The position numbers and the translations under genes are program-made. From positions 1 to 64,000 of the forward strand of contig DASPSR010000020.1 in the NCBI GenBank assembly GCA_035623825.1: 64,000 nt of DNA, read 5' to 3'. The stretch is from Nitrospirota bacterium (lineage in GTDB: Bacteria; Nitrospirota; UBA9217). Position 1 is the first letter of the stretch, and each line of letters starts with the position of its first letter. Shown here in pieces: positions 1 to 64,000 of this stretch. The notes below the pieces were generated by a model, which saw nothing but the letters and a program-made list of their open reading frames with translations, did not search any database and had not been told where the DNA came from.

Positions 1-501
1 CCCGGCAAGACCCTGCGCCCGGTAAGACGACGTGCTGTCAGAATCCCTACCGTAGCATGCGTTACCAGATGTATGCTTTGCCACAATAACGTAGGCGGTG
101 TTGTTGACTGCAGGCGCTCCAGGGGCAGTGCCGGATACACCGATAATAACACTATTGCTAACAGAAAATCCAGCCGTACCCCGCCCATTAGACAGATAGG
201 CACCAGTAACATTAGCTGTGGCCGGGTTTAACGGTCCGGAGACGATAGCTGCAGTGCCGTTGGCGGCTCCCGTTGTTGCCGGCAGCGTATTAGAAACAGC
301 ATCTCCGTACGCCTGCGTATCAGCAAACAGGGCCTCCTGGGTCGTTGCAAGGTTCCTTGCGTCAGAGTTGGCGGAAGCGTTAAATCCCCTGATCCGGTAT
401 GCCGAGAACTGCGGGATGGCGATGGCCGCCAGGATTGCGATAATGGCAACCACGATCAACAATTCGATAAGGGTAAAACCTTTCTGATTTATCTTAATCA
501 T
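1..501 (-). CDS. pilA: Type IVa major pilin, 3' end outside window
   Basis: Manual translation from ATG at 501: MIKINQKG|FTLIELLIVVAIIAILAAIAIPQFSAYRIRGFNASANSDARNLATTQEALFADTQAY. G|FTLIE prepilin cleavage motif, SD GGGAGG, frame open to base 1. Not in the ORF track because it has no stop in the window. Confidence 0.95.
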   Translation of the reverse strand, partial: MIKINQKGFTLIELLIVVAIIAILAAIAIPQFSAYRIRGFNASANSDARNLATTQEALFADTQAYGDAVSNTLPATTGAANGTAAIVSGPLNPATANVTGAYLSNGRGTAGFSVSNSVIIGVSGTAPGAPAVNNTAYVIVAKHTSGNACYGRDSDSTSSYRAQGLAG

Positions 502-643
502 TTTATGTCCTCCCATAATTCTTTCAATTTATACCACTTATACCACTACTTCCTTTGATTAGAATGGAATGCTTTTTACCTCTTATGGGTAGCCTCACCT
601 CCTCTCATAGGTATCAAGCATTTTCAGTACTGTTCCTATCGAT

Positions 644-659
644 TGCAGGATGCATGCCA
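644..659 (-). promoter_or_regulatory. Sigma-54 (-24/-12) promoter of pilA
   Basis: Minus strand reads TGGCATGCATCCTGCA, i.e. GG-N10-GC, about 140 bp upstream of pilA. pilA genes are typically RpoN/PilR dependent. Confidence 0.8.
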
Positions 660-702
660 TCACATCTTTATAATTATTTCAAAGCATTACTACTACAGCT
701 GG

Positions 703-757
703 TGACAAATTGTGAAAATAATATGTCAATTTTCAGTATGAATGACAAAAAATGTCA
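703..757. promoter_or_regulatory. Candidate PilR-type upstream activator sites
   Basis: Palindrome TGACA-AAAAA-TGTCA at 743-757, plus half sites TGACA (703) and TGTCA (724), 45-100 bp upstream of the sigma-54 promoter. Confidence 0.55.
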
Positions 758-770
758 GCTGCTACCATTC

Positions 771-799
771 TTGACATTCCACGGGGCAGGTGGTAGCAT
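771..799 (+). promoter_or_regulatory. Sigma-70 promoter of the mqn cluster
   Basis: TTGACA-17 bp-TAGCAT with extended TG. Supports the ATG at 817 rather than 790. Confidence 0.6.
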
Positions 800-816
800 C
801 TGCTCACTATCCGGTC

Positions 817-2067
817 ATGATAATCACTGCACACAAGCTGATCACCTTGCGGGACAATGCACTAACTGTAAACCACGGTGCTGTTGCATTCAGCCGTGGA
901 ACCATTCTCGACACAGGTACGACTGAAAGAATACTGAAGAAGTACCCTGCATACAGGGTGTACCGCTTAGAGAACACCATTCTCATGCCCGGACTCATCA
1001 ATGTCCACGCGCACCTCGAACTCCCTCCGCTCCTCGATGACATACGGGCTAGATCATTCCCTGATTGGGTTCTGAACCTGATACGGGTTAAGAAAAAACT
1101 AGATAAGACAGCGTATACAATCGCGGCCAAACAGAATGTCCGATTGCTGATACAGAGCGGCACAACTACCGTCGGCGAGATCTGCACCCACGGCGTCAGC
1201 CCCGGTGTCCTCAAACAGAGCGGCTTACGAGCCACCATTTATAAAGAAATAATCAGTATGCATCCGTCCGCGCTCGTCTCTCCTCACTCGTCCTTCGCTG
1301 CTCGTTCCTTGTCAAGCCTGATACAAACCGGCATCTCACCTCATGCACCGTATACGGTTTCAGAGGCGGCACTACGTCATATAAAAAAAATCTCCCCCCC
1401 CCAAAAAACACGTCTCTGTATGCACGTGGCAGAATCAAAGGACGAAATCAGGTTGATGCGAGGTGAGAAAAGCGGTTTTGAAAAACTCTACCAAGCAGTT
1501 GGCTGGAAGGCATCATGGGCTCCGTCCGCTGGTTCTCCGTTCGAGTTTCTTCAAAGGCTTGGTCTGCTTGGTCCAAATTTCCTCGCCGTACACTGCGTCC
1601 AGGTTACGGACAAGGACATCAGTCTCATAAGGAAATTTGGAGTCCCTGTTGCGCATTGCCCCAGAAGCAACAATGAGACGGGCGTAGGGAAGATGCCCTT
1701 GAAGAAGTTTCTTGATGCAGGCATCGTTGTCGGACTTGGTACGGACAGCCTGGCAAGCGCGCCGAGCCTCAATCTGTGGGATGAGATGCGGTATACGTAC
1801 CGCATACACCGTTCCTCCGGAATAGCGGCCCGAGATGTCGTCATGCTTGCAACAAAGGGCGGGGCAAAGGCGCTCGGCATGTTCGATGCGGTCGGTTCGA
1901 TCGAACCAGGCAAACGGGCGGATATCATCGCCGTTCCGCTCCCTGAGAAAGATACCGGGGACATCTATTCTGACTTGCTCAGAGAAACGAAATCCTGTAT
2001 TATGTCCGTCGTAAACGGAAAGATTCTGCACAAGGAGCAAAGTGCTGTTCCGGAACCAATCTGGTGA
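817..2067 (+). CDS. Metal-dependent amidohydrolase, probable aminodeoxyfutalosine deaminase (MTA/SAH deaminase family)
   Basis: HAHLE, HVAES, AVHCV and GTDSLAS motifs; lies upstream of mqnE and mqnC. Confidence 0.75.
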   Translation: MIITAHKLITLRDNALTVNHGAVAFSRGTILDTGTTERILKKYPAYRVYRLENTILMPGLINVHAHLELPPLLDDIRARSFPDWVLNLIRVKKKLDKTAYTIAAKQNVRLLIQSGTTTVGEICTHGVSPGVLKQSGLRATIYKEIISMHPSALVSPHSSFAARSLSSLIQTGISPHAPYTVSEAALRHIKKISPPQKTRLCMHVAESKDEIRLMRGEKSGFEKLYQAVGWKASWAPSAGSPFEFLQRLGLLGPNFLAVHCVQVTDKDISLIRKFGVPVAHCPRSNNETGVGKMPLKKFLDAGIVVGLGTDSLASAPSLNLWDEMRYTYRIHRSSGIAARDVVMLATKGGAKALGMFDAVGSIEPGKRADIIAVPLPEKDTGDIYSDLLRETKSCIMSVVNGKILHKEQSAVPEPIW

Positions 2068-2081
2068 CAACAGGAGGAAAG

Positions 2082-2387
2082 ATGAAGCTATTATATCGAC
2101 AATCATGCATGATGCTCGGCTTTGCGCTCGTCCTCGCTGCCTGCACTGACGAGAAGAATCCCGCGCAGCAGTACGGCAATTCCATGGTGCAGACGTACAA
2201 GAACGTTCAGAAGATCGAGAAAAAAGTGGATCTTCAGCAAGCGCAGAAGTCCGTTCAGGAATTTTATGCCGCCAACGGCAGGTACCCTGCAGATCTCAAG
2301 GAACTTTCGGGATTCAGCGGCCTTCCCCTGGACGCCGAACAATATGACTATAATGCATCAAGCGGCGTGTTGACCTCGAAACAATGA
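2082..2387 (+). CDS. Small lipoprotein of unknown function
   Basis: SD AGGAGG before ATG 2082; hydrophobic signal peptide with lipobox LAA-C. Confidence 0.7.
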   Translation: MKLLYRQSCMMLGFALVLAACTDEKNPAQQYGNSMVQTYKNVQKIEKKVDLQQAQKSVQEFYAANGRYPADLKELSGFSGLPLDAEQYDYNASSGVLTSKQ

Positions 2388-2406
2388 GTCCGGCAATCCT
2401 GCTTTC

Positions 2407-3510
<1,104 letters not shown>

Positions 3511-3591
3511 TGGAACTACAGCTCTACATCGAGGGTCGTTGCCAAGTACCATCAGGTATCATCCGAGAGATTTTGGCCAAAGATTAATAGG

Positions 3592-4680
3592 ATGAACACC
3601 AATATAAAGAGAATAGTAGCCAAAGCGAAAAAAGGCAAGCGAATCGAAAAAGAAGAGGGTCTTGTGCTTTACAAGGATGCCGACCTCCTGACCCTCGGAG
3701 AACTTGCGAACAGCGTGCGCAAGAGACTGCATCCCGAGCATCTAGTGACGTTCATCGTCGACCGCAATATCAACTATACAAATGTCTGCGTTAATAAATG
3801 CAAGTTCTGCGCATTCTACCGGGAAGCAGACAGCACCGAAGCCTACCTTCTGTCAAAAGAGGAAATATTCCGAAAGATCGAGGAGACGGTCGAACAGAAT
3901 GGCACCCAAATACTCATGCAGGGCGGCGTTCATCCTGATCTCGGTCTAGCATATTTCGAGGATCTTTTCTCCTCCATCAAGTCCCGGTTCACCATCCAGA
4001 TCCATTCGCTCTCGCCGGCGGAAATATCATTCATTGCAAAGAAGGCTGATCTGACCGTCACGGACACCTTAAAACGCCTGAAGGCATCTGGGCTTGATTC
4101 CATTCCCGGCGGAGGCGCCGAGATACTTGTGGACCGCGTCAGGAAAAAGGTGAGTCCGAACAAGATCCGTTGGCGGCAATGGGCCGATGTCATGAAAGCA
4201 GCTCACCGGCTTGGCATGCCGACGACAGCAACCATGATGTTCGGAAGCCTCGAGACGCAGAAAGAGATCGTTGAACACTTAGTAAGGCTCAGGGATATTC
4301 AGGACGAGACAAGGGGTTTCACTGCATTCATACCATGGACATACCAGCCAGGCAATACAGAACTAGGAGGGAGATCAGCAACGGCCGTAGAATATCTCAA
4401 GACACTCTCCCTCTCACGAATCATGCTGGACAATTTTCAAAATATTCAAGCCTCGTGGGTAACACAGGGCGCTAAAATAGCCCAAGTAGCATTGGAGTTT
4501 GGAGCAAACGACTTTGGTAGCACGATGATAGAGGAAAACGTTGTAGCGGCGGCAGGAATCACGTTCAGAATGACGAGACAGGAGATCGTTCATCTCATAC
4601 AAGATGCAGGATATGCAGCTGCACAACGCGACACGAGATACAATATCTTAAAGAGAGAAGATATTGAAATCAGAAAATGA
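3592..4680 (+). CDS. mqnC: Cyclic dehypoxanthinyl futalosine synthase (radical SAM)
   Basis: DRNINYTNVCVNKCKFC, LMQGGVHP, NIQASWVTQG, NDFGSTMIEENV motifs. Confidence 0.92.
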   Translation: MNTNIKRIVAKAKKGKRIEKEEGLVLYKDADLLTLGELANSVRKRLHPEHLVTFIVDRNINYTNVCVNKCKFCAFYREADSTEAYLLSKEEIFRKIEETVEQNGTQILMQGGVHPDLGLAYFEDLFSSIKSRFTIQIHSLSPAEISFIAKKADLTVTDTLKRLKASGLDSIPGGGAEILVDRVRKKVSPNKIRWRQWADVMKAAHRLGMPTTATMMFGSLETQKEIVEHLVRLRDIQDETRGFTAFIPWTYQPGNTELGGRSATAVEYLKTLSLSRIMLDNFQNIQASWVTQGAKIAQVALEFGANDFGSTMIEENVVAAAGITFRMTRQEIVHLIQDAGYAAAQRDTRYNILKREDIEIRK

Positions 4681-4730
4681 GAGCTCGGAAAAATCGTAAC
4701 GCCAGATTAGAATTTTTGTGACACTGAATG

Positions 4731-4950
4731 TGTTGAATTAATTTTTTTAAAGAGTTGGCTGTTATAGTTTTGTCAACAGCGTTCGAAAAAGAAAACTTTA
4801 TATAAGCTGAATACTTATCGGCCCTTTACACAAAATCTGTTGAAAACCTGTTATTAACTCTGTTAATATCATTTTTTTAAATACGCTCTCCATACCGAAT
4901 ATGCAAATTGCACAAAAAATGACCATATAAAAATAAATAAAAATAATAAG
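4731..4950. other. AT-rich spacer with a cluster of DnaA-box-like 9-mers (candidate oriC or DnaA-binding locus)
   Basis: CTTTACACA (4824), TGTTGAAAA (4838), TGTTATTAA (4849), TGTTAATAT (4861), TTGTCAACA (4770), TGTTGAATT (4731), followed by an A/T run at about 4915-4950. Confidence 0.4.
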
Positions 4951-6225
4951 TTATAAAATTTCTGAAAAAGTAAGGCCTTCCGAAGCCTGTGTTATTCGTA
5001 CCACAATCTCTCTGCTAATATGCTCCTTTTTTGCGCCGGATATGCATACCCTTATGTAATTATCAGTGAGACCCGTATAGAGTCCTGTATATGCGTCTAT
5101 CTTGTCTTCAACCACTACTTTTAGCTCAGAACCAGTCCATTTTTTCCTGAAATTGGTATTTTTCCTCCTTCCGAGCATACGGAGCGTTTCGCTACGCTGT
5201 TTTTTCATCTGTTCCGACACCTGTGCTTTCATAGTCGCGGCGGGAGTGCCGGGCCGCGGTGAGTAAGAAAAAACATGCAGATGCGTCAGGGGAGATTCTT
5301 CCACAAGATCCACGGTACGTTGAAATTCCACGTCCCCTTCCCCGGGATAGCCTACGATGACATCTGCACCGAGAGCAGCGCCAGGGACTGATTGAGCGAT
5401 ATGCTCAAGCAACTCCCGGTAAAATAAAGCATCATAATCCCGATTCATGGAGGCGAGGACAGCGTCATCTCCGCTCTGGAGCGGAATATGAAGATGACGG
5501 CAGAGACCGTTGCCCAGCAGATCAATCATCCCTTCGGTGATTTCTTTTGGTTCGATCGAGCTCAATCGCAGACGCGATCCGCTCCGCTTATTCACCATTG
5601 TCCTGATCAATCCCGTCAGGTCAGGACCGTTCTCAAGATCGGCTCCGTACGTGCCTATATGGATGCCGGTAAGAACGATCTCGGAACAACCTGCCTGGAC
5701 GAGCCGTTCGAACTCGTCCATCACTTGTCGCGGGTCAGCGCTACGGGATCCACCCCGCGCCAGAGGTACGACGCAGTACGAGCACCTGTTGTTGCAGCCG
5801 TCCTGGATTTTCAAAAACCCCCGAGTTCTTCCGGTTATGGATTTGATCGGGCTTGTTGGGACCACTAGAACAGCCTGATTGGTTACGGCGGTCGTCTTCA
5901 TGATTTGTTCCGAGATTGCGGCCTTGTCGGCATTGCCTATAACGAGATCTACACCTCGGATCTTTCTGATCTCTTCAGGTCGTGTCGAAGCATAGCAGCC
6001 CGTGACCACTACTTTCGCGTCCTTGCCTCGGCGAACCGCCGATCGTATTGCCTGCCTGCATTGATAATCGCTCTTTGCGGTCACCGTGCAGGTATTGACG
6101 ACATAGACATCGGCTTCGGCATCGAAGGGCACAATGATGTTTCCTTGCGACACGAAATCCTGGCGCATCAGGTCCGTTTCATATTGGTTAATCTTGCAAC
6201 CAAGCGTCGTAATGGCTATTCGCAT
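4951..6225 (-). CDS. mtaB: tRNA t6A37 methylthiotransferase
   Basis: TLGCKINQYET, NTCTVT, KIQDGCNNRCSYC, RLRLSSIEP, HVFSYSPRPGT motifs. Confidence 0.93.
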   Translation of the reverse strand: MRIAITTLGCKINQYETDLMRQDFVSQGNIIVPFDAEADVYVVNTCTVTAKSDYQCRQAIRSAVRRGKDAKVVVTGCYASTRPEEIRKIRGVDLVIGNADKAAISEQIMKTTAVTNQAVLVVPTSPIKSITGRTRGFLKIQDGCNNRCSYCVVPLARGGSRSADPRQVMDEFERLVQAGCSEIVLTGIHIGTYGADLENGPDLTGLIRTMVNKRSGSRLRLSSIEPKEITEGMIDLLGNGLCRHLHIPLQSGDDAVLASMNRDYDALFYRELLEHIAQSVPGAALGADVIVGYPGEGDVEFQRTVDLVEESPLTHLHVFSYSPRPGTPAATMKAQVSEQMKKQRSETLRMLGRRKNTNFRKKWTGSELKVVVEDKIDAYTGLYTGLTDNYIRVCISGAKKEHISREIVVRITQASEGLTFSEIL

Positions 6226-7526
6226 ATCTCACCGCTTAAGGAGTTCACACCGGCAGCAGTAATCCTGATCGTTACGAGGGAGCCAATGAGGGAATGAGGA
6301 CCTTCGACATTCACAACCTTGTTTCCTCTTGTCCTGCCCGAAAGCTTTCCCCCCTTCTTGCTTTTCCCGTCAATAAGCACGTCCACGTGCATGCCGATAT
6401 AGGCTTTGTTTTTTTGAATGGTGATCTCTCGTTGCATGGCAAGGACTTCGGTCAACCTTGATTCCTTGACAGCTTCCGGAAGGTGCATGGGGAGTTTAAG
6501 TGCTGCTGTTCCCGGTCGTTTCGAGTATTTGAAAGCAAAGATGCCGTCATACCTTACTTCTTCGAGCAAATTCTTTGTCGCTTCAAAATCTTTTAGGTTT
6601 TCTCCCGGGAATCCGACTATTATATCAGTCGTGAGAGTGATCGACGGCACGGCATCCCGCAACTTTTTGACCTTGTTCAAATAGTCCGAACTGGTATACC
6701 GCCTGTTCATGATATGGAGGATATTGTCCGAACCGCTCTGAACCGGCAAATGTATGGACTCGCAGACGTTCGGCAGATCGCGCACAGCATTGATGAGCCC
6801 GTCCGACAGGTCCCGGGGGTGAGATGTTACGAACCTTATCCTCTCGAGATTCGGCACCTCGTTGACCATGCGCAAGAGCGTAGGGAAATCCACATCCTCT
6901 CCCAGTCCTTTCCCGTAGGAATTTACATTCTGGCCGAGAAGCGTAACCTCTTTATATCCCTGCCGTGCAAGCTCAGATACTTCATTCACGATATCTTCTG
7001 ATGGACGCGAGCGTTCCCTGCCACGAAGATACGGTACCACGCAGTACGTGCAAAAATTGTCGCAGCCGTACATGATAGAGACCCAGGCTTTCACTTTGTC
7101 GCCCCGTGCAGTCGGGATGCGCTTCCGGTGGTACTCAGGGTCTCCGGATGTATCGATCACGGGCGTGCGCCTCGAGAACGCCGTGTCAACCATCACGGAC
7201 AGTCTCGCGACGTCTGAGGGGCCGAACACCATATCGACGTAAGGCGCACGAGCAAGGATATTCGCGCCTTCCTGCTGAGCAATACAGCCCGCGACCGCGA
7301 TCTTCAGGTCCGGTTTTTCAGCCTTCAGCCGCTTTAGCCTTCCGAGTTCGCTGTAAAACTTCTGTTCCGCCTTTTCCCGTATGCTGCAGGTGTTTAATAT
7401 GACCATATCCGCATTTTCCGCGCCTGAAACAGGAGTGCAACCATGATGTTGGAGGATGCCGGTCATGCGCTCGGAATCATGTTCGTTCATCTGGCATCCG
7501 AAGGTAACAATATGGAATGATTTCAT
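6216..7526 (-). CDS. miaB: tRNA i6A37 methylthiotransferase
   Basis: TFGCQMNEHDSE, NTCSIREKAE, GCDNFCTYC, RFVTSHPRD, C-terminal TRAM domain. Confidence 0.95.
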   Translation of the reverse strand: MKSFHIVTFGCQMNEHDSERMTGILQHHGCTPVSGAENADMVILNTCSIREKAEQKFYSELGRLKRLKAEKPDLKIAVAGCIAQQEGANILARAPYVDMVFGPSDVARLSVMVDTAFSRRTPVIDTSGDPEYHRKRIPTARGDKVKAWVSIMYGCDNFCTYCVVPYLRGRERSRPSEDIVNEVSELARQGYKEVTLLGQNVNSYGKGLGEDVDFPTLLRMVNEVPNLERIRFVTSHPRDLSDGLINAVRDLPNVCESIHLPVQSGSDNILHIMNRRYTSSDYLNKVKKLRDAVPSITLTTDIIVGFPGENLKDFEATKNLLEEVRYDGIFAFKYSKRPGTAALKLPMHLPEAVKESRLTEVLAMQREITIQKNKAYIGMHVDVLIDGKSKKGGKLSGRTRGNKVVNVEGPHSLIGSLVTIRITAAGVNSLSGEICE

Positions 7527-7591
7527 GGCCGTATTATAATACGCAGCTGGGAGTTACACAACAGGTATCTTCTTGCGCGGGATAGTTGATG

Positions 7592-8398
7592 TCATTGCGG
7601 CTGGAGCATCACGCGGACGACCTCGCCTCTCTTTATTGAAAGTGAAGCGCGCGCGTTCTGCTTGAATATGAATATCTCAAGATAACCGGAGCTGTTGATG
7701 ACGGCACCTGGCTCTCCCGGCGCCGCCTCTGCATAAAATTTTTTTAGACCTTTGACCTCTTTGCCAGCAGCCGTTATGGAGAGGGGCCTGATATTTTCAC
7801 CTTCCGGTATCAAAGACTGAATATCCTCATATTGGATGTTCGTAATGCAGTTTCCGAACCGGTCGATATGGATAACATGACCCTCGATCCCATTTGACGT
7901 CTTCTTCGGGACCGGGACGTTCAATTTCATGTAGTCCTCGATCTCTTCTCCGAAATTGCGCGCCGGTATCCCCTTCGTGAGCGATGCAGCTACCGGCGCA
8001 AAGATGTCACGCCCGTGGAACGTCGGCCCCGGCTGGGGTAGGAAGTAATGGCTAGCGGTGATATGGTGGACCCTGATACGTTCAGCTTCCTGATAGATGA
8101 GACTGAACAACCCGTTGTCCGGGCCAACAAAATAGTAACTCTCCGTAACGGCTATGATGGGACGGCGACCGCTTCCGACGCCAGGATCGACGACAGCGAG
8201 GTGGACAGTGCCTTTCGGAAAATAGTGATAGGCTGTTTTAAGGGTAAAGGCGGCTTCCCATATGTCCTGCGGGCTTATTTCATGGGATATATCGACGATC
8301 TGCGCCTGGGGATTGATCCTTAAGATAGCCCCCTTCATGCTCGCCGCAAAAGAGTCCTTGCTGCCGAAATCACTCGTCAGAGTAATGATCGTTGTCAT
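7592..8398 (-). CDS. SAM hydroxide adenosyltransferase / chlorinase-fluorinase family (DUF62)
   Basis: ITLTSDFG, VVDPGVGS, FVGPDNG, TFHGRDIFAP, IDRFGN motifs. Start set at ATG 8398 from promoter position. Confidence 0.92.
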   Translation of the reverse strand: MTTIITLTSDFGSKDSFAASMKGAILRINPQAQIVDISHEISPQDIWEAAFTLKTAYHYFPKGTVHLAVVDPGVGSGRRPIIAVTESYYFVGPDNGLFSLIYQEAERIRVHHITASHYFLPQPGPTFHGRDIFAPVAASLTKGIPARNFGEEIEDYMKLNVPVPKKTSNGIEGHVIHIDRFGNCITNIQYEDIQSLIPEGENIRPLSITAAGKEVKGLKKFYAEAAPGEPGAVINSSGYLEIFIFKQNARASLSIKRGEVVRVMLQPQ

Positions 8399-8448
8399 CA
8401 AGCCCCCGGTACCGCTCCCGTAGTGACGGTAACGATAATTGTGAAAGC

Positions 8449-8477
8449 ATAATAGCAACCCCGATGGGCTTTGTCAA
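8449..8477 (-). promoter_or_regulatory. Sigma-70 promoter of the DUF62 gene
   Basis: TTGACA-17 bp-TATTAT with extended TG. Confidence 0.6.
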
Positions 8478-8781
8478 CCTGAAGCCTGTGAATGTATGGT
8501 AATTTCAGGTTTTGTAAGTAATGGGAAGTAATCTCTGCTTTATTTATTAATTGACACAACACCGAAAGGTCTCAATATATGTACTGAATACCGATGTTAT
8601 CGTTGAATTGATCACACCACAAATGACATTCCAAGCTATCATGATAGGCGCTGTACAGCTATTTAGTGAAAGCAGCTCGGAATCGCTTAATGCAATTATT
8701 TTCGAGGTACACCTAGCCAAGAGTGACGGCGCTTAAATAAACACGTCAGACAAGAAGAAATCTAGAGGAGGGGCACCCACC

Positions 8782-9810
8782 TCAGTCAGGCCGGGCTACG
8801 ATATCGAGATGCATTTTGTCATTTTGCAGCGAGCGCCAGAACTTCATAATCGTGTCAGGGTCAGAAGCCGGCATTATATTACCTGAAGGCTCGATGATTG
8901 AAAGTGAATATCCCTTCGTTGAAAGTTCGATCAAATAATCCTTCGGGGGAAGACCGCACCGGTGCTCAATATGCCAAGGGCTAAATTCGGTAACAATGAG
9001 AGGGCGATGCCGTTCAATAATCTTAGACATGCCACGCAAAGCGAAGGGTTCGAAGCCCTCGATATCCATCTTAAACATGTCGATACGCGACGTCCCCAGT
9101 AGAATTTGATCGATATCTATAGCTTGGACGTATTGCGCACATGCCTGCCCGGACGTTGGTGCTTCTAGGAAGCCGTTTGAGCCAAATGACTGGAGCCTCA
9201 GGATTTGTGGTGATAACGATGCTGCCAAAGGGAACACAAGGATGTTCTTCATCCCATTTTCAACGATACTGGCGAATAATAAGCGAAGATTATGCGCATT
9301 CGGCTCGAATGAAATGACCTTACCCGTGGTGCCTACTAAAGTCGCAGCCAGTAGAGAGAAATAACCGATATTAGCACCAAGATCAACAATTATGTGTCCT
9401 GGCTTGAGACTGTTCTTTAGAACAGAAGCGATATGGGGTTCGAATTGCTGCGACCCGATAATCTGTGCACCCACGTCTAGGTCGCTGGAACGGCAATATA
9501 ATTTGAACGAAGGCAGATGGACCAGGACTACATCATCGCGACTTCTGAGTTGGTCATACTCAAAACTTGCTTTGAGAGATTTCTCGATCTGCGCAACAGA
9601 AATTCCAGAGTTCAGCGATGCGTTCCAATGCAATAGTTCATCTTTGTTAGGCCTGCGCCCCATAATGCGGCCATAAATTTCAACAATCGTTTTTTCATTT
9701 GAGAGAAGAGTTGAGTGGCTTGTCACTGTTCCTATGATTAAACAAGCTATATTATTAAGACTCCTATAAAAAATATTACTGAGAGAATTGTATCGAATTT
9801 CTTTAATCAT
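8782..9810 (-). CDS. FkbM-family methyltransferase with a DUF4214-like N-terminal segment
   Basis: VDLGANIGYFS, FEPN, KMDIEGFE motifs; N-terminal YGRIMGRRP...W...SFEY pattern. Confidence 0.85.
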   Translation of the reverse strand: MIKEIRYNSLSNIFYRSLNNIACLIIGTVTSHSTLLSNEKTIVEIYGRIMGRRPNKDELLHWNASLNSGISVAQIEKSLKASFEYDQLRSRDDVVLVHLPSFKLYCRSSDLDVGAQIIGSQQFEPHIASVLKNSLKPGHIIVDLGANIGYFSLLAATLVGTTGKVISFEPNAHNLRLLFASIVENGMKNILVFPLAASLSPQILRLQSFGSNGFLEAPTSGQACAQYVQAIDIDQILLGTSRIDMFKMDIEGFEPFALRGMSKIIERHRPLIVTEFSPWHIEHRCGLPPKDYLIELSTKGYSLSIIEPSGNIMPASDPDTIMKFWRSLQNDKMHLDIVARPD

Positions 9811-10290
9811 TAAGCGGATCTCCTTTAATGATCAATTGATTTCCTATCACAGACTATAGGAAGGTAAAAGAGATAAAGTTTGAGCAAGGAATTTATTATT
9901 TTTTACCCTCACACTATTTATTCGGTATTAGCTATGGAAATCTTTAGAGAATACATGGCCGGTTCAGACAGATGTCTTCGATGTGATAGGATATTTACCG
10001 AGATTCAAGCTTTTGTTCTGACTAAGGACCTTTTTTGCGATTTCTTAAGAGACTTTTCCCCTCAGAGTACATGTGAGCCGAATGTTCTCATTCGGTGACA
10101 GATGCTTATATCGTGTTGGCATATACACTTAGGATGGCATAGCTACCCAAAGTGCTGCACTTCGCTATAGAACTTGCAATAATTATTGTCATTTGAAAAC
10201 TATTAAACGTCGAACCATAACGCAAAATCCACTTGGGATTAACGAATTATCACAATTTCTTGCCTTAATATTTATCGAAGCGATCGTGGC

Positions 10291-10318
10291 TTGACAAAAA
10301 AATCTGGTATGATATTCT
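10291..10318 (+). promoter_or_regulatory. Sigma-70 promoter of the cytochrome c gene
   Basis: TTGACA-16 bp-TATTCT with extended TG. Confidence 0.5.
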
Positions 10319-10361
10319 TCTCGTTATTATTTTTTGATTCTTCAATCGGGAGGAATATGGC

Positions 10362-10709
10362 ATGAAAAATTTCACGATTGTGATACTCGCGGTACTTGCA
10401 ATGGCAGTGGGTGTTGGCCTGGCATTTGCCATGCAGAATGAAGCATCGGCGGAGAAGGGCAAAGCCCTGTTCAACGACCCCAAACTCGGCACAACGGGAA
10501 AATCTTGCAACGACTGTCATACGGACGGCAAAGGACTGGATAATGCAGGGGCAAAAAATGATCTTGAAAGGATCATAAATAGCTGCATTACTCATTCAAT
10601 CAAAGGGAAAACCCTGGATCCAAAATCAGTGGAAATGCAATCGATGGTACTTTATATTAAGGGTTTCGGGCAGAAGCCAGCTGCAAAAAAACCAGCTGTC
10701 GGTTGTTAA
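10362..10709 (+). CDS. Exported monoheme c-type cytochrome
   Basis: Signal peptide ending AFA, single CNDCH motif, SD GGGAGGA. Confidence 0.9.
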   Translation: MKNFTIVILAVLAMAVGVGLAFAMQNEASAEKGKALFNDPKLGTTGKSCNDCHTDGKGLDNAGAKNDLERIINSCITHSIKGKTLDPKSVEMQSMVLYIKGFGQKPAAKKPAVGC

Positions 10710-10730
10710 CATAATTCTTCGAGGAAGAAC

Positions 10731-10765
10731 GCAAGGCTCTCTATCGTGCAATAGTGAGCCTTTGC
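10731..10765. terminator. Probable terminator hairpin between the convergent cytochrome c and bioD genes
   Basis: Imperfect inverted repeat GCAAGGCTCTCTAT-cgtgca-ATAGTGAGCCTTTGC. Confidence 0.6.
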
Positions 10766-10827
10766 TGTTTGGTCCGTTGATAAACAGAACTTAAGAATAA
10801 AGTTTTTGTCGCAAGCAGAAGGCAACC

Positions 10828-11493
10828 TTATGGCAGGTGTTTGACAATACTCCCGAACTGACTTGATTGGTATCGAACGATTCCTAGCACGGGGATTCCG
10901 GAAATTTCTTCTATTACTCGAGGGCTCGTCTTTTCCGCAAGGCCAGGCCTGCGGTTGTAATTATAGTTGATCACCAATCCTGCGATCTTAAAGTCTCTCT
11001 CCCTGAGGGCTGAGATCGTGAGGAGCGAATGGTTGATGGTGCCGAGTCCCGGCCGAGCAACGACCACAACAGGAAGACCAAACGCCTCGGCCATATCAAG
11101 ATATAGATAGTTTCGCGACAGAGGGACCATAATCCCCCCTGCCCCCTCCACGATCATGAATTCATGTCTCCGGATGAGTGTGCGGTAGGCGTTCATGATC
11201 CTGTCTATTCGAATCTTCCTCCCTTCGAGTTCCGCCGCCACTGATGGCGCGAGGGGCTTTCGAAACCGATAAGGGTTTATCAACTGAAGTGAATCTCGGG
11301 CACCGGCCGCCTTGGCAAGACGGACAGCGTCTGCCGGTATGAGCACGCCGGACCTTGTGCGGCACCCTGTCTCAGCTGGTTTCATTACGCCAACGTTCAC
11401 TCCCTGCGACCTAAGCGCTGCTGCGAGCCCCGCGGCCACATAGGTTTTGCCTACACCTGTATCAGTTCCGGTAACAAATATGCCCCTATTCAT
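10828..11493 (-). CDS. bioD: Dethiobiotin synthetase
   Basis: FVTGTDTGVGKT, VEGAGG, LGTINH motifs; SD GAGGTG before ATG 11493. Confidence 0.95.
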   Translation of the reverse strand: MNRGIFVTGTDTGVGKTYVAAGLAAALRSQGVNVGVMKPAETGCRTRSGVLIPADAVRLAKAAGARDSLQLINPYRFRKPLAPSVAAELEGRKIRIDRIMNAYRTLIRRHEFMIVEGAGGIMVPLSRNYLYLDMAEAFGLPVVVVARPGLGTINHSLLTISALRERDFKIAGLVINYNYNRRPGLAEKTSPRVIEEISGIPVLGIVRYQSSQFGSIVKHLP

Positions 11494-11559
11494 GCTCACC
11501 TCATTGCTCAAGGGACTTCGCTTTTAAAAAACTATTCTGAAGTTAGGATTAAAAGCCAC

Positions 11560-12303
11560 TTACAGGATCCTGCTGTCCAGATTAAAGACCTGCCCCGACA
11601 CGTTGTTCATCAGGGACAGGCGATAAATGAAATCCGCGACCTCTGTGGGGTCCGCGACTCTGCCTAGGACATTCTCTTTAAGTATGCGCTGATGGATACG
11701 GTCCGACACCTGTTCTCCCATATGGCTGCGGATATATCCGGGAAGCACGGCATTTACCTTGATATTGGAACGGCCGAGTTCCCTTGCACATGCTTTGGTC
11801 AAGCCGATGAGACCGGCCTTTGATGCAGAATAATTCGCCTGTCCCTCGCGCCCCTGCACCCCGGAGATGGAAGCGATATTGATGATATGGCCATTATAAT
11901 TCTTTGACATAGTCATTGATGCTGCCCGGGTGCACAGGAACGGACCCCTGAGGTTAGTATCCATCACGGCGTCCCAGTCCTGTTCCTTCAGGCTGAGGAG
12001 CAGACCGTCCTTCGTGATGCTGGCATTATTCACCAGAACGTCGACCGCACCAAAAAGATCTAATGTACTCTTTATCATGGCTTCAACTTCAGCGGCGACC
12101 CTCACATCGGCTTGAAACGGAACAGCCTCGCCGCCAAGACATACTATTTCCTCGACCACTGCTTGCGCATTTGACGCATGCGTTATGTAGTTTACGACAA
12201 TCCTATCACCCCCGCTACCGAACCTGACAGCGATCTCCCTGCCAAGGCCACGCGACGCTCCGGTAACAATGACAACCCGCTTCTTAGAAGTTGTTTTAGG
12301 CAT
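11560..12303 (-). CDS. FabG-like short-chain dehydrogenase/reductase within the bio operon
   Basis: TGASRGLG, NNAS, YSASK motifs. Confidence 0.85.
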   Translation of the reverse strand: MPKTTSKKRVVIVTGASRGLGREIAVRFGSGGDRIVVNYITHASNAQAVVEEIVCLGGEAVPFQADVRVAAEVEAMIKSTLDLFGAVDVLVNNASITKDGLLLSLKEQDWDAVMDTNLRGPFLCTRAASMTMSKNYNGHIINIASISGVQGREGQANYSASKAGLIGLTKACARELGRSNIKVNAVLPGYIRSHMGEQVSDRIHQRILKENVLGRVADPTEVADFIYRLSLMNNVSGQVFNLDSRIL

Positions 12304-12306
12304 CAG

Positions 12307-13464
12307 TTAGAGGTACCCTTCCTGTTTCAACCTGCCGAAAAGCGCTACTGCTGTGTCAATATCATCGGATGAGTGCGCAGCCGTCACCGTGACCCTGATC
12401 CGGGCAGCGCCCTCCGGGACGCTCGGAGGCCTGACCGCAGCAGCATATAGTCCATACTCAAATAGCATGTCCGCGGCTTTCATTGCCTTTTCCGATTCAC
12501 CAAGCATGACAGGGATAATCGGAGTTTCCGAATCACCCGTGTCGAGACCGAGGGCAGCAAGGCCACGTACGAAGCGGTCACGGTTATTCCAGAGTGTTTT
12601 CCTCAGTTCAGGGTTCCGATCCATAATATCGAAGGCGGCAAGAGAGGCCGCGCAGACAGAAGGAGGTAATGCGGTACTGTAAATAAAACTGCGTGCGGTA
12701 TTCATGAGATATTGAGCAAAATCCCTGCTTCCCGCGGCATAGGCGCCGAATGACCCGTGTGCTTTCCCAAGCGTGCCCATCTGGATGTGAACACGTCCGG
12801 AGAGTCCGAAGTGCTCTGACGTACCCCTGCCCGTTTTCCCGATCACGCCCGTGGCATGGGCATCATCCACCATGATGATCGCACCGTATTTTTCTGCAAG
12901 CATGACCAGATCAGCAAGAGGAGCGATATCACCGTCCATACTGAAGACACCGTCCGTTACGATCAGCGTACGTTTTGCGTTCTTGTTCTTCTTGAGACCA
13001 CTTTCTACTCGGTCGACATCTTTGTGAGGATAGAGAACTACTTTCGCCTTGCTCAGGCGGCATCCGTCGATGATGCTCGCGTGGTTCAGGCTGTCGCTTA
13101 GAATCACATGGCCCTCTCCCGCGATGGCTGGGATGATTCCAGTATTTGCAGCGTATCCAGAATTAAAGAGCAATGCTGATTCGGTCCCTTTGAATGCAGC
13201 AATCCGGCTCTCCAATTCCATATGCAGGGCGCTCGTGCCGGATATAAGTCGGGATGCCCCGGAGCCGAAACCGTAATGTTCCATGGCCTTTGCTGCAGCC
13301 TCTCTGAGCGCCGGATGTCCGCTGAGACCAAGGTAGTCATTCGAGCACATGAGAAGCATACTCCTGCCACTTATCGTGACCCGCGGTCCGTCATAAGACT
13401 CCACAACAATTTGTCGTCTCAGGAGATGTCTTTTTTCAAGATCTGAAAGTTCTTGTTTAAACAT
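12307..13464 (-). CDS. bioF: 8-amino-7-oxononanoate synthase; alternative start 13491
   Basis: SNDYLGL, GSGASRL, NHASIIDG, FSMDGD, DDAH, GTLGKA motifs. Confidence 0.95.
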   Translation of the reverse strand: MFKQELSDLEKRHLLRRQIVVESYDGPRVTISGRSMLLMCSNDYLGLSGHPALREAAAKAMEHYGFGSGASRLISGTSALHMELESRIAAFKGTESALLFNSGYAANTGIIPAIAGEGHVILSDSLNHASIIDGCRLSKAKVVLYPHKDVDRVESGLKKNKNAKRTLIVTDGVFSMDGDIAPLADLVMLAEKYGAIIMVDDAHATGVIGKTGRGTSEHFGLSGRVHIQMGTLGKAHGSFGAYAAGSRDFAQYLMNTARSFIYSTALPPSVCAASLAAFDIMDRNPELRKTLWNNRDRFVRGLAALGLDTGDSETPIIPVMLGESEKAMKAADMLFEYGLYAAAVRPPSVPEGAARIRVTVTAAHSSDDIDTAVALFGRLKQEGYL

Positions 13465-13557
13465 TTCTTGAATAATCCTATGTGTACTCACTATCTCTTA
13501 AACTATTAGTTATAAACGCTATATTTGCAATATATTAAAAGGCAATTTCTATACTTG

Positions 13558-14400
13558 TTATGTCCTTAGCTTCTTTGCGGTAGATTTCCTTCGACTGAAA
13601 TATGCCTCCGGCTCTATTGCTGCCCTGCACAGTCCGACATCAGTTATCATCACGGCCTCCTGCTGAAGATATTCGAGGAGTATATCCATATCCAGCACTT
13701 CTCTGTTCACAAAGAACGCCCGACCGCCCTTGGCATCCCCTACTTGCTTCAAGCACGGGAATCGTACATATCCTGTGCGGAGAGATGCCATATATCCTGC
13801 CGTATAATCCGGATCATCTGACCAGCAGAGTTCCGCCACCATCCCCGGCGCATGGGCAGCCTTGGTTGCGAGCGCTAATGCCTCGCGCGTGCGGGAATGC
13901 GTAAGGCCCAAGGCCGAAAGCCTTTGAAATATTTCATCGCCTGCATTATCGCTCCAATCGAACCTCGATGCCCTGACACCGCGATACCGGTCCGGCTCCA
14001 ACCTTGCTCCGTTTTTCGCATCCATGATCATGGCTCCGCGCATATTTCCGCCGGACGGTGCTGCACCATTGCTGACATGGTCGATAGCTGCTTCTATAGC
14101 CGTCGACGAGACTCCCGCAAGCTGAAGCAAACGAGAGGCTGCGGACCTTGCCGTATGCATATCAGGGGCAGCGATAGTTATCACGTCCAGAGCAGTAAGG
14201 CGGCGAATTGTCGATGTCACGAGGGGTTCTACATTGACGACGACCTGATCTCGCGTACAGCCTTTCCTGATGGCCCGATCCACAAGTTCGCCCACCGTCC
14301 CCTCGATCTTTTCCCGGGAGACGATCCGCTCGGCACCTGAAACATGCCTTTCTCCGATAGCCGCATGCATGCGAATACTGTAAAAAAAGATATTTTCCAT
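13558..14400 (-). CDS. bioW: 6-carboxyhexanoate (pimelate)-CoA ligase
   Basis: YSIRMHA, HVSGAERIV, NMRGA, EALALATK, ELCWSDDPDYTAGY motifs. Confidence 0.92.
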   Translation of the reverse strand: MENIFFYSIRMHAAIGERHVSGAERIVSREKIEGTVGELVDRAIRKGCTRDQVVVNVEPLVTSTIRRLTALDVITIAAPDMHTARSAASRLLQLAGVSSTAIEAAIDHVSNGAAPSGGNMRGAMIMDAKNGARLEPDRYRGVRASRFDWSDNAGDEIFQRLSALGLTHSRTREALALATKAAHAPGMVAELCWSDDPDYTAGYMASLRTGYVRFPCLKQVGDAKGGRAFFVNREVLDMDILLEYLQQEAVMITDVGLCRAAIEPEAYFSRRKSTAKKLRT

Positions 14401-14424
14401 GGGATCATTGTACAAACATTGAGG

Positions 14425-15408
14425 TCAGATTTTGAGTCCTAGATCATGGATCATTTTGAGATCATCTTCCGGGTTCAGTCCTGACTTTGTAAGGTAGTTG
14501 CCGATCATGAAACCGTCGGCCCCTGCCATGAATATGAGCGGATGGAGCTGACGGAGGGCCGTTCCTCTTCCTGCGCAGACGCGAATCTCTTTTTCCGGAA
14601 GGATGAAGCGGAACATCGCTATGGCATGAAGCGCCTCGAGCGGGGAGATGGCATGGACGTTCTCGAGAGGTGTGCCCTTAACCGGCATGAGAAAATTTAT
14701 CGGCACCGAGTCCACCTCCAGATCCCGGAGCGTGAAAGCCATGCGGAGCCGGTCGTCCATGCTCTCGTCCATGCCCAGAATGCCCCCGCTACACGCGGAA
14801 AGACCCAGGGAGCGCGCTTGCCTGAGGACCTCGATCCTTTCATCAAAGGAATGGGTGGTACAGATTCGTGGGAAGTTCTCTCTCGACGTCTCGATATTAT
14901 GATGATACCGGTTTAGTCCGGCTTCTTTCAGGTGGGATAGCTGCTCTCGCGTGAGAGTGCCGAGCGTTGCGCACGGAGAAAGCCCGATCTCCTTTACCCG
15001 CCTGATGCCTTCAGCGATTGTGTCCAGATCAACTTGATCGCTTATGCCGCGTCCGCTCGTGACGATGCAGAACCGCTTGGCGCAGTTCTTTTTTGCGCTT
15101 ATGGCAGCCTCGGCCATCTGGTCGACGGAGATGAGCGGGTAAACCGGGACATTCGTTGCATGATGCACCGACTGGGCGCAGTAGGAGCAGTCTTCGCTGC
15201 ATGCTCCTGATTTCGCGTTCACGATGGAACAGACGTCCACCATGCTGCCTCGAAAATGCTCGCGCACCCTGCCTGCCGCTGCCAAGAGGTCCCACAGGTC
15301 GGCACCTTCGGCACGGGCTAGTTCTGATGCTGTCTCAAAATCGATAGCCATGCCTCTTAGAACGCTTTCAAGAACTTGGGTGATTCTTTGTTTCGACGGC
15401 GTTTTCAT
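14425..15408 (-). CDS. bioB: Biotin synthase
   Basis: NAKSGACSEDCSYCAQS, HNIETS, CSGGILG, VPINFL, GNYLT motifs. Confidence 0.96.
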   Translation of the reverse strand: MKTPSKQRITQVLESVLRGMAIDFETASELARAEGADLWDLLAAAGRVREHFRGSMVDVCSIVNAKSGACSEDCSYCAQSVHHATNVPVYPLISVDQMAEAAISAKKNCAKRFCIVTSGRGISDQVDLDTIAEGIRRVKEIGLSPCATLGTLTREQLSHLKEAGLNRYHHNIETSRENFPRICTTHSFDERIEVLRQARSLGLSACSGGILGMDESMDDRLRMAFTLRDLEVDSVPINFLMPVKGTPLENVHAISPLEALHAIAMFRFILPEKEIRVCAGRGTALRQLHPLIFMAGADGFMIGNYLTKSGLNPEDDLKMIHDLGLKI

Positions 15409-15437
15409 ACAGTCTTTTTTACCCGATGCAAGATCAG

Positions 15438-15470
15438 TTGTCAACTTCTTAATATAATTAAGGTTAACAA
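15438..15470. promoter_or_regulatory. BirA operator
   Basis: TTGTCAAC-N17-GTTAACAA inverted repeat 30 bp upstream of bioB, matching the BirA TTGTnAAC...GTTnACAA pattern. Confidence 0.8.
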
Positions 15471-15479
15471 TTAAACCAC

Positions 15480-15522
15480 ATTGGAACCCATCTGATGAAT
15501 CGATGAATTAGACGGTTCCAAT
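15480..15522. terminator. Hairpin downstream of the phosphomannomutase gene, possible terminator
   Basis: Inverted repeat ATTGGAACC...GGTTCCAAT with further inner pairing; no clear U tail. Confidence 0.35.
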
Positions 15523-15566
15523 TTCTGGAATACATAGAATCTGGATTTACTGCGGAGTGATAACTT

Positions 15567-17012
15567 TCAGGAGTATTTCAAGTCGGATAGGATCGAATTC
15601 ACCCTCCCTTCCATCATCTCTTTGATGGATGCAAGGGCTGCAGGATCATTTGCCTCAAAGCGCATCACGAGAACCGGCTGTGTGTTTGAGGCGCGAACGA
15701 GCCCCCAGCCGTTCTCGAACACGGCACGAACGCCATCAACGGTGATGACCTCCCTGGGTTTCTGAGGCAGGCCGTCAGCTCGCATGAAGACGTCCTTTGC
15801 TTTTTCCACGACCTTGAACTTCAGATGATCGGGGCAGTCGAACCGGATCTCGGGAGTGTTGTAGGTTTTAGGAAGGTCAGAGATAAGCGTGCTCGCTGAT
15901 ATTGCGCGATCGCCTCGAGACCTGATCTTTTTGAGGATCTCCACAAAGCGGCACGCGGCATAAATCGCGTCGTCATATCCGTAGTAACGGTCGGCGAAGA
16001 AAAGATGTCCGCTCATTTCTCCAGCAAGCGCGGCATGGACCTCTTTCATCTTTGCCTTGATCAGTGAATGGCCCGTTTTCCACATGATAGCGTGTCCGCC
16101 GTGGCTTCGGATGTCGTCATACATGGTCTGGGAGCATTTGACTTCCGACACAAAGGTCGCTCCCGGCTTTTCTGCCAGGATATCCCGTGAAAAAATGACC
16201 ATCAGCTGGTCGCCCCAGAGGATATTTCCCTGTTCATCAATGACCCCTATCCTGTCTGAGTCGCCGTCGAAGGCAATGCCGATGTCAGCCTTTTGGGTAC
16301 GGACCGTGTCGATCAGCGTGTTCAGGTTCTTCGGGATGGTCGGGTCGGGATGATGGTTGGGAAACCTTCCGTCGGGCTCCGAAAAGAGCTCGATGACGTC
16401 GCAGCCCATGGCCCGTATGATATCGGGTGCGGCGAGGCCTGCGGTTCCGTTGCCCGCGTCTAATACGACCTTGAGAGGAACCTCATGGTAATGTGCAAAC
16501 TGTTTTTTGAGATATTCACGATAGTCCGAAAGAACAGGATAGCGGGAAACGGTTCTCGGCTCACGGCTTATAGTTTTTGAATTATTTCCCTCTGCACCTT
16601 GCGCTACGCCCTCTGCTTTCTCCGTGATCCGCCTGATCTTCTGTATCTCTTCACCAAAAATCGTATCCTTGCCCACACAAAGCTTGAACCCGTTGAACTC
16701 CGCAGGGTTATGACTTCCGGTGATCATCACCCCTGCCCCTGGATTGAGATGAAAAAGTGAGAAATAAAGCACAGGCGTGGGACAGAGGCCGATAACCGTA
16801 ACGTTCATCCCGCCACAGACAAGTCCCCGTACGATATCGTCGCATAGCCGTAATGAACTCACACGGGCATCATAGCCTATGGTCACAGTAGTGACCCCCT
16901 TCGGTTTGATGTATGAGGCAAATGCCCTTCCCAAAGCCTGGACCACCGGCGGTGTGAGGTCTTGGTCTGCGACGCCGCGAATATCGTATTCCCTGAATAT
17001 TTCAGTATTCAT
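15567..17012 (-). CDS. manB: Phosphomannomutase/phosphoglucomutase (AlgC/ManB type)
   Basis: FREYDIRG, TGSHNP, DGDSDR, GEMSGH, RASNTQP motifs. Confidence 0.93.
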   Translation of the reverse strand: MNTEIFREYDIRGVADQDLTPPVVQALGRAFASYIKPKGVTTVTIGYDARVSSLRLCDDIVRGLVCGGMNVTVIGLCPTPVLYFSLFHLNPGAGVMITGSHNPAEFNGFKLCVGKDTIFGEEIQKIRRITEKAEGVAQGAEGNNSKTISREPRTVSRYPVLSDYREYLKKQFAHYHEVPLKVVLDAGNGTAGLAAPDIIRAMGCDVIELFSEPDGRFPNHHPDPTIPKNLNTLIDTVRTQKADIGIAFDGDSDRIGVIDEQGNILWGDQLMVIFSRDILAEKPGATFVSEVKCSQTMYDDIRSHGGHAIMWKTGHSLIKAKMKEVHAALAGEMSGHLFFADRYYGYDDAIYAACRFVEILKKIRSRGDRAISASTLISDLPKTYNTPEIRFDCPDHLKFKVVEKAKDVFMRADGLPQKPREVITVDGVRAVFENGWGLVRASNTQPVLVMRFEANDPAALASIKEMMEGRVNSILSDLKYS

Positions 17013-17118
17013 AAATCAATTTATTATTCTAATTTTGCTTATATTTTAATATATTATACAATTAATATTAATTCTTAACTTTAACTATAGGTTTTATCTA
17101 TAGATCATTAATTGCGCA

Positions 17119-18618
17119 CTACCTTTTTATATCAGGCAACGGTTTTCTCTTGTTATTTTCATGCCGTTTGTAATCATCATCAAAACGGACAATATCATCC
17201 TCTTCAAGATATTCGCCGTTCTGAACCTCTATGATCTGGACGGGAATCTTCCCGGCATTTTCCAGGCGGTGTTTGGTAGACATAGGGATATACGTGCTCT
17301 CATTCGGGTGAACATCGTATATCTTGTCCCCGTTCGTTACCCGCGCTGTCCCTGAAACCACTACCCAGTGCTCGCTGCGGTGGTTATGCATCTGATGAGA
17401 GAGCTTTGCCCCTGGATTGATCACGATGCGCTTGATCTTGTATCGGTCTCCTATTTCAAGCACAGTATAGGAACCCCACGGCCGATAGACCGTTCGGTGA
17501 GTCAGGTGTTCCTCGGCCTTCCGTTTTTTGAGCTCATCAACGACCTTCTTAACGTCCTGGGCCCGCTCCTTGGTGCATACGAGCGTTGCATCAGGCGTAT
17601 CCACCACAACGGCATCTTTCAGGCCAATGGTGGCGACAAGCCGCTTCTCGGCGTAAATGATGGAGTCTTTGCTGCCGATGTCGATGACATTTCCGCTTAT
17701 GATGTTCCCGGCCTGATCCCTTTCAGAAACATCGTCAAGGGCGTTCCAGCTTCCCACGTCAGACCAGCCGATGTCCGCAGGCATAACTGCAGCACGGTCG
17801 GTCTTTTCCATGACTGCGTAGTCGATGGAAATGGGTTCGAGTTTTTTGAACACCTCTCTGATTACATCGGCTTCTTTCGGCGTCCCTATGCTGTTCCGAA
17901 TGTCCTGGAGGCCGCGATACAGCGAAGGCTGGTGTTTTTCTATTTCACTAAGGAGCGTTTTGGTCTTCCAGATGAACATTCCGCTGTTCCAGTAATATCT
18001 GCCGTCTTTCAGGTATCCTCTTGCCGTCACTAGATCCGGCTTTTCCACAAATGCTTCGACCCTGTGAACATCCCCGGCGACGCTCCGTCCTCCTCCCTCC
18101 GTTGTTTTTATCTTTTCCCCTGCTTTGATATACCCATATCCGGTCTCCGGACGGTCAGGCTTTATCCCGAATGTAACCAGGTAGTCCTGACGGGCGGCCT
18201 CAGCGGCCTTTTGAAGCAAGCTCAAAAACTCGTCCGTTTTTTTGATAGAATGGTCCGCGGCGAGAACGACCATGATGCTTTCGGGATCGATACGCTCCAG
18301 ATGAACCGCAGCAAGACCAATAGCAGGCGCGGTATTCTTCGCTTCCGGCTCAAGGATGAAGTTCCCGTCCCACTGACGCTCGTATTTTGATGAAAGCTGT
18401 TGGCCAATCGTGTCTGCGAGGGCTTGGTTCGTGACGATAAAGATATCCTCAAACCGTATTAGCGGTATAACCCTGCTTACCGTCTGAAGTATAAGCGTGT
18501 CCTCTCCACCAATCTTCAAGAGCTGTTTCGGCATCCTTTCGCGTGAAAGAGGCCAAAACCGTGTCCCCGATCCACCTGCCATGACGATTGCGTATATGTG
18601 TTGCACTATGTTATTCAC
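17119..18618 (-). CDS. manC: Mannose-1-phosphate guanylyltransferase/mannose-6-phosphate isomerase
   Basis: MAGGSGTRFWPLSR, WNSGMF, SIDYAVME, GWSDVGSW, cupin RPWG...HRSEHW motifs. Confidence 0.95.
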   Translation of the reverse strand: MNNIVQHIYAIVMAGGSGTRFWPLSRERMPKQLLKIGGEDTLILQTVSRVIPLIRFEDIFIVTNQALADTIGQQLSSKYERQWDGNFILEPEAKNTAPAIGLAAVHLERIDPESIMVVLAADHSIKKTDEFLSLLQKAAEAARQDYLVTFGIKPDRPETGYGYIKAGEKIKTTEGGGRSVAGDVHRVEAFVEKPDLVTARGYLKDGRYYWNSGMFIWKTKTLLSEIEKHQPSLYRGLQDIRNSIGTPKEADVIREVFKKLEPISIDYAVMEKTDRAAVMPADIGWSDVGSWNALDDVSERDQAGNIISGNVIDIGSKDSIIYAEKRLVATIGLKDAVVVDTPDATLVCTKERAQDVKKVVDELKKRKAEEHLTHRTVYRPWGSYTVLEIGDRYKIKRIVINPGAKLSHQMHNHRSEHWVVVSGTARVTNGDKIYDVHPNESTYIPMSTKHRLENAGKIPVQIIEVQNGEYLEEDDIVRFDDDYKRHENNKRKPLPDIKR

Positions 18619-18683
18619 CTTTTATCTCCCCGATAATCTCGAATCAAAGTATGTCCGCTTTCCCTCAAGTTCTTGTGTTTTTT

Positions 18684-18713
18684 ATCATAAGTGATTCCGG
18701 CAAATAAAGTCAA
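18684..18713 (-). promoter_or_regulatory. Sigma-70 promoter of manC
   Basis: TTGACT-18 bp-TATGAT. Confidence 0.55.
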
Positions 18714-18720
18714 GCCCGGA

Positions 18721-19608
18721 TCACTTCCCGTAGAGATCGATCTTCGCCAAGTAATCGCCAAGAATGAAATAAACAATCAGCTTTAGATAGAGGACAGGGT
18801 TGCACGGGATCTCCAGAAAAATCCGGAGGGGTACCCTCCTGCCTTGCTGAATCATGCCGATACGTGACTGGATAAGGAGATTGTTGTGCTGTTTCAAGGT
18901 AAGATCATCCCGGAGCTTGTCCAAGAGTGCCTCTGCTACGAGCGCCCGGTAGGTGCCGTGCCTGACACGGTCCGATGTCTTGTTGGATCCGTGCGAATGG
19001 ATCCTCGCGGACGTCACATCTCGAAACACCTTCATCTTTTCAAAGATCCGCGGGTTGTTGATCCAGAACGGCCAGTCCTCAAGGAACAGAAACCGGGGAT
19101 CAAAGAGCGAGTCAAGGCATTCTCTCCGGAACAGGAGGTTCGAAGGCTGAAAAGGATTACGGGAGGTGAAGGTATCGAGAAACACGCTAGGGGTGATAAG
19201 GACAGGCCGAAGCATCCCGCGGGGCCTGCCATCTTTGAAGAACCTTACCGTGAACGCGATAGCGGTGTATCCCGCCGCACTGTTCATAATCGGCACAGGA
19301 TCGAACTGCAGTTCATCATCAGCATCGAGAAATAAAACCCAACCCCTTGTGAACGTTTCGAGTCCCGCGTTACGCGCCGAGCCACTGCCTCCGTTCTGCT
19401 TCCGAATCAGAGTGTGGTGAATGTCATCAACGTTCCTGATAGCACGTTCGAACGCCGATGCACTCTCATCAGTGGATCCATCATCTATTCCGATGACCGT
19501 TACCGCGATCCGGTTCGAGCTTGAGATGAGCGACAGCGACCTTATCGTTCTCTCAATTGTGGCTGCGGCATTATAGAATGGAATTATGATGTAAAGACGG
19601 TTGTCCAT
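18721..19608 (-). CDS. Glycosyltransferase family 2
   Basis: IIPFYN, DDGSTD, ARNAG, FLDADD motifs. Confidence 0.9.
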   Translation of the reverse strand: MDNRLYIIIPFYNAAATIERTIRSLSLISSSNRIAVTVIGIDDGSTDESASAFERAIRNVDDIHHTLIRKQNGGSGSARNAGLETFTRGWVLFLDADDELQFDPVPIMNSAAGYTAIAFTVRFFKDGRPRGMLRPVLITPSVFLDTFTSRNPFQPSNLLFRRECLDSLFDPRFLFLEDWPFWINNPRIFEKMKVFRDVTSARIHSHGSNKTSDRVRHGTYRALVAEALLDKLRDDLTLKQHNNLLIQSRIGMIQQGRRVPLRIFLEIPCNPVLYLKLIVYFILGDYLAKIDLYGK

Positions 19609-20342
19609 CTCAGGGCTCTCTTCAGCAGGTTTACGAGCATCTTCATCGCATAAGTGAGGTAACTAAGCGGCAGAAACATGCCATTCTCTTTCTGGATACG
19701 GAGGACCTCCCGGTGACATTCGCGTGCCGATTGGGAGCTGATGCCTCCCGTAGAAAATAAAGCGATATCCTCATTTAGGTAGCGAAATTGTATCCCCGCT
19801 TTCATCGCCCGGACGTAAAAATCGTAGTCCATAGAATAGCGATAGTTTGTGTTATAGGGTTTTATCCTGTCGTAAACCGCTTTCGGGACAAATACCGTCG
19901 GGTGGTCGTATGGGCAATCGACATAGATCCAGAGCCGCTGTAGAGGCCTCGGACGGATGCGTACGGTCTTGTCTTCGCTCTGCCTCAACATGTTACCATA
20001 AAGCACGAAGTTCGTGCCATTTTCCTCATACAGTTTGCACACTTTTTCCAGCACCCCCGGGACATAGTGGTCGTCGGAATTGATCATGCCGATGATGTCC
20101 CCAGTGCTCATGGCAATCCCCTTGTTGAAGGCGTCCGATATTCCTGCGTCTTTTTCGCTTATGTATCGCGTGACATGCCCGGAAGCATGGTATTTCCTGA
20201 TGATGTCGACCGTACCATCGGTTGAGCCTCCGTCCACAATGAGGTATTCAAGACCGGGGCAGTTCTGGCTGATGACTGATTGAATTGTACTCTCCAGTGT
20301 CTTTACGCTGTTATAAGAGATCGTGATGATCGATAGCTTCAT
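19584..20342 (-). CDS. Glycosyltransferase family 2 (WcaE-like)
   Basis: SIITISYN, VDGGSTDGT, DAFNKG, NSDD motifs. Confidence 0.9.
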   Translation of the reverse strand: MKLSIITISYNSVKTLESTIQSVISQNCPGLEYLIVDGGSTDGTVDIIRKYHASGHVTRYISEKDAGISDAFNKGIAMSTGDIIGMINSDDHYVPGVLEKVCKLYEENGTNFVLYGNMLRQSEDKTVRIRPRPLQRLWIYVDCPYDHPTVFVPKAVYDRIKPYNTNYRYSMDYDFYVRAMKAGIQFRYLNEDIALFSTGGISSQSARECHREVLRIQKENGMFLPLSYLTYAMKMLVNLLKRALRWTTVFTS

Positions 20343-21184
20343 GAGGATACCTCAGCGAACGCAAGCTCTGGAGTCTTATGAACTACGTACAGGCAGCTCC
20401 GTTTCGCTATGCCATGCCGCTCCAGCTCGTTCTCACCGAAGAACTTAGCTCCGAGCTGGCTCACCTTAAAGCCGGCAGCTTTCAATAGGTTAATGAAATC
20501 AGTTTTCCCGTAGACCCTGAGATGGTCCTTCTGTCCGAAATATTGAAGACGCTCCATTTCGGTCGTCTTTGAAGGGTCTTCGTAGGTTCTGGCGAGGTCC
20601 GGAATGATCGGAGCCAGGAGAATACCCCACCCTGTCGGTTTGAGTATCCGGAATAGTTCCTTGACCGCGCTCGCATCATCCTGTACGTGCTCCAGCACAT
20701 GGGAGCAAATGAAGCAGTCGATGGAAGATGTCGCGTAATTGTCCATTCGCGAGATATCGACACGGTCATCCACGTCCTTACGAAAAAGGTCAGCCGTCCT
20801 GTAGGAATATCGAAAGTTCCTGCGCAGATAGAACGATAACGCCCTCTCCGGAGCGAAATGGAGGAGCGTTTTTTTTGACTGCGGTTCTTTGGGCAGTCTT
20901 TTCAGGAACAGGGCGGACAATCGGTCTCTGTCGGCGCAGCGGCAGACCGGGCAGAGATACTCATCGACGTTCAAGGTTTCGAAGTCCGATGCGGTAAACC
21001 GGCGGCCTTGGATCTCTAAAGCTATTCTGAACTCGCTTGGCAGGGGCAGAAAGGATCTCAGGTTGTTCAGGCACAATGGGCACTTATACTTCGCTCCCCT
21101 GTAAAGAACTTTGTTGACCTGTCCAAGAATGTCTTTTAAGACCTGCGGCACATGGTCGGATATAAGCTGTTTCACTTTTTGCAT
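20339..21184 (-). CDS. Class I SAM-dependent methyltransferase with two CxxC motifs
   Basis: CPLC and CPVC, LHFAPE, CSHVLEHV, RILKP, GQKDHLR motifs. Confidence 0.8.
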   Translation of the reverse strand: MQKVKQLISDHVPQVLKDILGQVNKVLYRGAKYKCPLCLNNLRSFLPLPSEFRIALEIQGRRFTASDFETLNVDEYLCPVCRCADRDRLSALFLKRLPKEPQSKKTLLHFAPERALSFYLRRNFRYSYRTADLFRKDVDDRVDISRMDNYATSSIDCFICSHVLEHVQDDASAVKELFRILKPTGWGILLAPIIPDLARTYEDPSKTTEMERLQYFGQKDHLRVYGKTDFINLLKAAGFKVSQLGAKFFGENELERHGIAKRSCLYVVHKTPELAFAEVSS

Positions 21185-21192
21185 TTCGTTGT

Positions 21193-22356
21193 CTAACTTC
21201 GGGCCCCTTCAATCGTTTTTCTGTAGGTTTCGATCGTCTTCCGCGCTGTCTCATCCCACGAAAACAGCTTCGCCCTTTCCAGCCCCCTTTTTCGCATTTC
21301 CTTCAACCTTTCATCATCTTTCCACAGCTGCCATATCTTATCGGCCATATCTTCTGGGGAAGTGGGATCAAAAAAAACTCCTGCATCGCCGACAACCTCT
21401 GGGATCGAAGTGGTGTTGGAACAGGCGATCGGGCAACCACAGGCCATTGCTTCAACCAGAGGGATCCCGAACCCCTCGAACAGTGACGGAAATACCAGTG
21501 CGCGGGCTAGATTGTAGAGATAGGGAAGTTCTTCATAAGGAAGATATCCCAAAACTTTGACCTTATCTCCCAGACCTAATCGTTTAATCTCTCCAATTAT
21601 ATCGCTGTATGATTTCTTCGCAATGCCAGTTAGAACAAGTTGTCCATCAAATTGGTATCTTTCTGTCATTCTGTTGAGAGCCGCTAGAAGCGTTTTGTGG
21701 TTTTTGTGAGGCCAAGTTGCGCCAGGATAATAGAGGAAAGGCCTGTTCAGCTCATATTTCGACCGCGTTGTTTGTAGAACATCTTCGTTGTTATATACCC
21801 TGTAGCGCTCATCATAACCCAGATAAACAACGTCTATCTTATCCGGGGATATTCCATATCGCTCAGCAAGACTTGATTTGACATGCCCGGAAATGGCGAT
21901 AATACGCGTTGCCTGCTCCGCTGACGGTCTGTAGAACTCTTTCCGCATTTTCATCTCTGCCGGAGAAAAGAATTGTGGAAAGAACTCATGCTGCATATCG
22001 ACGAACGTCAATACCGATGGTATCTTTGTTCGCATCGGGTTGAGGATGGTAAATGGATGATGAATTATATCCAATTTCAGACGATTAAATACTGGCCTCA
22101 ATACATCGATTTTGGTCATTTTTCGTAGGATGCCGCGAACAAGCCACAGAATTGACGGCTGGGTATAGTTGACTGACCTGAATGTGAAAGAGTCATTGAA
22201 TATCTGAATTTCCTTTGCATAATGGTCGTCACAAAGCAGAACATAGCTGTTCTCCTGGTCGATTTTTTGCAGAGAGTGTACGAGGTTCCTGAGATAGGTC
22301 TCGATTCCTCCCATTGTCCCTGGTATAAACCCGACTAAATTGAGACCGATATTCAT
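21193..22356 (-). CDS. Glycosyltransferase family 4 (MtfB-like)
   Basis: HKNH, FPSLFEGFGIPLVEAMACG, FSW motifs. Confidence 0.92.
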   Translation of the reverse strand: MNIGLNLVGFIPGTMGGIETYLRNLVHSLQKIDQENSYVLLCDDHYAKEIQIFNDSFTFRSVNYTQPSILWLVRGILRKMTKIDVLRPVFNRLKLDIIHHPFTILNPMRTKIPSVLTFVDMQHEFFPQFFSPAEMKMRKEFYRPSAEQATRIIAISGHVKSSLAERYGISPDKIDVVYLGYDERYRVYNNEDVLQTTRSKYELNRPFLYYPGATWPHKNHKTLLAALNRMTERYQFDGQLVLTGIAKKSYSDIIGEIKRLGLGDKVKVLGYLPYEELPYLYNLARALVFPSLFEGFGIPLVEAMACGCPIACSNTTSIPEVVGDAGVFFDPTSPEDMADKIWQLWKDDERLKEMRKRGLERAKLFSWDETARKTIETYRKTIEGARS

Positions 22357-23315
22357 CGGTTCTTTTCTTCCTTAACCATCATTCTGACGACATCGTGCAT
22401 CTTGTACTGGGCTTCCCATCCGAGCCGTTCCCGGGCCTTTGCCGGGTTACCGCGTCCAGCGGCAAGTTCGGTCGGTCTATTGAGAGAGGGATCGGACAGT
22501 ACATGCTTTCGCCAATCGATACCAACAGAATCAAAGGCTGCTGCCACGAATTCTTCGAGACTATGGCTCTCCCCCGTTGCTATCACATAATCATCGGGAT
22601 TCTTCTGCTGCAGCATAAGCCACATCGCCTCTACATACTCCGGAGCCCATCCCCAGTCACGGCGTATGGAAATGTTCCCCAATCTGAGCTTCTCCCTACT
22701 GCCCACCGCTATTCGGCAGGCGGCTGACACGATCTTTTTTGTCACGAAACGCTCCGGCCGAAGCGGTGACTCATGATTGAAAAGGATCCCCGAGCATGCA
22801 AAAAGCCCGTATGCCTCTCGGTAATTTGCGACCTCCCAGAAAGCGGCCGCTTTGGCAACGGCGTAGGGGCTTCTCGGATGGAAAGGCGTGTTTTCGTCCG
22901 CAGCGCCGTTGATATTGCCGAAGCATTCACTGGAACCTGCATTATAAAACCTGACCGGCAGATCGATGAAGCGAATAGCTTCGAGGATGTTCAGTGTGCC
23001 TACGCTGATGCTCTCAAGCGTTTCCGCTGGCTGCTGGAATGAAAGGCCTACGGAACTCTGTCCAGACAAGTTATAGAGCTCATCAGGCCTAACCTTGGCA
23101 AGGACCTGGAGAACGCTTCGGAAGTCATTTGGGGCCATCGATTCGGTCGACACATGGTCCCTGATGTTCAGCCGTCTCAGGTTATCAAACAATGACATCT
23201 GGGCGTCTCGGGAGGTCCCGTATACCTCGTACCCTTTGTTCAGGAGCAGTTGCGCGAGATACGCCCCGTCCTGCCCCGATATTCCACATATCAAAGCTCT
23301 TTTACCGTTACCCAT
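22353..23315 (-). CDS. GDP-mannose 4,6-dehydratase paralog
   Basis: [33 protein letters not shown] motifs. Confidence 0.88.
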   Translation of the reverse strand: MGNGKRALICGISGQDGAYLAQLLLNKGYEVYGTSRDAQMSLFDNLRRLNIRDHVSTESMAPNDFRSVLQVLAKVRPDELYNLSGQSSVGLSFQQPAETLESISVGTLNILEAIRFIDLPVRFYNAGSSECFGNINGAADENTPFHPRSPYAVAKAAAFWEVANYREAYGLFACSGILFNHESPLRPERFVTKKIVSAACRIAVGSREKLRLGNISIRRDWGWAPEYVEAMWLMLQQKNPDDYVIATGESHSLEEFVAAAFDSVGIDWRKHVLSDPSLNRPTELAAGRGNPAKARERLGWEAQYKMHDVVRMMVKEEKNR

Positions 23316-23440
23316 AAACTTCCCCATTGTTTAGGCGAGTTACACTGACCTAGTACTAGTTCCCTCACAGAAAAAAAGCTTCGGGTTTAACGACATTACT
23401 GAACATTCCCGTAAACGGTCTCTCAATTATTGATTACCTC

Positions 23441-24322
23441 CTATGCAGGTTTAAATCTTCGCAAGAGATAATCTTTTGTACCATTCAAATATCCAAACAA
23501 TACTCCTTTTTGCCCATGCATAAAACAGCTCATGGCATACGACATGACTCTTACAAAAAAGGATACACTTTTCAACGGCGCGTGCCTTTGGAAAAAAAGA
23601 AGTCCGCTTCTCATGAAATAATAACTTTGAGTGCGTGATTTATCAGTTGTAGAAGAAGATACCTTGTGGCGGATTCTGGACCGAGGAGCAAAGAGAATCT
23701 TCCAGCCATGCTCAACCGCTGTTGCATTCCAGTCAACGTCTTCCCAATAGAGAAAATAGTCTTCTTTCATCATCCCGATTTCTTTGATCATGGTAGATCG
23801 TGCCAGTAGGCTGCAACCACTAATGAAACCGACTGTAGTAATCTCTTCATATTGTCCGGTATCAATCTCGTTCAGCCCCCGATGACCCGTGAACGACTGG
23901 TGCTTGTTCCACGTCCCGCCCGCAAACCAAATCTTGTTCGGCTTATCATAATAGTAGATCTTCGAACCTACAATTCCCGTTCGATCGTATTGTTCCGCGA
24001 CTTTTACTAATTCGCTCAAAGAGTCAGGTTCAACCACTGTATCGTTGTTCAGCAACCATACATAGTCGGCGCCATGCGACAAAGCGTGGGCTATCCCAGC
24101 GTTATTTCCGCCTGCAAAACCAAGATTATGCCCGGTCATGATAAGTTCAATGTCAGGAAAGCGATTGCGCAGAATAGCTTCCGAACCGTCCGTAGACCCG
24201 TTATCCACTATGATTAAATGAAAATTGGGGTATCTTAGTTTTCTACAGGATTCAATACATTCGGATGTATCTCTCCATCCGTTCCAATTGAGGATGATTA
24301 CATAGACTGAGTTGTTCTTCAA
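23441..24322 (-). CDS. Glycosyltransferase family 2 (rhamnosyltransferase-like)
   Basis: ILNWNG, NLGFAGGNN, LLNNDT, FLYWEDVD motifs. Confidence 0.9.
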   Translation of the reverse strand: MKNNSVYVIILNWNGWRDTSECIESCRKLRYPNFHLIIVDNGSTDGSEAILRNRFPDIELIMTGHNLGFAGGNNAGIAHALSHGADYVWLLNNDTVVEPDSLSELVKVAEQYDRTGIVGSKIYYYDKPNKIWFAGGTWNKHQSFTGHRGLNEIDTGQYEEITTVGFISGCSLLARSTMIKEIGMMKEDYFLYWEDVDWNATAVEHGWKILFAPRSRIRHKVSSSTTDKSRTQSYYFMRSGLLFFQRHAPLKSVSFFVRVMSYAMSCFMHGQKGVLFGYLNGTKDYLLRRFKPA

Positions 24323-24368
24323 AACGATGATACTCCTATATTATTAAGAAGTACTTAGCGTGATCATC

Positions 24369-25670
24369 TCAGTTGTACAACATTTTGTAGGCCAAATTTT
24401 TTAAAAGCATTTTTGCCATCCAATGCGTATCTTTTCTCGATAGTGCTTGAATGATTTTAATTGCATTATAGATTTGTCGCAGCTTAGTGGGCCGACCGAC
24501 TGCAAAGTCATGGTTTAGATTTTTTATGATAGCATCCTTTTCCTCAGTCGGGATATGAGACCATATTAAATTGTAATAAGGAAGCAGTAAGTTCTTCTGG
24601 AAATAGGACAGTTGAATATTATTAGCGAATCGGTCCATTGTGACCTTGAGTGACCGTGCAGCTTTACCCATCTGATTCCTATTTAACGTGGTATAAAAAA
24701 GGGTCTTAAAATAAAACTGAAAATCTACAGGGATATCTTCATGATATATTTTTTTTGCTGTAGCGAATCCATTATCAATTACCGTCTGAATACATGAGGC
24801 TACCTGATCAGGCGAGCAATCCTGCATTTCCAGTATTTGATCCATCGAGAACCCACAATATTTTGCGTCATGAATCATTGATGCATACATTTTTTTATCT
24901 GCGCTTAGCAGCTGAATTTTTGGTAATGGTTTTGCCCAATCGGACGTCGCAAGCCAGGAGATGCCACTTGAACAGCCGACCAACAGTGTGCAGTATTTTG
25001 TTAGCTCAGCATTTTCTTTGAATGTCAATACGCTCCCATCTATAACTCTATTGTCTGATACCGTAATCGATTTGTTCGATGATAAAACGAAAGCCGTATC
25101 CTTGCGGTTATTTACGATTTTCTCAACAACTTTTAAAGCAAACTCATGATCTACGTATGATTGTCCACTTGCCGCTCCACATTCGAACAGTACAACATTA
25201 TTCTTAGATATGAGATCGTTTGACTCTGCAAATCGCCTGACCTTCGCAATCTCGCTTTCAGATAGCCTCACAATTGGTTGCATGGAAACTTCAATCGGCT
25301 TCGGGTATCCTCGATAAATAGAAGCCCTAACCGTACCATCGAAATTTTGGTAATTATCGGGATCGACCTGGGTCAAGTATATTTCGTCATATTCGCCCCG
25401 TTCTTTCCTAACTCTGGCGTCCATTTCAAATTGCTGCCATGCGGAAACAACTTCCTCGTATGTCTTCAGTCGCAGCTCCCATATCTCGTCCACATCCGGG
25501 TTCCCTTCAATCACTGAACGGCACACTGAACTGATCGCCCATGTCAGATGACAGCCAGGATTATCCTTCTTTATCTGTCGAGCGATGACGGTTGCATAAA
25601 GACAATCACCCAGTTTTCCGAGTTGACCTAAGAGTATCCTCTTTTTTTTATAGATTTCTTGTTCTGTCAT
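24369..25670 (-). CDS. Putative GT9-like glycosyltransferase
   Basis: N-terminal LGKLGDCLYAT...LTWAI...NPDVDEI and later SSGISWLA, resembling heptosyltransferase-family motifs. Confidence 0.6.
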   Translation of the reverse strand: MTEQEIYKKKRILLGQLGKLGDCLYATVIARQIKKDNPGCHLTWAISSVCRSVIEGNPDVDEIWELRLKTYEEVVSAWQQFEMDARVRKERGEYDEIYLTQVDPDNYQNFDGTVRASIYRGYPKPIEVSMQPIVRLSESEIAKVRRFAESNDLISKNNVVLFECGAASGQSYVDHEFALKVVEKIVNNRKDTAFVLSSNKSITVSDNRVIDGSVLTFKENAELTKYCTLLVGCSSGISWLATSDWAKPLPKIQLLSADKKMYASMIHDAKYCGFSMDQILEMQDCSPDQVASCIQTVIDNGFATAKKIYHEDIPVDFQFYFKTLFYTTLNRNQMGKAARSLKVTMDRFANNIQLSYFQKNLLLPYYNLIWSHIPTEEKDAIIKNLNHDFAVGRPTKLRQIYNAIKIIQALSRKDTHWMAKMLLKNLAYKMLYN

Positions 25671-25708
25671 TTAATACTATTGAATGCAATTTAGTGCAAT
25701 GTCTTGCT

Positions 25709-26584
25709 TTAGACTTTATTGTTCATCATTATACGCGCAAGTTCTGCAAACCCCACTTTCGGCGACCATCCGAGCGTATTGATCGTGGCAGGGTTTGATA
25801 CAAGCTTTTTGTATTCAGGTACAAATCCTTCTCGTATGCGTATGTAGTCTTGCCAATTCTTCCCTATGAGACCAAAACACTGATCCAGCCAGTCCCGAAT
25901 CGAGTATGTCGTTCCCGACCCTATCGTCGTTTCAAATACGGAATCTTGGCTTATCAACGTAAATATGGCTTGAGCGACATCCCCAGCGAAGGTCCATTCC
26001 TTCTCAACCGTAATATCGCCCAATTCTATCTTTTCATCGCTTCCAGATGCGATGCGCTGTGCAGCAAGAGCTATCATTTTGCTGACATGGCTTGGCTTGC
26101 GGAGCGGGCTCTCGTGATGGAAAAGATAACCAACATATACCTTCATTCCCAGTGATCGGAAATACCGCCCTGCATAGACGGACTGTATGCGCGCCACTGA
26201 GTATGGACTTGAAGCTTCAAATGGATCCCTCTCAGAAATCGGTTTACCGGTGTTTACGAATTGCAGGCCGCTGCCTGCAAGAAAAACCTTGGCATGCGGG
26301 CAATGGGACCTTGCCGATTCAAGGATGTTTAGAGTTCCTGTCGATATAGTTTGATGGTTCTCGAATAATGCATCGTGACGGGTCGTTGATGAAGCCGCAA
26401 TGTGATAAATATAGTCAGGCATGTACTGTTTAACAAGGTTACTCACCTGCTCAAAACTGGACACATCTGCACGGAGTGCAGACCCTGAACGCGCAACTCC
26501 TATAGGGTTTATGCCCTGCGATTTACAGATGCTGCTCAAATAGTGACCGTCCTGGCCGGTGACACCGAAAATCAAGGCATTCAT
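25709..26584 (-). CDS. Divergent Gmd/Rmd-like NAD(P)-dependent sugar oxidoreductase
   Basis: GVTGQDG, SPYSVAR, LFHHESPLR motifs. Confidence 0.75.
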   Translation of the reverse strand: MNALIFGVTGQDGHYLSSICKSQGINPIGVARSGSALRADVSSFEQVSNLVKQYMPDYIYHIAASSTTRHDALFENHQTISTGTLNILESARSHCPHAKVFLAGSGLQFVNTGKPISERDPFEASSPYSVARIQSVYAGRYFRSLGMKVYVGYLFHHESPLRKPSHVSKMIALAAQRIASGSDEKIELGDITVEKEWTFAGDVAQAIFTLISQDSVFETTIGSGTTYSIRDWLDQCFGLIGKNWQDYIRIREGFVPEYKKLVSNPATINTLGWSPKVGFAELARIMMNNKV

Positions 26585-26675
26585 ATTTTAATACCAGCAA
26601 CCCATAAGCAGAATACTAATGGCAATCGGTCGCACAATGCTGTGAGCGAGATCATGATGAGGCACATGGTTGTAA

Positions 26676-27938
26676 CTATCCTTTTTTAATCACTTCTATC
26701 GTCGGTAAAGGGAAAATCATTCCAACCCCACGGTCGATTGTTTCTCTCTCCCGGTCCAGAAATTCCTTCTTAAAATGCCAAGGCAATACAAGATAGTAAT
26801 CCGGTTTCATTTTTCTTGATTCTTCTTCACTGATTATGGGTATATCCGTGCCGAGCGTCCTGGCACCATGCTTATCGGGATTTCGATCCGCGGCGTAATC
26901 AATAATAAATCTATCTATTCCACACCATTGGAGAATTGTGTTCCCTTTCGTTGATGCGCCGTAGATATGGATTTTCTTCCCTTCGGTTTTCAACTTCTTG
27001 AGCAGGGACGTCAATTCCTCTCTGTGGACATTGATCCGTTCCTGGAAGTTCCTATAGGGCTTATCAGTATCGAGCTCCAAATCGAATTCTTCCTGACGCA
27101 AACCTTCCAGAGAGTGAAGATATTCTTTCTTGCTAAATCGGAAGTTCTCTTCATGGGTTGCATAGCACCGGATACTGCCGCCGTTAATATCGTTCAAGCC
27201 CACACGGATCACTTTCATGCCGGCGCGTTCTAGGATTTCTTCGATCACTGCCAGGCTGTAATATTCGAGGTGTTCGTGACAGATCGTATCGTAAGAGTTC
27301 ATTTTGAGCATTGTCGGCATATACGACATTTCGAAAATCCAGATGCCATTGGACGCAAGCGAACCTTTTATGCTCCGTACAAACGCCACGGGGTCCTCAA
27401 GATCGTAAAACATCGCAATTGATGTTATACTGTCAAATTTCGCGCCTTCGGATATTTGAATTAATTCTTTGGAAGGGAACGTGTCCTGGACGACCTTGAT
27501 GTCGCCTTTAATCTCCTGAGCAACATCTGACGGATCAATACCGAACTTCAGGAATTCCTTAGGATAGGAGTTCAATAATGTACCGTCATTGCATCCGATA
27601 TCCAGAACATACGCATCTCTTTTCTCAATCATTCCGGATGCCTCATCAGTAATTCCTTTAAGATGATCTCGCATAGTACGGTTTGTCCCGGACCGGTACC
27701 AGTATGCAGAGTAGAGAATCTTCGGTGGGACTGAGTGTTCCATCTGAAGGAGTCCGCATGCCTTTTCATCTTTCGTTGGGTCGCAACGTACCAATACTGT
27801 TGGAATTCTACGCATCGGTGGTAACTCCTTACCGTTTTTAACGAACGAGCCCTGCAGGTATTGTTCACCAAGGTCTATAACCTTTGTTAAAGCAGATGAA
27901 CCGCATACCCGACAAGTATTTCTGTGTATGAGATGCAT
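26676..27938 (-). CDS. NDP-hexose C3-methyltransferase (zinc-binding C-methyltransferase family)
   Basis: CRVC...C...CGLLQ zinc site, DIGCNDG, YDTICHEHLEYYS, YGASTKGN motifs. Confidence 0.88.
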   Translation of the reverse strand: MHLIHRNTCRVCGSSALTKVIDLGEQYLQGSFVKNGKELPPMRRIPTVLVRCDPTKDEKACGLLQMEHSVPPKILYSAYWYRSGTNRTMRDHLKGITDEASGMIEKRDAYVLDIGCNDGTLLNSYPKEFLKFGIDPSDVAQEIKGDIKVVQDTFPSKELIQISEGAKFDSITSIAMFYDLEDPVAFVRSIKGSLASNGIWIFEMSYMPTMLKMNSYDTICHEHLEYYSLAVIEEILERAGMKVIRVGLNDINGGSIRCYATHEENFRFSKKEYLHSLEGLRQEEFDLELDTDKPYRNFQERINVHREELTSLLKKLKTEGKKIHIYGASTKGNTILQWCGIDRFIIDYAADRNPDKHGARTLGTDIPIISEEESRKMKPDYYLVLPWHFKKEFLDRERETIDRGVGMIFPLPTIEVIKKG

Positions 27939-28012
27939 GTACCCTCCCAATCGCTATAATGCTTAATTTATCAAAATCAAATTAATTTTATCTTACATCC
28001 GCTATTTATTGT

Positions 28013-29809
28013 TTAACTTGACTTTTTTATGACTATTGTCGCAAATGTATATACACATCCAGCATATGTAAAATCAGGCTTTGGGTTATCCCAATACGGA
28101 GTATCGACAAACGAGCAATTATGCAATAAAGGCAGCAATCTTTGTTTAATGTCGTACTGAGTGTAAAAACGAAAATCCTCTTGGGGGAGCCGATCTCCAG
28201 GCTTGTATTGATCATTGTAATCGCATGTAAGAATTGCAAAACCGCCCGGAGCAAGAAGTTCAGTCATTTGTGTGAGAAATAATTCGTCATTCTTAACGTG
28301 TTCGATTACAGATGTGGCAAAGACGATATCATAGCTTTCTTTATCTGTCGACGGCTTATGCATGAATGTATCCAAATCGTAGTTTATTAGAGGGTCGACT
28401 TCATCCAACAATAAACCCAGTTTCTTCAAACTCGCTGCTGCTGTATCGTCATGACTGCCAATACAAAGCATTTTCGGGTTTTTATGAGCGAGTGCGAATC
28501 TATATACGGTGTCTAGAACAAACGCCTGCTGGATATTCGCTTCCGGGAGTTTACGTGACATCATATCAGGCACTATCTCAAAAAGTTTTTTGATCACGGG
28601 TTCATATTGAAATCGCGCAGCATCATCCAAGATGCGATTAAATGACGTAACATCAGATAAAGGGCTATATGAATAATCCTGTTTACGCTCCTGAGGAGTC
28701 TCCCCCGGTCCTTTTCTTATCTTTGGCACCCATGAAGTCCCCCGAGTGTCTCCCTTAAAACCATGTGGTAAAATATTACGTATAAAACGGAGAGAGCTGC
28801 TAAGTGAGACGAAAGTTCCGAAATTGCTTTCACGAAAATATTTTTCAATAATATTATTTAATATCCTTTCATAATCCCATATCAGGTTTTCCTCGCTCCA
28901 GTCTCTGTAGAAAGGCAAAAGAGGCGTAAATCCATTATTCATAATCTGTCTTAAGCTTGAATCCTCTATGCAGATTGAAGGTCTTGCGGATGTAATGTGT
29001 CTAAACATACTGCTGTTTGTTATTGCAATGGGTCTCTGTACAGCAAGCGCGTAATCTATAACACTTGAGATACCTCGTCCTTTATTGTCTTCATATAGGA
29101 ATGCATTGAGTGAATTCTGCGCTAAAAAATTGAGCAGCTGCTCTTTTTCAAGAAAATTATGACTTACTTCCAACCGAATACCTGGCTTGTAAATTGAATC
29201 TTTACATCGCCGAACTATTGCTTGAGCACTACTACCGGTGGGATCGCCGAAGGCCGCATAGGGAATATGGAGTTTTATGATTGCTTCATCAAATTCCTGT
29301 TGAACTGTTGAAATAAGTTTCTCAAATCCCTTCCCTTGAGTTCCGAAACCAAAGCTACCAATAGTTGGAGTTACTGGTAATACATATTCATTCATGTATT
29401 TAGGAATCAGCCGCCCCGTCTTAAAGACAATGGGATTATTGAGCAATAACGTCGGATCCGGGGTTATATAGTATTGGAATAAAGAACTCCTTGCAGAATC
29501 AGCGACTTCTTGCGTTATCTCATGGATGATACCAATATGTGCTGCATTAATCTTACGGGTTATCTTTCTATTGAGCCAAGGCATAGTAGATGTATAATGG
29601 TTGTAAATTATGGCAGCAGGAGTGTATTTGTGCTCAACTGCTAAGAATTCATCCGGATTTGAGCACTCTTGATAAATGATATTGTATTTTTTAGAGTTCT
29701 TCAGCACATTGGCAATATTTAGGCCAAATTGATAGACGCCACACCGTTGCTGACTGTGGGATATAAACAGTACTTTATTCTCTCTATTTGATTTCTGCGA
29801 TATTTCCAT
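28013..29809 (-). CDS. Glycosyltransferase-like plus class I methyltransferase fusion protein
   Basis: N-terminal CGVYQFG and IGSFGF...KGFE (GT-B-like); C-terminal YDIVFATSVIEHV...LAPGG. Confidence 0.65.
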   Translation of the reverse strand: MEISQKSNRENKVLFISHSQQRCGVYQFGLNIANVLKNSKKYNIIYQECSNPDEFLAVEHKYTPAAIIYNHYTSTMPWLNRKITRKINAAHIGIIHEITQEVADSARSSLFQYYITPDPTLLLNNPIVFKTGRLIPKYMNEYVLPVTPTIGSFGFGTQGKGFEKLISTVQQEFDEAIIKLHIPYAAFGDPTGSSAQAIVRRCKDSIYKPGIRLEVSHNFLEKEQLLNFLAQNSLNAFLYEDNKGRGISSVIDYALAVQRPIAITNSSMFRHITSARPSICIEDSSLRQIMNNGFTPLLPFYRDWSEENLIWDYERILNNIIEKYFRESNFGTFVSLSSSLRFIRNILPHGFKGDTRGTSWVPKIRKGPGETPQERKQDYSYSPLSDVTSFNRILDDAARFQYEPVIKKLFEIVPDMMSRKLPEANIQQAFVLDTVYRFALAHKNPKMLCIGSHDDTAAASLKKLGLLLDEVDPLINYDLDTFMHKPSTDKESYDIVFATSVIEHVKNDELFLTQMTELLAPGGFAILTCDYNDQYKPGDRLPQEDFRFYTQYDIKQRLLPLLHNCSFVDTPYWDNPKPDFTYAGCVYTFATIVIKKSS

Positions 29810-29926
29810 GAGACTATAACCTTAGTGTCAATTGCAATTATGGCGGCGATTTATGTATTCGATACTGTGACGTACGTTCTTCAACCGCTGTATGTTTCCG
29901 TTCCTTCGCCAGTTTAAACTATACTT

Positions 29927-30391
29927 TCATGAACTTTTACTTAGCATTTGCCCCTGAAAGCGCTCGATTAAGGCTCGAAATTGTTTGTCTATCTGGTCGA
30001 TGCATTGCGTGCGCTCAAGATTCAGGTGGGCAAGGCTTTTAACTACTGAATCTTTATCCTTTACAGGAACGTTCTCAAAATCGTATACTTTCTCCTGTTC
30101 ATGCCATAATTTGCAATTTACCTCGGCGAGCTTGGAAAAGACCGCTCCGATGGTGCCGGTTACCTCTGAAACGACATTACCATCTTTCTTAAATACCTTA
30201 TTTGCGGCAAAAGTCAGCCTTTCAATCTGGATTTGTCCTGATACTGCAGCAGCAATATATTCATTAATCTCATCCTGCAGTTGCTTTTCCTGGCTTAAAA
30301 GGCTCTTTACCCTTTCCGGCTCTTCCGTGTGCCACTGCTTGAGTTTCACAACCGTCAATTTATCACATAACGACCCAAGTGTTTCGGCCAT
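29927..30391 (-). CDS. Helical hypothetical protein (DUF4254/DUF6165-like)
   Basis: ETLGSLCDKLTVVKLKQWH and VNCKLWHEQE...LNLERTQCIDQID motifs; SD GGGAGG. Confidence 0.6.
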   Translation of the reverse strand: MAETLGSLCDKLTVVKLKQWHTEEPERVKSLLSQEKQLQDEINEYIAAAVSGQIQIERLTFAANKVFKKDGNVVSEVTGTIGAVFSKLAEVNCKLWHEQEKVYDFENVPVKDKDSVVKSLAHLNLERTQCIDQIDKQFRALIERFQGQMLSKSS

Positions 30392-30511
30392 CAGTCTGCC
30401 TCCCATAAGGTATATTCTAATTTTACAAAACTAAAAGAAGAGGTTTCATCATCATTCGTCCTCACGGCATATTGTCTGTCTATTAGACTATCTCTGTCAA
30501 ACTATGAAGAC

Positions 30512-31396
30512 CTAGTCGGACTTCGGGATAAAAATGTAATTGATCACGCCAGAGTCACAGTGTCCCGCTTTAACCCAGCGTTGAATATCCGAAGGCTGTA
30601 TCAATCTATTATGTTCGTCTGCCGTTCGTACCTCATACCCATTTTCCCAAAACATTTCGAATGTAGCTGCATAATTTGGATTGATACCGTTTGGATGAAA
30701 TTCACTTAAACATATTTCTATTAACCAGATCGGCTGCGGAATGAGTTTCATCGTTCTAATTGCTCCCATCAAAACTTGATATTCAACTCCTTCCACATCA
30801 ATTTTGATGAATATTCTTTTCCCATTCAATCGATGACCCAATAAGATATCTAAAGTTGATAATGAAATTACTCGCTTGAAACCTTTAGAGGCTCCTGCCC
30901 AATTGCCAATGAGTGAAGCCCCTGTACTTGATGGACCATAGAGCATAGCGATACCAGGATGATCGCTTAATCCTACAGGGAAAACCTCGACGTCGTGCCA
31001 TTTATTATCGATCAAATTGGCATAAAGATACTTTTGATTTATGCGCAGAGGCTCAACTGCAATTACTTGTTTTCCTAATGAACGCGCCAGGCAGGTGTAA
31101 AAACCGATATTCGCACCAACGTCAATAAAAACATCAGAGCGACTTAGGTATTGTCGAATAAGTGCGGTCTCTTCAACTTCGAAGGTACCCTTCTGCATGC
31201 TGCGATGATGGATAGAGCTGCTACCTTGTAATTTGAAGCCATAAGGAGTTTCCTCTGCTTTGCGCCCCTTGAGCAGATATGAATCACGGATATCTCGCAT
31301 ATTATTTATTGTGTCATATTTCACTTTATGGACAGTTTCGTATAATGTTACTAATGAATGGTAACGCTTTAAGTACGACTTAAACTGTTTATACAT
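30512..31396 (-). CDS. FkbM-family methyltransferase
   Basis: FIDVGANIGFY, IKIDVEGVE motifs. Confidence 0.9.
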   Translation of the reverse strand: MYKQFKSYLKRYHSLVTLYETVHKVKYDTINNMRDIRDSYLLKGRKAEETPYGFKLQGSSSIHHRSMQKGTFEVEETALIRQYLSRSDVFIDVGANIGFYTCLARSLGKQVIAVEPLRINQKYLYANLIDNKWHDVEVFPVGLSDHPGIAMLYGPSSTGASLIGNWAGASKGFKRVISLSTLDILLGHRLNGKRIFIKIDVEGVEYQVLMGAIRTMKLIPQPIWLIEICLSEFHPNGINPNYAATFEMFWENGYEVRTADEHNRLIQPSDIQRWVKAGHCDSGVINYIFIPKSD

Positions 31397-32900
31397 GTAT
31401 AATCCTCGTTTTTAATTGCAAAACCAGCCATGTCCTGATATGCGGAGCAGCCATTACCGCCATCAACAGTGCAGCGAAAAGCACTATGAAAATGCTCGCA
31501 ATCGATGTCAAAGACGTCATCGGACCTGCAATTAACCAGCGTCCTAATCCAACAGCCAAGAGCGCTGCCCCAAGAGGTGGGATGACATCTTCAGCAAACC
31601 ATGGCAGCATTTCACTTCGCAAGAGGCGACGATGCGTTAAAGGTACGCCAATTAGCATATACAGGCCATTAAGCACGATCCAAACCGAGGCAGCTCCTAC
31701 CGCACCATAGTGAGTGGACATGTAATAAATGGCCGGCACAAGCATAATTATGAGAAATGTATTAATGCGTAATCCGATGCTGGTCCAACCATGAGATAGC
31801 TGAAGCGCGTAAGGCAATGTCATTAGGGCATTTAACGCCATGCCGATGACAAGTATGCTGACTATTGGCGAAGCAGTTTCTGCCGTTTTTGGGGAGCCCG
31901 TCCATAATAGCAGAATGTCGTGAGAAAAGAATGAAAGTACCGCAGCCACAGGTAAAACAAGAACTGCCATAAGTTGAGTACCTTGGTGATAAAGAAGTGT
32001 AAGAGCAGCATCATCTTTCAACGCAACCAGTGATGAGAATCTGGGGAAAAGCCCAATGAAGACCGGACCGGCCAGCATAGTGGGTATTGCATTGCTGACA
32101 GCTCCTGCCAGTGCGTAATAACCAAACATCTCCAAGCTTAGAATTTTACTCAGAATCAGCTTGTCCGCCTGCGTTAGGATGATTGCAGAAAGGGCGATAC
32201 CGCTCATTCCCGCTGCAAAACGCCATATCGAATGTAACATTCCGAAATTGAACCGTGCAACGCGTTCGGCATGTGGCAGGCTTCGCCGGAGCAAGATTGT
32301 AATGACTGACACAAAAATAGCACTAACTATTATTTGCCATTTGAAAAAAGCGGTAATGGTCGGTGAGACCAACCACAGTATAAGGATTGAACCGCAACTG
32401 CCGATGGTAGATATACCGATTTTGACCACATTGAACAGGATCTGTCGCTGCAATCCTAGCAATCCGCCACCATATAAACTTATCGGCCATTGAAGGGCAA
32501 CTACGAGCCCCATGATGGCGACGGACTGCTGAACAGTTGAACTGGGGAGGGAACCAGCCTTAATCCAATGCTTGGCAATGAAAGGCGAAGCGACCGCGAC
32601 AACTATACCGATAGTCATACCGATTATCCAGTATCCTATCTCTAGTGTTCGCACTAAATCTCGTGCTTCGGCAGCCTTCTCCGGAAACACTGCATATCGT
32701 GCCATTTCGCGGTTCATGGTCTGGCTTATACCAAGATCGAGAACCTGGAGCATTGCCTGCATCATTGCGAAAAATCCGATAAGTCCGTATGCCTCTATTC
32801 CCAGAAACTTGATGTACAGCGGGATGAAGATGAAGGACATCAGGGCTGCCCAGCCCTGGCCCAGAAAATTAGCTACGATGTTCCGCTTGAGTAGAGTCAC
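31389..32900 (-). CDS. wzx: Polysaccharide flippase (Wzx)
   Basis: Many hydrophobic segments; LGIEAYGLIGF, DLGIS, DKLILSK motifs. Confidence 0.88.
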   Translation of the reverse strand: MTLLKRNIVANFLGQGWAALMSFIFIPLYIKFLGIEAYGLIGFFAMMQAMLQVLDLGISQTMNREMARYAVFPEKAAEARDLVRTLEIGYWIIGMTIGIVVAVASPFIAKHWIKAGSLPSSTVQQSVAIMGLVVALQWPISLYGGGLLGLQRQILFNVVKIGISTIGSCGSILILWLVSPTITAFFKWQIIVSAIFVSVITILLRRSLPHAERVARFNFGMLHSIWRFAAGMSGIALSAIILTQADKLILSKILSLEMFGYYALAGAVSNAIPTMLAGPVFIGLFPRFSSLVALKDDAALTLLYHQGTQLMAVLVLPVAAVLSFFSHDILLLWTGSPKTAETASPIVSILVIGMALNALMTLPYALQLSHGWTSIGLRINTFLIIMLVPAIYYMSTHYGAVGAASVWIVLNGLYMLIGVPLTHRRLLRSEMLPWFAEDVIPPLGAALLAVGLGRWLIAGPMTSLTSIASIFIVLFAALLMAVMAAPHIRTWLVLQLKTRIIHV

Positions 32901-32901
32901 T

Positions 32902-33837
32902 CTATTTCATCCCTTTATAATAGGCATAAGTCTTTCTTATGCCGTCCTCTAGGCTGGTCTTTGGTTCCCATCCTAAGGCACGGATTTTTGAAATGTCGAG
33001 AAGCTTTCTTGGCGTTCCATCCGGCTTTGCGTAATCGTGCTGTATTTTACCTATATACCCTGTTATTTCTTTGACTAGCTGGGCAAGATCTGCAATAGAG
33101 ACATCGGCACCTGATCCGATATTGACAAACTCCCCTATATCGCTGTAATTGTATTTGTTTATAAGAAACACGCAGGCATCTGCAAGGTCATCCACATACA
33201 GGAATTCCCGCATTGGCTCACCGGTGCCCCACAGAACAACGGAATCGCTCTTTGTGACTTTTGCTTCATGAAATTTGCGAATCAAGGCAGGAAGGGCGTG
33301 AGATGTTTCAAGATCGAAGTTGTCATACGGGCCGTACAGATTCGTTGGCATGACTGAGATAAAGTTCGTACCATATCGTTCATTGTAATAGCGGCAAAGC
33401 TTGATTGCGGCAATTTTGGCGATAGCGTAGGGCTCGTTCGTGGGCTCCAGAGCACCAGTCAGCAGATATTCCTCTTTCAAAGGCTGGGAAGCGAATTTGG
33501 GATAGATGCAGGAAGATCCGAGGTTCAAGAGTTTTTTGACGTCGTTGCGATGTGCCGCGTGGATCACGTTGGCTGCGATCATGATGTTGTCGTATATAAA
33601 TTCCGCCTTATACGTGCTGTTGGCCAGGATACCGCCTACCCGTGCGGCTGCGAGAAAAACGTATTCAGGCCTTTCCTGCTCAAAGAACGAGTCGACATCA
33701 GCCTGCCTGCGAAGGTCTAACTCCTTACTCGTCCGGAATATGATGTTCGTGTAGCCATCGGACTGAAGCTTCCGGAGAATTGCCGATCCTACGAGGCCAC
33801 GGTGTCCAGCGATATAGATTTTGGAATCCCGATTCAT
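32902..33837 (-). CDS. fcl: GDP-L-fucose synthase
   Basis: [36 protein letters not shown] motifs. Confidence 0.96.
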
Positions 33838-33851
33838 AATCTCATCCGCGC

Positions 33852-34916
33852 TTACAGGCCGTTCCGCCTGCAGAGTTTCTCCCGTTCTGCCTCTTTGAGG
33901 TCTGCTACGACCATGGTCTTAACTAGTTCAGAGAACGTCATCTTCGACTGCCAACCGAGCTTTTCCCTTGCTTTTGCCGCGTTGCCGATCAGGATGTCTA
34001 CCTCGGTAGGCCGGAAATAGGCCGGGTCAACTTCAACAACAACTTCGCCGGTCTGGCTGTTCTTACCTTGCTCATCTTTCCCGCTACCAGTCCATTCCAG
34101 TTTAATGCCGACTTCCTTGAATGCCGCATCGACAAATTCCCGGACCGAGTGGGTCTCTCCCGTCGCAATGACAAAATCATCAGGCTCCGGCTGCTGAAGC
34201 ATAAGCCACATCGCATCGACGTAGTCCTTCGCATGCCCCCAGTCCCGTTTCGCGCTGAGGTTGCCGAGATAGAGCTTTTTTTGCATCCCAAGCTTGATCC
34301 TTGCCGCTGCCATGGTGATCTTCCGGGTGACGAATGTCTCCCCCCGCACCGGAGATTCGTGGTTGAAGAGAATGCCGTTGCAGGCGAACATATGGTATGC
34401 CTCGCGGTAGTTGACGGTGATCCAGTACGAGTACAGTTTGGCGACAGCATAGGGGCTCCGGGGGTAGAAGGGGGTCCTTTCGGTCTGAGGGATTTCCTGC
34501 ACCAGTCCGTAGAGTTCGCTCGTTGATGCTTGATAAAAACGGGTCCTGTCCGACATACCGAGCAGCCGTATCGCCTCGAGGATGCGCAGCGTTCCAAGGG
34601 CATCGGCATTTGCCGTATATTCCGGTGTCTCAAAAGACACCTTGACGTGGCTCTGTGCGGCCAGGTTGTAGATCTCGTCGGGCTTTGTCTCCTGTATGAT
34701 TCTGATGATATTCGTTGAGTCCGTCAAGTCACCGTAATGCATGAAGAATTTAACATCCATCTCATGGGGGTCTTTGTAGAGGTGGTCTACTCTTGCCGTA
34801 TTATATGATGACGAGCGTCGCTTGATGCCGTGAACGATGTACCCTTTGCTTAAGAGGTATTCGGCCAGATAGGCCCCGTCCTGACCCGTAATGCCAGTAA
34901 TAAGTGCTGTTTTCAT
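33852..34916 (-). CDS. gmd: GDP-mannose 4,6-dehydratase
   Basis: [39 protein letters not shown] motifs. Confidence 0.97.
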
Positions 34917-35102
34917 TTGTGTCCCTTTCTAAAGAATTCACCCCATCCGTAAAGGCCGCTGCCATTAATATCACGAACGGTCTTCAACATAGCAGTCGGT
35001 ATATGCAGCATAAATATCGGATTGAACATCTTATGGTGTCCTGTGGTCCAATTGCCTACGTAATCATAAATGTCCAGTACAATAGAGATAAAATACCTCT
35101 CA

Positions 35103-35702
35103 TCACACAAAGAGCCTTTTTATCGAATCCTTCTTAATTCCAGTCATAAGAAGGTGCTTGTAGATTTCTTCTCCATGGAGATACGAAGTGACCACGATGC
35201 AGTCGTGTTGCATGGTTTGAATATCGCGTATCGGCTGTACTTTTTTGCCAAAGAATTTATTCCCCGTCCGTTCTTCATCCACGACGCCGACAAGGTCCAT
35301 ACCCGATTCCTGTAATGTGATGTACGCTATTTCAGCGACCTCATCGGCACCCGCAAACACGACCTTTTTCATGCCTTCCTTTTCCATATTTTGGAAGAGT
35401 TTTTTCACGGAGCTTCTCGCTTCGCGATAAATCCGCGTGTAGTCCTGCAACAGATGGTAGGTCAGGCGGGTCTTTTCGGTAAAACCCTTGGGGGTAAGAT
35501 AATAAGTATACCGTTTTGGGGGTATCGCCCGAACCGTGATATAGCCTTTTTTAACCAGGTTTTTGATGTAGGTGTTCACGAGGCCAAGGGCAATGCCGAG
35601 ACGGCTGCTCAGGTCCCGCTGGGTCAGGGAGTCGTTATTGGAAAGCTCGTCTAGGATCTGCAAAGACCGGTGATCGACGTCCGATGGGCGATTGTTGTTC
35701 AT
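35103..35702 (-). CDS. Polysaccharide-cluster-associated MarR-type winged-helix regulator with a C-terminal Rossmann-like domain
   Basis: TQRDLSSRLGIALGLVN, YYLTPKG, then VVFAGADEVAEIAY. Confidence 0.88.
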   Translation of the reverse strand: MNNNRPSDVDHRSLQILDELSNNDSLTQRDLSSRLGIALGLVNTYIKNLVKKGYITVRAIPPKRYTYYLTPKGFTEKTRLTYHLLQDYTRIYREARSSVKKLFQNMEKEGMKKVVFAGADEVAEIAYITLQESGMDLVGVVDEERTGNKFFGKKVQPIRDIQTMQHDCIVVTSYLHGEEIYKHLLMTGIKKDSIKRLFV

Positions 35703-35743
35703 ATTATGAACACAAAAATACCATGAATATTTGCATAAGTCAA
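35696..35743 (-). promoter_or_regulatory. Sigma-70 promoter plus palindromic operator over the regulator start codon
   Basis: TTGACT(35743-35738)-17 bp-TATTTT(35720-35715); perfect inverted repeat TGTTCAT-ATT-ATGAACA at 35696-35712. Confidence 0.7.
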
Positions 35744-35812
35744 GGCTTAGTTCTGCATTTTGTTTATTTTTACGAATATTATATGAATCGGTTTCTTAGG
35801 AAGGGTTGCTGT

Positions 35813-36688
35813 TTACTTCTTGATCTTTGTGCCGTATTTTTCTTTGAGATAACTCTCCAAGGAATCTCGCCAGGGCGGCAAAATGATCCCGAGTTCCCGG
35901 GCCTTCGTGTTTACAAGGGCCGAATAGAGCGGCCGCCTCATGGTGCCGCTCCTCCCGCCACGGTCAAGTGGCTTCACATAGACCGTAAAACCCATTATCT
36001 CATAGATCGCCTTGGTGAATTCGTACCAGCTGCATCTCCCCTCATTCACGAGATGGTAGATCCCGGGAGTCCGCTTTGGATGATCGATGAGCTGAAGTAT
36101 AGCTTTGCTCAGATCGTGCGTGTACGTAGGTGAGACGACCTGGTCGCTTCCCATTTCCAGAGACGTACGGCTTTTAGCATCCTGAACGCGCTTATCGACG
36201 AAGTTCCCACCCCTGGCCTGCGGGCCAGAAAGGCCGTATAAACCGCATGTTCTGATCACTATGGCGTGTTCGTGGGCCACGGACATGGCGGCATATTCAC
36301 CAGCAGCTCGGGTGATCCCGTAGATCTGCAGTGGAGCAGGCTTGTCGTCCTCCTGGTAAAGCGATTTCTTTTCACCGTCAAACACGTAATCGGTGCTGAA
36401 CGTGACAAAAAGGGCCTTAATGCGGTTGCAGGCTCTGGCCAGATCGCGTACTGCTACGCAGTTCTCACGGAAGGCAAGTTCAGGGTTGGTCTCACAGAGC
36501 GGTACATTGTGAAAGGCGACGGTATTGATGACCACGTCTGGACGGGCCTCATCTACGACAGAATCAATTGTCTCCCGAGAGCAGATATCGAGGACTTTCT
36601 GGTCGGGAGCGTAGATATCGTGATGAACATTATTACGCCAGATGTCGCTGCCGAGCTGTCCGGCCTTGCCGATGAGAAGAATTTTCAC
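35813..36688 (-). CDS. rfbD: dTDP-4-dehydrorhamnose reductase family protein
   Basis: GKAGQLG, STDYVFDG, IRTCGLYG, DQVVSPTY motifs; the catalytic motif reads YGITR rather than YxxxK. Confidence 0.85.
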   Translation of the reverse strand: MKILLIGKAGQLGSDIWRNNVHHDIYAPDQKVLDICSRETIDSVVDEARPDVVINTVAFHNVPLCETNPELAFRENCVAVRDLARACNRIKALFVTFSTDYVFDGEKKSLYQEDDKPAPLQIYGITRAAGEYAAMSVAHEHAIVIRTCGLYGLSGPQARGGNFVDKRVQDAKSRTSLEMGSDQVVSPTYTHDLSKAILQLIDHPKRTPGIYHLVNEGRCSWYEFTKAIYEIMGFTVYVKPLDRGGRSGTMRRPLYSALVNTKARELGIILPPWRDSLESYLKEKYGTKIKK

Positions 36689-36799
36689 ACCAACTCCGTA
36701 AATAGTCCAGTAGTGATCGTAACGGTGAGGATGTGATTAATACCGCTGAAGGTATCTGTGATTTGAATCATGAATGGAGTGCTAAATACAAAGAACAAA

Positions 36800-38761
36800 C
36801 TAATATTTTGTATGGACAGCATCCTCATTATTTTCTTTAACAGACGTTTTCTTAACTTCGTCGCTGCAATCGCTCCGTTTCATCATGAAACTTCCCGATC
36901 CCCCTTTTTCAGGCTGGAACTCTGGAACGATTTCCCGGATTTTTTCAATCGTCGTTTTAGAGGATCCATGCTGGAGCGATTCGATCAAACGCTCTATTTT
37001 TTCAAGCAATGCCTTCCAGTCAGTATTTACCGCACCGGCTACCTTGATTTTTTCGTGCAGCGTGGAGGTTATTTCTTCTCCGTCGGTCAAGAGTTCCTCG
37101 TACAGTTTTTCGCCAGGGCGTAGCCCAGTATATATGATCTTTATATCCTTTTCCGGCTCGAGACCGGAGAGCGCGATCATGTCCTGGGCCAGGTCTACGA
37201 TCTTGACCGGCTCTCCCATGTCCAGAATAAATATTTCTCCGCCCTTCCCCATTGCCCCTGCCTGCATGATCAGCTGTACAGACTCGGGGATGGTCATAAA
37301 ATAGCGGTATATCTCGGGATGCGTCACGGTTACCGGGCCGCCTTTGGCTATCTGCTGTTTAAATAGCGGTATCACGCTCCCTACGCTGTTCAATACGTTT
37401 CCGAATCTCACAGTCACGAATTTCGTCTTGCTGTCCCTGCCGAAACCCTGACAGATCAGTTCCGCCATCCGCTTGCTCGCACCCATGATGTTCGTTGGCC
37501 TGACCGCCTTGTCCGTAGATACCATGACGAATTTCTTTACCCCGTAAACATGTGACAGATGCGCAACGACCCACGTTCCATGCACATTGTTCCTCATCGC
37601 CTCTTCCACATTCAACTCCATGAGTGGAACGTGCTTGTATGCGGCAGCATGGAAGACTACTTCGGGCTTGAACTGTTTCAGTGTCCTTTCAGCTCGATTT
37701 TGATTTACGACATCTCCGATTACCGCATGAACCTCCAGATCGGGGAATGATTCCAAGAGCTGCATGTTGATCTGGTATAGATTGAATTCAGATCGCTCGT
37801 ATAACACAAGCCGCCTGGGCCAATACTGGGCGACCTGGCGACAGAGCTCGGATCCTATGGACCCCCCGGCTCCGGTGATCAATACGGTCTTATCCCGTAA
37901 GTATTCTCTGATTGAACCACTGTCGAGCTTGACAGGTTCCCTGCCCAGAAGGTCTTCAATTTGAAACTCCCGCAGGGCGTTCACAGTAACTGTCCCGTTA
38001 AGGAGCTGCCCTACGGCCGGAAGTGTTTTGAAAGTTACCCCGGCACTTTTGCAAACACGCATGATCCTGCGTTTTGCACTGGATGAAGCGGATGGGATCG
38101 CAAGAAAAATTTCTTCAATGGCATACTCGTTTACAATTCGCGGGATATCGCGGGTATGCCCGAGTACGCGGCAACCGTGAATAGTCGAATTACGTTTTGC
38201 CCGATTGTCATCAACCAAACCAACGGGAATAAAACCAAGATCGGAATTGTTTAACATTTCCCGAAGAATGAGGTCTCCCGCTTTGCCGGCCCCTACAATG
38301 AGCACACGTTTGCCGGCTCCGTTCCTGTGTTGTACACCGAACAGACTCTTAAATGCTCCTTCGCGATACAAGCGATAGGCAAAACGACTGCCGCCAACTA
38401 AAATTATGACGACGAACCAATCGATGACGAATACGGAACGGGGAAAATTCTCCAGTCTTGAGATCAAGAACAGAAGACCCACGGAAAGTCCGGAACTGAG
38501 GGTAACGGCTTGGAATAAGGAGATAAGATCCCGCAGCCCTACAAAACGCCACATTCCCCGATAAAGCCCCATAATCGCAAAAAGCGTTAAGCGGATCCCG
38601 AGAATCAGTGGCAAAGAGTGAAGTATCTGTGGGACATACTCACTCAGATTCAGTGTGTTAAAGCGAAGTGCGTAGGCGGCGAAGAAAGATAATGAGATGA
38701 GGAACGCATCATTTAGCAAAACCAACAGTCGCTTCAAAGGAGTTTCTGGCATGAAAGGCAT
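36800..38761 (-). CDS. Membrane-bound UDP-GlcNAc 4,6-dehydratase (PglF/WbpM/CapD type)
   Basis: N-terminal TM helices; TGAGGSIGSE, HAAAYKHVP, STDKAV, RFGNVL, RPGEKLYEEL motifs. Confidence 0.94.
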   Translation of the reverse strand: MPFMPETPLKRLLVLLNDAFLISLSFFAAYALRFNTLNLSEYVPQILHSLPLILGIRLTLFAIMGLYRGMWRFVGLRDLISLFQAVTLSSGLSVGLLFLISRLENFPRSVFVIDWFVVIILVGGSRFAYRLYREGAFKSLFGVQHRNGAGKRVLIVGAGKAGDLILREMLNNSDLGFIPVGLVDDNRAKRNSTIHGCRVLGHTRDIPRIVNEYAIEEIFLAIPSASSSAKRRIMRVCKSAGVTFKTLPAVGQLLNGTVTVNALREFQIEDLLGREPVKLDSGSIREYLRDKTVLITGAGGSIGSELCRQVAQYWPRRLVLYERSEFNLYQINMQLLESFPDLEVHAVIGDVVNQNRAERTLKQFKPEVVFHAAAYKHVPLMELNVEEAMRNNVHGTWVVAHLSHVYGVKKFVMVSTDKAVRPTNIMGASKRMAELICQGFGRDSKTKFVTVRFGNVLNSVGSVIPLFKQQIAKGGPVTVTHPEIYRYFMTIPESVQLIMQAGAMGKGGEIFILDMGEPVKIVDLAQDMIALSGLEPEKDIKIIYTGLRPGEKLYEELLTDGEEITSTLHEKIKVAGAVNTDWKALLEKIERLIESLQHGSSKTTIEKIREIVPEFQPEKGGSGSFMMKRSDCSDEVKKTSVKENNEDAVHTKY

Positions 38762-38849
38762 GGACGAAAAACCCCCAAAACAAACTCTAAATCCATTCTG
38801 TATTTACGTTAGAAAAGAGAAAAAAAGCTCAGGATGGCATGATTAGCTT

Positions 38850-38877
38850 ATTATATCAGAAACTTCACTTTTGTCGA
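38850..38877 (-). promoter_or_regulatory. Sigma-70 promoter of the dehydratase gene
   Basis: TCGACA-16 bp-TATAAT with extended TG. Confidence 0.55.
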
Positions 38878-38913
38878 AGAAAATCTCACCCTGATGAAAA
38901 AAGGCCGTGTTTG

Positions 38914-39501
38914 TTATAGCAGTTTTTTGAGGGTCAAAATGATCAACTTCATATCTGTCCTAAAGCACTTTTCTTTAAGATACTTTTTGTAAAGTTCTAT
39001 CTTCCGTGGAAGGACTTCCTTGATGTACCCTTCTTCCGGACGGTCGTACTTTTTCAATACCTCTTCCTCATTGCTGAACTCAACGGCCGCAAAATCTGTT
39101 ATTCCCGGCTTTACCTGGAGAACGGCCTTGTAGGCGTCCTTGAACATCTCCACATAGCGGGGAACTTCCGGCCTGGGGCCCACCATGCTCATATCACCGA
39201 AAAATACATTAAGGAGCTGCGGAAATTCATCAAGCTTATAGCTCCGCAGGAATCTCCCAGACTTCGTTATTCGCGGATCATCGCCTACCGTAATCTGATG
39301 CCCAGCATATTCAGCATCAGCAACCATGGTTCTGAACTTAAAGATCCGGAAAGTTTTTCCATCCTTCCCAACCCTTACTTGGCGGAAAAGGATCGGTCCG
39401 GGAGTATCAAGTTTAACCCAGAGAGCCACTATACAAAAGAACGGGGACAACAAAATTAAACCGATTGCCGAAAAAACTATATCAACTAACCGTTTCATCA
39501 T
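38914..39501 (-). CDS. Initiating phosphoglycosyltransferase (PglC-like sugar transferase)
   Basis: KRLVDI, KFRTM, KLDEFPQL, GDMSMVGPRP motifs. Confidence 0.93.
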   Translation of the reverse strand: MMKRLVDIVFSAIGLILLSPFFCIVALWVKLDTPGPILFRQVRVGKDGKTFRIFKFRTMVADAEYAGHQITVGDDPRITKSGRFLRSYKLDEFPQLLNVFFGDMSMVGPRPEVPRYVEMFKDAYKAVLQVKPGITDFAAVEFSNEEEVLKKYDRPEEGYIKEVLPRKIELYKKYLKEKCFRTDMKLIILTLKKLL

Positions 39502-39544
39502 AGTGTTTCTTGTCTAGCGACACACGAAACTGGACTCAGATAAC

Positions 39545-40702
39545 TTATCCTAAGATTTCCTTTATTGCGGCAACAACCCTCGCCTGGTCTTCATTCGTCA
39601 TTTTGGTATATATAGGCAAGCTCACAGATCTTTCGTAAGTATGAAAGGAGTCAGGATAATCATCCGGCTTGAGTTGATATCTATCTCTCCAATAAGGATG
39701 AAGATGCAGCGGTATAAAATGTACACTGCAACCAATCCCCTTTTCGTTCATTAACTCGATAAATCGGTCTCTGTCTACCGGAACATCATCCGTGAGACGA
39801 ATAACGTACAAATGCCATGCATGCACATCGCCCGCAGGTGCTTTGGGAGGCAGGGTGACAGGCAAGTCCTTTAACGACTCATCGTAGTAAGCTGCTATAT
39901 CTGCGCGCCGCTTTTGGAACGTCCAGGCCTTTTTCAACTGATGAATGCCCAGGGATGCGGCGATGTCTGTCATATTGTACTTAAACCCCGGCGCGATCAC
40001 CTCGTAGTGCCATGAAGGTTTTGACGATGTATAGCGGTCGAAAGCGTCACGGCTGATCCCGTGAAGCCGCATTACGCGGCACCGATTTGCCATTTCCGGA
40101 TTTCGGGTAACCACCATGCCGCCTTCGCCGGTCGTTATCGTTTTGGTGGCGTAAAAACTGTATACGGTAAGGTCGCTATCGAGTGTACCAATTAACTTCT
40201 TCTTGTGTGTCGTCGGCAGGGCATGAGCGGCATCTTCTATTACTTTTAGCCTTCTGCCCTTTGCAATTTGCAAAATAGCATCCATATCGCAAGCCAATCC
40301 AGCGAAATGAACAGGCAGAATTGCTTTCGTTTTAAGAGTGATTGCCTTTTCGATCTTGGCTGCATCGATATTGAATGTTTCGGGATCCACATCGACGAAG
40401 ACCGGATCAGCACCGAGGTAGCGGACCACTTCAGCCGTCGCAGTAAAAGTATAAGGAGTGGTAATGACTTCGTCTCCAGGACCGACTCCTGCAGCCTCCA
40501 GCGCTACGTGGAGGCCTGCCGTCGCCGAGTTTACCGCAATTGCTTCCACTCCTTTGCCAATGAAAGCGGCAAAGTCCTGCTCGAACCTTTTGGCTTTATG
40601 ACCTGTTGTAAGCCAGCCTGAGCGAAGAGCATCGAGAACCTCCTGTATCTCCTCTTCGCCGATATCGGGCAATGCAAATGGCAAAAATTTATATTTATCC
40701 AT
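39545..40702 (-). CDS. DegT/DnrJ/EryC1/StrS sugar aminotransferase
   Basis: [28 protein letters not shown] motifs. Confidence 0.94.
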
Positions 40703-40777
40703 AACCTGGGTTTTTCGCCAACCGGCGATATCTTTCACAGTATATGTTGTCTTGTTCGTAAAGCTTTGCCACTCTGT

Positions 40778-42226
40778 TCAGGTCATTTTTATTTTTGCTG
40801 ATTTATATGAGGAAGTGGAACGTAACAGAGATAGACCGGTTTTGAGCTTACGTCTCAGATCTCTATAACTGTTCACTCTGGTGACAGACCTAAGCATGTA
40901 ACCCGGGCTGAAATAAAACTTGTGAGTGGCATAATCTGCTAAGTCTGCAAGTTGTTCCTGGGTAAAGTGTTCGGTCCAAAACTGTGGTTGGATGCGGACA
41001 TAAGGGTTTTTGGCATATTCCTTCCAGTAGTCGTAGCTTATGATCTTGCGTTCGATGGCCATATCGTAAAGTTTCGTGGCGGGGAAAGGCGTCATCCTTG
41101 AGAACTGGGCGTAAGACGGCTTAAGCTCTCTGGCCAGTTTGATTGTGTCTTCGATTTCTTTTTGTCCTTCACCTGGGTTGCCTATAATAAAGTAGGCTAG
41201 TGTGTCAATTTTATGCTTCCTGCATAATGTAAAAGCTTTTTTTGCCATTTCCACGGTTATCTTTTTATTCAAGTTTTGCAGTATTCTGTCGTTTCCGGAT
41301 TCGACCCCTATATGCAGCCGCTTGCAGCCCGCCTTCTTAAACTTTTCCAGCATCTCTTCTGAAATGTTGTTGACCCTGGCGCGAGCGCCCCAGGGCATAC
41401 CAATCTTTCTTTTGATGATTTCGTCACAAATTTTCATAGCGACGCTGGAGTTCACGTAAAACGTATCATCAACAAAGAATATCTCGCGTATCCCCAGACC
41501 CCTAATATGCTCCATCTCATCCGCAATGCTTTTAGGACTTCTGTATGAGACTTTATCAATATGTTTGTAACAGAAGACGCATTTGTAAGGGCAACCTTTA
41601 GCCGATATCATCGTTGTAATCGGGTTATTTTCGGTCATGATGGAGAAGTACTTGTCTAACGGAACAAGATGTCTCGCCGGGAAAGGCATTTGTGAGTAAT
41701 CATTCATCGAGGCCGTCAGTTCGTTCATCCTGATCCGGCCTTCCTCATCTCTCCAGACAAGATTTCGTACTTCGGACAGATCGGTCTTGCCATCTGTCAA
41801 ATGACGAACCAGGTGCAGAAAAGGATACTCTCCTTCCTTCCTTATGACAAAATCGATTTCAGAAAGATTGATCGTTTGCTCCGGGTATATGTCCACATGC
41901 GGGCCGCCTAGGACGATCTTCGTTTCCGGCGAAACTTTTCTTATGGTCCTCGCCGTGAGCATCACGTCAGTCATGGTGAACGTCATCGCCGTCATACCGA
42001 CAAGATCGGGCTGCTCTTTGAGGATCCTCGCTTCAAGCTCCTCGTAGTTTATTTTTTCAGCTTGAGCGTCGATAATCCTTACGTCATCAATTCCTTTTGA
42101 TACAAGCACGGCAGCAATATACATGAGGCCGAGAGGCGGCTGCATGCTGCTTTCCCCGGAAACATATCGAGAAACCTGTGTCGTGATCTCGTTAAAGGCA
42201 GGCGGGTTTATCAACAATATTTTCAA
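40778..42226 (-). CDS. Cobalamin-binding radical SAM protein (class B methyltransferase-like)
   Basis: PPLGLMYIAA and GGPHV B12-binding domain, GCPYKCVFC, GVESG; TTG start overlapping the upstream stop. Confidence 0.9.
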   Translation of the reverse strand: MKILLINPPAFNEITTQVSRYVSGESSMQPPLGLMYIAAVLVSKGIDDVRIIDAQAEKINYEELEARILKEQPDLVGMTAMTFTMTDVMLTARTIRKVSPETKIVLGGPHVDIYPEQTINLSEIDFVIRKEGEYPFLHLVRHLTDGKTDLSEVRNLVWRDEEGRIRMNELTASMNDYSQMPFPARHLVPLDKYFSIMTENNPITTMISAKGCPYKCVFCYKHIDKVSYRSPKSIADEMEHIRGLGIREIFFVDDTFYVNSSVAMKICDEIIKRKIGMPWGARARVNNISEEMLEKFKKAGCKRLHIGVESGNDRILQNLNKKITVEMAKKAFTLCRKHKIDTLAYFIIGNPGEGQKEIEDTIKLARELKPSYAQFSRMTPFPATKLYDMAIERKIISYDYWKEYAKNPYVRIQPQFWTEHFTQEQLADLADYATHKFYFSPGYMLRSVTRVNSYRDLRRKLKTGLSLLRSTSSYKSAKIKMT

Positions 42227-43392
42227 TTTCTGTCCCTATCGGTGAAAAAGCCGTGATAAAAAGCGAGCAGTCGTCCGCAGACTTTTCCCCTGTCGAATTC
42301 CTTTTCCATGTATATTCTCCCCTGGCTGCCCAGTCTCTTCCTAAGTGATTCATCGCGAATGAGCGCTCTCATGCAATCTGCCAGTTGTTTTATATCACCA
42401 TTCTGATATAAAATGCCAGTTTCGCCGTCCTTGACGGCATCTATGTTACCACGAACTCTTGATGCAATGCAAGGTAACTGCATAGCAGAGCCTTGCAGCA
42501 GGGCATTCGGCAAGCCTTCGTGGTGGGAGGGATGCACCAGTATTTCCGAGGCCGAAAGGAAACCAGGGACATCATCAGTCCAACCGGTTACCCGTATGCG
42601 CGGATGGCTATGTAGCGTATTTAAAACGCCCTCGGGAAGCCCTCCCCTGCTTTCCTGCTCCAGCGAGCCGATTAAAAGAAGAATTGTGTGGTTGTCATCC
42701 AGAGCCTTGAAGGCCTCAAGCAATTCCACAATTCCTTTTTCGGCCATGATTCTTCCAACAAACGCAATAACGACGTCTTTTCCCCGGATGCCGTACTGGC
42801 TTCTCAATGTATTTCTTCGGGATTGAAGCAGTCCTGGAGTAAAGCGGTCGAGATCAACACCGTTTGATGAACCCTGTCCGAGCACATGCGCCCGTTTCGG
42901 GTTCAAACGGCCGGAACTGACAAGGTAGTCCTTCAGGGATCTGCTGTTGACGATAACCTGCGTAGCAATATTCAAGGTCAACTTTTCGCATAATAGGATC
43001 GCGGTTCCCGAGATCGGCCCCCTGAAGTCTGCTGTCCATCCGGCGACGGAATGTACCCGATGTCTCACGCCGGCCAGATAAGAGGCCGTCATGCCGACGA
43101 GGCCTCCCTTCGAAGTATGCGTATGAATTATATCCGGCTTGATCTCCCTGATCAGTCCAGTCAACCTTGAGATGGTTTTAACATCTCTTAAAAGTGTCAT
43201 ACTGCGCGAAATATCTACGGCGTGGTGTTGAAATCCCTCTGCTTTTGCCACCTCAGAGGAAGAAGGGTCCGGTGATGTGACAACATGAACCTCGAATCCG
43301 TTGTCGGCAAGGAAGCGGTTCTGGCCTTCAAAAATCGCTTTAACCGTGGAGAATATGGGCGTAATTCTAACTAGTTTTGGTTTGCGTTGCAT
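42223..43392 (-). CDS. Glycosyltransferase family 4 (CapM/PglA-like)
   Basis: HTHTSKGG, GSSNGVD, VGRIMAEKG, PSHHEGLPN motifs. Confidence 0.9.
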   Translation of the reverse strand: MQRKPKLVRITPIFSTVKAIFEGQNRFLADNGFEVHVVTSPDPSSSEVAKAEGFQHHAVDISRSMTLLRDVKTISRLTGLIREIKPDIIHTHTSKGGLVGMTASYLAGVRHRVHSVAGWTADFRGPISGTAILLCEKLTLNIATQVIVNSRSLKDYLVSSGRLNPKRAHVLGQGSSNGVDLDRFTPGLLQSRRNTLRSQYGIRGKDVVIAFVGRIMAEKGIVELLEAFKALDDNHTILLLIGSLEQESRGGLPEGVLNTLHSHPRIRVTGWTDDVPGFLSASEILVHPSHHEGLPNALLQGSAMQLPCIASRVRGNIDAVKDGETGILYQNGDIKQLADCMRALIRDESLRKRLGSQGRIYMEKEFDRGKVCGRLLAFYHGFFTDRDRN

Positions 43393-43954
43393 TTTTCTGT
43401 TTATAATCTTCTATATTGCCGATTACCTTGGCTGGCACACCCGCAACAACTGCCCCCGGAGCCACGTCTTTAAGGACGAGGCTCATTGCCCCCACGACAC
43501 TTTTATCTCCAATCGTGACACCCGGCATTATAAGGGCACCAGCCCCAATAAAGACTCCATCACCGATACTGACCTGCGCGTATTTATCCTGAAGTATTTC
43601 TTTAAGGGGGTGATCATTATATCCGACGTTCGTGTGCGTCAGTATGAGAACCCGTTCCGCAAGCGTCGTGTTATGACCGATGGTTACGTTCCCCGCTATA
43701 TCGATCATTGTTTCCGCGCCTATAAAAACGTTGTCGCCGGCGATAAAGTTGCTGAAGCCATCTTTGTAAAAGTTGATAAATGATATGTTTAGTATCCTCG
43801 AGTTTCTACCTATGCGGCTGCCGGCTAAACGGAGGACCATCGCCCTTAAAGGATAAAGACATAAAAAGGATCTTGCGACGGCTGCTATGATATGCCCCGT
43901 CAGGTATCTAAGGAGCGCTTTGACGCCTCTGTTCTTGAGGGAACGGTGGATCAT
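43367..43954 (-). CDS. Hexapeptide-repeat acyltransferase
   Basis: Repeats IGDGVFIGAGALIMPGVTIGDKSVVGA and GVPAKVI. Confidence 0.9.
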   Translation of the reverse strand: MIHRSLKNRGVKALLRYLTGHIIAAVARSFLCLYPLRAMVLRLAGSRIGRNSRILNISFINFYKDGFSNFIAGDNVFIGAETMIDIAGNVTIGHNTTLAERVLILTHTNVGYNDHPLKEILQDKYAQVSIGDGVFIGAGALIMPGVTIGDKSVVGAMSLVLKDVAPGAVVAGVPAKVIGNIEDYKQKNATQTKTS

Positions 43955-45897
43955 CGGTTATTCTCAAGCCATGATTGGAACATCAGCACATCCCACAAAA
44001 GGTACTGCCAATTGCGGCTGCCCGAAAGATGTTCTTGCCACTTAATCCTGATCGGCTCAGGGTTGAAGAACCCTTCTTCACGGAGTCGTTTCTCATCCAG
44101 TAATTCACTAGCCCAATCGCGTAACGGGCCACGAAGCCAGTTGTCTATCGGTATGCCAAAACCCATTTTGGGCCGCTCAATCAATTTTTTGGGAACATAT
44201 TTATAGAGCACTTGACGTAATAGCCATTTCCCCTCTCCGTTGTGGATTTTATAGGAGAGCGGCAATCGCCAGGCAAACTCAATCAACCTGTGATCAAGAA
44301 ACGGCACCCGCGTTTCAAGACTAACTCCCATTGCTGCTCGGTCTATCTTGACCAAGATGTCATCAGGTAGATAGGTCAGTGTATCCAGGTACATCATCCG
44401 CTGAGTAAAGTCGGGCAGTTCTGGCCATATCGATGGATCGGTGAGCAGAGTTGTCGGCTCACGAGCACCGCTCACTACACTTCGTGGCTCTTTCCAATGA
44501 GATACAAAATGTCGATACATCTCCTCGGGAGACTTGACTGCGATAATATCTGCCAATTTGTGTAATTTGTCCCCCATATTGCGCAGACGAACCTTTGCCG
44601 GCAGGACAGCCGCGATAGTATTCCAGCTCGCCGGAGAAAGGGCGGTGCAGCCTGCCGCAACAGCAGACCGTAGAGCCCTCGGCATCCAACCAATTCGATT
44701 CCATAGTGACTTGCTGAGAAAATACCGGTTGTAACCGCCGAATAATTCGTCACCAGCGTCTCCAGACAGGCTGACTGTCACGTGATGGCGTGTAAGTTGT
44801 GAAACCAGATAGGTTGGTATCTGCGATGCATCGGAGAACGGTTCGTCATAGAGTGAGGGTAATTTGGGGATGACATCAATGGCATCCCGGGGAGTCACAT
44901 ACAGGTCTGTATGGTCCGTATGCAGGTGCGTTGCCACGGCTCTCGCATGCTCCGCCTCATTGTACTCTGCTTCATGAAACCCGATAGTGAAAGTTCTGAC
45001 TGGTCGGTTACTTTGCACCTGCATCAGAGCGACGACTGTTGAGGAGTCCACTCCGCCTGAGAGAAAAGCCCCCAAAGGCACATCGGAGACCATCTGCTGC
45101 CGAACCGAATTGCGCAGAAGGCTGTCTAGCTGCTCAACAGCGTTCTTCTCGTCTCCGATATAAGGATTTTTCATGCCTTGAATTACAATTTCTTTTAGCG
45201 ACCAGTATGTCTGCGGGTCGGGGACATAGCCGGTGATGTCTTTTCCTGGGTGAATAGTGAGGATTGTTCCCGGGATGAGCTTCTTAATGCCAGTGTAAAT
45301 CGAATACGGTGTCGGAATATAATTATGGCGAAGAAAGAGTGCAAGCGCATCATGATTGATATCATCGCTCCAGGCAGGATGAGCGCGTAAGGCTTTTAAT
45401 TCAGAGCCAAACAGAAACGTATTCTCTACCCAGCCGTAATAGAGTGGCTTCTCACCGACACGGTCACGGATAAGGTGAAGACATCTTTCCTCTCGGTCCC
45501 ACAAGGCAATGGCGAACATTCCTATAAAACGCTTTACAGAGTGTTCTATGCCCCACGCTTCAAATGCAGCCAATATCACTTCGGTATCTGAATGACCGCT
45601 CCAATCAACGCTCATTACAGATTCTAATTCTTTGCGGATATCGAGGTAATTGTAGATCTCCCCATTAAACACAATAACATAACGGCCTCCTGAGGATAGC
45701 ATTGGTTGATGTCCTGCCGGCGAGAGGTCGAGAATAGACAGTCGACGATGTCCTAATGCGATACCTGATTCATGATCGTACCATTGGCCACCATCATCGG
45801 GGCCCCGATGCACAATCGACTGGGTCATATCATTGAGCGCGCTCATGCGATCCCTTATCGATTGTTTTAAATTAATGAAGCCTACTATGCCGCACAT
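43951..45897 (-). CDS. asnB: Asparagine synthase-like glutamine amidotransferase (glycan amidation)
   Basis: MCGIVG, HRGPD, HRRLSI, FNGEIYN, LSGGVDS, SGDAGDELFGGY motifs. Confidence 0.93.
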   Translation of the reverse strand: MCGIVGFINLKQSIRDRMSALNDMTQSIVHRGPDDGGQWYDHESGIALGHRRLSILDLSPAGHQPMLSSGGRYVIVFNGEIYNYLDIRKELESVMSVDWSGHSDTEVILAAFEAWGIEHSVKRFIGMFAIALWDREERCLHLIRDRVGEKPLYYGWVENTFLFGSELKALRAHPAWSDDINHDALALFLRHNYIPTPYSIYTGIKKLIPGTILTIHPGKDITGYVPDPQTYWSLKEIVIQGMKNPYIGDEKNAVEQLDSLLRNSVRQQMVSDVPLGAFLSGGVDSSTVVALMQVQSNRPVRTFTIGFHEAEYNEAEHARAVATHLHTDHTDLYVTPRDAIDVIPKLPSLYDEPFSDASQIPTYLVSQLTRHHVTVSLSGDAGDELFGGYNRYFLSKSLWNRIGWMPRALRSAVAAGCTALSPASWNTIAAVLPAKVRLRNMGDKLHKLADIIAVKSPEEMYRHFVSHWKEPRSVVSGAREPTTLLTDPSIWPELPDFTQRMMYLDTLTYLPDDILVKIDRAAMGVSLETRVPFLDHRLIEFAWRLPLSYKIHNGEGKWLLRQVLYKYVPKKLIERPKMGFGIPIDNWLRGPLRDWASELLDEKRLREEGFFNPEPIRIKWQEHLSGSRNWQYLLWDVLMFQSWLENNR

Positions 45898-45915
45898 AAA
45901 TTAATCAGCCCTGCC

Positions 45916-47043
45916 TTACACAAGTTGTTCAAAGAGAGCTTCGTACCTCTTAACCACGGACTCAAGTGAAAAGTTTTCGCAGATCCGATTACGGGCCTTC
46001 TGCCCAAGATAACGGCGCTGTTCAGACCCCATGCTGGCTAGATCATATAACGCATCGGACAACGCTTTCGGATCACGTGGTGGCACCACAATGCCGCTGT
46101 CACCGACGATCATTGCTGAATCACCGACGTCGGTCACGACGCATGGAATCGCACAAGACATCGCCTCGCCGACAACATTTGGAAAACCTTCGTTATACGA
46201 AGAAGAAACGGCAATATCCACTGCTGCCATTAGCTGGGGAATATCACTGCGTTCTCCCAGTAAATGTGTCCTTTTTGTTATTCCCAATTTTTCGATTTCT
46301 GCTTGCAATGGGACGTTATGTGCATATATTCCCTTGCCGGCTAAGACGAATTGAGCTTCTATGTTTTTTGCCAGCAGCAGCGATGCCGCTTTTAAAAAAG
46401 TCGAGTGATCCTTCATCGGATGGTATCGGCCGATGAGACATATCAAGAGAGTGTCTGCGCTAACCCCCAGAGATGCACGGATTGTTCGACTTCCCTCTGC
46501 AGAAGGAGCAAATGAATTAATATCGAAACCGTTTGGAATTACGATGCTTTTATCATCGCGGTATCCAAACGCCTTATGGTGTTTGGAACTTGTTGCTGAA
46601 TTGTAAAGAATACGTGTCACTTGACCAGACATCAATGCACCACATTTAATGATCAGCCTTGTCAGTCGTTTCTCGTATGATAAGGAGTAAAGGGACTGAC
46701 GGATATTCCACATTACGGATACTCTTCGATTCGTCAATTTAGATGCTATCAGCGATAAAAGGTTGCCATGGTACATCCATCCCTGAATAACATCCGGTTG
46801 AATGGTGCGAATCACTCGTGATAGTCTCAGCATCGCGGCTAATGAAGGGATAGAGCGCTTCATATCAAGAGTATATACCGGCACGCCTAATGCCTTCATT
46901 TTACCGCCCAGCGTGCCTTTGTCCGTCATTGAAATTACGATGTGTGAAAACCTCTGCCTGTCAGATCCGGACACAAGCTTATAGAGCATCATCTCGGCTC
47001 CGCCGGTACCTAGGCCCGTGGTAATATGGACGATCTTAATCAT
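45916..47043 (-). CDS. Glycosyltransferase family 4 (WbnK-like)
   Basis: GGAEMML, WMYH, IPNGFD, EGFPNVVGEAM motifs. Confidence 0.92.
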   Translation of the reverse strand: MIKIVHITTGLGTGGAEMMLYKLVSGSDRQRFSHIVISMTDKGTLGGKMKALGVPVYTLDMKRSIPSLAAMLRLSRVIRTIQPDVIQGWMYHGNLLSLIASKLTNRRVSVMWNIRQSLYSLSYEKRLTRLIIKCGALMSGQVTRILYNSATSSKHHKAFGYRDDKSIVIPNGFDINSFAPSAEGSRTIRASLGVSADTLLICLIGRYHPMKDHSTFLKAASLLLAKNIEAQFVLAGKGIYAHNVPLQAEIEKLGITKRTHLLGERSDIPQLMAAVDIAVSSSYNEGFPNVVGEAMSCAIPCVVTDVGDSAMIVGDSGIVVPPRDPKALSDALYDLASMGSEQRRYLGQKARNRICENFSLESVVKRYEALFEQLV

Positions 47044-48161
47044 TGTATACAGAACAAGGCTCTTTCTGTCTGCGATACCATTGACTCTACACTAAAATAT
47101 TCGTAAATTCTCTTACGCGCCATAAATGGTTCCTTCGCTCCAGCCTGTTCCAATTTAGACAGCATCCTCTCAATTCCGGAAGCAAGGGCGTTTGCATCCT
47201 GTGGTTTGACGACCACGCCCGTTTCGCCGACAATCAAGGCAGAATCCCCTACATTTGTCACTACGCATGGTACATCACATGCCATTGCCTCACCGACTAC
47301 GTTAGGAAAGCCTTCTCCATATGATGACAGCACGGCAACGTCAAAAGCATTATAAACTGACGGCATATCCTTTCGCGCGCCTGCCCAAATTATTCTTCCT
47401 TCCAACCCGCTGTTGATCGCTAAGCGAAAAAGCTCCTGCTTATAACTTTCCTGTCCATCGCCAACGCAAACAAACTTAACATTATTACGTTCTTTAACAA
47501 GAATAGTTGCAGCCCGTAAAAATGTAGGATGGTCTTTCATGGGGTCCAATCGCGCAACAAGTCCAATTAATAGCTCCTGTGGCTCTACTTTCCACTCTTT
47601 TCGCGTCAGTACGCCTTCTTCACGGAGAGGTCTAAATCTGTCGGTATCAATTCCGTTTGGGACCACTATCGTTTTATCCGAAGGGAATCCTTTTTTTATA
47701 GCATACTCTCGTCCAGCATGGGAATTAGCAATTATAAGATCAGCATATCTGGATAGTCTGCATTCAAGCCGGTATAAAAGGCGGGATAAAAAATCATACT
47801 GTGCCAGATCCATGTAACCTGCTCTAACTCCCCAAACGATCTTAATCTTAGGTATAAATCGTTTGACAATAACCGAGAGTATACACGATACACCCAAGAA
47901 CGCGTAAAGGTATTCAGCGCGCTGATCACGCAACACTGTGAACAGGCGATTCATAAAAGCAAAAACGTCCCATCTTCCTTTTTTTTCCAAAGGAATTACC
48001 GGTATACCTGCTTCTGCAAGGGAAGCAGTCAATAGTCCACCCGGATAGAAGACCAGTACACTGACATCATGGCCTTTGAGTTTAAATCCGCGTGACATCT
48101 CAACTAACTGTTGTTCCGCGCCCCCCACTTCCAGAGACCTAATAAGAAATACAATTTTCAT
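47040..48161 (-). CDS. Glycosyltransferase family 4 (WbnK-like)
   Basis: GGAEQQL, RLDPMKDH, EGFPNVVGEAM motifs. Confidence 0.92.
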   Translation of the reverse strand: MKIVFLIRSLEVGGAEQQLVEMSRGFKLKGHDVSVLVFYPGGLLTASLAEAGIPVIPLEKKGRWDVFAFMNRLFTVLRDQRAEYLYAFLGVSCILSVIVKRFIPKIKIVWGVRAGYMDLAQYDFLSRLLYRLECRLSRYADLIIANSHAGREYAIKKGFPSDKTIVVPNGIDTDRFRPLREEGVLTRKEWKVEPQELLIGLVARLDPMKDHPTFLRAATILVKERNNVKFVCVGDGQESYKQELFRLAINSGLEGRIIWAGARKDMPSVYNAFDVAVLSSYGEGFPNVVGEAMACDVPCVVTNVGDSALIVGETGVVVKPQDANALASGIERMLSKLEQAGAKEPFMARKRIYEYFSVESMVSQTERALFCIQ

Positions 48162-48440
48162 TATAGATAAGGCTCCATGAATAGAAACCTCGTTTTGAGG
48201 TGGAACCGTTCTCGGAGAGAAGTTCTAAAAACTTCCCAAGTGAGAACGGTGCCGCTCCTTTCAGCAGCATGTCAATTATGGAGTACAACGCCTGCAGGAG
48301 CCAAAAGGTATCTGTAATTCTCTGTGTCCCTGTCAATAATCAACTGAGAAAGTGCCAAGGGTTTAGAACGCCATGGAAGTCATTGCTCATTTGTTTGACT
48401 TAAAACTTAAACTTCTTTCTGAATATTATGTGATTCTTAT

Positions 48441-49223
48441 TTAATTCCGAGAATCATGCGTGCCATCAATAAGAGGCTTCTTCATAACAAAAACTCGTGA
48501 CGCAAATTTAGCGCATACAAATTTCAAGAAAGGCCTAAATACGCTCCATTCGAAAAGAGGAAGAAACATTGATAGCCTCTTACGCCTGCTTATGCGAAAG
48601 AGGATATAGTCAGTATCATAAAAGGTATTGGTAAAATATACTCCGAATTTTTGCTCGATTTCATATAGTGGCTTATAGTGTGTCCATTTATCTATCCAAT
48701 CTAATCCGAAAGATGTCCACTGTCTGATAGATTTGCCTTCCTTGTAATATCCAAGCCCCATTGCTCTAAGCGCCAAAGTATAATAGTATCTGGTCCTAGT
48801 GCCTTTCGTAAGCCAATGAACAAAAGGGATACCTACGTGTCCTTCTCTCCAGACATCCACGCTTGGGAAAATATTGATAAAAATCCCACTCGGCTTGAGT
48901 ACCCGGTTTATTTCAAAAAGAGGTTTAGTAAAATCATCAATATGTTCAAAAACTTGGTTGCTTATTATAACATCAAATTTATCCGAATCGAAAGGGATAC
49001 GTCCATTGTTCAGTTCGAAAATCCGTGTTCCCAGAAGGCCGCGCTTTTTCGCTTCGTCGCGATAGCTCCCACCTTCGTAAAATTCTTCGACACCATAAGC
49101 GTCAAATCCAGCACTGATGGCGTTTTCAACAATCTGACCTGCGCCACATCCGTAATCTAGCAGGCATGAGGTATTGCTTGCAAGTCTCTTCGCTAGATCA
49201 ATCGAATACTCATAATTAAGCAT
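48441..49223 (-). CDS. Class I SAM-dependent methyltransferase
   Basis: LDYGCGAG, SNQVFEH, RVLKPSG motifs. Confidence 0.88.
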   Translation of the reverse strand: MLNYEYSIDLAKRLASNTSCLLDYGCGAGQIVENAISAGFDAYGVEEFYEGGSYRDEAKKRGLLGTRIFELNNGRIPFDSDKFDVIISNQVFEHIDDFTKPLFEINRVLKPSGIFINIFPSVDVWREGHVGIPFVHWLTKGTRTRYYYTLALRAMGLGYYKEGKSIRQWTSFGLDWIDKWTHYKPLYEIEQKFGVYFTNTFYDTDYILFRISRRKRLSMFLPLFEWSVFRPFLKFVCAKFASRVFVMKKPLIDGTHDSRN

Positions 49224-49321
49224 TGAAATCTCCGCATAATAGCATTGCGTATATTTCAGAATGATGATATTCTTGTAATAATACTCCGGATTGCACCTTG
49301 CCAAATTATAAGAGTAACCGC

Positions 49322-50173
49322 TTAACAGCTCTTCTCTTGTGATGTTCTCTGCTTAACAAAAACATATTCATTACAACCAATCCCGCCGCCGCACGTCTTT
49401 AATTTTTCGAGAACGAAGCCTTTTTGTCTGCAAAAATCGAATATTTCTTCCGGCTTAGCCACTTCAAATGGATATCCACCAACCCAATCGATCACGTCAT
49501 ACCATGGATTCATGCCTCTTTCATGCACATACGTTCGCCACGTGTAAAATGGCTTGCATCTTAGAATATCTCGCACTGTTGTCGGACCCCAAAGCCGAAC
49601 AAATGATGGCAATAAAACAATAAATTTTAACCCCCTTGGTAAAAGGTTATAGACCTTTTTGATTTTTAACCAATATCGGCTTTTTCTTCCCTGATCGTTA
49701 TAAATTGAAATAAAGAGTTTTCCTCCGTCAGTTACTAGGTCAGCAATAAGCTCCAGGGCTTTCCACATGGCGCCAGTATGATGCAGAACGCCCCAAGAAT
49801 AGACGATATCAAACGTACCAAGAGATTTAAGATACTCCTCGTCAAGAACGGAACCTTCCTCAACCACATTCCAATTCGAGTCATTCGGGAAATAGCGCCG
49901 CCTGAGTTCGGCAGTGCATGCAACTGATTGTGGATCATAATCGAAGGAATTTACTCGAGCGCCAAGACTCCGAGCAGCCAGAGAAAAAAGCCCGCTACCA
50001 GAGCCGACATCGAGGAACGTTTTTCCTGCAATGCTATCGACCCCCAATTTATTTTGCAAAGAAGCACGCGCTTCATTAATTCGATCATTATTAATATGAG
50101 AAAGAAAACGCGACCAATTTCTACCAAACTCAAATCTTCCGCCAGCATCAATCTCTTTGGCGTGTTCCTCCAT
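49322..50173 (-). CDS. Class I SAM-dependent methyltransferase
   Basis: RFEFGRNW, LDVGSGSG, YSWGVLHHTG, DWVGGYPFE motifs; SD GGAGGA. Confidence 0.9.
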   Translation of the reverse strand: MEEHAKEIDAGGRFEFGRNWSRFLSHINNDRINEARASLQNKLGVDSIAGKTFLDVGSGSGLFSLAARSLGARVNSFDYDPQSVACTAELRRRYFPNDSNWNVVEEGSVLDEEYLKSLGTFDIVYSWGVLHHTGAMWKALELIADLVTDGGKLFISIYNDQGRKSRYWLKIKKVYNLLPRGLKFIVLLPSFVRLWGPTTVRDILRCKPFYTWRTYVHERGMNPWYDVIDWVGGYPFEVAKPEEIFDFCRQKGFVLEKLKTCGGGIGCNEYVFVKQRTSQEKSC

Positions 50174-50221
50174 ATTTATTTTCCTCCATAACATCATACG
50201 TTCTCTTCTCAATGGTAAAAC

Positions 50222-51460
50222 CTATACCCCTTTGTTGCTAATGCGGCTTCGCGCACTCATTGATGCCATAATTGCGAATGAAATCAGAAAATAATATTCT
50301 TCAACTATATTGTGGCTGAAAAACCCAAATAATGTTACAAATGCAAGAAACGGCAATGCTGTCTGTCTAGCTTCTCCACTAGCGCGCCAAATCGATGCCA
50401 GGAGAAGCAAAGGTAATATGAACAGCCCGATGACCCCATAATCTGCCATAAAATAAAGATACGTGTTATGTGTCGATATCTCCTCGTTCCATGTCAAGGT
50501 AGAACCTATACCGTTACCAATCAGTGGATGGTTTAAAAACATCTCCCAAGCACGTTTAAAAACCACCCTTCTCTCGTCAAGGCTCGCGTCTTCCGTAGTC
50601 AAGGGATTCGAGATCCAGTCTATTCTCTCAGTAATGTTTGGTAGGTTGATACCTTCACTTAATTTGTCAATAAGATCAATTTCGGTCAACTGGTTTAATA
50701 TCAATAAAATAATGAAGGTTGCTATTGCTATGCCTGCAATAAATTGTTTTTTGTTCAGTACGTTTTGAAATAATAAAATTAGGGTTACGAGAATCCACCC
50801 TATCAAGGCCGTTCTTGAAAATGTCAACAAGATGCCAATGAGGACTATATAAAGATACAGCGTCCGAATTTTTTTTGGCAATAATTCAATTGTCAATATC
50901 ATTCCTAAAACCAAAGCCGCTCCAGCTTGATTTGCATTCAAATAAAAACCGGCAGCTCTTCCCGGATTTGCAAATTCATTATCGAGGGGAACAAATAAAG
51001 AAGGATTCATGAAATCGTAGATATTATCAGCTATCGCTATAAGCACTGCCAGAAGCAAAACCCATCGCACTTTGCGTTGAAGACCTCCATCATCTTCAAG
51101 CGCTGTAAAAAAAAGGAGAATGACGAAAGCACTCAATATTCTTCGTTCTAGAGTTTTTATAACAATCTCAGATGGATCTGAAAAGAAGAAACTCACCAGA
51201 TTAATCATTATAAAAAAAAATGCCCAGTATAATAGGGGCTTAGAACAAGTAATTTCGGATACTTGATCCCTTGCAAAAAGCTTGGACGTTAAAGAAAGCA
51301 AAATAACTGCTGCAAATAATCCAATCCAGAATGACGGCGGAGTTGATGAGTAACCAACAAGAACTAAATAGATCGGAATGTTGGCGTAAAAAAAGAAGAC
51401 GGCTGCATAAACATGAAACGACTTTATGAAATTCATATTTAGTTCAATTTTGGCATGCAA
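50222..51460 (-). CDS. O-antigen polymerase/ligase family membrane protein (probable Wzy)
   Basis: Multi-TM; RAAGFYLNAN, TFSRTA, PLIGNG, THNTYL (Wzy_C-like). Confidence 0.8.
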   Translation of the reverse strand: MHAKIELNMNFIKSFHVYAAVFFFYANIPIYLVLVGYSSTPPSFWIGLFAAVILLSLTSKLFARDQVSEITCSKPLLYWAFFFIMINLVSFFFSDPSEIVIKTLERRILSAFVILLFFTALEDDGGLQRKVRWVLLLAVLIAIADNIYDFMNPSLFVPLDNEFANPGRAAGFYLNANQAGAALVLGMILTIELLPKKIRTLYLYIVLIGILLTFSRTALIGWILVTLILLFQNVLNKKQFIAGIAIATFIILLILNQLTEIDLIDKLSEGINLPNITERIDWISNPLTTEDASLDERRVVFKRAWEMFLNHPLIGNGIGSTLTWNEEISTHNTYLYFMADYGVIGLFILPLLLLASIWRASGEARQTALPFLAFVTLFGFFSHNIVEEYYFLISFAIMASMSARSRISNKGV

Positions 51461-51533
51461 CTAATGGCAATTTAGGGATTTAAGCTTTTTCATTGAATCG
51501 GCCATCACACTCAAACACCCAGTATTGTGACGT

Positions 51534-52343
51534 TTATTTTGCCCATTTCCCACGACAGATTATATATGGTGACATCATTTTGCTTGACGGCATGCTCCCA
51601 ATAACTTCTTCAATTTGCCATACCATCATGGATGTAAAACTCAAAGCGCGACAAAAGAACATTTTTATTCTAGTGACTGTCCGCATCCTGCTAAGTCCAT
51701 CCATGTTCAATACGCCGAAATTTGTTGATAAAAAATAATCGCATGTGAGTGCTGTCAAGTCAGCTGCATGATGGGCTTCTCTTAACATGTTCATATCGAG
51801 GGGTTCATGCTTATCATAAATCGATTTGTTGAGTTTTTTTTGCAACAGCCCCACTAAACCAGCCAAATTAGGTATTACGGTTATCATTAATCCGCCGGGG
51901 CTTAAGTAGCTAGTATAAGCATTTATGCAATCGAAGGTATTTTTAAAATGCTCCACAACACCGAAGGAGACGACCACATCGTAAGCATGTAGCATGTGCG
52001 CGGGAGGATTGAAAAAATCCATGTTCATGACTTCACCTGAGACACCCGCATGAGATAGGATTTCTCTTGCCTTAACACATCCTATCTCCGAATAATCGAT
52101 GCCGGAGACGACAAAACCGAATTCTTTGGCAAAATAGGGCAGCCATTGAGACCTCGCGCAGCCTATTTCCAAGATTTTTTTCCCCTTTGTTGTCATTCCC
52201 GAAAATGCATTTTGAAAATATTCATGAAATTGCCGGTTAATGTGATTGTTTAACCCCGGCAAACGGGGATCGACCGCAGATAGTACTTCTCTGTTTTCCC
52301 ATGTCCGATCCCAATAGGTTTTTCCTGCTTTATCTTGATTCAT
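51534..52343 (-). CDS. Class I SAM-dependent methyltransferase
   Basis: LEIGCA, GIDYSE, SFGVVEHF, LSPGG motifs. Confidence 0.88.
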   Translation of the reverse strand: MNQDKAGKTYWDRTWENREVLSAVDPRLPGLNNHINRQFHEYFQNAFSGMTTKGKKILEIGCARSQWLPYFAKEFGFVVSGIDYSEIGCVKAREILSHAGVSGEVMNMDFFNPPAHMLHAYDVVVSFGVVEHFKNTFDCINAYTSYLSPGGLMITVIPNLAGLVGLLQKKLNKSIYDKHEPLDMNMLREAHHAADLTALTCDYFLSTNFGVLNMDGLSRMRTVTRIKMFFCRALSFTSMMVWQIEEVIGSMPSSKMMSPYIICRGKWAK

Positions 52344-53701
52344 AGTAATTCAGTGGCAGCTTTTTTCATTAATCTCTTAAGCATGTGGCTAAGGTAACAG
52401 AATGAAACGAAATAGACGATAGAAGTCGAAAGGGCTATACCGCTGACCCCCATCCACTTTATGAATACATAATTCATGACAATATTTATCACAATGCTAA
52501 TAACAGCACCCCACATTAATAGGTTATTGGCTTTAAATGCTGAAATCAGACGCACAATGAGAATACCCGATATGTAAAATGGCATCTGAATGGCAAAGAG
52601 GGCCTGGATACGACCTACCAAGTTAGTATCCTGTACAGTAAAAGAACCGCGTTGGAACAGAATCCTTACGATAGGTTCAGACATCACGACCAGAAGGATG
52701 GTCAAAGGAATTGTGACGGCAAATATTAATCTCGAAAACTTTTTCAAGGTATGGTGAATCCCGCCCCAATTCCTATTAACGACCATGATCGAAAAATATG
52801 GTATAACCGCGGTTCCTAATGCAGCTGCCGCAAGATTCAGCGGAAATCCTATGGCTTTGTTTCCATAATTAAGGGCTGCTACACTGCCAGGTCCCAATGA
52901 TGCTGCCATCCCTTGATTGATGGGACCGGTACTGCCCAATAGAAATGCCCCTGTTATCATTGGGAGATATTGCCCTGCCACTTCTCTCAAATGAGGATCC
53001 ATGCCATGCCATTTCGGCCACAGTGAGATGCCTTGACGATTTAATACGATGCCGAGTAGCGTTGTTTCTATAATTATTCCACAGACGGTTCCTAAGGCCA
53101 GAGCAGAAATACCCCATGATTTTCCGAGCAATAAAAATAAGATGATTACAAATGGTGTAATCACCGGAGTGACGGCGACAAGTGCAAATTGTTCACTAGC
53201 ATTAAGAACTGCGCCCCAGATCGTATTGACTCCGTATATTACTACGACCGGAGAAATAACATAGAACAATTTGAGGGTAAATGTCAGCTTCTGCGAATTG
53301 AAACCTGTCGCAATAATAGGCATGAAATAAGGCGCCGAAATGGCCATAATGACAGTGGCCGCAACCAGCAGACTGAGACTCCAAATCATCACGTTTGAAA
53401 AAAGGCGGTTTGCTGCATTTCTTCCTTCCTCTTCCTTCACACGAATATAGGTAGGAATAAGTGCCGCATTAAAAGAGCCTCCGATCACATTTATGGCAAA
53501 CATCGGTATAATAAATGCTACAAGGAAAGCATCAAGAGAGTCGGCAGTACCGAAAGATGCGGCAATAATAATTTCCTTGGCCATAGTGATCAGTTTAGCG
53601 CCAAAGCTAAGGGACAGAATTACTATGGTTGCGCTTAGGATCTTTCGATTAGTGCTCTGGCGTGCCCAGTCTGTCCATTGCTTAATAAGTTCCATAAACA
53701 C
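52340..53701 (-). CDS. MurJ/MviN-family flippase within the glycan cluster
   Basis: AASFGTADSLDAFLVAF, GSVAALNYG, LFQRGSF, GIALSTS motifs. Confidence 0.85.
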   Translation of the reverse strand: MFMELIKQWTDWARQSTNRKILSATIVILSLSFGAKLITMAKEIIIAASFGTADSLDAFLVAFIIPMFAINVIGGSFNAALIPTYIRVKEEEGRNAANRLFSNVMIWSLSLLVAATVIMAISAPYFMPIIATGFNSQKLTFTLKLFYVISPVVVIYGVNTIWGAVLNASEQFALVAVTPVITPFVIILFLLLGKSWGISALALGTVCGIIIETTLLGIVLNRQGISLWPKWHGMDPHLREVAGQYLPMITGAFLLGSTGPINQGMAASLGPGSVAALNYGNKAIGFPLNLAAAALGTAVIPYFSIMVVNRNWGGIHHTLKKFSRLIFAVTIPLTILLVVMSEPIVRILFQRGSFTVQDTNLVGRIQALFAIQMPFYISGILIVRLISAFKANNLLMWGAVISIVINIVMNYVFIKWMGVSGIALSTSIVYFVSFCYLSHMLKRLMKKAATELL

Positions 53702-53721
53702 TACCCATAGCGTTCATCATT

Positions 53722-54774
53722 TTACCTGATATTCCTTATATACCATTCCAGCGCTTCATCTAAGCCCTGCTGTACGGTGTGTGTCGGTTCATATCCCAGT
53801 AGTTTCACTGCCTTGTCGATGTTCGCTTGTGAATGTTTTACGTCTCCGGGGCGAAAATCGCGATAAATAGGCATAAACTTCATTAAATGATTATATTTCT
53901 TTTCGAGTTTGGACCGCAACATTTCAAACAATTCATTCAGATTGGTGCGTGCATTCACCGCGGTATTGTAAACCGTGTTTATCGCCGCTGGATTATCCTG
54001 TGTCGCCGCAAGCAGATTTATTTGTATAACATTTTCGATATAGCAAAAGTCTCGACTAGTTTCTCCAGTCCCGTTGATGTAAACAGGTTCATTTTTTATC
54101 ATGCTTGCAATCCATTTTGGTATCACAGCTGCATAAGCTCCTTCGGGATCTTGACGAGGTCCGAATACGTTGAAGTAACGAAGCCCGATTGTTTCGAGAC
54201 CGTAACATCGTGAGAATACATCTGCATAAAGCTCATTTACATATTTCGTCACAGCATACGGTGATAGTGGCTTACCGATTTTATCTTCTACTTTGGGGAG
54301 TCCGGGATGATCACCGTACGTTGAACTGCTTGCAGCATAGACAACCCGTCTCACGCGGTTGTCGCGCGCTGCTACCAGCACATTTAGCGTCCCCGTGATA
54401 TTATTTTCATTTGTATTGATCGGGTCCTCGAGAGACCGGGGCACAGATCCCAGAGCCGCTTCATGAAGAACATAATCGACGTTTCTACATGCCTGTTGGC
54501 AAATTGTTAAATCACGGATGTCCCCGTTGATAAATATAAACCTGGACCATTGCTTTCCATTTACAAGTGATTTTACCTCAGATACGTTTTTTTCTTTTCC
54601 TGTAATAAAATTGTCTACTCCCACGACGATCTGGTCAAGTTTCAAGAGATGCTCAAGCAGATTCGATCCGATGAACCCCGCTACTCCTGTAATGAGCCAG
54701 TGTTTCTGATCACTTTGTAATTTTTTCCTTACTGCAATATATGCTGGATTTGGATTATCGTCCCTGGCTGTCAT
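53722..54774 (-). CDS. wbpP: UDP-N-acetylglucosamine 4-epimerase (WbpP/TviC)
   Basis: [42 protein letters not shown] motifs. Confidence 0.93.
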
Positions 54775-54906
54775 TATGACCTCATACAGTGTCCGTATTC
54801 CTTCCCTATAGAACCATATGTTACGTTTTTTGCCTGTATGACACAGTTAATTTATTTTTCAATTATATATTAATGAGAAAATAAATAAAATAACCAATTG
54901 ACATTG

Positions 54907-54935
54907 TTGACATTCTTTCTATCTAGGTTTATATT
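54907..54935 (+). promoter_or_regulatory. Sigma-70 promoter upstream of the acyltransferase cassette
   Basis: TTGACA-17 bp-TATATT. Confidence 0.65.
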
Positions 54936-54962
54936 CATTACACAATCAATCAATAGTTACTT

Positions 54963-55024
54963 GTATCGTCGGACGCTGCGGTCTTTTTGTATGACAACCG
55001 GCTCCGCTTAATCACGGGTCGGGT
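54963..55024 (+). mobile_element. Eroded integron attC site, upstream
   Basis: Imperfect hairpin CGGACGCTGCGGTC...GACAACCGGCTCCG, then L'-like GCTTAAT, 5 bp, R'-like GTCGGGT. Left end not recognisable. Confidence 0.5.
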
Positions 55025-55072
55025 GACACAACAATCGCCCGTTTTACCCACGAAAACTGAACATAGGATTGT

Positions 55073-56224
55073 ATGAGATCTTCCTCTGGTGTCCATTTCA
55101 TTGCCTTAGATCACGTCAGAGCTTTGGCCGCTTTCATGATCTTTACGTGGCACTTTACTCATGCCTTTAGTGACAATCCAGTTCCTGTCAACTATATTAC
55201 GGCACTATTCCCTTTCTCACTCCTCGCTGCTGGCCACACTGGCGTAGCCCTCTTTATGACCCTTAGTGGTTACTTGTTTGCAAAGCTACTAGACGGAAAA
55301 ACCATTGACTACAGGGCTTTTATTTGGAACCGGGTCCTGCGCCTGTTCCCACTTCTTGTGGTTGTAATCCTCATAGTCGGCGCCAAGAATGTTATTACTG
55401 GCCAGACTCTTTACTCTTATGCTTGCTCCATTGCGAAAGGCGTCATACTTCCAACCCTTCCCAATGGGGCATGGTCAATTACGATCGAGTTTCATTACTA
55501 TATAGTTCTCCCGATGTTTCTGTGGATGTTCAGAAAATCAAAAATGCTTCCCATTTCAATAATTATTGCAGCTATTGCACTACGCTTATTTATTTATCAT
55601 GAGAAAGGAGAAATCCAGTCACTTGCTTACTGGACAATTATTGGTCGAATAGATCAGTTTGCAATTGGCATGATTATATATCAATTCCGCGTTTTCTTTA
55701 CCCGCCGTCATGTCCTTGCCATTACGGTAATCATTGGATTCTCTGCATTCTACTGGTATTTCAATCTTATCGGAGGATTCTATCAGAACCCTTCCTACCC
55801 GTCGCCTAGCCCTCTCTGGCTGATTCTCCCGACAATCGAAGGAATAGCCTACGCCGTTGGCATCGCTTGGTATGAAAGTTCCTTCTTCCACTCAACGACC
55901 GGACTTTCTAGATTTATAGGCCGTATAGGAGAGTTTTCGTACTCCATTTATCTTCTCCACTGGTTTGTCGTCATTCAGGCTGCCAGATTCGTGCAAGAGC
56001 GAATTATGAACATATCCAATTTCTACTTAGCGTGCTTTTGGTCGACTGTCTTCTTCCTTTTGATGATACCAGCTGGGTATCTCAGCTTTCGTTTCATTGA
56101 AACCCCTTTCCTCAGGCTAAGAAAGCGCTACATCATTGTGCCACACAATAGTGCGGAGACAGTATGTCATGAAGCCCATCAAAGCGCCCCAACGGACGCT
56201 CTAAAGCGTGCCGCCGAACTTTGA
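55073..56224 (+). CDS. Acyltransferase-3 family O-acyltransferase (OafA-like)
   Basis: LDHVRALA, GVALFMTLSGY, NRVLRLFP, WSITIEFHYY, SYSIYLLH motifs; multi-TM. Confidence 0.92.
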   Translation: MRSSSGVHFIALDHVRALAAFMIFTWHFTHAFSDNPVPVNYITALFPFSLLAAGHTGVALFMTLSGYLFAKLLDGKTIDYRAFIWNRVLRLFPLLVVVILIVGAKNVITGQTLYSYACSIAKGVILPTLPNGAWSITIEFHYYIVLPMFLWMFRKSKMLPISIIIAAIALRLFIYHEKGEIQSLAYWTIIGRIDQFAIGMIIYQFRVFFTRRHVLAITVIIGFSAFYWYFNLIGGFYQNPSYPSPSPLWLILPTIEGIAYAVGIAWYESSFFHSTTGLSRFIGRIGEFSYSIYLLHWFVVIQAARFVQERIMNISNFYLACFWSTVFFLLMIPAGYLSFRFIETPFLRLRKRYIIVPHNSAETVCHEAHQSAPTDALKRAAEL

Positions 56225-56232
56225 CATTCTAT
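56174..56232 (+). mobile_element. Degenerate integron attC site (59-base element)
   Basis: GCCCATC-AAAGC-GCCCCAAC-GGACGCTCTAAAGCGTGCC-GCCGAAC-TTTGAC-ATTCTAT: R''/5/L''/hairpin/L'/6/R' layout, 59 bp in total. Confidence 0.7.
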
Positions 56233-56254
56233 GCCCATCGTTGAATCCGGAACT

Positions 56255-56866
56255 AAGTATGATACCGTAACAGCATGCGAATAATCAGCATAGAGTTCAC
56301 CGATATATTTTGTGGCAGCATAAGGAGCAAGAGGGACCAATCTCATCTCCTAACTTCGGCAGCCCCGGATTAGCTTCATAGTTGAACTGCTTGTCGTACA
56401 GACTATTCGTTTTATATTGGCGTTGCCTGCAGCGGGGAAAATATTCAGAGTACCAGTAATGTTGTTCTCGTAAGTATTTTTGGGGTCTTTCAGAGAGTTC
56501 GGGACAGATTCTATGTCTGCCTCGTGAAGTGCAAAATCTACAACTTTGTATGCTTCCGGGTAAAGTGGTACGATTGCCATATCACATTCCATAAATGTGA
56601 ATTGGGAGCACCGCCAGACATACCAAGACAGCTTACTTCTCCTAGATTTTTCCTCTTTCCAACTAAAAAATTATCAAGCCCGACCACTTCTTGGTCGAGC
56701 TTTAAGAGATTTTCGAGATATTAGAACCTGTGAAACCACCAATCCCCGGCTATGAGCCAACATCTTGGGTTTTATACAGCTATTTTTTAGTTTCAGCTCT
56801 TTTGATCAGTCATATTAATAGTGGTATATTGCTGTTAAGCTCATCCTCACCTTTATTAGAATCCAT
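56255..56866 (-). pseudogene. Frameshifted, truncated wbpP-like epimerase pseudogene
   Basis: Fragments across frames: [80 protein letters not shown]; colinear with the N-terminal half of 53722-54774. Confidence 0.9.
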
Positions 56867-56869
56867 TAT

Positions 56870-58513
56870 TTATTCCTCAATGCGCCCTTTTTCTTTTAAT
56901 GATTCCTTTATCCTTCTAATATGTCCTCTGCCCATGCCTTTTACTTCACAACCCAGCTCAAGATATCGTCTTATTTTTTGATCATCCAGAATGCCGAAGC
57001 AATCTATCACCGCGATCGGCTTGCCAGCCAATCGAACTATTTCGTCCGGATTGAAAACAATATATTCCTTGTGTTTGACGGCGAATACTAACGCATCAAT
57101 GCCATTAAGACATCCTCTTATATCTTTATTTACCTCTAGCTCTTTCAGTTTCTTCTGGTTTCTAAAAAAAACTCTCTTGCTGCTGTCAGGATATACTTCT
57201 TGGTTCTTAAATTCCCACCAATGATCTACATAAGGGTCGTGCACGCGGATTTCAGCCCCCATTTCAGCAAGTTTCCGCACAAGAATCTCGGAGCCGCTGT
57301 ATCGGGTGTCGCCGACATCTTCACGATATGACGCTCCGAGAATTAATATCTCTGCCCCGGCAATGGGAACATTCATATTACGCAAGGCATCTCGCACCAG
57401 TTGTGCGCTATGAAGGGGGCGCGTATCGTTGATATCTATGGCTCTTGGCGTTATTCGGAATATATCGTCTTCGAAGCCAAGAATGTGTTTATACGCCCAT
57501 ATCCCCAAGGCACCGTCTTTTGGTAGGCAATAACCCCCGATGCCGGGTCCTGGGAACATCAGGTTGCTATGTGTAGGCCTGGTTCTGATAGCATTTATCA
57601 CTTTGATGATATCCACGCCGTTCCTTTCAGCAAAAAGGCTCCATTCGTCCATAAAAGCGAGAATGGCGGCACGATAACTGTTCTCCACGATTTTAGCAGT
57701 CTCAGATTCTACCGGACGGTCGAGAACCGTGAGCGGATATTTGGTTGTGTTGATAATCTCGTTTAAAAATTTAACCACTTTCTGCTTTGCCAGTTCATTG
57801 ACCCCACTGCAGACTCGCCAGAAATCACGTATCGATGAAACATATTCTTTGCCGGGCATTACGCGCTCATAACTATGAGCAAGGAGAGGGTCTGATTTGA
57901 TTCCACGTCTAGTAAATATTTTTTTCATGATGGGAAAAGCTACCTGCTCGGTAGTCCCCGGGGCAACCGTCGTCTCGATCAAAATGAGTGTTTCAGGATT
58001 GACCTTGTTTGCAATTATTTCAAAAGCTTCTTCAAGGGCTCCCATATCGACATGGCCGTTTCTGACATTTCCAAGCTCATTTTTGGTATAGTTGCACTGT
58101 ACGTCAATGACCACGACATCTGCAAGTGTGAGGACATCATAGGTGTATGTCGCGGTCAATGTCTTTTTTTCCTTCACGCACCGATTGATCAAAGGAACAA
58201 CCTCCGGGTCTTCGGCCTTTATAGGAGATAATCCTTGATTCAACATCGGGATCTTCCAATAACTTCGGACACTGGGGCGCTGCATGCCGATCACGAATTT
58301 GCGGGGTTTGCCATCCTTATCTGCGCTGTCAGCCACAATTGCAGCCATAACTGCGCCAACAAATCCCACACCGATGACGACGACGATTTCCTGACCGTTT
58401 TTTCGAGCGGCAGCAGACAACGCTTCTACTCTTTTGAATTCTGCAGCGTAATCATCTTTTCTAGGCAAGGGATACTGAACGCCTTCCGGGCTGAGTGAGA
58501 CAAATTCTCGCAT
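56870..58513 (-). CDS. Nucleotide-sugar dehydrogenase (UDP-GlcNAc/GDP-mannose dehydrogenase family)
   Basis: GVGFVG, ETTVAPGTT, ERVMPG, AKIVENSYR, GPGIGGYCLPKD motifs. Confidence 0.92.
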   Translation of the reverse strand: MREFVSLSPEGVQYPLPRKDDYAAEFKRVEALSAAARKNGQEIVVVIGVGFVGAVMAAIVADSADKDGKPRKFVIGMQRPSVRSYWKIPMLNQGLSPIKAEDPEVVPLINRCVKEKKTLTATYTYDVLTLADVVVIDVQCNYTKNELGNVRNGHVDMGALEEAFEIIANKVNPETLILIETTVAPGTTEQVAFPIMKKIFTRRGIKSDPLLAHSYERVMPGKEYVSSIRDFWRVCSGVNELAKQKVVKFLNEIINTTKYPLTVLDRPVESETAKIVENSYRAAILAFMDEWSLFAERNGVDIIKVINAIRTRPTHSNLMFPGPGIGGYCLPKDGALGIWAYKHILGFEDDIFRITPRAIDINDTRPLHSAQLVRDALRNMNVPIAGAEILILGASYREDVGDTRYSGSEILVRKLAEMGAEIRVHDPYVDHWWEFKNQEVYPDSSKRVFFRNQKKLKELEVNKDIRGCLNGIDALVFAVKHKEYIVFNPDEIVRLAGKPIAVIDCFGILDDQKIRRYLELGCEVKGMGRGHIRRIKESLKEKGRIEE

Positions 58514-58543
58514 TTTTACCTCGTAAGAAAACAATGACCCCTG

Positions 58544-59383
58544 TCAGACTAACCGCGTCTCCTTAAACCTTTTCAAACGATATTGAAGAACAACCAGAAA
58601 TATTCCAAGGAAAACAGATATGAACCCTGCGAAGACAATATTCAGTCCAATTTTCGGTTTAACCGGCCGATTCTGTATATATGGTTGGTCTGCTATTTTT
58701 ATACCGCCTTCATTAAGCCGTTGAAGACGCTGATCAACTACCAGTTTAGCAAGTTTTATGTCCACTATTCCTTTATTGAGGTCCAAAGGGTTAAAGCCGA
58801 CCACTGAAAGTTTGCCTTCATTGAGTAGCTCACGATAGTTGTTAGATAATTTTTCCGAGAAATTGATAACACTGGAGAGTTCGTTAGATCTCTTTAATAG
58901 CTTTTCTCTTTCTTCCCTCACGATCACCTTCACAATGTCAAAGTTGTTTATGTAATCCACAATCTCTGACAATGCTTTACCTATGAGATTCGCATTTTTT
59001 GCCTCAATCGTAACGAAAAGTTTATCCTTTGAATCTTTGATTGCTCTTAATTTGAGATCTGTTACCGATTCATAGGTTGTCGGAAATATCTTTGTCATTT
59101 TTCCCCTATCGATATTCCCTATCATATCAACTATCTCTTTCGGCTGAAGTATTCCTCTTGACTGAACCAACTCTTTCCCAGAAGCCTCTTCTATTTCTTG
59201 TAGCTGAAATATATTCAGGACAACCTCACCTCTGTAGATCTTCGGCATACGAAGGCTAATGATAACCGTCGAAAAGACTGCGACAGCAAGTAGAACTATT
59301 ATGATCATCTTTCCGTCAACGATTACCTTCCAGAGATTATAAAGGTTATTCTCGTCGTAAGATTCCTTAATCTGCTGTCTCAT
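58544..59383 (-). CDS. wzz: Chain-length determinant (Wzz-like)
   Basis: N- and C-terminal TM helices, central coiled coil, Pro-rich PVKPK before the second TM. Confidence 0.8.
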   Translation of the reverse strand: MRQQIKESYDENNLYNLWKVIVDGKMIIIVLLAVAVFSTVIISLRMPKIYRGEVVLNIFQLQEIEEASGKELVQSRGILQPKEIVDMIGNIDRGKMTKIFPTTYESVTDLKLRAIKDSKDKLFVTIEAKNANLIGKALSEIVDYINNFDIVKVIVREEREKLLKRSNELSSVINFSEKLSNNYRELLNEGKLSVVGFNPLDLNKGIVDIKLAKLVVDQRLQRLNEGGIKIADQPYIQNRPVKPKIGLNIVFAGFISVFLGIFLVVLQYRLKRFKETRLV

Positions 59384-59413
59384 AATCTGTCCTTTCAGTT
59401 TAGAATGAAACTG

Positions 59414-59442
59414 AATTTATTATATATGAAATCAGATGTCAA
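59414..59442 (-). promoter_or_regulatory. Sigma-70 promoter of the wzz-led operon
   Basis: TTGACA-17 bp-TAAATT. Confidence 0.55.
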
Positions 59443-59544
59443 GGCTTTTAATGATTTGTCATCAGACTTGCTGTAGTTTTTATCATTATTTGAAGCATAG
59501 ACAGGAAATGTAGATCCTACCGGACTTAAATGTGTGATTTTTAT

Positions 59545-60807
59545 TCATTCTTGGACGATTACGTTCTCTGATTTTCTCATGGCACCAAAAGGTCCGATTA
59601 GTCCTATAGTAAAACAAGAGGCGGTCAAAAATCTATCGAAATCGACATGATCATCAGTCAGGCCACCGACCATAGCAAGTGTCGTTATGAGAATGATGAT
59701 ATAGCCACCTATTGCATTATGATCTTTAATGAGCTTCACCCCCCATCTTATCAAGGATATTAAAAACAACAACAGGACTGCTATGCCAATTATCCCTCGC
59801 GTTGCCAATACCTGCAAATAGATATTATGCGCATGATGTGTGTCCGTAGGCTGTTTCAATCTGTTCTCCGATATAAGGTTATTGATGGTAGGCTGAAAAT
59901 CACCCAGACCGATGCCTAAAAATGGACGTTCCTTGAACATTAAGAGAGCGCCCTTCCACAACTCTATGCGGGTGCCAGTACTGCCTGATACGTCTTCTGT
60001 ATAAACCGAGGTAACTATTGAAATCATTCTTTGTCGCAAGATGTTGCTGCCCGAAATAAATATCGCGCATATCATGAGACTGAGAAATAAAAAAATCAAT
60101 GTCTTGCGGCGGTCGTGAAGAAACAACGTTATTATGCACGATGCAAATAGAGCAACCCAGATACTTCGTGATTGTGACAGGATGACGCCGCCCAAGGTCA
60201 ATATTGAAACACCCATGATAAAAGAGATACCTTTCCTGGACATGATAACTGTCTTCGGCAAAAAGAGCATGACGATAGCAGAACTGCACGCAATAGACAG
60301 TGGACCGGCATAAAGATTCGGATTCCTTGAAAATCCATCAGGCCTGACAGACTCCATGTGCATGAGGCCGAAATACTGCGATATCCCAATTAACCCTGCC
60401 ACAGCCGCAGCGAGAAAGAAGACAGAGATAATGTATTTTCTATAACGATCACCAATCGGTGCGGTGAAGAGCAACCCCCCCAAAAAGATGCATCTGTACT
60501 GTTTTAATAGAACGAATGCGAAATGCCGATCTACGGACATGAAAGCGCTCACCGCCGACAAGGCTATAAAGAGGAGTGAAGCAATAAATACCTGCCTCGG
60601 TATGGGATTATGAGGATGATACTTGACGATGCATCTCCATGCCAAGAGTGCCGCAAGGCTCACAAGATCGAAAGCTTTGAAAGGTCCAACATCCTTCCAT
60701 CCAACAAAAATGGTTATCCCCAGGCCACTCAGGCTGATGACCAATAATTTTTCAATGATTCTGCTGGCCTTATCTTGCCACCGTTCGAATGATGTCATTT
60801 TATACAT
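59545..60807 (-). CDS. O-antigen ligase (WaaL-like)
   Basis: Multi-TM; SQSRSIW, STGTRIELW, PFLGIG, HAHNIYLQ motifs. Confidence 0.85.
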   Translation of the reverse strand: MYKMTSFERWQDKASRIIEKLLVISLSGLGITIFVGWKDVGPFKAFDLVSLAALLAWRCIVKYHPHNPIPRQVFIASLLFIALSAVSAFMSVDRHFAFVLLKQYRCIFLGGLLFTAPIGDRYRKYIISVFFLAAAVAGLIGISQYFGLMHMESVRPDGFSRNPNLYAGPLSIACSSAIVMLFLPKTVIMSRKGISFIMGVSILTLGGVILSQSRSIWVALFASCIITLFLHDRRKTLIFLFLSLMICAIFISGSNILRQRMISIVTSVYTEDVSGSTGTRIELWKGALLMFKERPFLGIGLGDFQPTINNLISENRLKQPTDTHHAHNIYLQVLATRGIIGIAVLLLFLISLIRWGVKLIKDHNAIGGYIIILITTLAMVGGLTDDHVDFDRFLTASCFTIGLIGPFGAMRKSENVIVQE

Positions 60808-61029
60808 CTTCTTATGCCAATCTCAAAAGTCTTCCGCGCCCACTTTTATATGCACAACGTATTTCTCGCATATTCCATAATCCTGATGATAGCAGTGTTA
60901 CTTCAGACAATAATGGTAGTTCGATTGATGCGTAGTATTGCGCAATTAATCCGCGTTGCGACGCCACAAATCTGCGGTTGTAATTGTCATGATTTCTTCA
61001 GCCAACGTTAAATTCGCTTGATACTTCCG

Positions 61030-61995
61030 TTAATAAGAAACGGATGCCTTGACTACAATCTTCCGGATTTGGTTTCGGTACCTTCTTAGTAATTTGAACA
61101 ATCTAAAGAGCGGGGAATACAATACAAACTTCCGGAAATTGTATCGCTCACGGATTTTTTCAATCGCTTCTTGCCGGGAGATGCGTCCCTTCTTGTAGAG
61201 CTTCCATATTGAGTATACGGGTACATAACCCATGTAACCTCGTAGTATCCTTGATAAGTCAATGTAAGGTTTGTCCGCATAAGCTTCCAAAAACATGATT
61301 GATTCTTCTATAAGAAGAAAGTTGCCAGAAAGATTCCTGCTCGTCTCCTGATGCCCGTGAAGCCTGAATGCGCAAAGTGGTTCATTGATGTACGCAAAAT
61401 TCCCCTGCTCCAGCAGATGGGCCCACATTTCAAGGTCTACGGTCTGTTTGTAGCGCACATCGAATCCCCGACTAGAGTGTTTCTTTCTGAATAGAACCAC
61501 AGTGGGCTCCCCAATCCGGTTACTCTGTTCAACAAGGCAATCTTGAATTATCCGCGATCCGCAATAACCGATTTTTCCTCTATACTCCGACAAAAGGTCT
61601 ATGACATTCGACCTGCCATCAATGACGTAGCGAGCTGAAGCCACTAGCGCTATTTCATCGTTATCATCCAGCACTGCCACCATTTTTTTTAATGCATCTT
61701 TACTAACCAGCACATCATCGCTGAAAACGAATTTGATATATTCGCCTTTGGCGTGCTGAAGACACAAGTTTAAATTCCTGGCCTGTCCCACATTCTGCTC
61801 GTTAGCCCTGATTTTTATTCTCCTATCAATTTCTGCATATCTTTTAGCTATTGCGACAGTCTCGTCAGATGAGCAGTCATCGCTAACTATAAGTTCAAAA
61901 TCGGTATAGCTCTGCTTCAAGACTGATTCTATGGCTTCAGATAAAAAGTTTTCGCTGTTAAAAGTAGGCATGCAGACGCTGACTTTGGGGGTCAT
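61030..61995 (-). CDS. Glycosyltransferase family 2
   Basis: VSVCMPTFN, DDCSSD, IGEPTVVLFR, DLEMW motifs. Confidence 0.92.
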   Translation of the reverse strand: MTPKVSVCMPTFNSENFLSEAIESVLKQSYTDFELIVSDDCSSDETVAIAKRYAEIDRRIKIRANEQNVGQARNLNLCLQHAKGEYIKFVFSDDVLVSKDALKKMVAVLDDNDEIALVASARYVIDGRSNVIDLLSEYRGKIGYCGSRIIQDCLVEQSNRIGEPTVVLFRKKHSSRGFDVRYKQTVDLEMWAHLLEQGNFAYINEPLCAFRLHGHQETSRNLSGNFLLIEESIMFLEAYADKPYIDLSRILRGYMGYVPVYSIWKLYKKGRISRQEAIEKIRERYNFRKFVLYSPLFRLFKLLRRYRNQIRKIVVKASVSY

Positions 61996-62126
61996 GCGGT
62001 AACCTTCTTTCAAACGGGATGACAACTGCAGATAAAGTGCTATTGCCTTAATATTTCATTACATTGTTCTGGCACAATATGCTATGTGTTCAGTTTCATT
62101 GCCAGCACAGAGATGAACTCTAGGTT

Positions 62127-63098
62127 TTATCTTGGAATTCCCATAGAAACGGGCCGTCCCCTCATGTGCCAAGCAAGCAGGTATGCAAACATTTGCCAAC
62201 GTCTTCTTATGCGCTTGGAGGAAAATAGAGTCACTACGTTCAATAGGCCGTAGATAAGGAACTGATATGCTGTTTGCATAAATCCCAACAGTAATAACCC
62301 AAACCATGCGCAAGAAGTAAGATGCATATTCTTTTTATAAAAAAGATAGCGCGATCTCCATGACTCTACCCGGGACCTCAGATTGATCTCTTTCCTGCTT
62401 TGCCCGCCAAAATGATAGACTTTAACTTCTGGTAAATAATATGTCCGCCAACCGCTGCGCCGCATTCGGTAACACCAATCCGTTTCTTCATAGAATAAAA
62501 AATAATCTTCGTCCATAATCCCGACTGATTCTATGGCTCTTTTGCGCACCATCATGCACGCTCCTAGGACAACATCTACCTGAGCAGGCTCCTTGAACAC
62601 CGTATGTTTGGTTCCGAATGCCCTGTAGTAAATTCGCGGGGACAACACCTTAAGCAGGTGTTTGCTTGTGAATTCGGTCAACAGCACAGGAAAATTTCCT
62701 GCTGAATTTTGTAGCGTACCGTCGGCATTTAGGAGCTGGGGACCGCATATGCCAGCCTCGGGATAATGTTCCATAAAATCGGCCATGTCATCCAGAGATG
62801 ATTCTTTAAGATAAGTATCGCTGTTCAGGATGACCGCGTGTCTTCCCCGCATCTGTCTCATGGCCATGTTATTGGCCCCTGAATATCCCAGATTCAAGGA
62901 ATTCTTAAGCACCTTGACAGCGGGATAGGCATGAGATACCGCTTCAGCACTTCCATCGGAGCTTGCATTGTCCACGACGATAACTTCAAAGGAAGAGCGC
63001 TTAATCGTTCCATAAATAGAGGCAATACAGTCAAGAAGAAGCTGCTTTGTATTCCAGTTGACAATAATAATTGAAAGATCTATTTCCTTCGTTGTCAT
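62127..63098 (-). CDS. Glycosyltransferase family 2 (WbbL-like)
   Basis: SIIIVNWN, VDNASSDGS, LNSDT, FLFYEETD motifs. Confidence 0.92.
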   Translation of the reverse strand: MTTKEIDLSIIIVNWNTKQLLLDCIASIYGTIKRSSFEVIVVDNASSDGSAEAVSHAYPAVKVLKNSLNLGYSGANNMAMRQMRGRHAVILNSDTYLKESSLDDMADFMEHYPEAGICGPQLLNADGTLQNSAGNFPVLLTEFTSKHLLKVLSPRIYYRAFGTKHTVFKEPAQVDVVLGACMMVRKRAIESVGIMDEDYFLFYEETDWCYRMRRSGWRTYYLPEVKVYHFGGQSRKEINLRSRVESWRSRYLFYKKNMHLTSCAWFGLLLLGFMQTAYQFLIYGLLNVVTLFSSKRIRRRWQMFAYLLAWHMRGRPVSMGIPR

Positions 63099-63297
63099 GG
63101 ATCAATGACTCCTATTCTCGAGAAATTAAACTGCTGACAGTAAAATTAATGAAACGTCACTTGAGTGCTTTCAATTTTCGCTATTAACCTACCTAGACGA
63201 TAAGAAGATGCAAATATAAAAATCTGAATTCAAGTATATAATTTATGATTCAAAGATAGCAAACGTGCTTTGCTGCTCCATCGCCACGTAGCCTTCT

Positions 63298-63370
63298 CTG
63301 ATACGTTCCGCTTCCTGGTAGACGAGACTGAACGGATCTGTATCAGGGCCGACACACAGCAAATCTCCGT
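63298..63370 (-). pseudogene. Short remnant of a DUF62 gene, repeat of 8073-8146
   Basis: Encodes VGPDTDPFSLVYQEAERIR versus VGPDNGLFSLIYQEAERIR in the intact gene; 33 of the first 36 bp identical by manual alignment. Confidence 0.85.
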
Positions 63371-63484
63371 CGAGATGACTGGCCTTATCAATTAGGTTCA
63401 TTCTCACATTGATCCATTCTTAAATTTGGGATCTGGGACGGCCCCGCTCACTAATGAGAGATTGAAACGAAGGAGCTATAGCCC

Positions 63485-64000
63485 CTATGGCCCGCCCGAT
63501 TCGATCTTTCTTGCTATGATGACGTGCATGTCAGAGCATTTATCTTTCCATTTTCTCCATATCTCAGGGGTTTCATCTCGCTCCCTGCAAACAAGGTAGT
63601 CGTAATTATTTATGATTTCGCATTTTGAGTGTAGTCTTGATTCTATGTCGCCCCACATAATATGATCATCTTTAAAAACGTGAAGGTCGCCCCCTTTGCG
63701 TATTTTTCGCCTCTTATGTGACGAAGGACGACTTTTTATCTGTTTAATCCATTTTCTGAAGACGATAGATTTATGATCCGTTGTTCCAGAAGTAATTTTC
63801 TCGTCTCGTAACGTAAGCCCCAATTCGTCGCGATGAACCTTGCTGAATTCAGGTCCCAGTTCTTCAAGATATGCATCGTACTCTGAATTTGATTCCCAGT
63901 AGGTCGGGCATACTTCATGATCAATATATAGAATGCCGCCCGTTTTGAGCACGCGCACAAATTCATCTATAATTTTAAGATAATCGGGCACATGATGCAA
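63485..64000 (-). CDS. Class I SAM-dependent methyltransferase, 5' end outside window
   Basis: LHHVPDY...RVLKTGGILYIDHE motif. Confidence 0.75.
   Translation of the reverse strand: MHHVPDYLKIIDEFVRVLKTGGILYIDHEVCPTYWESNSEYDAYLEELGPEFSKVHRDELGLTLRDEKITSGTTDHKSIVFRKWIKQIKSRPSSHKRRKIRKGGDLHVFKDDHIMWGDIESRLHSKCEIINNYDYLVCRERDETPEIWRKWKDKCSDMHVIIARKIESGGP

Follow-up and report, generated by a model that had tools for sequence, protein, structure and literature searches.

The acyltransferase gene and its glycan cluster

The analyzed window, a contiguous stretch of 64,000 nucleotides, contains a large glycan cluster. Its genes encode ligase-like, Wzy_C, and wzz-like proteins, a UDP-sugar dehydrogenase, a TviC-like epimerase, flippases, glycosyltransferases, and methyltransferases, and most minus-strand genes between 10.8 and 64 kb have Pfam matches. 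An AT3-family acyltransferase gene was originally noticed as the sole plus-strand gene in about 53 kb, and it is indeed the only long plus-strand open reading frame between 10.8 and 64 kb that has no overlap with a minus-strand gene. The features of the locus are the following.

45837-56260, not stranded: glycan block of 10.4 kb without a syntenic match in the same-genus genome G001
53722-54774, minus strand: intact incoming TviC/WbpP-like epimerase, synonymous sites saturated relative to G001
54907-54935, plus strand: sigma-70-like promoter match, TTGACA-17-TATATT, 11 of 12 positions
54972-55018, plus strand: putative eroded attC remnant of a lost upstream cassette (left-arm 8-nt word at 54972-54979, right half at 54996-55018)
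55018-55072, plus strand: cassette core GTCGGGT (55018-55024; the integron copy L011 has GTTGGGC), followed by the 5' leader
55073-56224, plus strand: AT3 acyltransferase gene, standalone, 383 amino acids, PF01757; last 16 codons inside the attC
56174-56232, plus strand: putative eroded attC of the cassette, with homology and matrix support, a bottom-strand hairpin, and no covariance-model match; boxes R'' GCCCATC, L'' 56186-56193, L' 56213-56219, R' ATTCTAT
56227-56253, plus strand: stretch past the crossover common to the sister copy L012 (about 26 bp, z 6.7, 0/2000 shuffles)
56261-56813, minus strand: remnant of the resident TviC/WbpP-like epimerase gene, a decayed 5' half truncated near codon 186; right edge of the block

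The acyltransferase has a single Pfam domain (E 2e-26, 93.1 bits against the gathering cut-off of 31). Two motifs described as essential in AT3 proteins, R-X10-H and RxxR (PMC9833829), are intact, with R16-X10-H27 in helix 1 and R87xxR90 at helix 3; R16, H27, R87, and R90 are invariant across 59 aligned rows. The predicted model is all-helical, with a mean pLDDT of 83 and values below 50 in the tail, and a Foldseek search of this model against PDB yielded no match with E < 0.001. Two more AT3 genes are present in the genome, G000:C41:64065-65045, which contains an in-frame TAA, and C55:70445-71350.

The near-consensus sigma-70 promoter proposed upstream of the gene is found as a sequence match. 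When the surrounding 298 bp are shuffled, 104 of 5000 permutations contain a match of this quality (about 0.02), and the background of matches at 11 or more of the 12 positions is 201 sites in 3.24 Mb. Two TTGACA hexamers lie 8 bp apart at this promoter-like site (54899-54912). The absence of an integrase gene, initially noted for the window, extends to the assembled genome (G000, 89.65% complete), in which no intI scores over the cut-off. Such genes are found in 28 of 64 genomes of the host's family and in none of the four genomes of its genus.

attC remnants and an integron relative

The 59-bp element at 56174-56232 has the attC anatomy that was first read from it, GCCCATC-5-GCCCCAAC-hairpin-GCCGAAC-6-ATTCTAT. 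The folding energy is -11.7 kcal/mol for the bottom strand (z -2.7, with 3 of 200 shuffles equally good) and -9.4 kcal/mol for the top strand; the R box remains unpaired in the best fold, and the L box forms three Watson-Crick and four G-T pairs of seven. Homology of the element to sites at three related loci is reflected in z values of 10 for L012, 3.6 for L011 (3/2000 shuffles), and 4.1 for L009, and a position-fixed matrix yields p 0.0025 for the left half and p 0.026 for the right half. All four L-box mismatches (56186-56219) are bottom-strand G-T wobbles, which is expected in one case of 16 under random transitions, as though folding remained favored while the mismatches arose.

The second attC-like right half, suggested upstream of the gene, is supported modestly, less than was first stated (12/2000 shuffles against the L011 attC, matrix p 0.017). 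The corresponding left half shares one 8-mer with the L011 attC and is not significant against it (664/2000 shuffles). A match of 80% to 54995-55035 in an unrelated contig lacks attC-like flanks and was ascribed to chance. Both GTT crossover triplets are mutated, as had been claimed, to GTC upstream and ATT downstream, and the AAC of R'' is altered to ATC. Thus, the RYYYAAC and GTTRRRY cores of functional cassettes are not intact in GCCCATC, ATTCTAT, or the upstream GTCGGGT.

The covariance-model check proposed with the original prediction was negative. With our own model, built from 31 unrelated attC sites (21 taken from kin-genome integrons and 10 from plasmid integrons, chosen by a pattern scan and visual inspection), both sites score below 9 bits, without a match at E up to 10. 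Therefore, neither of them is an attC at E < 1 by this model, the level at which SALIN and CALIN elements are detected. The model also has no match elsewhere in the window, in the whole genome, in the G001 cluster, in five viral relatives, or in two other AT3 loci. It is insensitive to dead crossovers, since the site of the sister copy L012 receives only 13.4 bits. Both sites in the window are too eroded for the covariance model, and the case for a cassette therefore rests on descent.

Evidence for descent is provided by the metagenome locus L011, where a 72%-identical protein is encoded by the second cassette of a complete integron with an intI gene (TIGR02249, 460.8 bits against the cut-off of 265). 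This relative is bounded by canonical attC sites in the intI-linked array; in our covariance model they score 33.9 and 35.1 bits and serve as controls. The ancestral core pair GTTGGGC/GCCCAAC, predicted from the window alone, occurs letter for letter in this integron. The leader is collinear with the L011 leader (z 5.6, 0/2000 shuffles), and the upstream remnant aligns with the upstream attC of L011. Because the leader, cores, and attC align to a complete integron cassette, we accept the cassette origin, and by sequence comparison it is very probable that the gene at 55073-56224 is a former integron cassette. Hence the central claim, a cassette-borne AT3 gene with dead attC sites residing in a glycan cluster outside any integron, is supported by L011 and the sites in the window. 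The first cassette of the L011 integron (L011:1157-1416, about 250 bp) has no forward gene of at least 90 amino acids; by eye, what looks like a short antisense frame extends across it.

It was also suggested that the gene came to read through its attC in the course of domestication. The last 16 codons do lie inside the attC, but this is a family-wide trait rather than damage to this copy. The same KRxAxL tail is found in 11 of the closest homologs, which end at 381-383 amino acids, and the intact L011 cassette gene likewise stops inside its own attC. Among 119 homologs, whose attC state was read from the peptide tails, 24 have tails whose match to translated DNA-verified attC sites exceeds the 99th percentile of the shuffled controls; 32 stop too early for a call. 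Since read-through is found both in these 24 homologs and in the intact cassette, it is ancestral. The tailed homologs are spread over many branches of the tree, which was built by a quick method and has many open forks. Their median distance to the family consensus is 0.136 vs. 0.202 for the untailed ones, with the reservation that the rows are not independent, as 8 of the 24 tailed proteins form one tight clade. In the predicted model of the window protein the tail is disordered.

The sister copy and a probably exchanged glycan block

The closest copy, L012, is a sister of the gene in the window (86% amino acid identity, SH-aLRT 99) and lies antisense behind a wzz-like gene in another wzz/ligase cluster. 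The L012 contig ends inside the gene, and the comparison covers a part of the gene and the downstream side. Here, the attC retains an intact R'' and a good L box, and the crossover G is replaced by the same A as in the window. The downstream site scores 12.2 and 8.0 bits by the matrix in L012 vs. 1.9 and 3.0 bits in the window; the better site of the sister indicates erosion rather than a half-formed attC. Similarity between the two copies ends 26 bp after the crossover, and the next 60 nt are unrelated. Since both the dead crossover A and the adjacent 26 bp are common to L012 and the window, the cassette was most probably immobilized before the two lines split. The synonymous distance between them is 0.62 for the cassette and 1.85 for the flanking wzz-like gene, which points to movement of an already dead cassette between clusters without an integrase.

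The genome G001 is syntenic with the window on both sides of the locus, with similarity lost at 45836 and regained at 56261. With synteny from this one kin genome (77% complete), only the broken epimerase indicates which lineage received the block. The block between these positions encodes two GT4 glycosyltransferases, three methyltransferases, a Wzy_C protein, a MurJ-family flippase, the second epimerase, and the former cassette. In the matching place G001 carries a different Wzy_C protein, flippase, and methyltransferase, an IS remnant, and an AT3 gene. The latter (L082:8136-9224, plus strand) is an unrelated PF01757 gene, co-oriented and located directly after the epimerase, with no attC around it and no match in a search with the query protein. 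Both versions of the slot thus hold an acyltransferase. A further segment of the window, 10032-10177, matches at 75% the DNA beside an rve-family IS remnant in the G001 glycan cluster and is possibly an IS scar.

At the right edge of the block, the epimerase remnant, which was not among the features originally noticed, has 83% DNA identity to the intact G001 gene, with the match starting at 56261. It has accumulated 10 indels in 176 codons with dN 0.19, compared with dN 0.035 and no indel in the adjacent dehydrogenase; pairs of compensating indels raise such DNA-level counts in genes that are diverged but intact, and at least four frameshifts in the remnant are uncompensated. A loose paralog alignment, in which the broken epimerase reached the crossover, was rejected, as the match to the true ortholog stops at 56261. 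The edge of the block is 34 bp beyond the crossover, and the 3' half of the epimerase is absent from the left junction. For these two reasons we interpret the event as a block swap and not as an attG insertion. A SALIN formed by attG insertion would have host sequence starting again directly at the crossover, left and right, which is not the case here. Both junctions are crossed, without a difference, by contigs from other runs, which share habitat and year and may belong to one campaign; the junctions are therefore not a misassembly. An empty-site joint was not seen in contigs of six runs; contigs drop rare variants. The original prediction had the cassette captured outside an integron; capture by an integrase at this very spot is not supported: by comparison with L012 and G001, the cassette appears to have arrived already immobilized, at the edge of the swapped block.

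Relatives of the gene occur in diverse contexts. Worn attC sites in glycan clusters are observed in the window, in L012, and in L009/L010 (22.8 bits). Relatives without an attC trace are found both in glycan clusters (L007, L018-L020) and in other or unknown contexts (L006/L013/L014, L015, L077). In total, 7 of 11 other relative loci with 44-69% identity have no attC trace (L006, L007, L015, L018, L019, L020, and L077), and therefore the family does not consist exclusively of cassettes. In three genomes of the same phylum (L018-L020), relatives with 54-64% identity are antisense beside a UDP-sugar dehydrogenase gene, and in at least one of them a transposase-like open reading frame adjoins the relative. 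Relatives are present in 3 of 400 genomes of the phylum; 40 kin genomes contain no close relative (one weak match), annotated phages yielded none, and plasmids carry four distant ones.

Proposed history, function, and related systems

The account that we favor, and regard as fairly probable as a whole, is that a former cassette encoding a membrane acyltransferase, immobilized earlier, arrived with the block and was kept for O-acetylation of the glycan. Its starting point is the occurrence of the AT3 family as a true cassette in L011. A piece of an array, comprising the cassette, the preceding attC, and about 26 bp downstream of the cassette, would then have left its integron, either through a rearrangement or because two cassettes were inserted together at a secondary site. 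We propose an array piece because an excised single cassette would carry no upstream attC arm. Immobilization likely took place in an earlier host. Comparison of the copies shows that the downstream crossover G had been lost in the ancestor common to L012 and the window copy, and that further erosion of R'' and the L box is confined to the window line. Subsequently, as suggested by synteny, recombination independent of an integrase would have placed the block within the gene of the resident epimerase, with another epimerase taking its place. The AT3 reading frame stayed intact while its broken neighbor decayed. At present, a transcript from the promoter-like site would cross the collapsed upstream attC, and the enzyme would transfer an acyl group from acyl-CoA to an O-antigen-like repeat at the periplasmic face.

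Retention is suggested by the state of the gene. It has no frameshift or stop over 383 codons, is twice as long as the broken epimerase, and has dN/dS of 0.09 relative to both L012 and L011. The argument presupposes that the epimerase was not already dead before the swap. Under this assumption the gene was probably kept. O-acetylation of the surface glycan of the cluster, namely of an O-antigen-like repeat, is its likeliest role. The TviB/TviC-like pair suggests the presence of N-acetylgalactosaminuronic acid in this glycan, and this sugar is often O-acetylated.

Another scenario is that the former cassette came with the block as a passenger and is now losing or has changed its function. The protein departs from the consensus at 10 of 177 conserved columns; the median of the 119 homologs is 4, and 10 or more departures occur in 12 of them. 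Six of the ten are concentrated in residues 23-53 of the first periplasmic loop and include D52A and E53A, where Glu53 is 98% conserved and Ala occurs in none of the 119 homologs. This loop is described as facing the periplasm and divergent in AT3-only proteins (PMC7448272). The changes may reflect either a new acceptor or decay, and the activity may be altered or fading. The distance to the family consensus, 0.207 compared with the median of 0.136 for the 24 attC-tailed homologs, and the in-frame stop in another AT3 gene of the same genome point in the same direction. However, the reading frame has remained open, with dN/dS as low as given above, next to a neighbor with its 10 indels and an excess of about 0.15 changes per site, and in OafA the residue G33, which aligns by eye to residue 53, is reported to tolerate Ala (PMC7448272). 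We therefore consider a fading passenger unlikely.

Activity on another acceptor, such as peptidoglycan, another polysaccharide, or a small molecule, is likewise unlikely. It would agree with the broad range of acceptors described for AT3 proteins (PMC9833829), with the antisense position of the gene relative to the cluster, and with the relative L006, which adjoins lnt and a UbiA-family gene outside glycan clusters. In contrast, four separate lineages of the family are located in glycan clusters (the window with L012, L009, L007, and L018-L020), the same slot in G001 holds an unrelated AT3 gene, and a 51% relative is found among phage tail genes.

Insertion of a single cassette by an integrase at a secondary site here, followed by decay in place, is largely refuted and in our view very improbable. 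Such insertions are reported to be frequent and able to disrupt genes (10.1101/2022.09.11.507474), and a broken gene does adjoin the attC; nevertheless, the break is displaced by 34 bp, 26 of them common to L012, the 3' half of the epimerase is missing at the left junction, an upstream attC arm is present, and the synonymous distance of the cassette to L012 is far below that of the wzz-like gene. Finally, a line that was never a cassette, with chance motifs or a half-formed cassette heading into integrons, would fit the lack of a covariance-model match and of attC traces in several relatives, but is hardly credible given the collinearity with a complete integron cassette, the attC-derived tails on many branches of the tree, and the better site kept by L012.

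The history that we favor, with a former cassette carried in by a block, can be compared with several known systems. Single attC sites lacking an integron-integrase (SALINs) and attG insertion were described by Loot et al. (10.1101/2022.09.11.507474), who noted that isolated cassettes could be domesticated through attC loss. The window resembles a SALIN in having a cassette outside integrons, in an intI-less genome, with an adjoining promoter-like site. It differs in that a SALIN is defined by a detectable attC, whereas the window has two remnants, neither detectable with our model, and in that its last move was a block swap with an edge not at the crossover. CALINs have been proposed as a step between gene acquisition and genome stabilization (Cury et al. 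2016, PMC4889954). Like a CALIN, the locus has two elements derived from attC and lacks intI, but both sites are eroded below detection, there is a single cassette, and the stabilization end point is visible. The locus is the stabilization stage already predicted for SALIN and CALIN cassettes and adds a worked example of that process, not a new mechanism. Stabilization of cassettes outside integrons is hard to see because its end state has no detectable attC. Here, a donor-type cassette, a half-eroded sister, a fully eroded copy, and a kin genome with an empty slot are in hand together, which makes the path testable.

Cassettes of Vibrio rotiferianus DAT722 are reported to alter surface polysaccharide, and cassette 78 encodes a putative O-acetyltransferase (PMC3590141). 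As in our case, these cassettes are proposed to decorate a host glycan; unlike it, they still reside in a chromosomal array, and the comparison with cassette 78 is by description. In the parts of that report cited here, no gene is tied to the surface-polysaccharide change. Further parallels, again by description, are the O-antigen acetylases Oac of Shigella phage Sf6 and WbaK of Salmonella E1, both AT3-only proteins with R-X10-H and RxxR motifs that arrived horizontally (PMC9558356, PMC9833829); for WbaK, homologous recombination is the predicted route of entry into the end of an O-antigen cluster (PMC9558356). The known carriers in these cases are phages or recombination tracts. The words "integron" and "cassette" are absent from the main text of the review cited here, and no attC-flanked acyltransferase in a glycan cluster was found in the literature covered by our search, which extended to a minority of subscription journals.

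A broader and tentative possibility is that the AT3 family forms a standing pool of cassettes that has been repeatedly drained into O-antigen-type clusters across phyla, its members losing their crossovers, becoming invisible to attC searches, and being traded as ordinary serotype genes. If so, many "native" glycan acylases would be former cassettes recognizable only by the attC-encoded tail (xQQGAP..D in 24 of 119 homologs). This C-terminal tail is a protein-level marker by which such genes can be counted. The locus would link integrons to variation of the surface glycan, which is a likely way for environmental bacteria to escape phages.

The 51% relative mentioned above (L094:3001-4113) lies on a phage contig between apparent tail-fiber assembly and tail-sheath genes, whose roles were assigned by eye. 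A place among phage tail genes is typical of serotype converters, and the L094 gene is a candidate serotype-converting gene.
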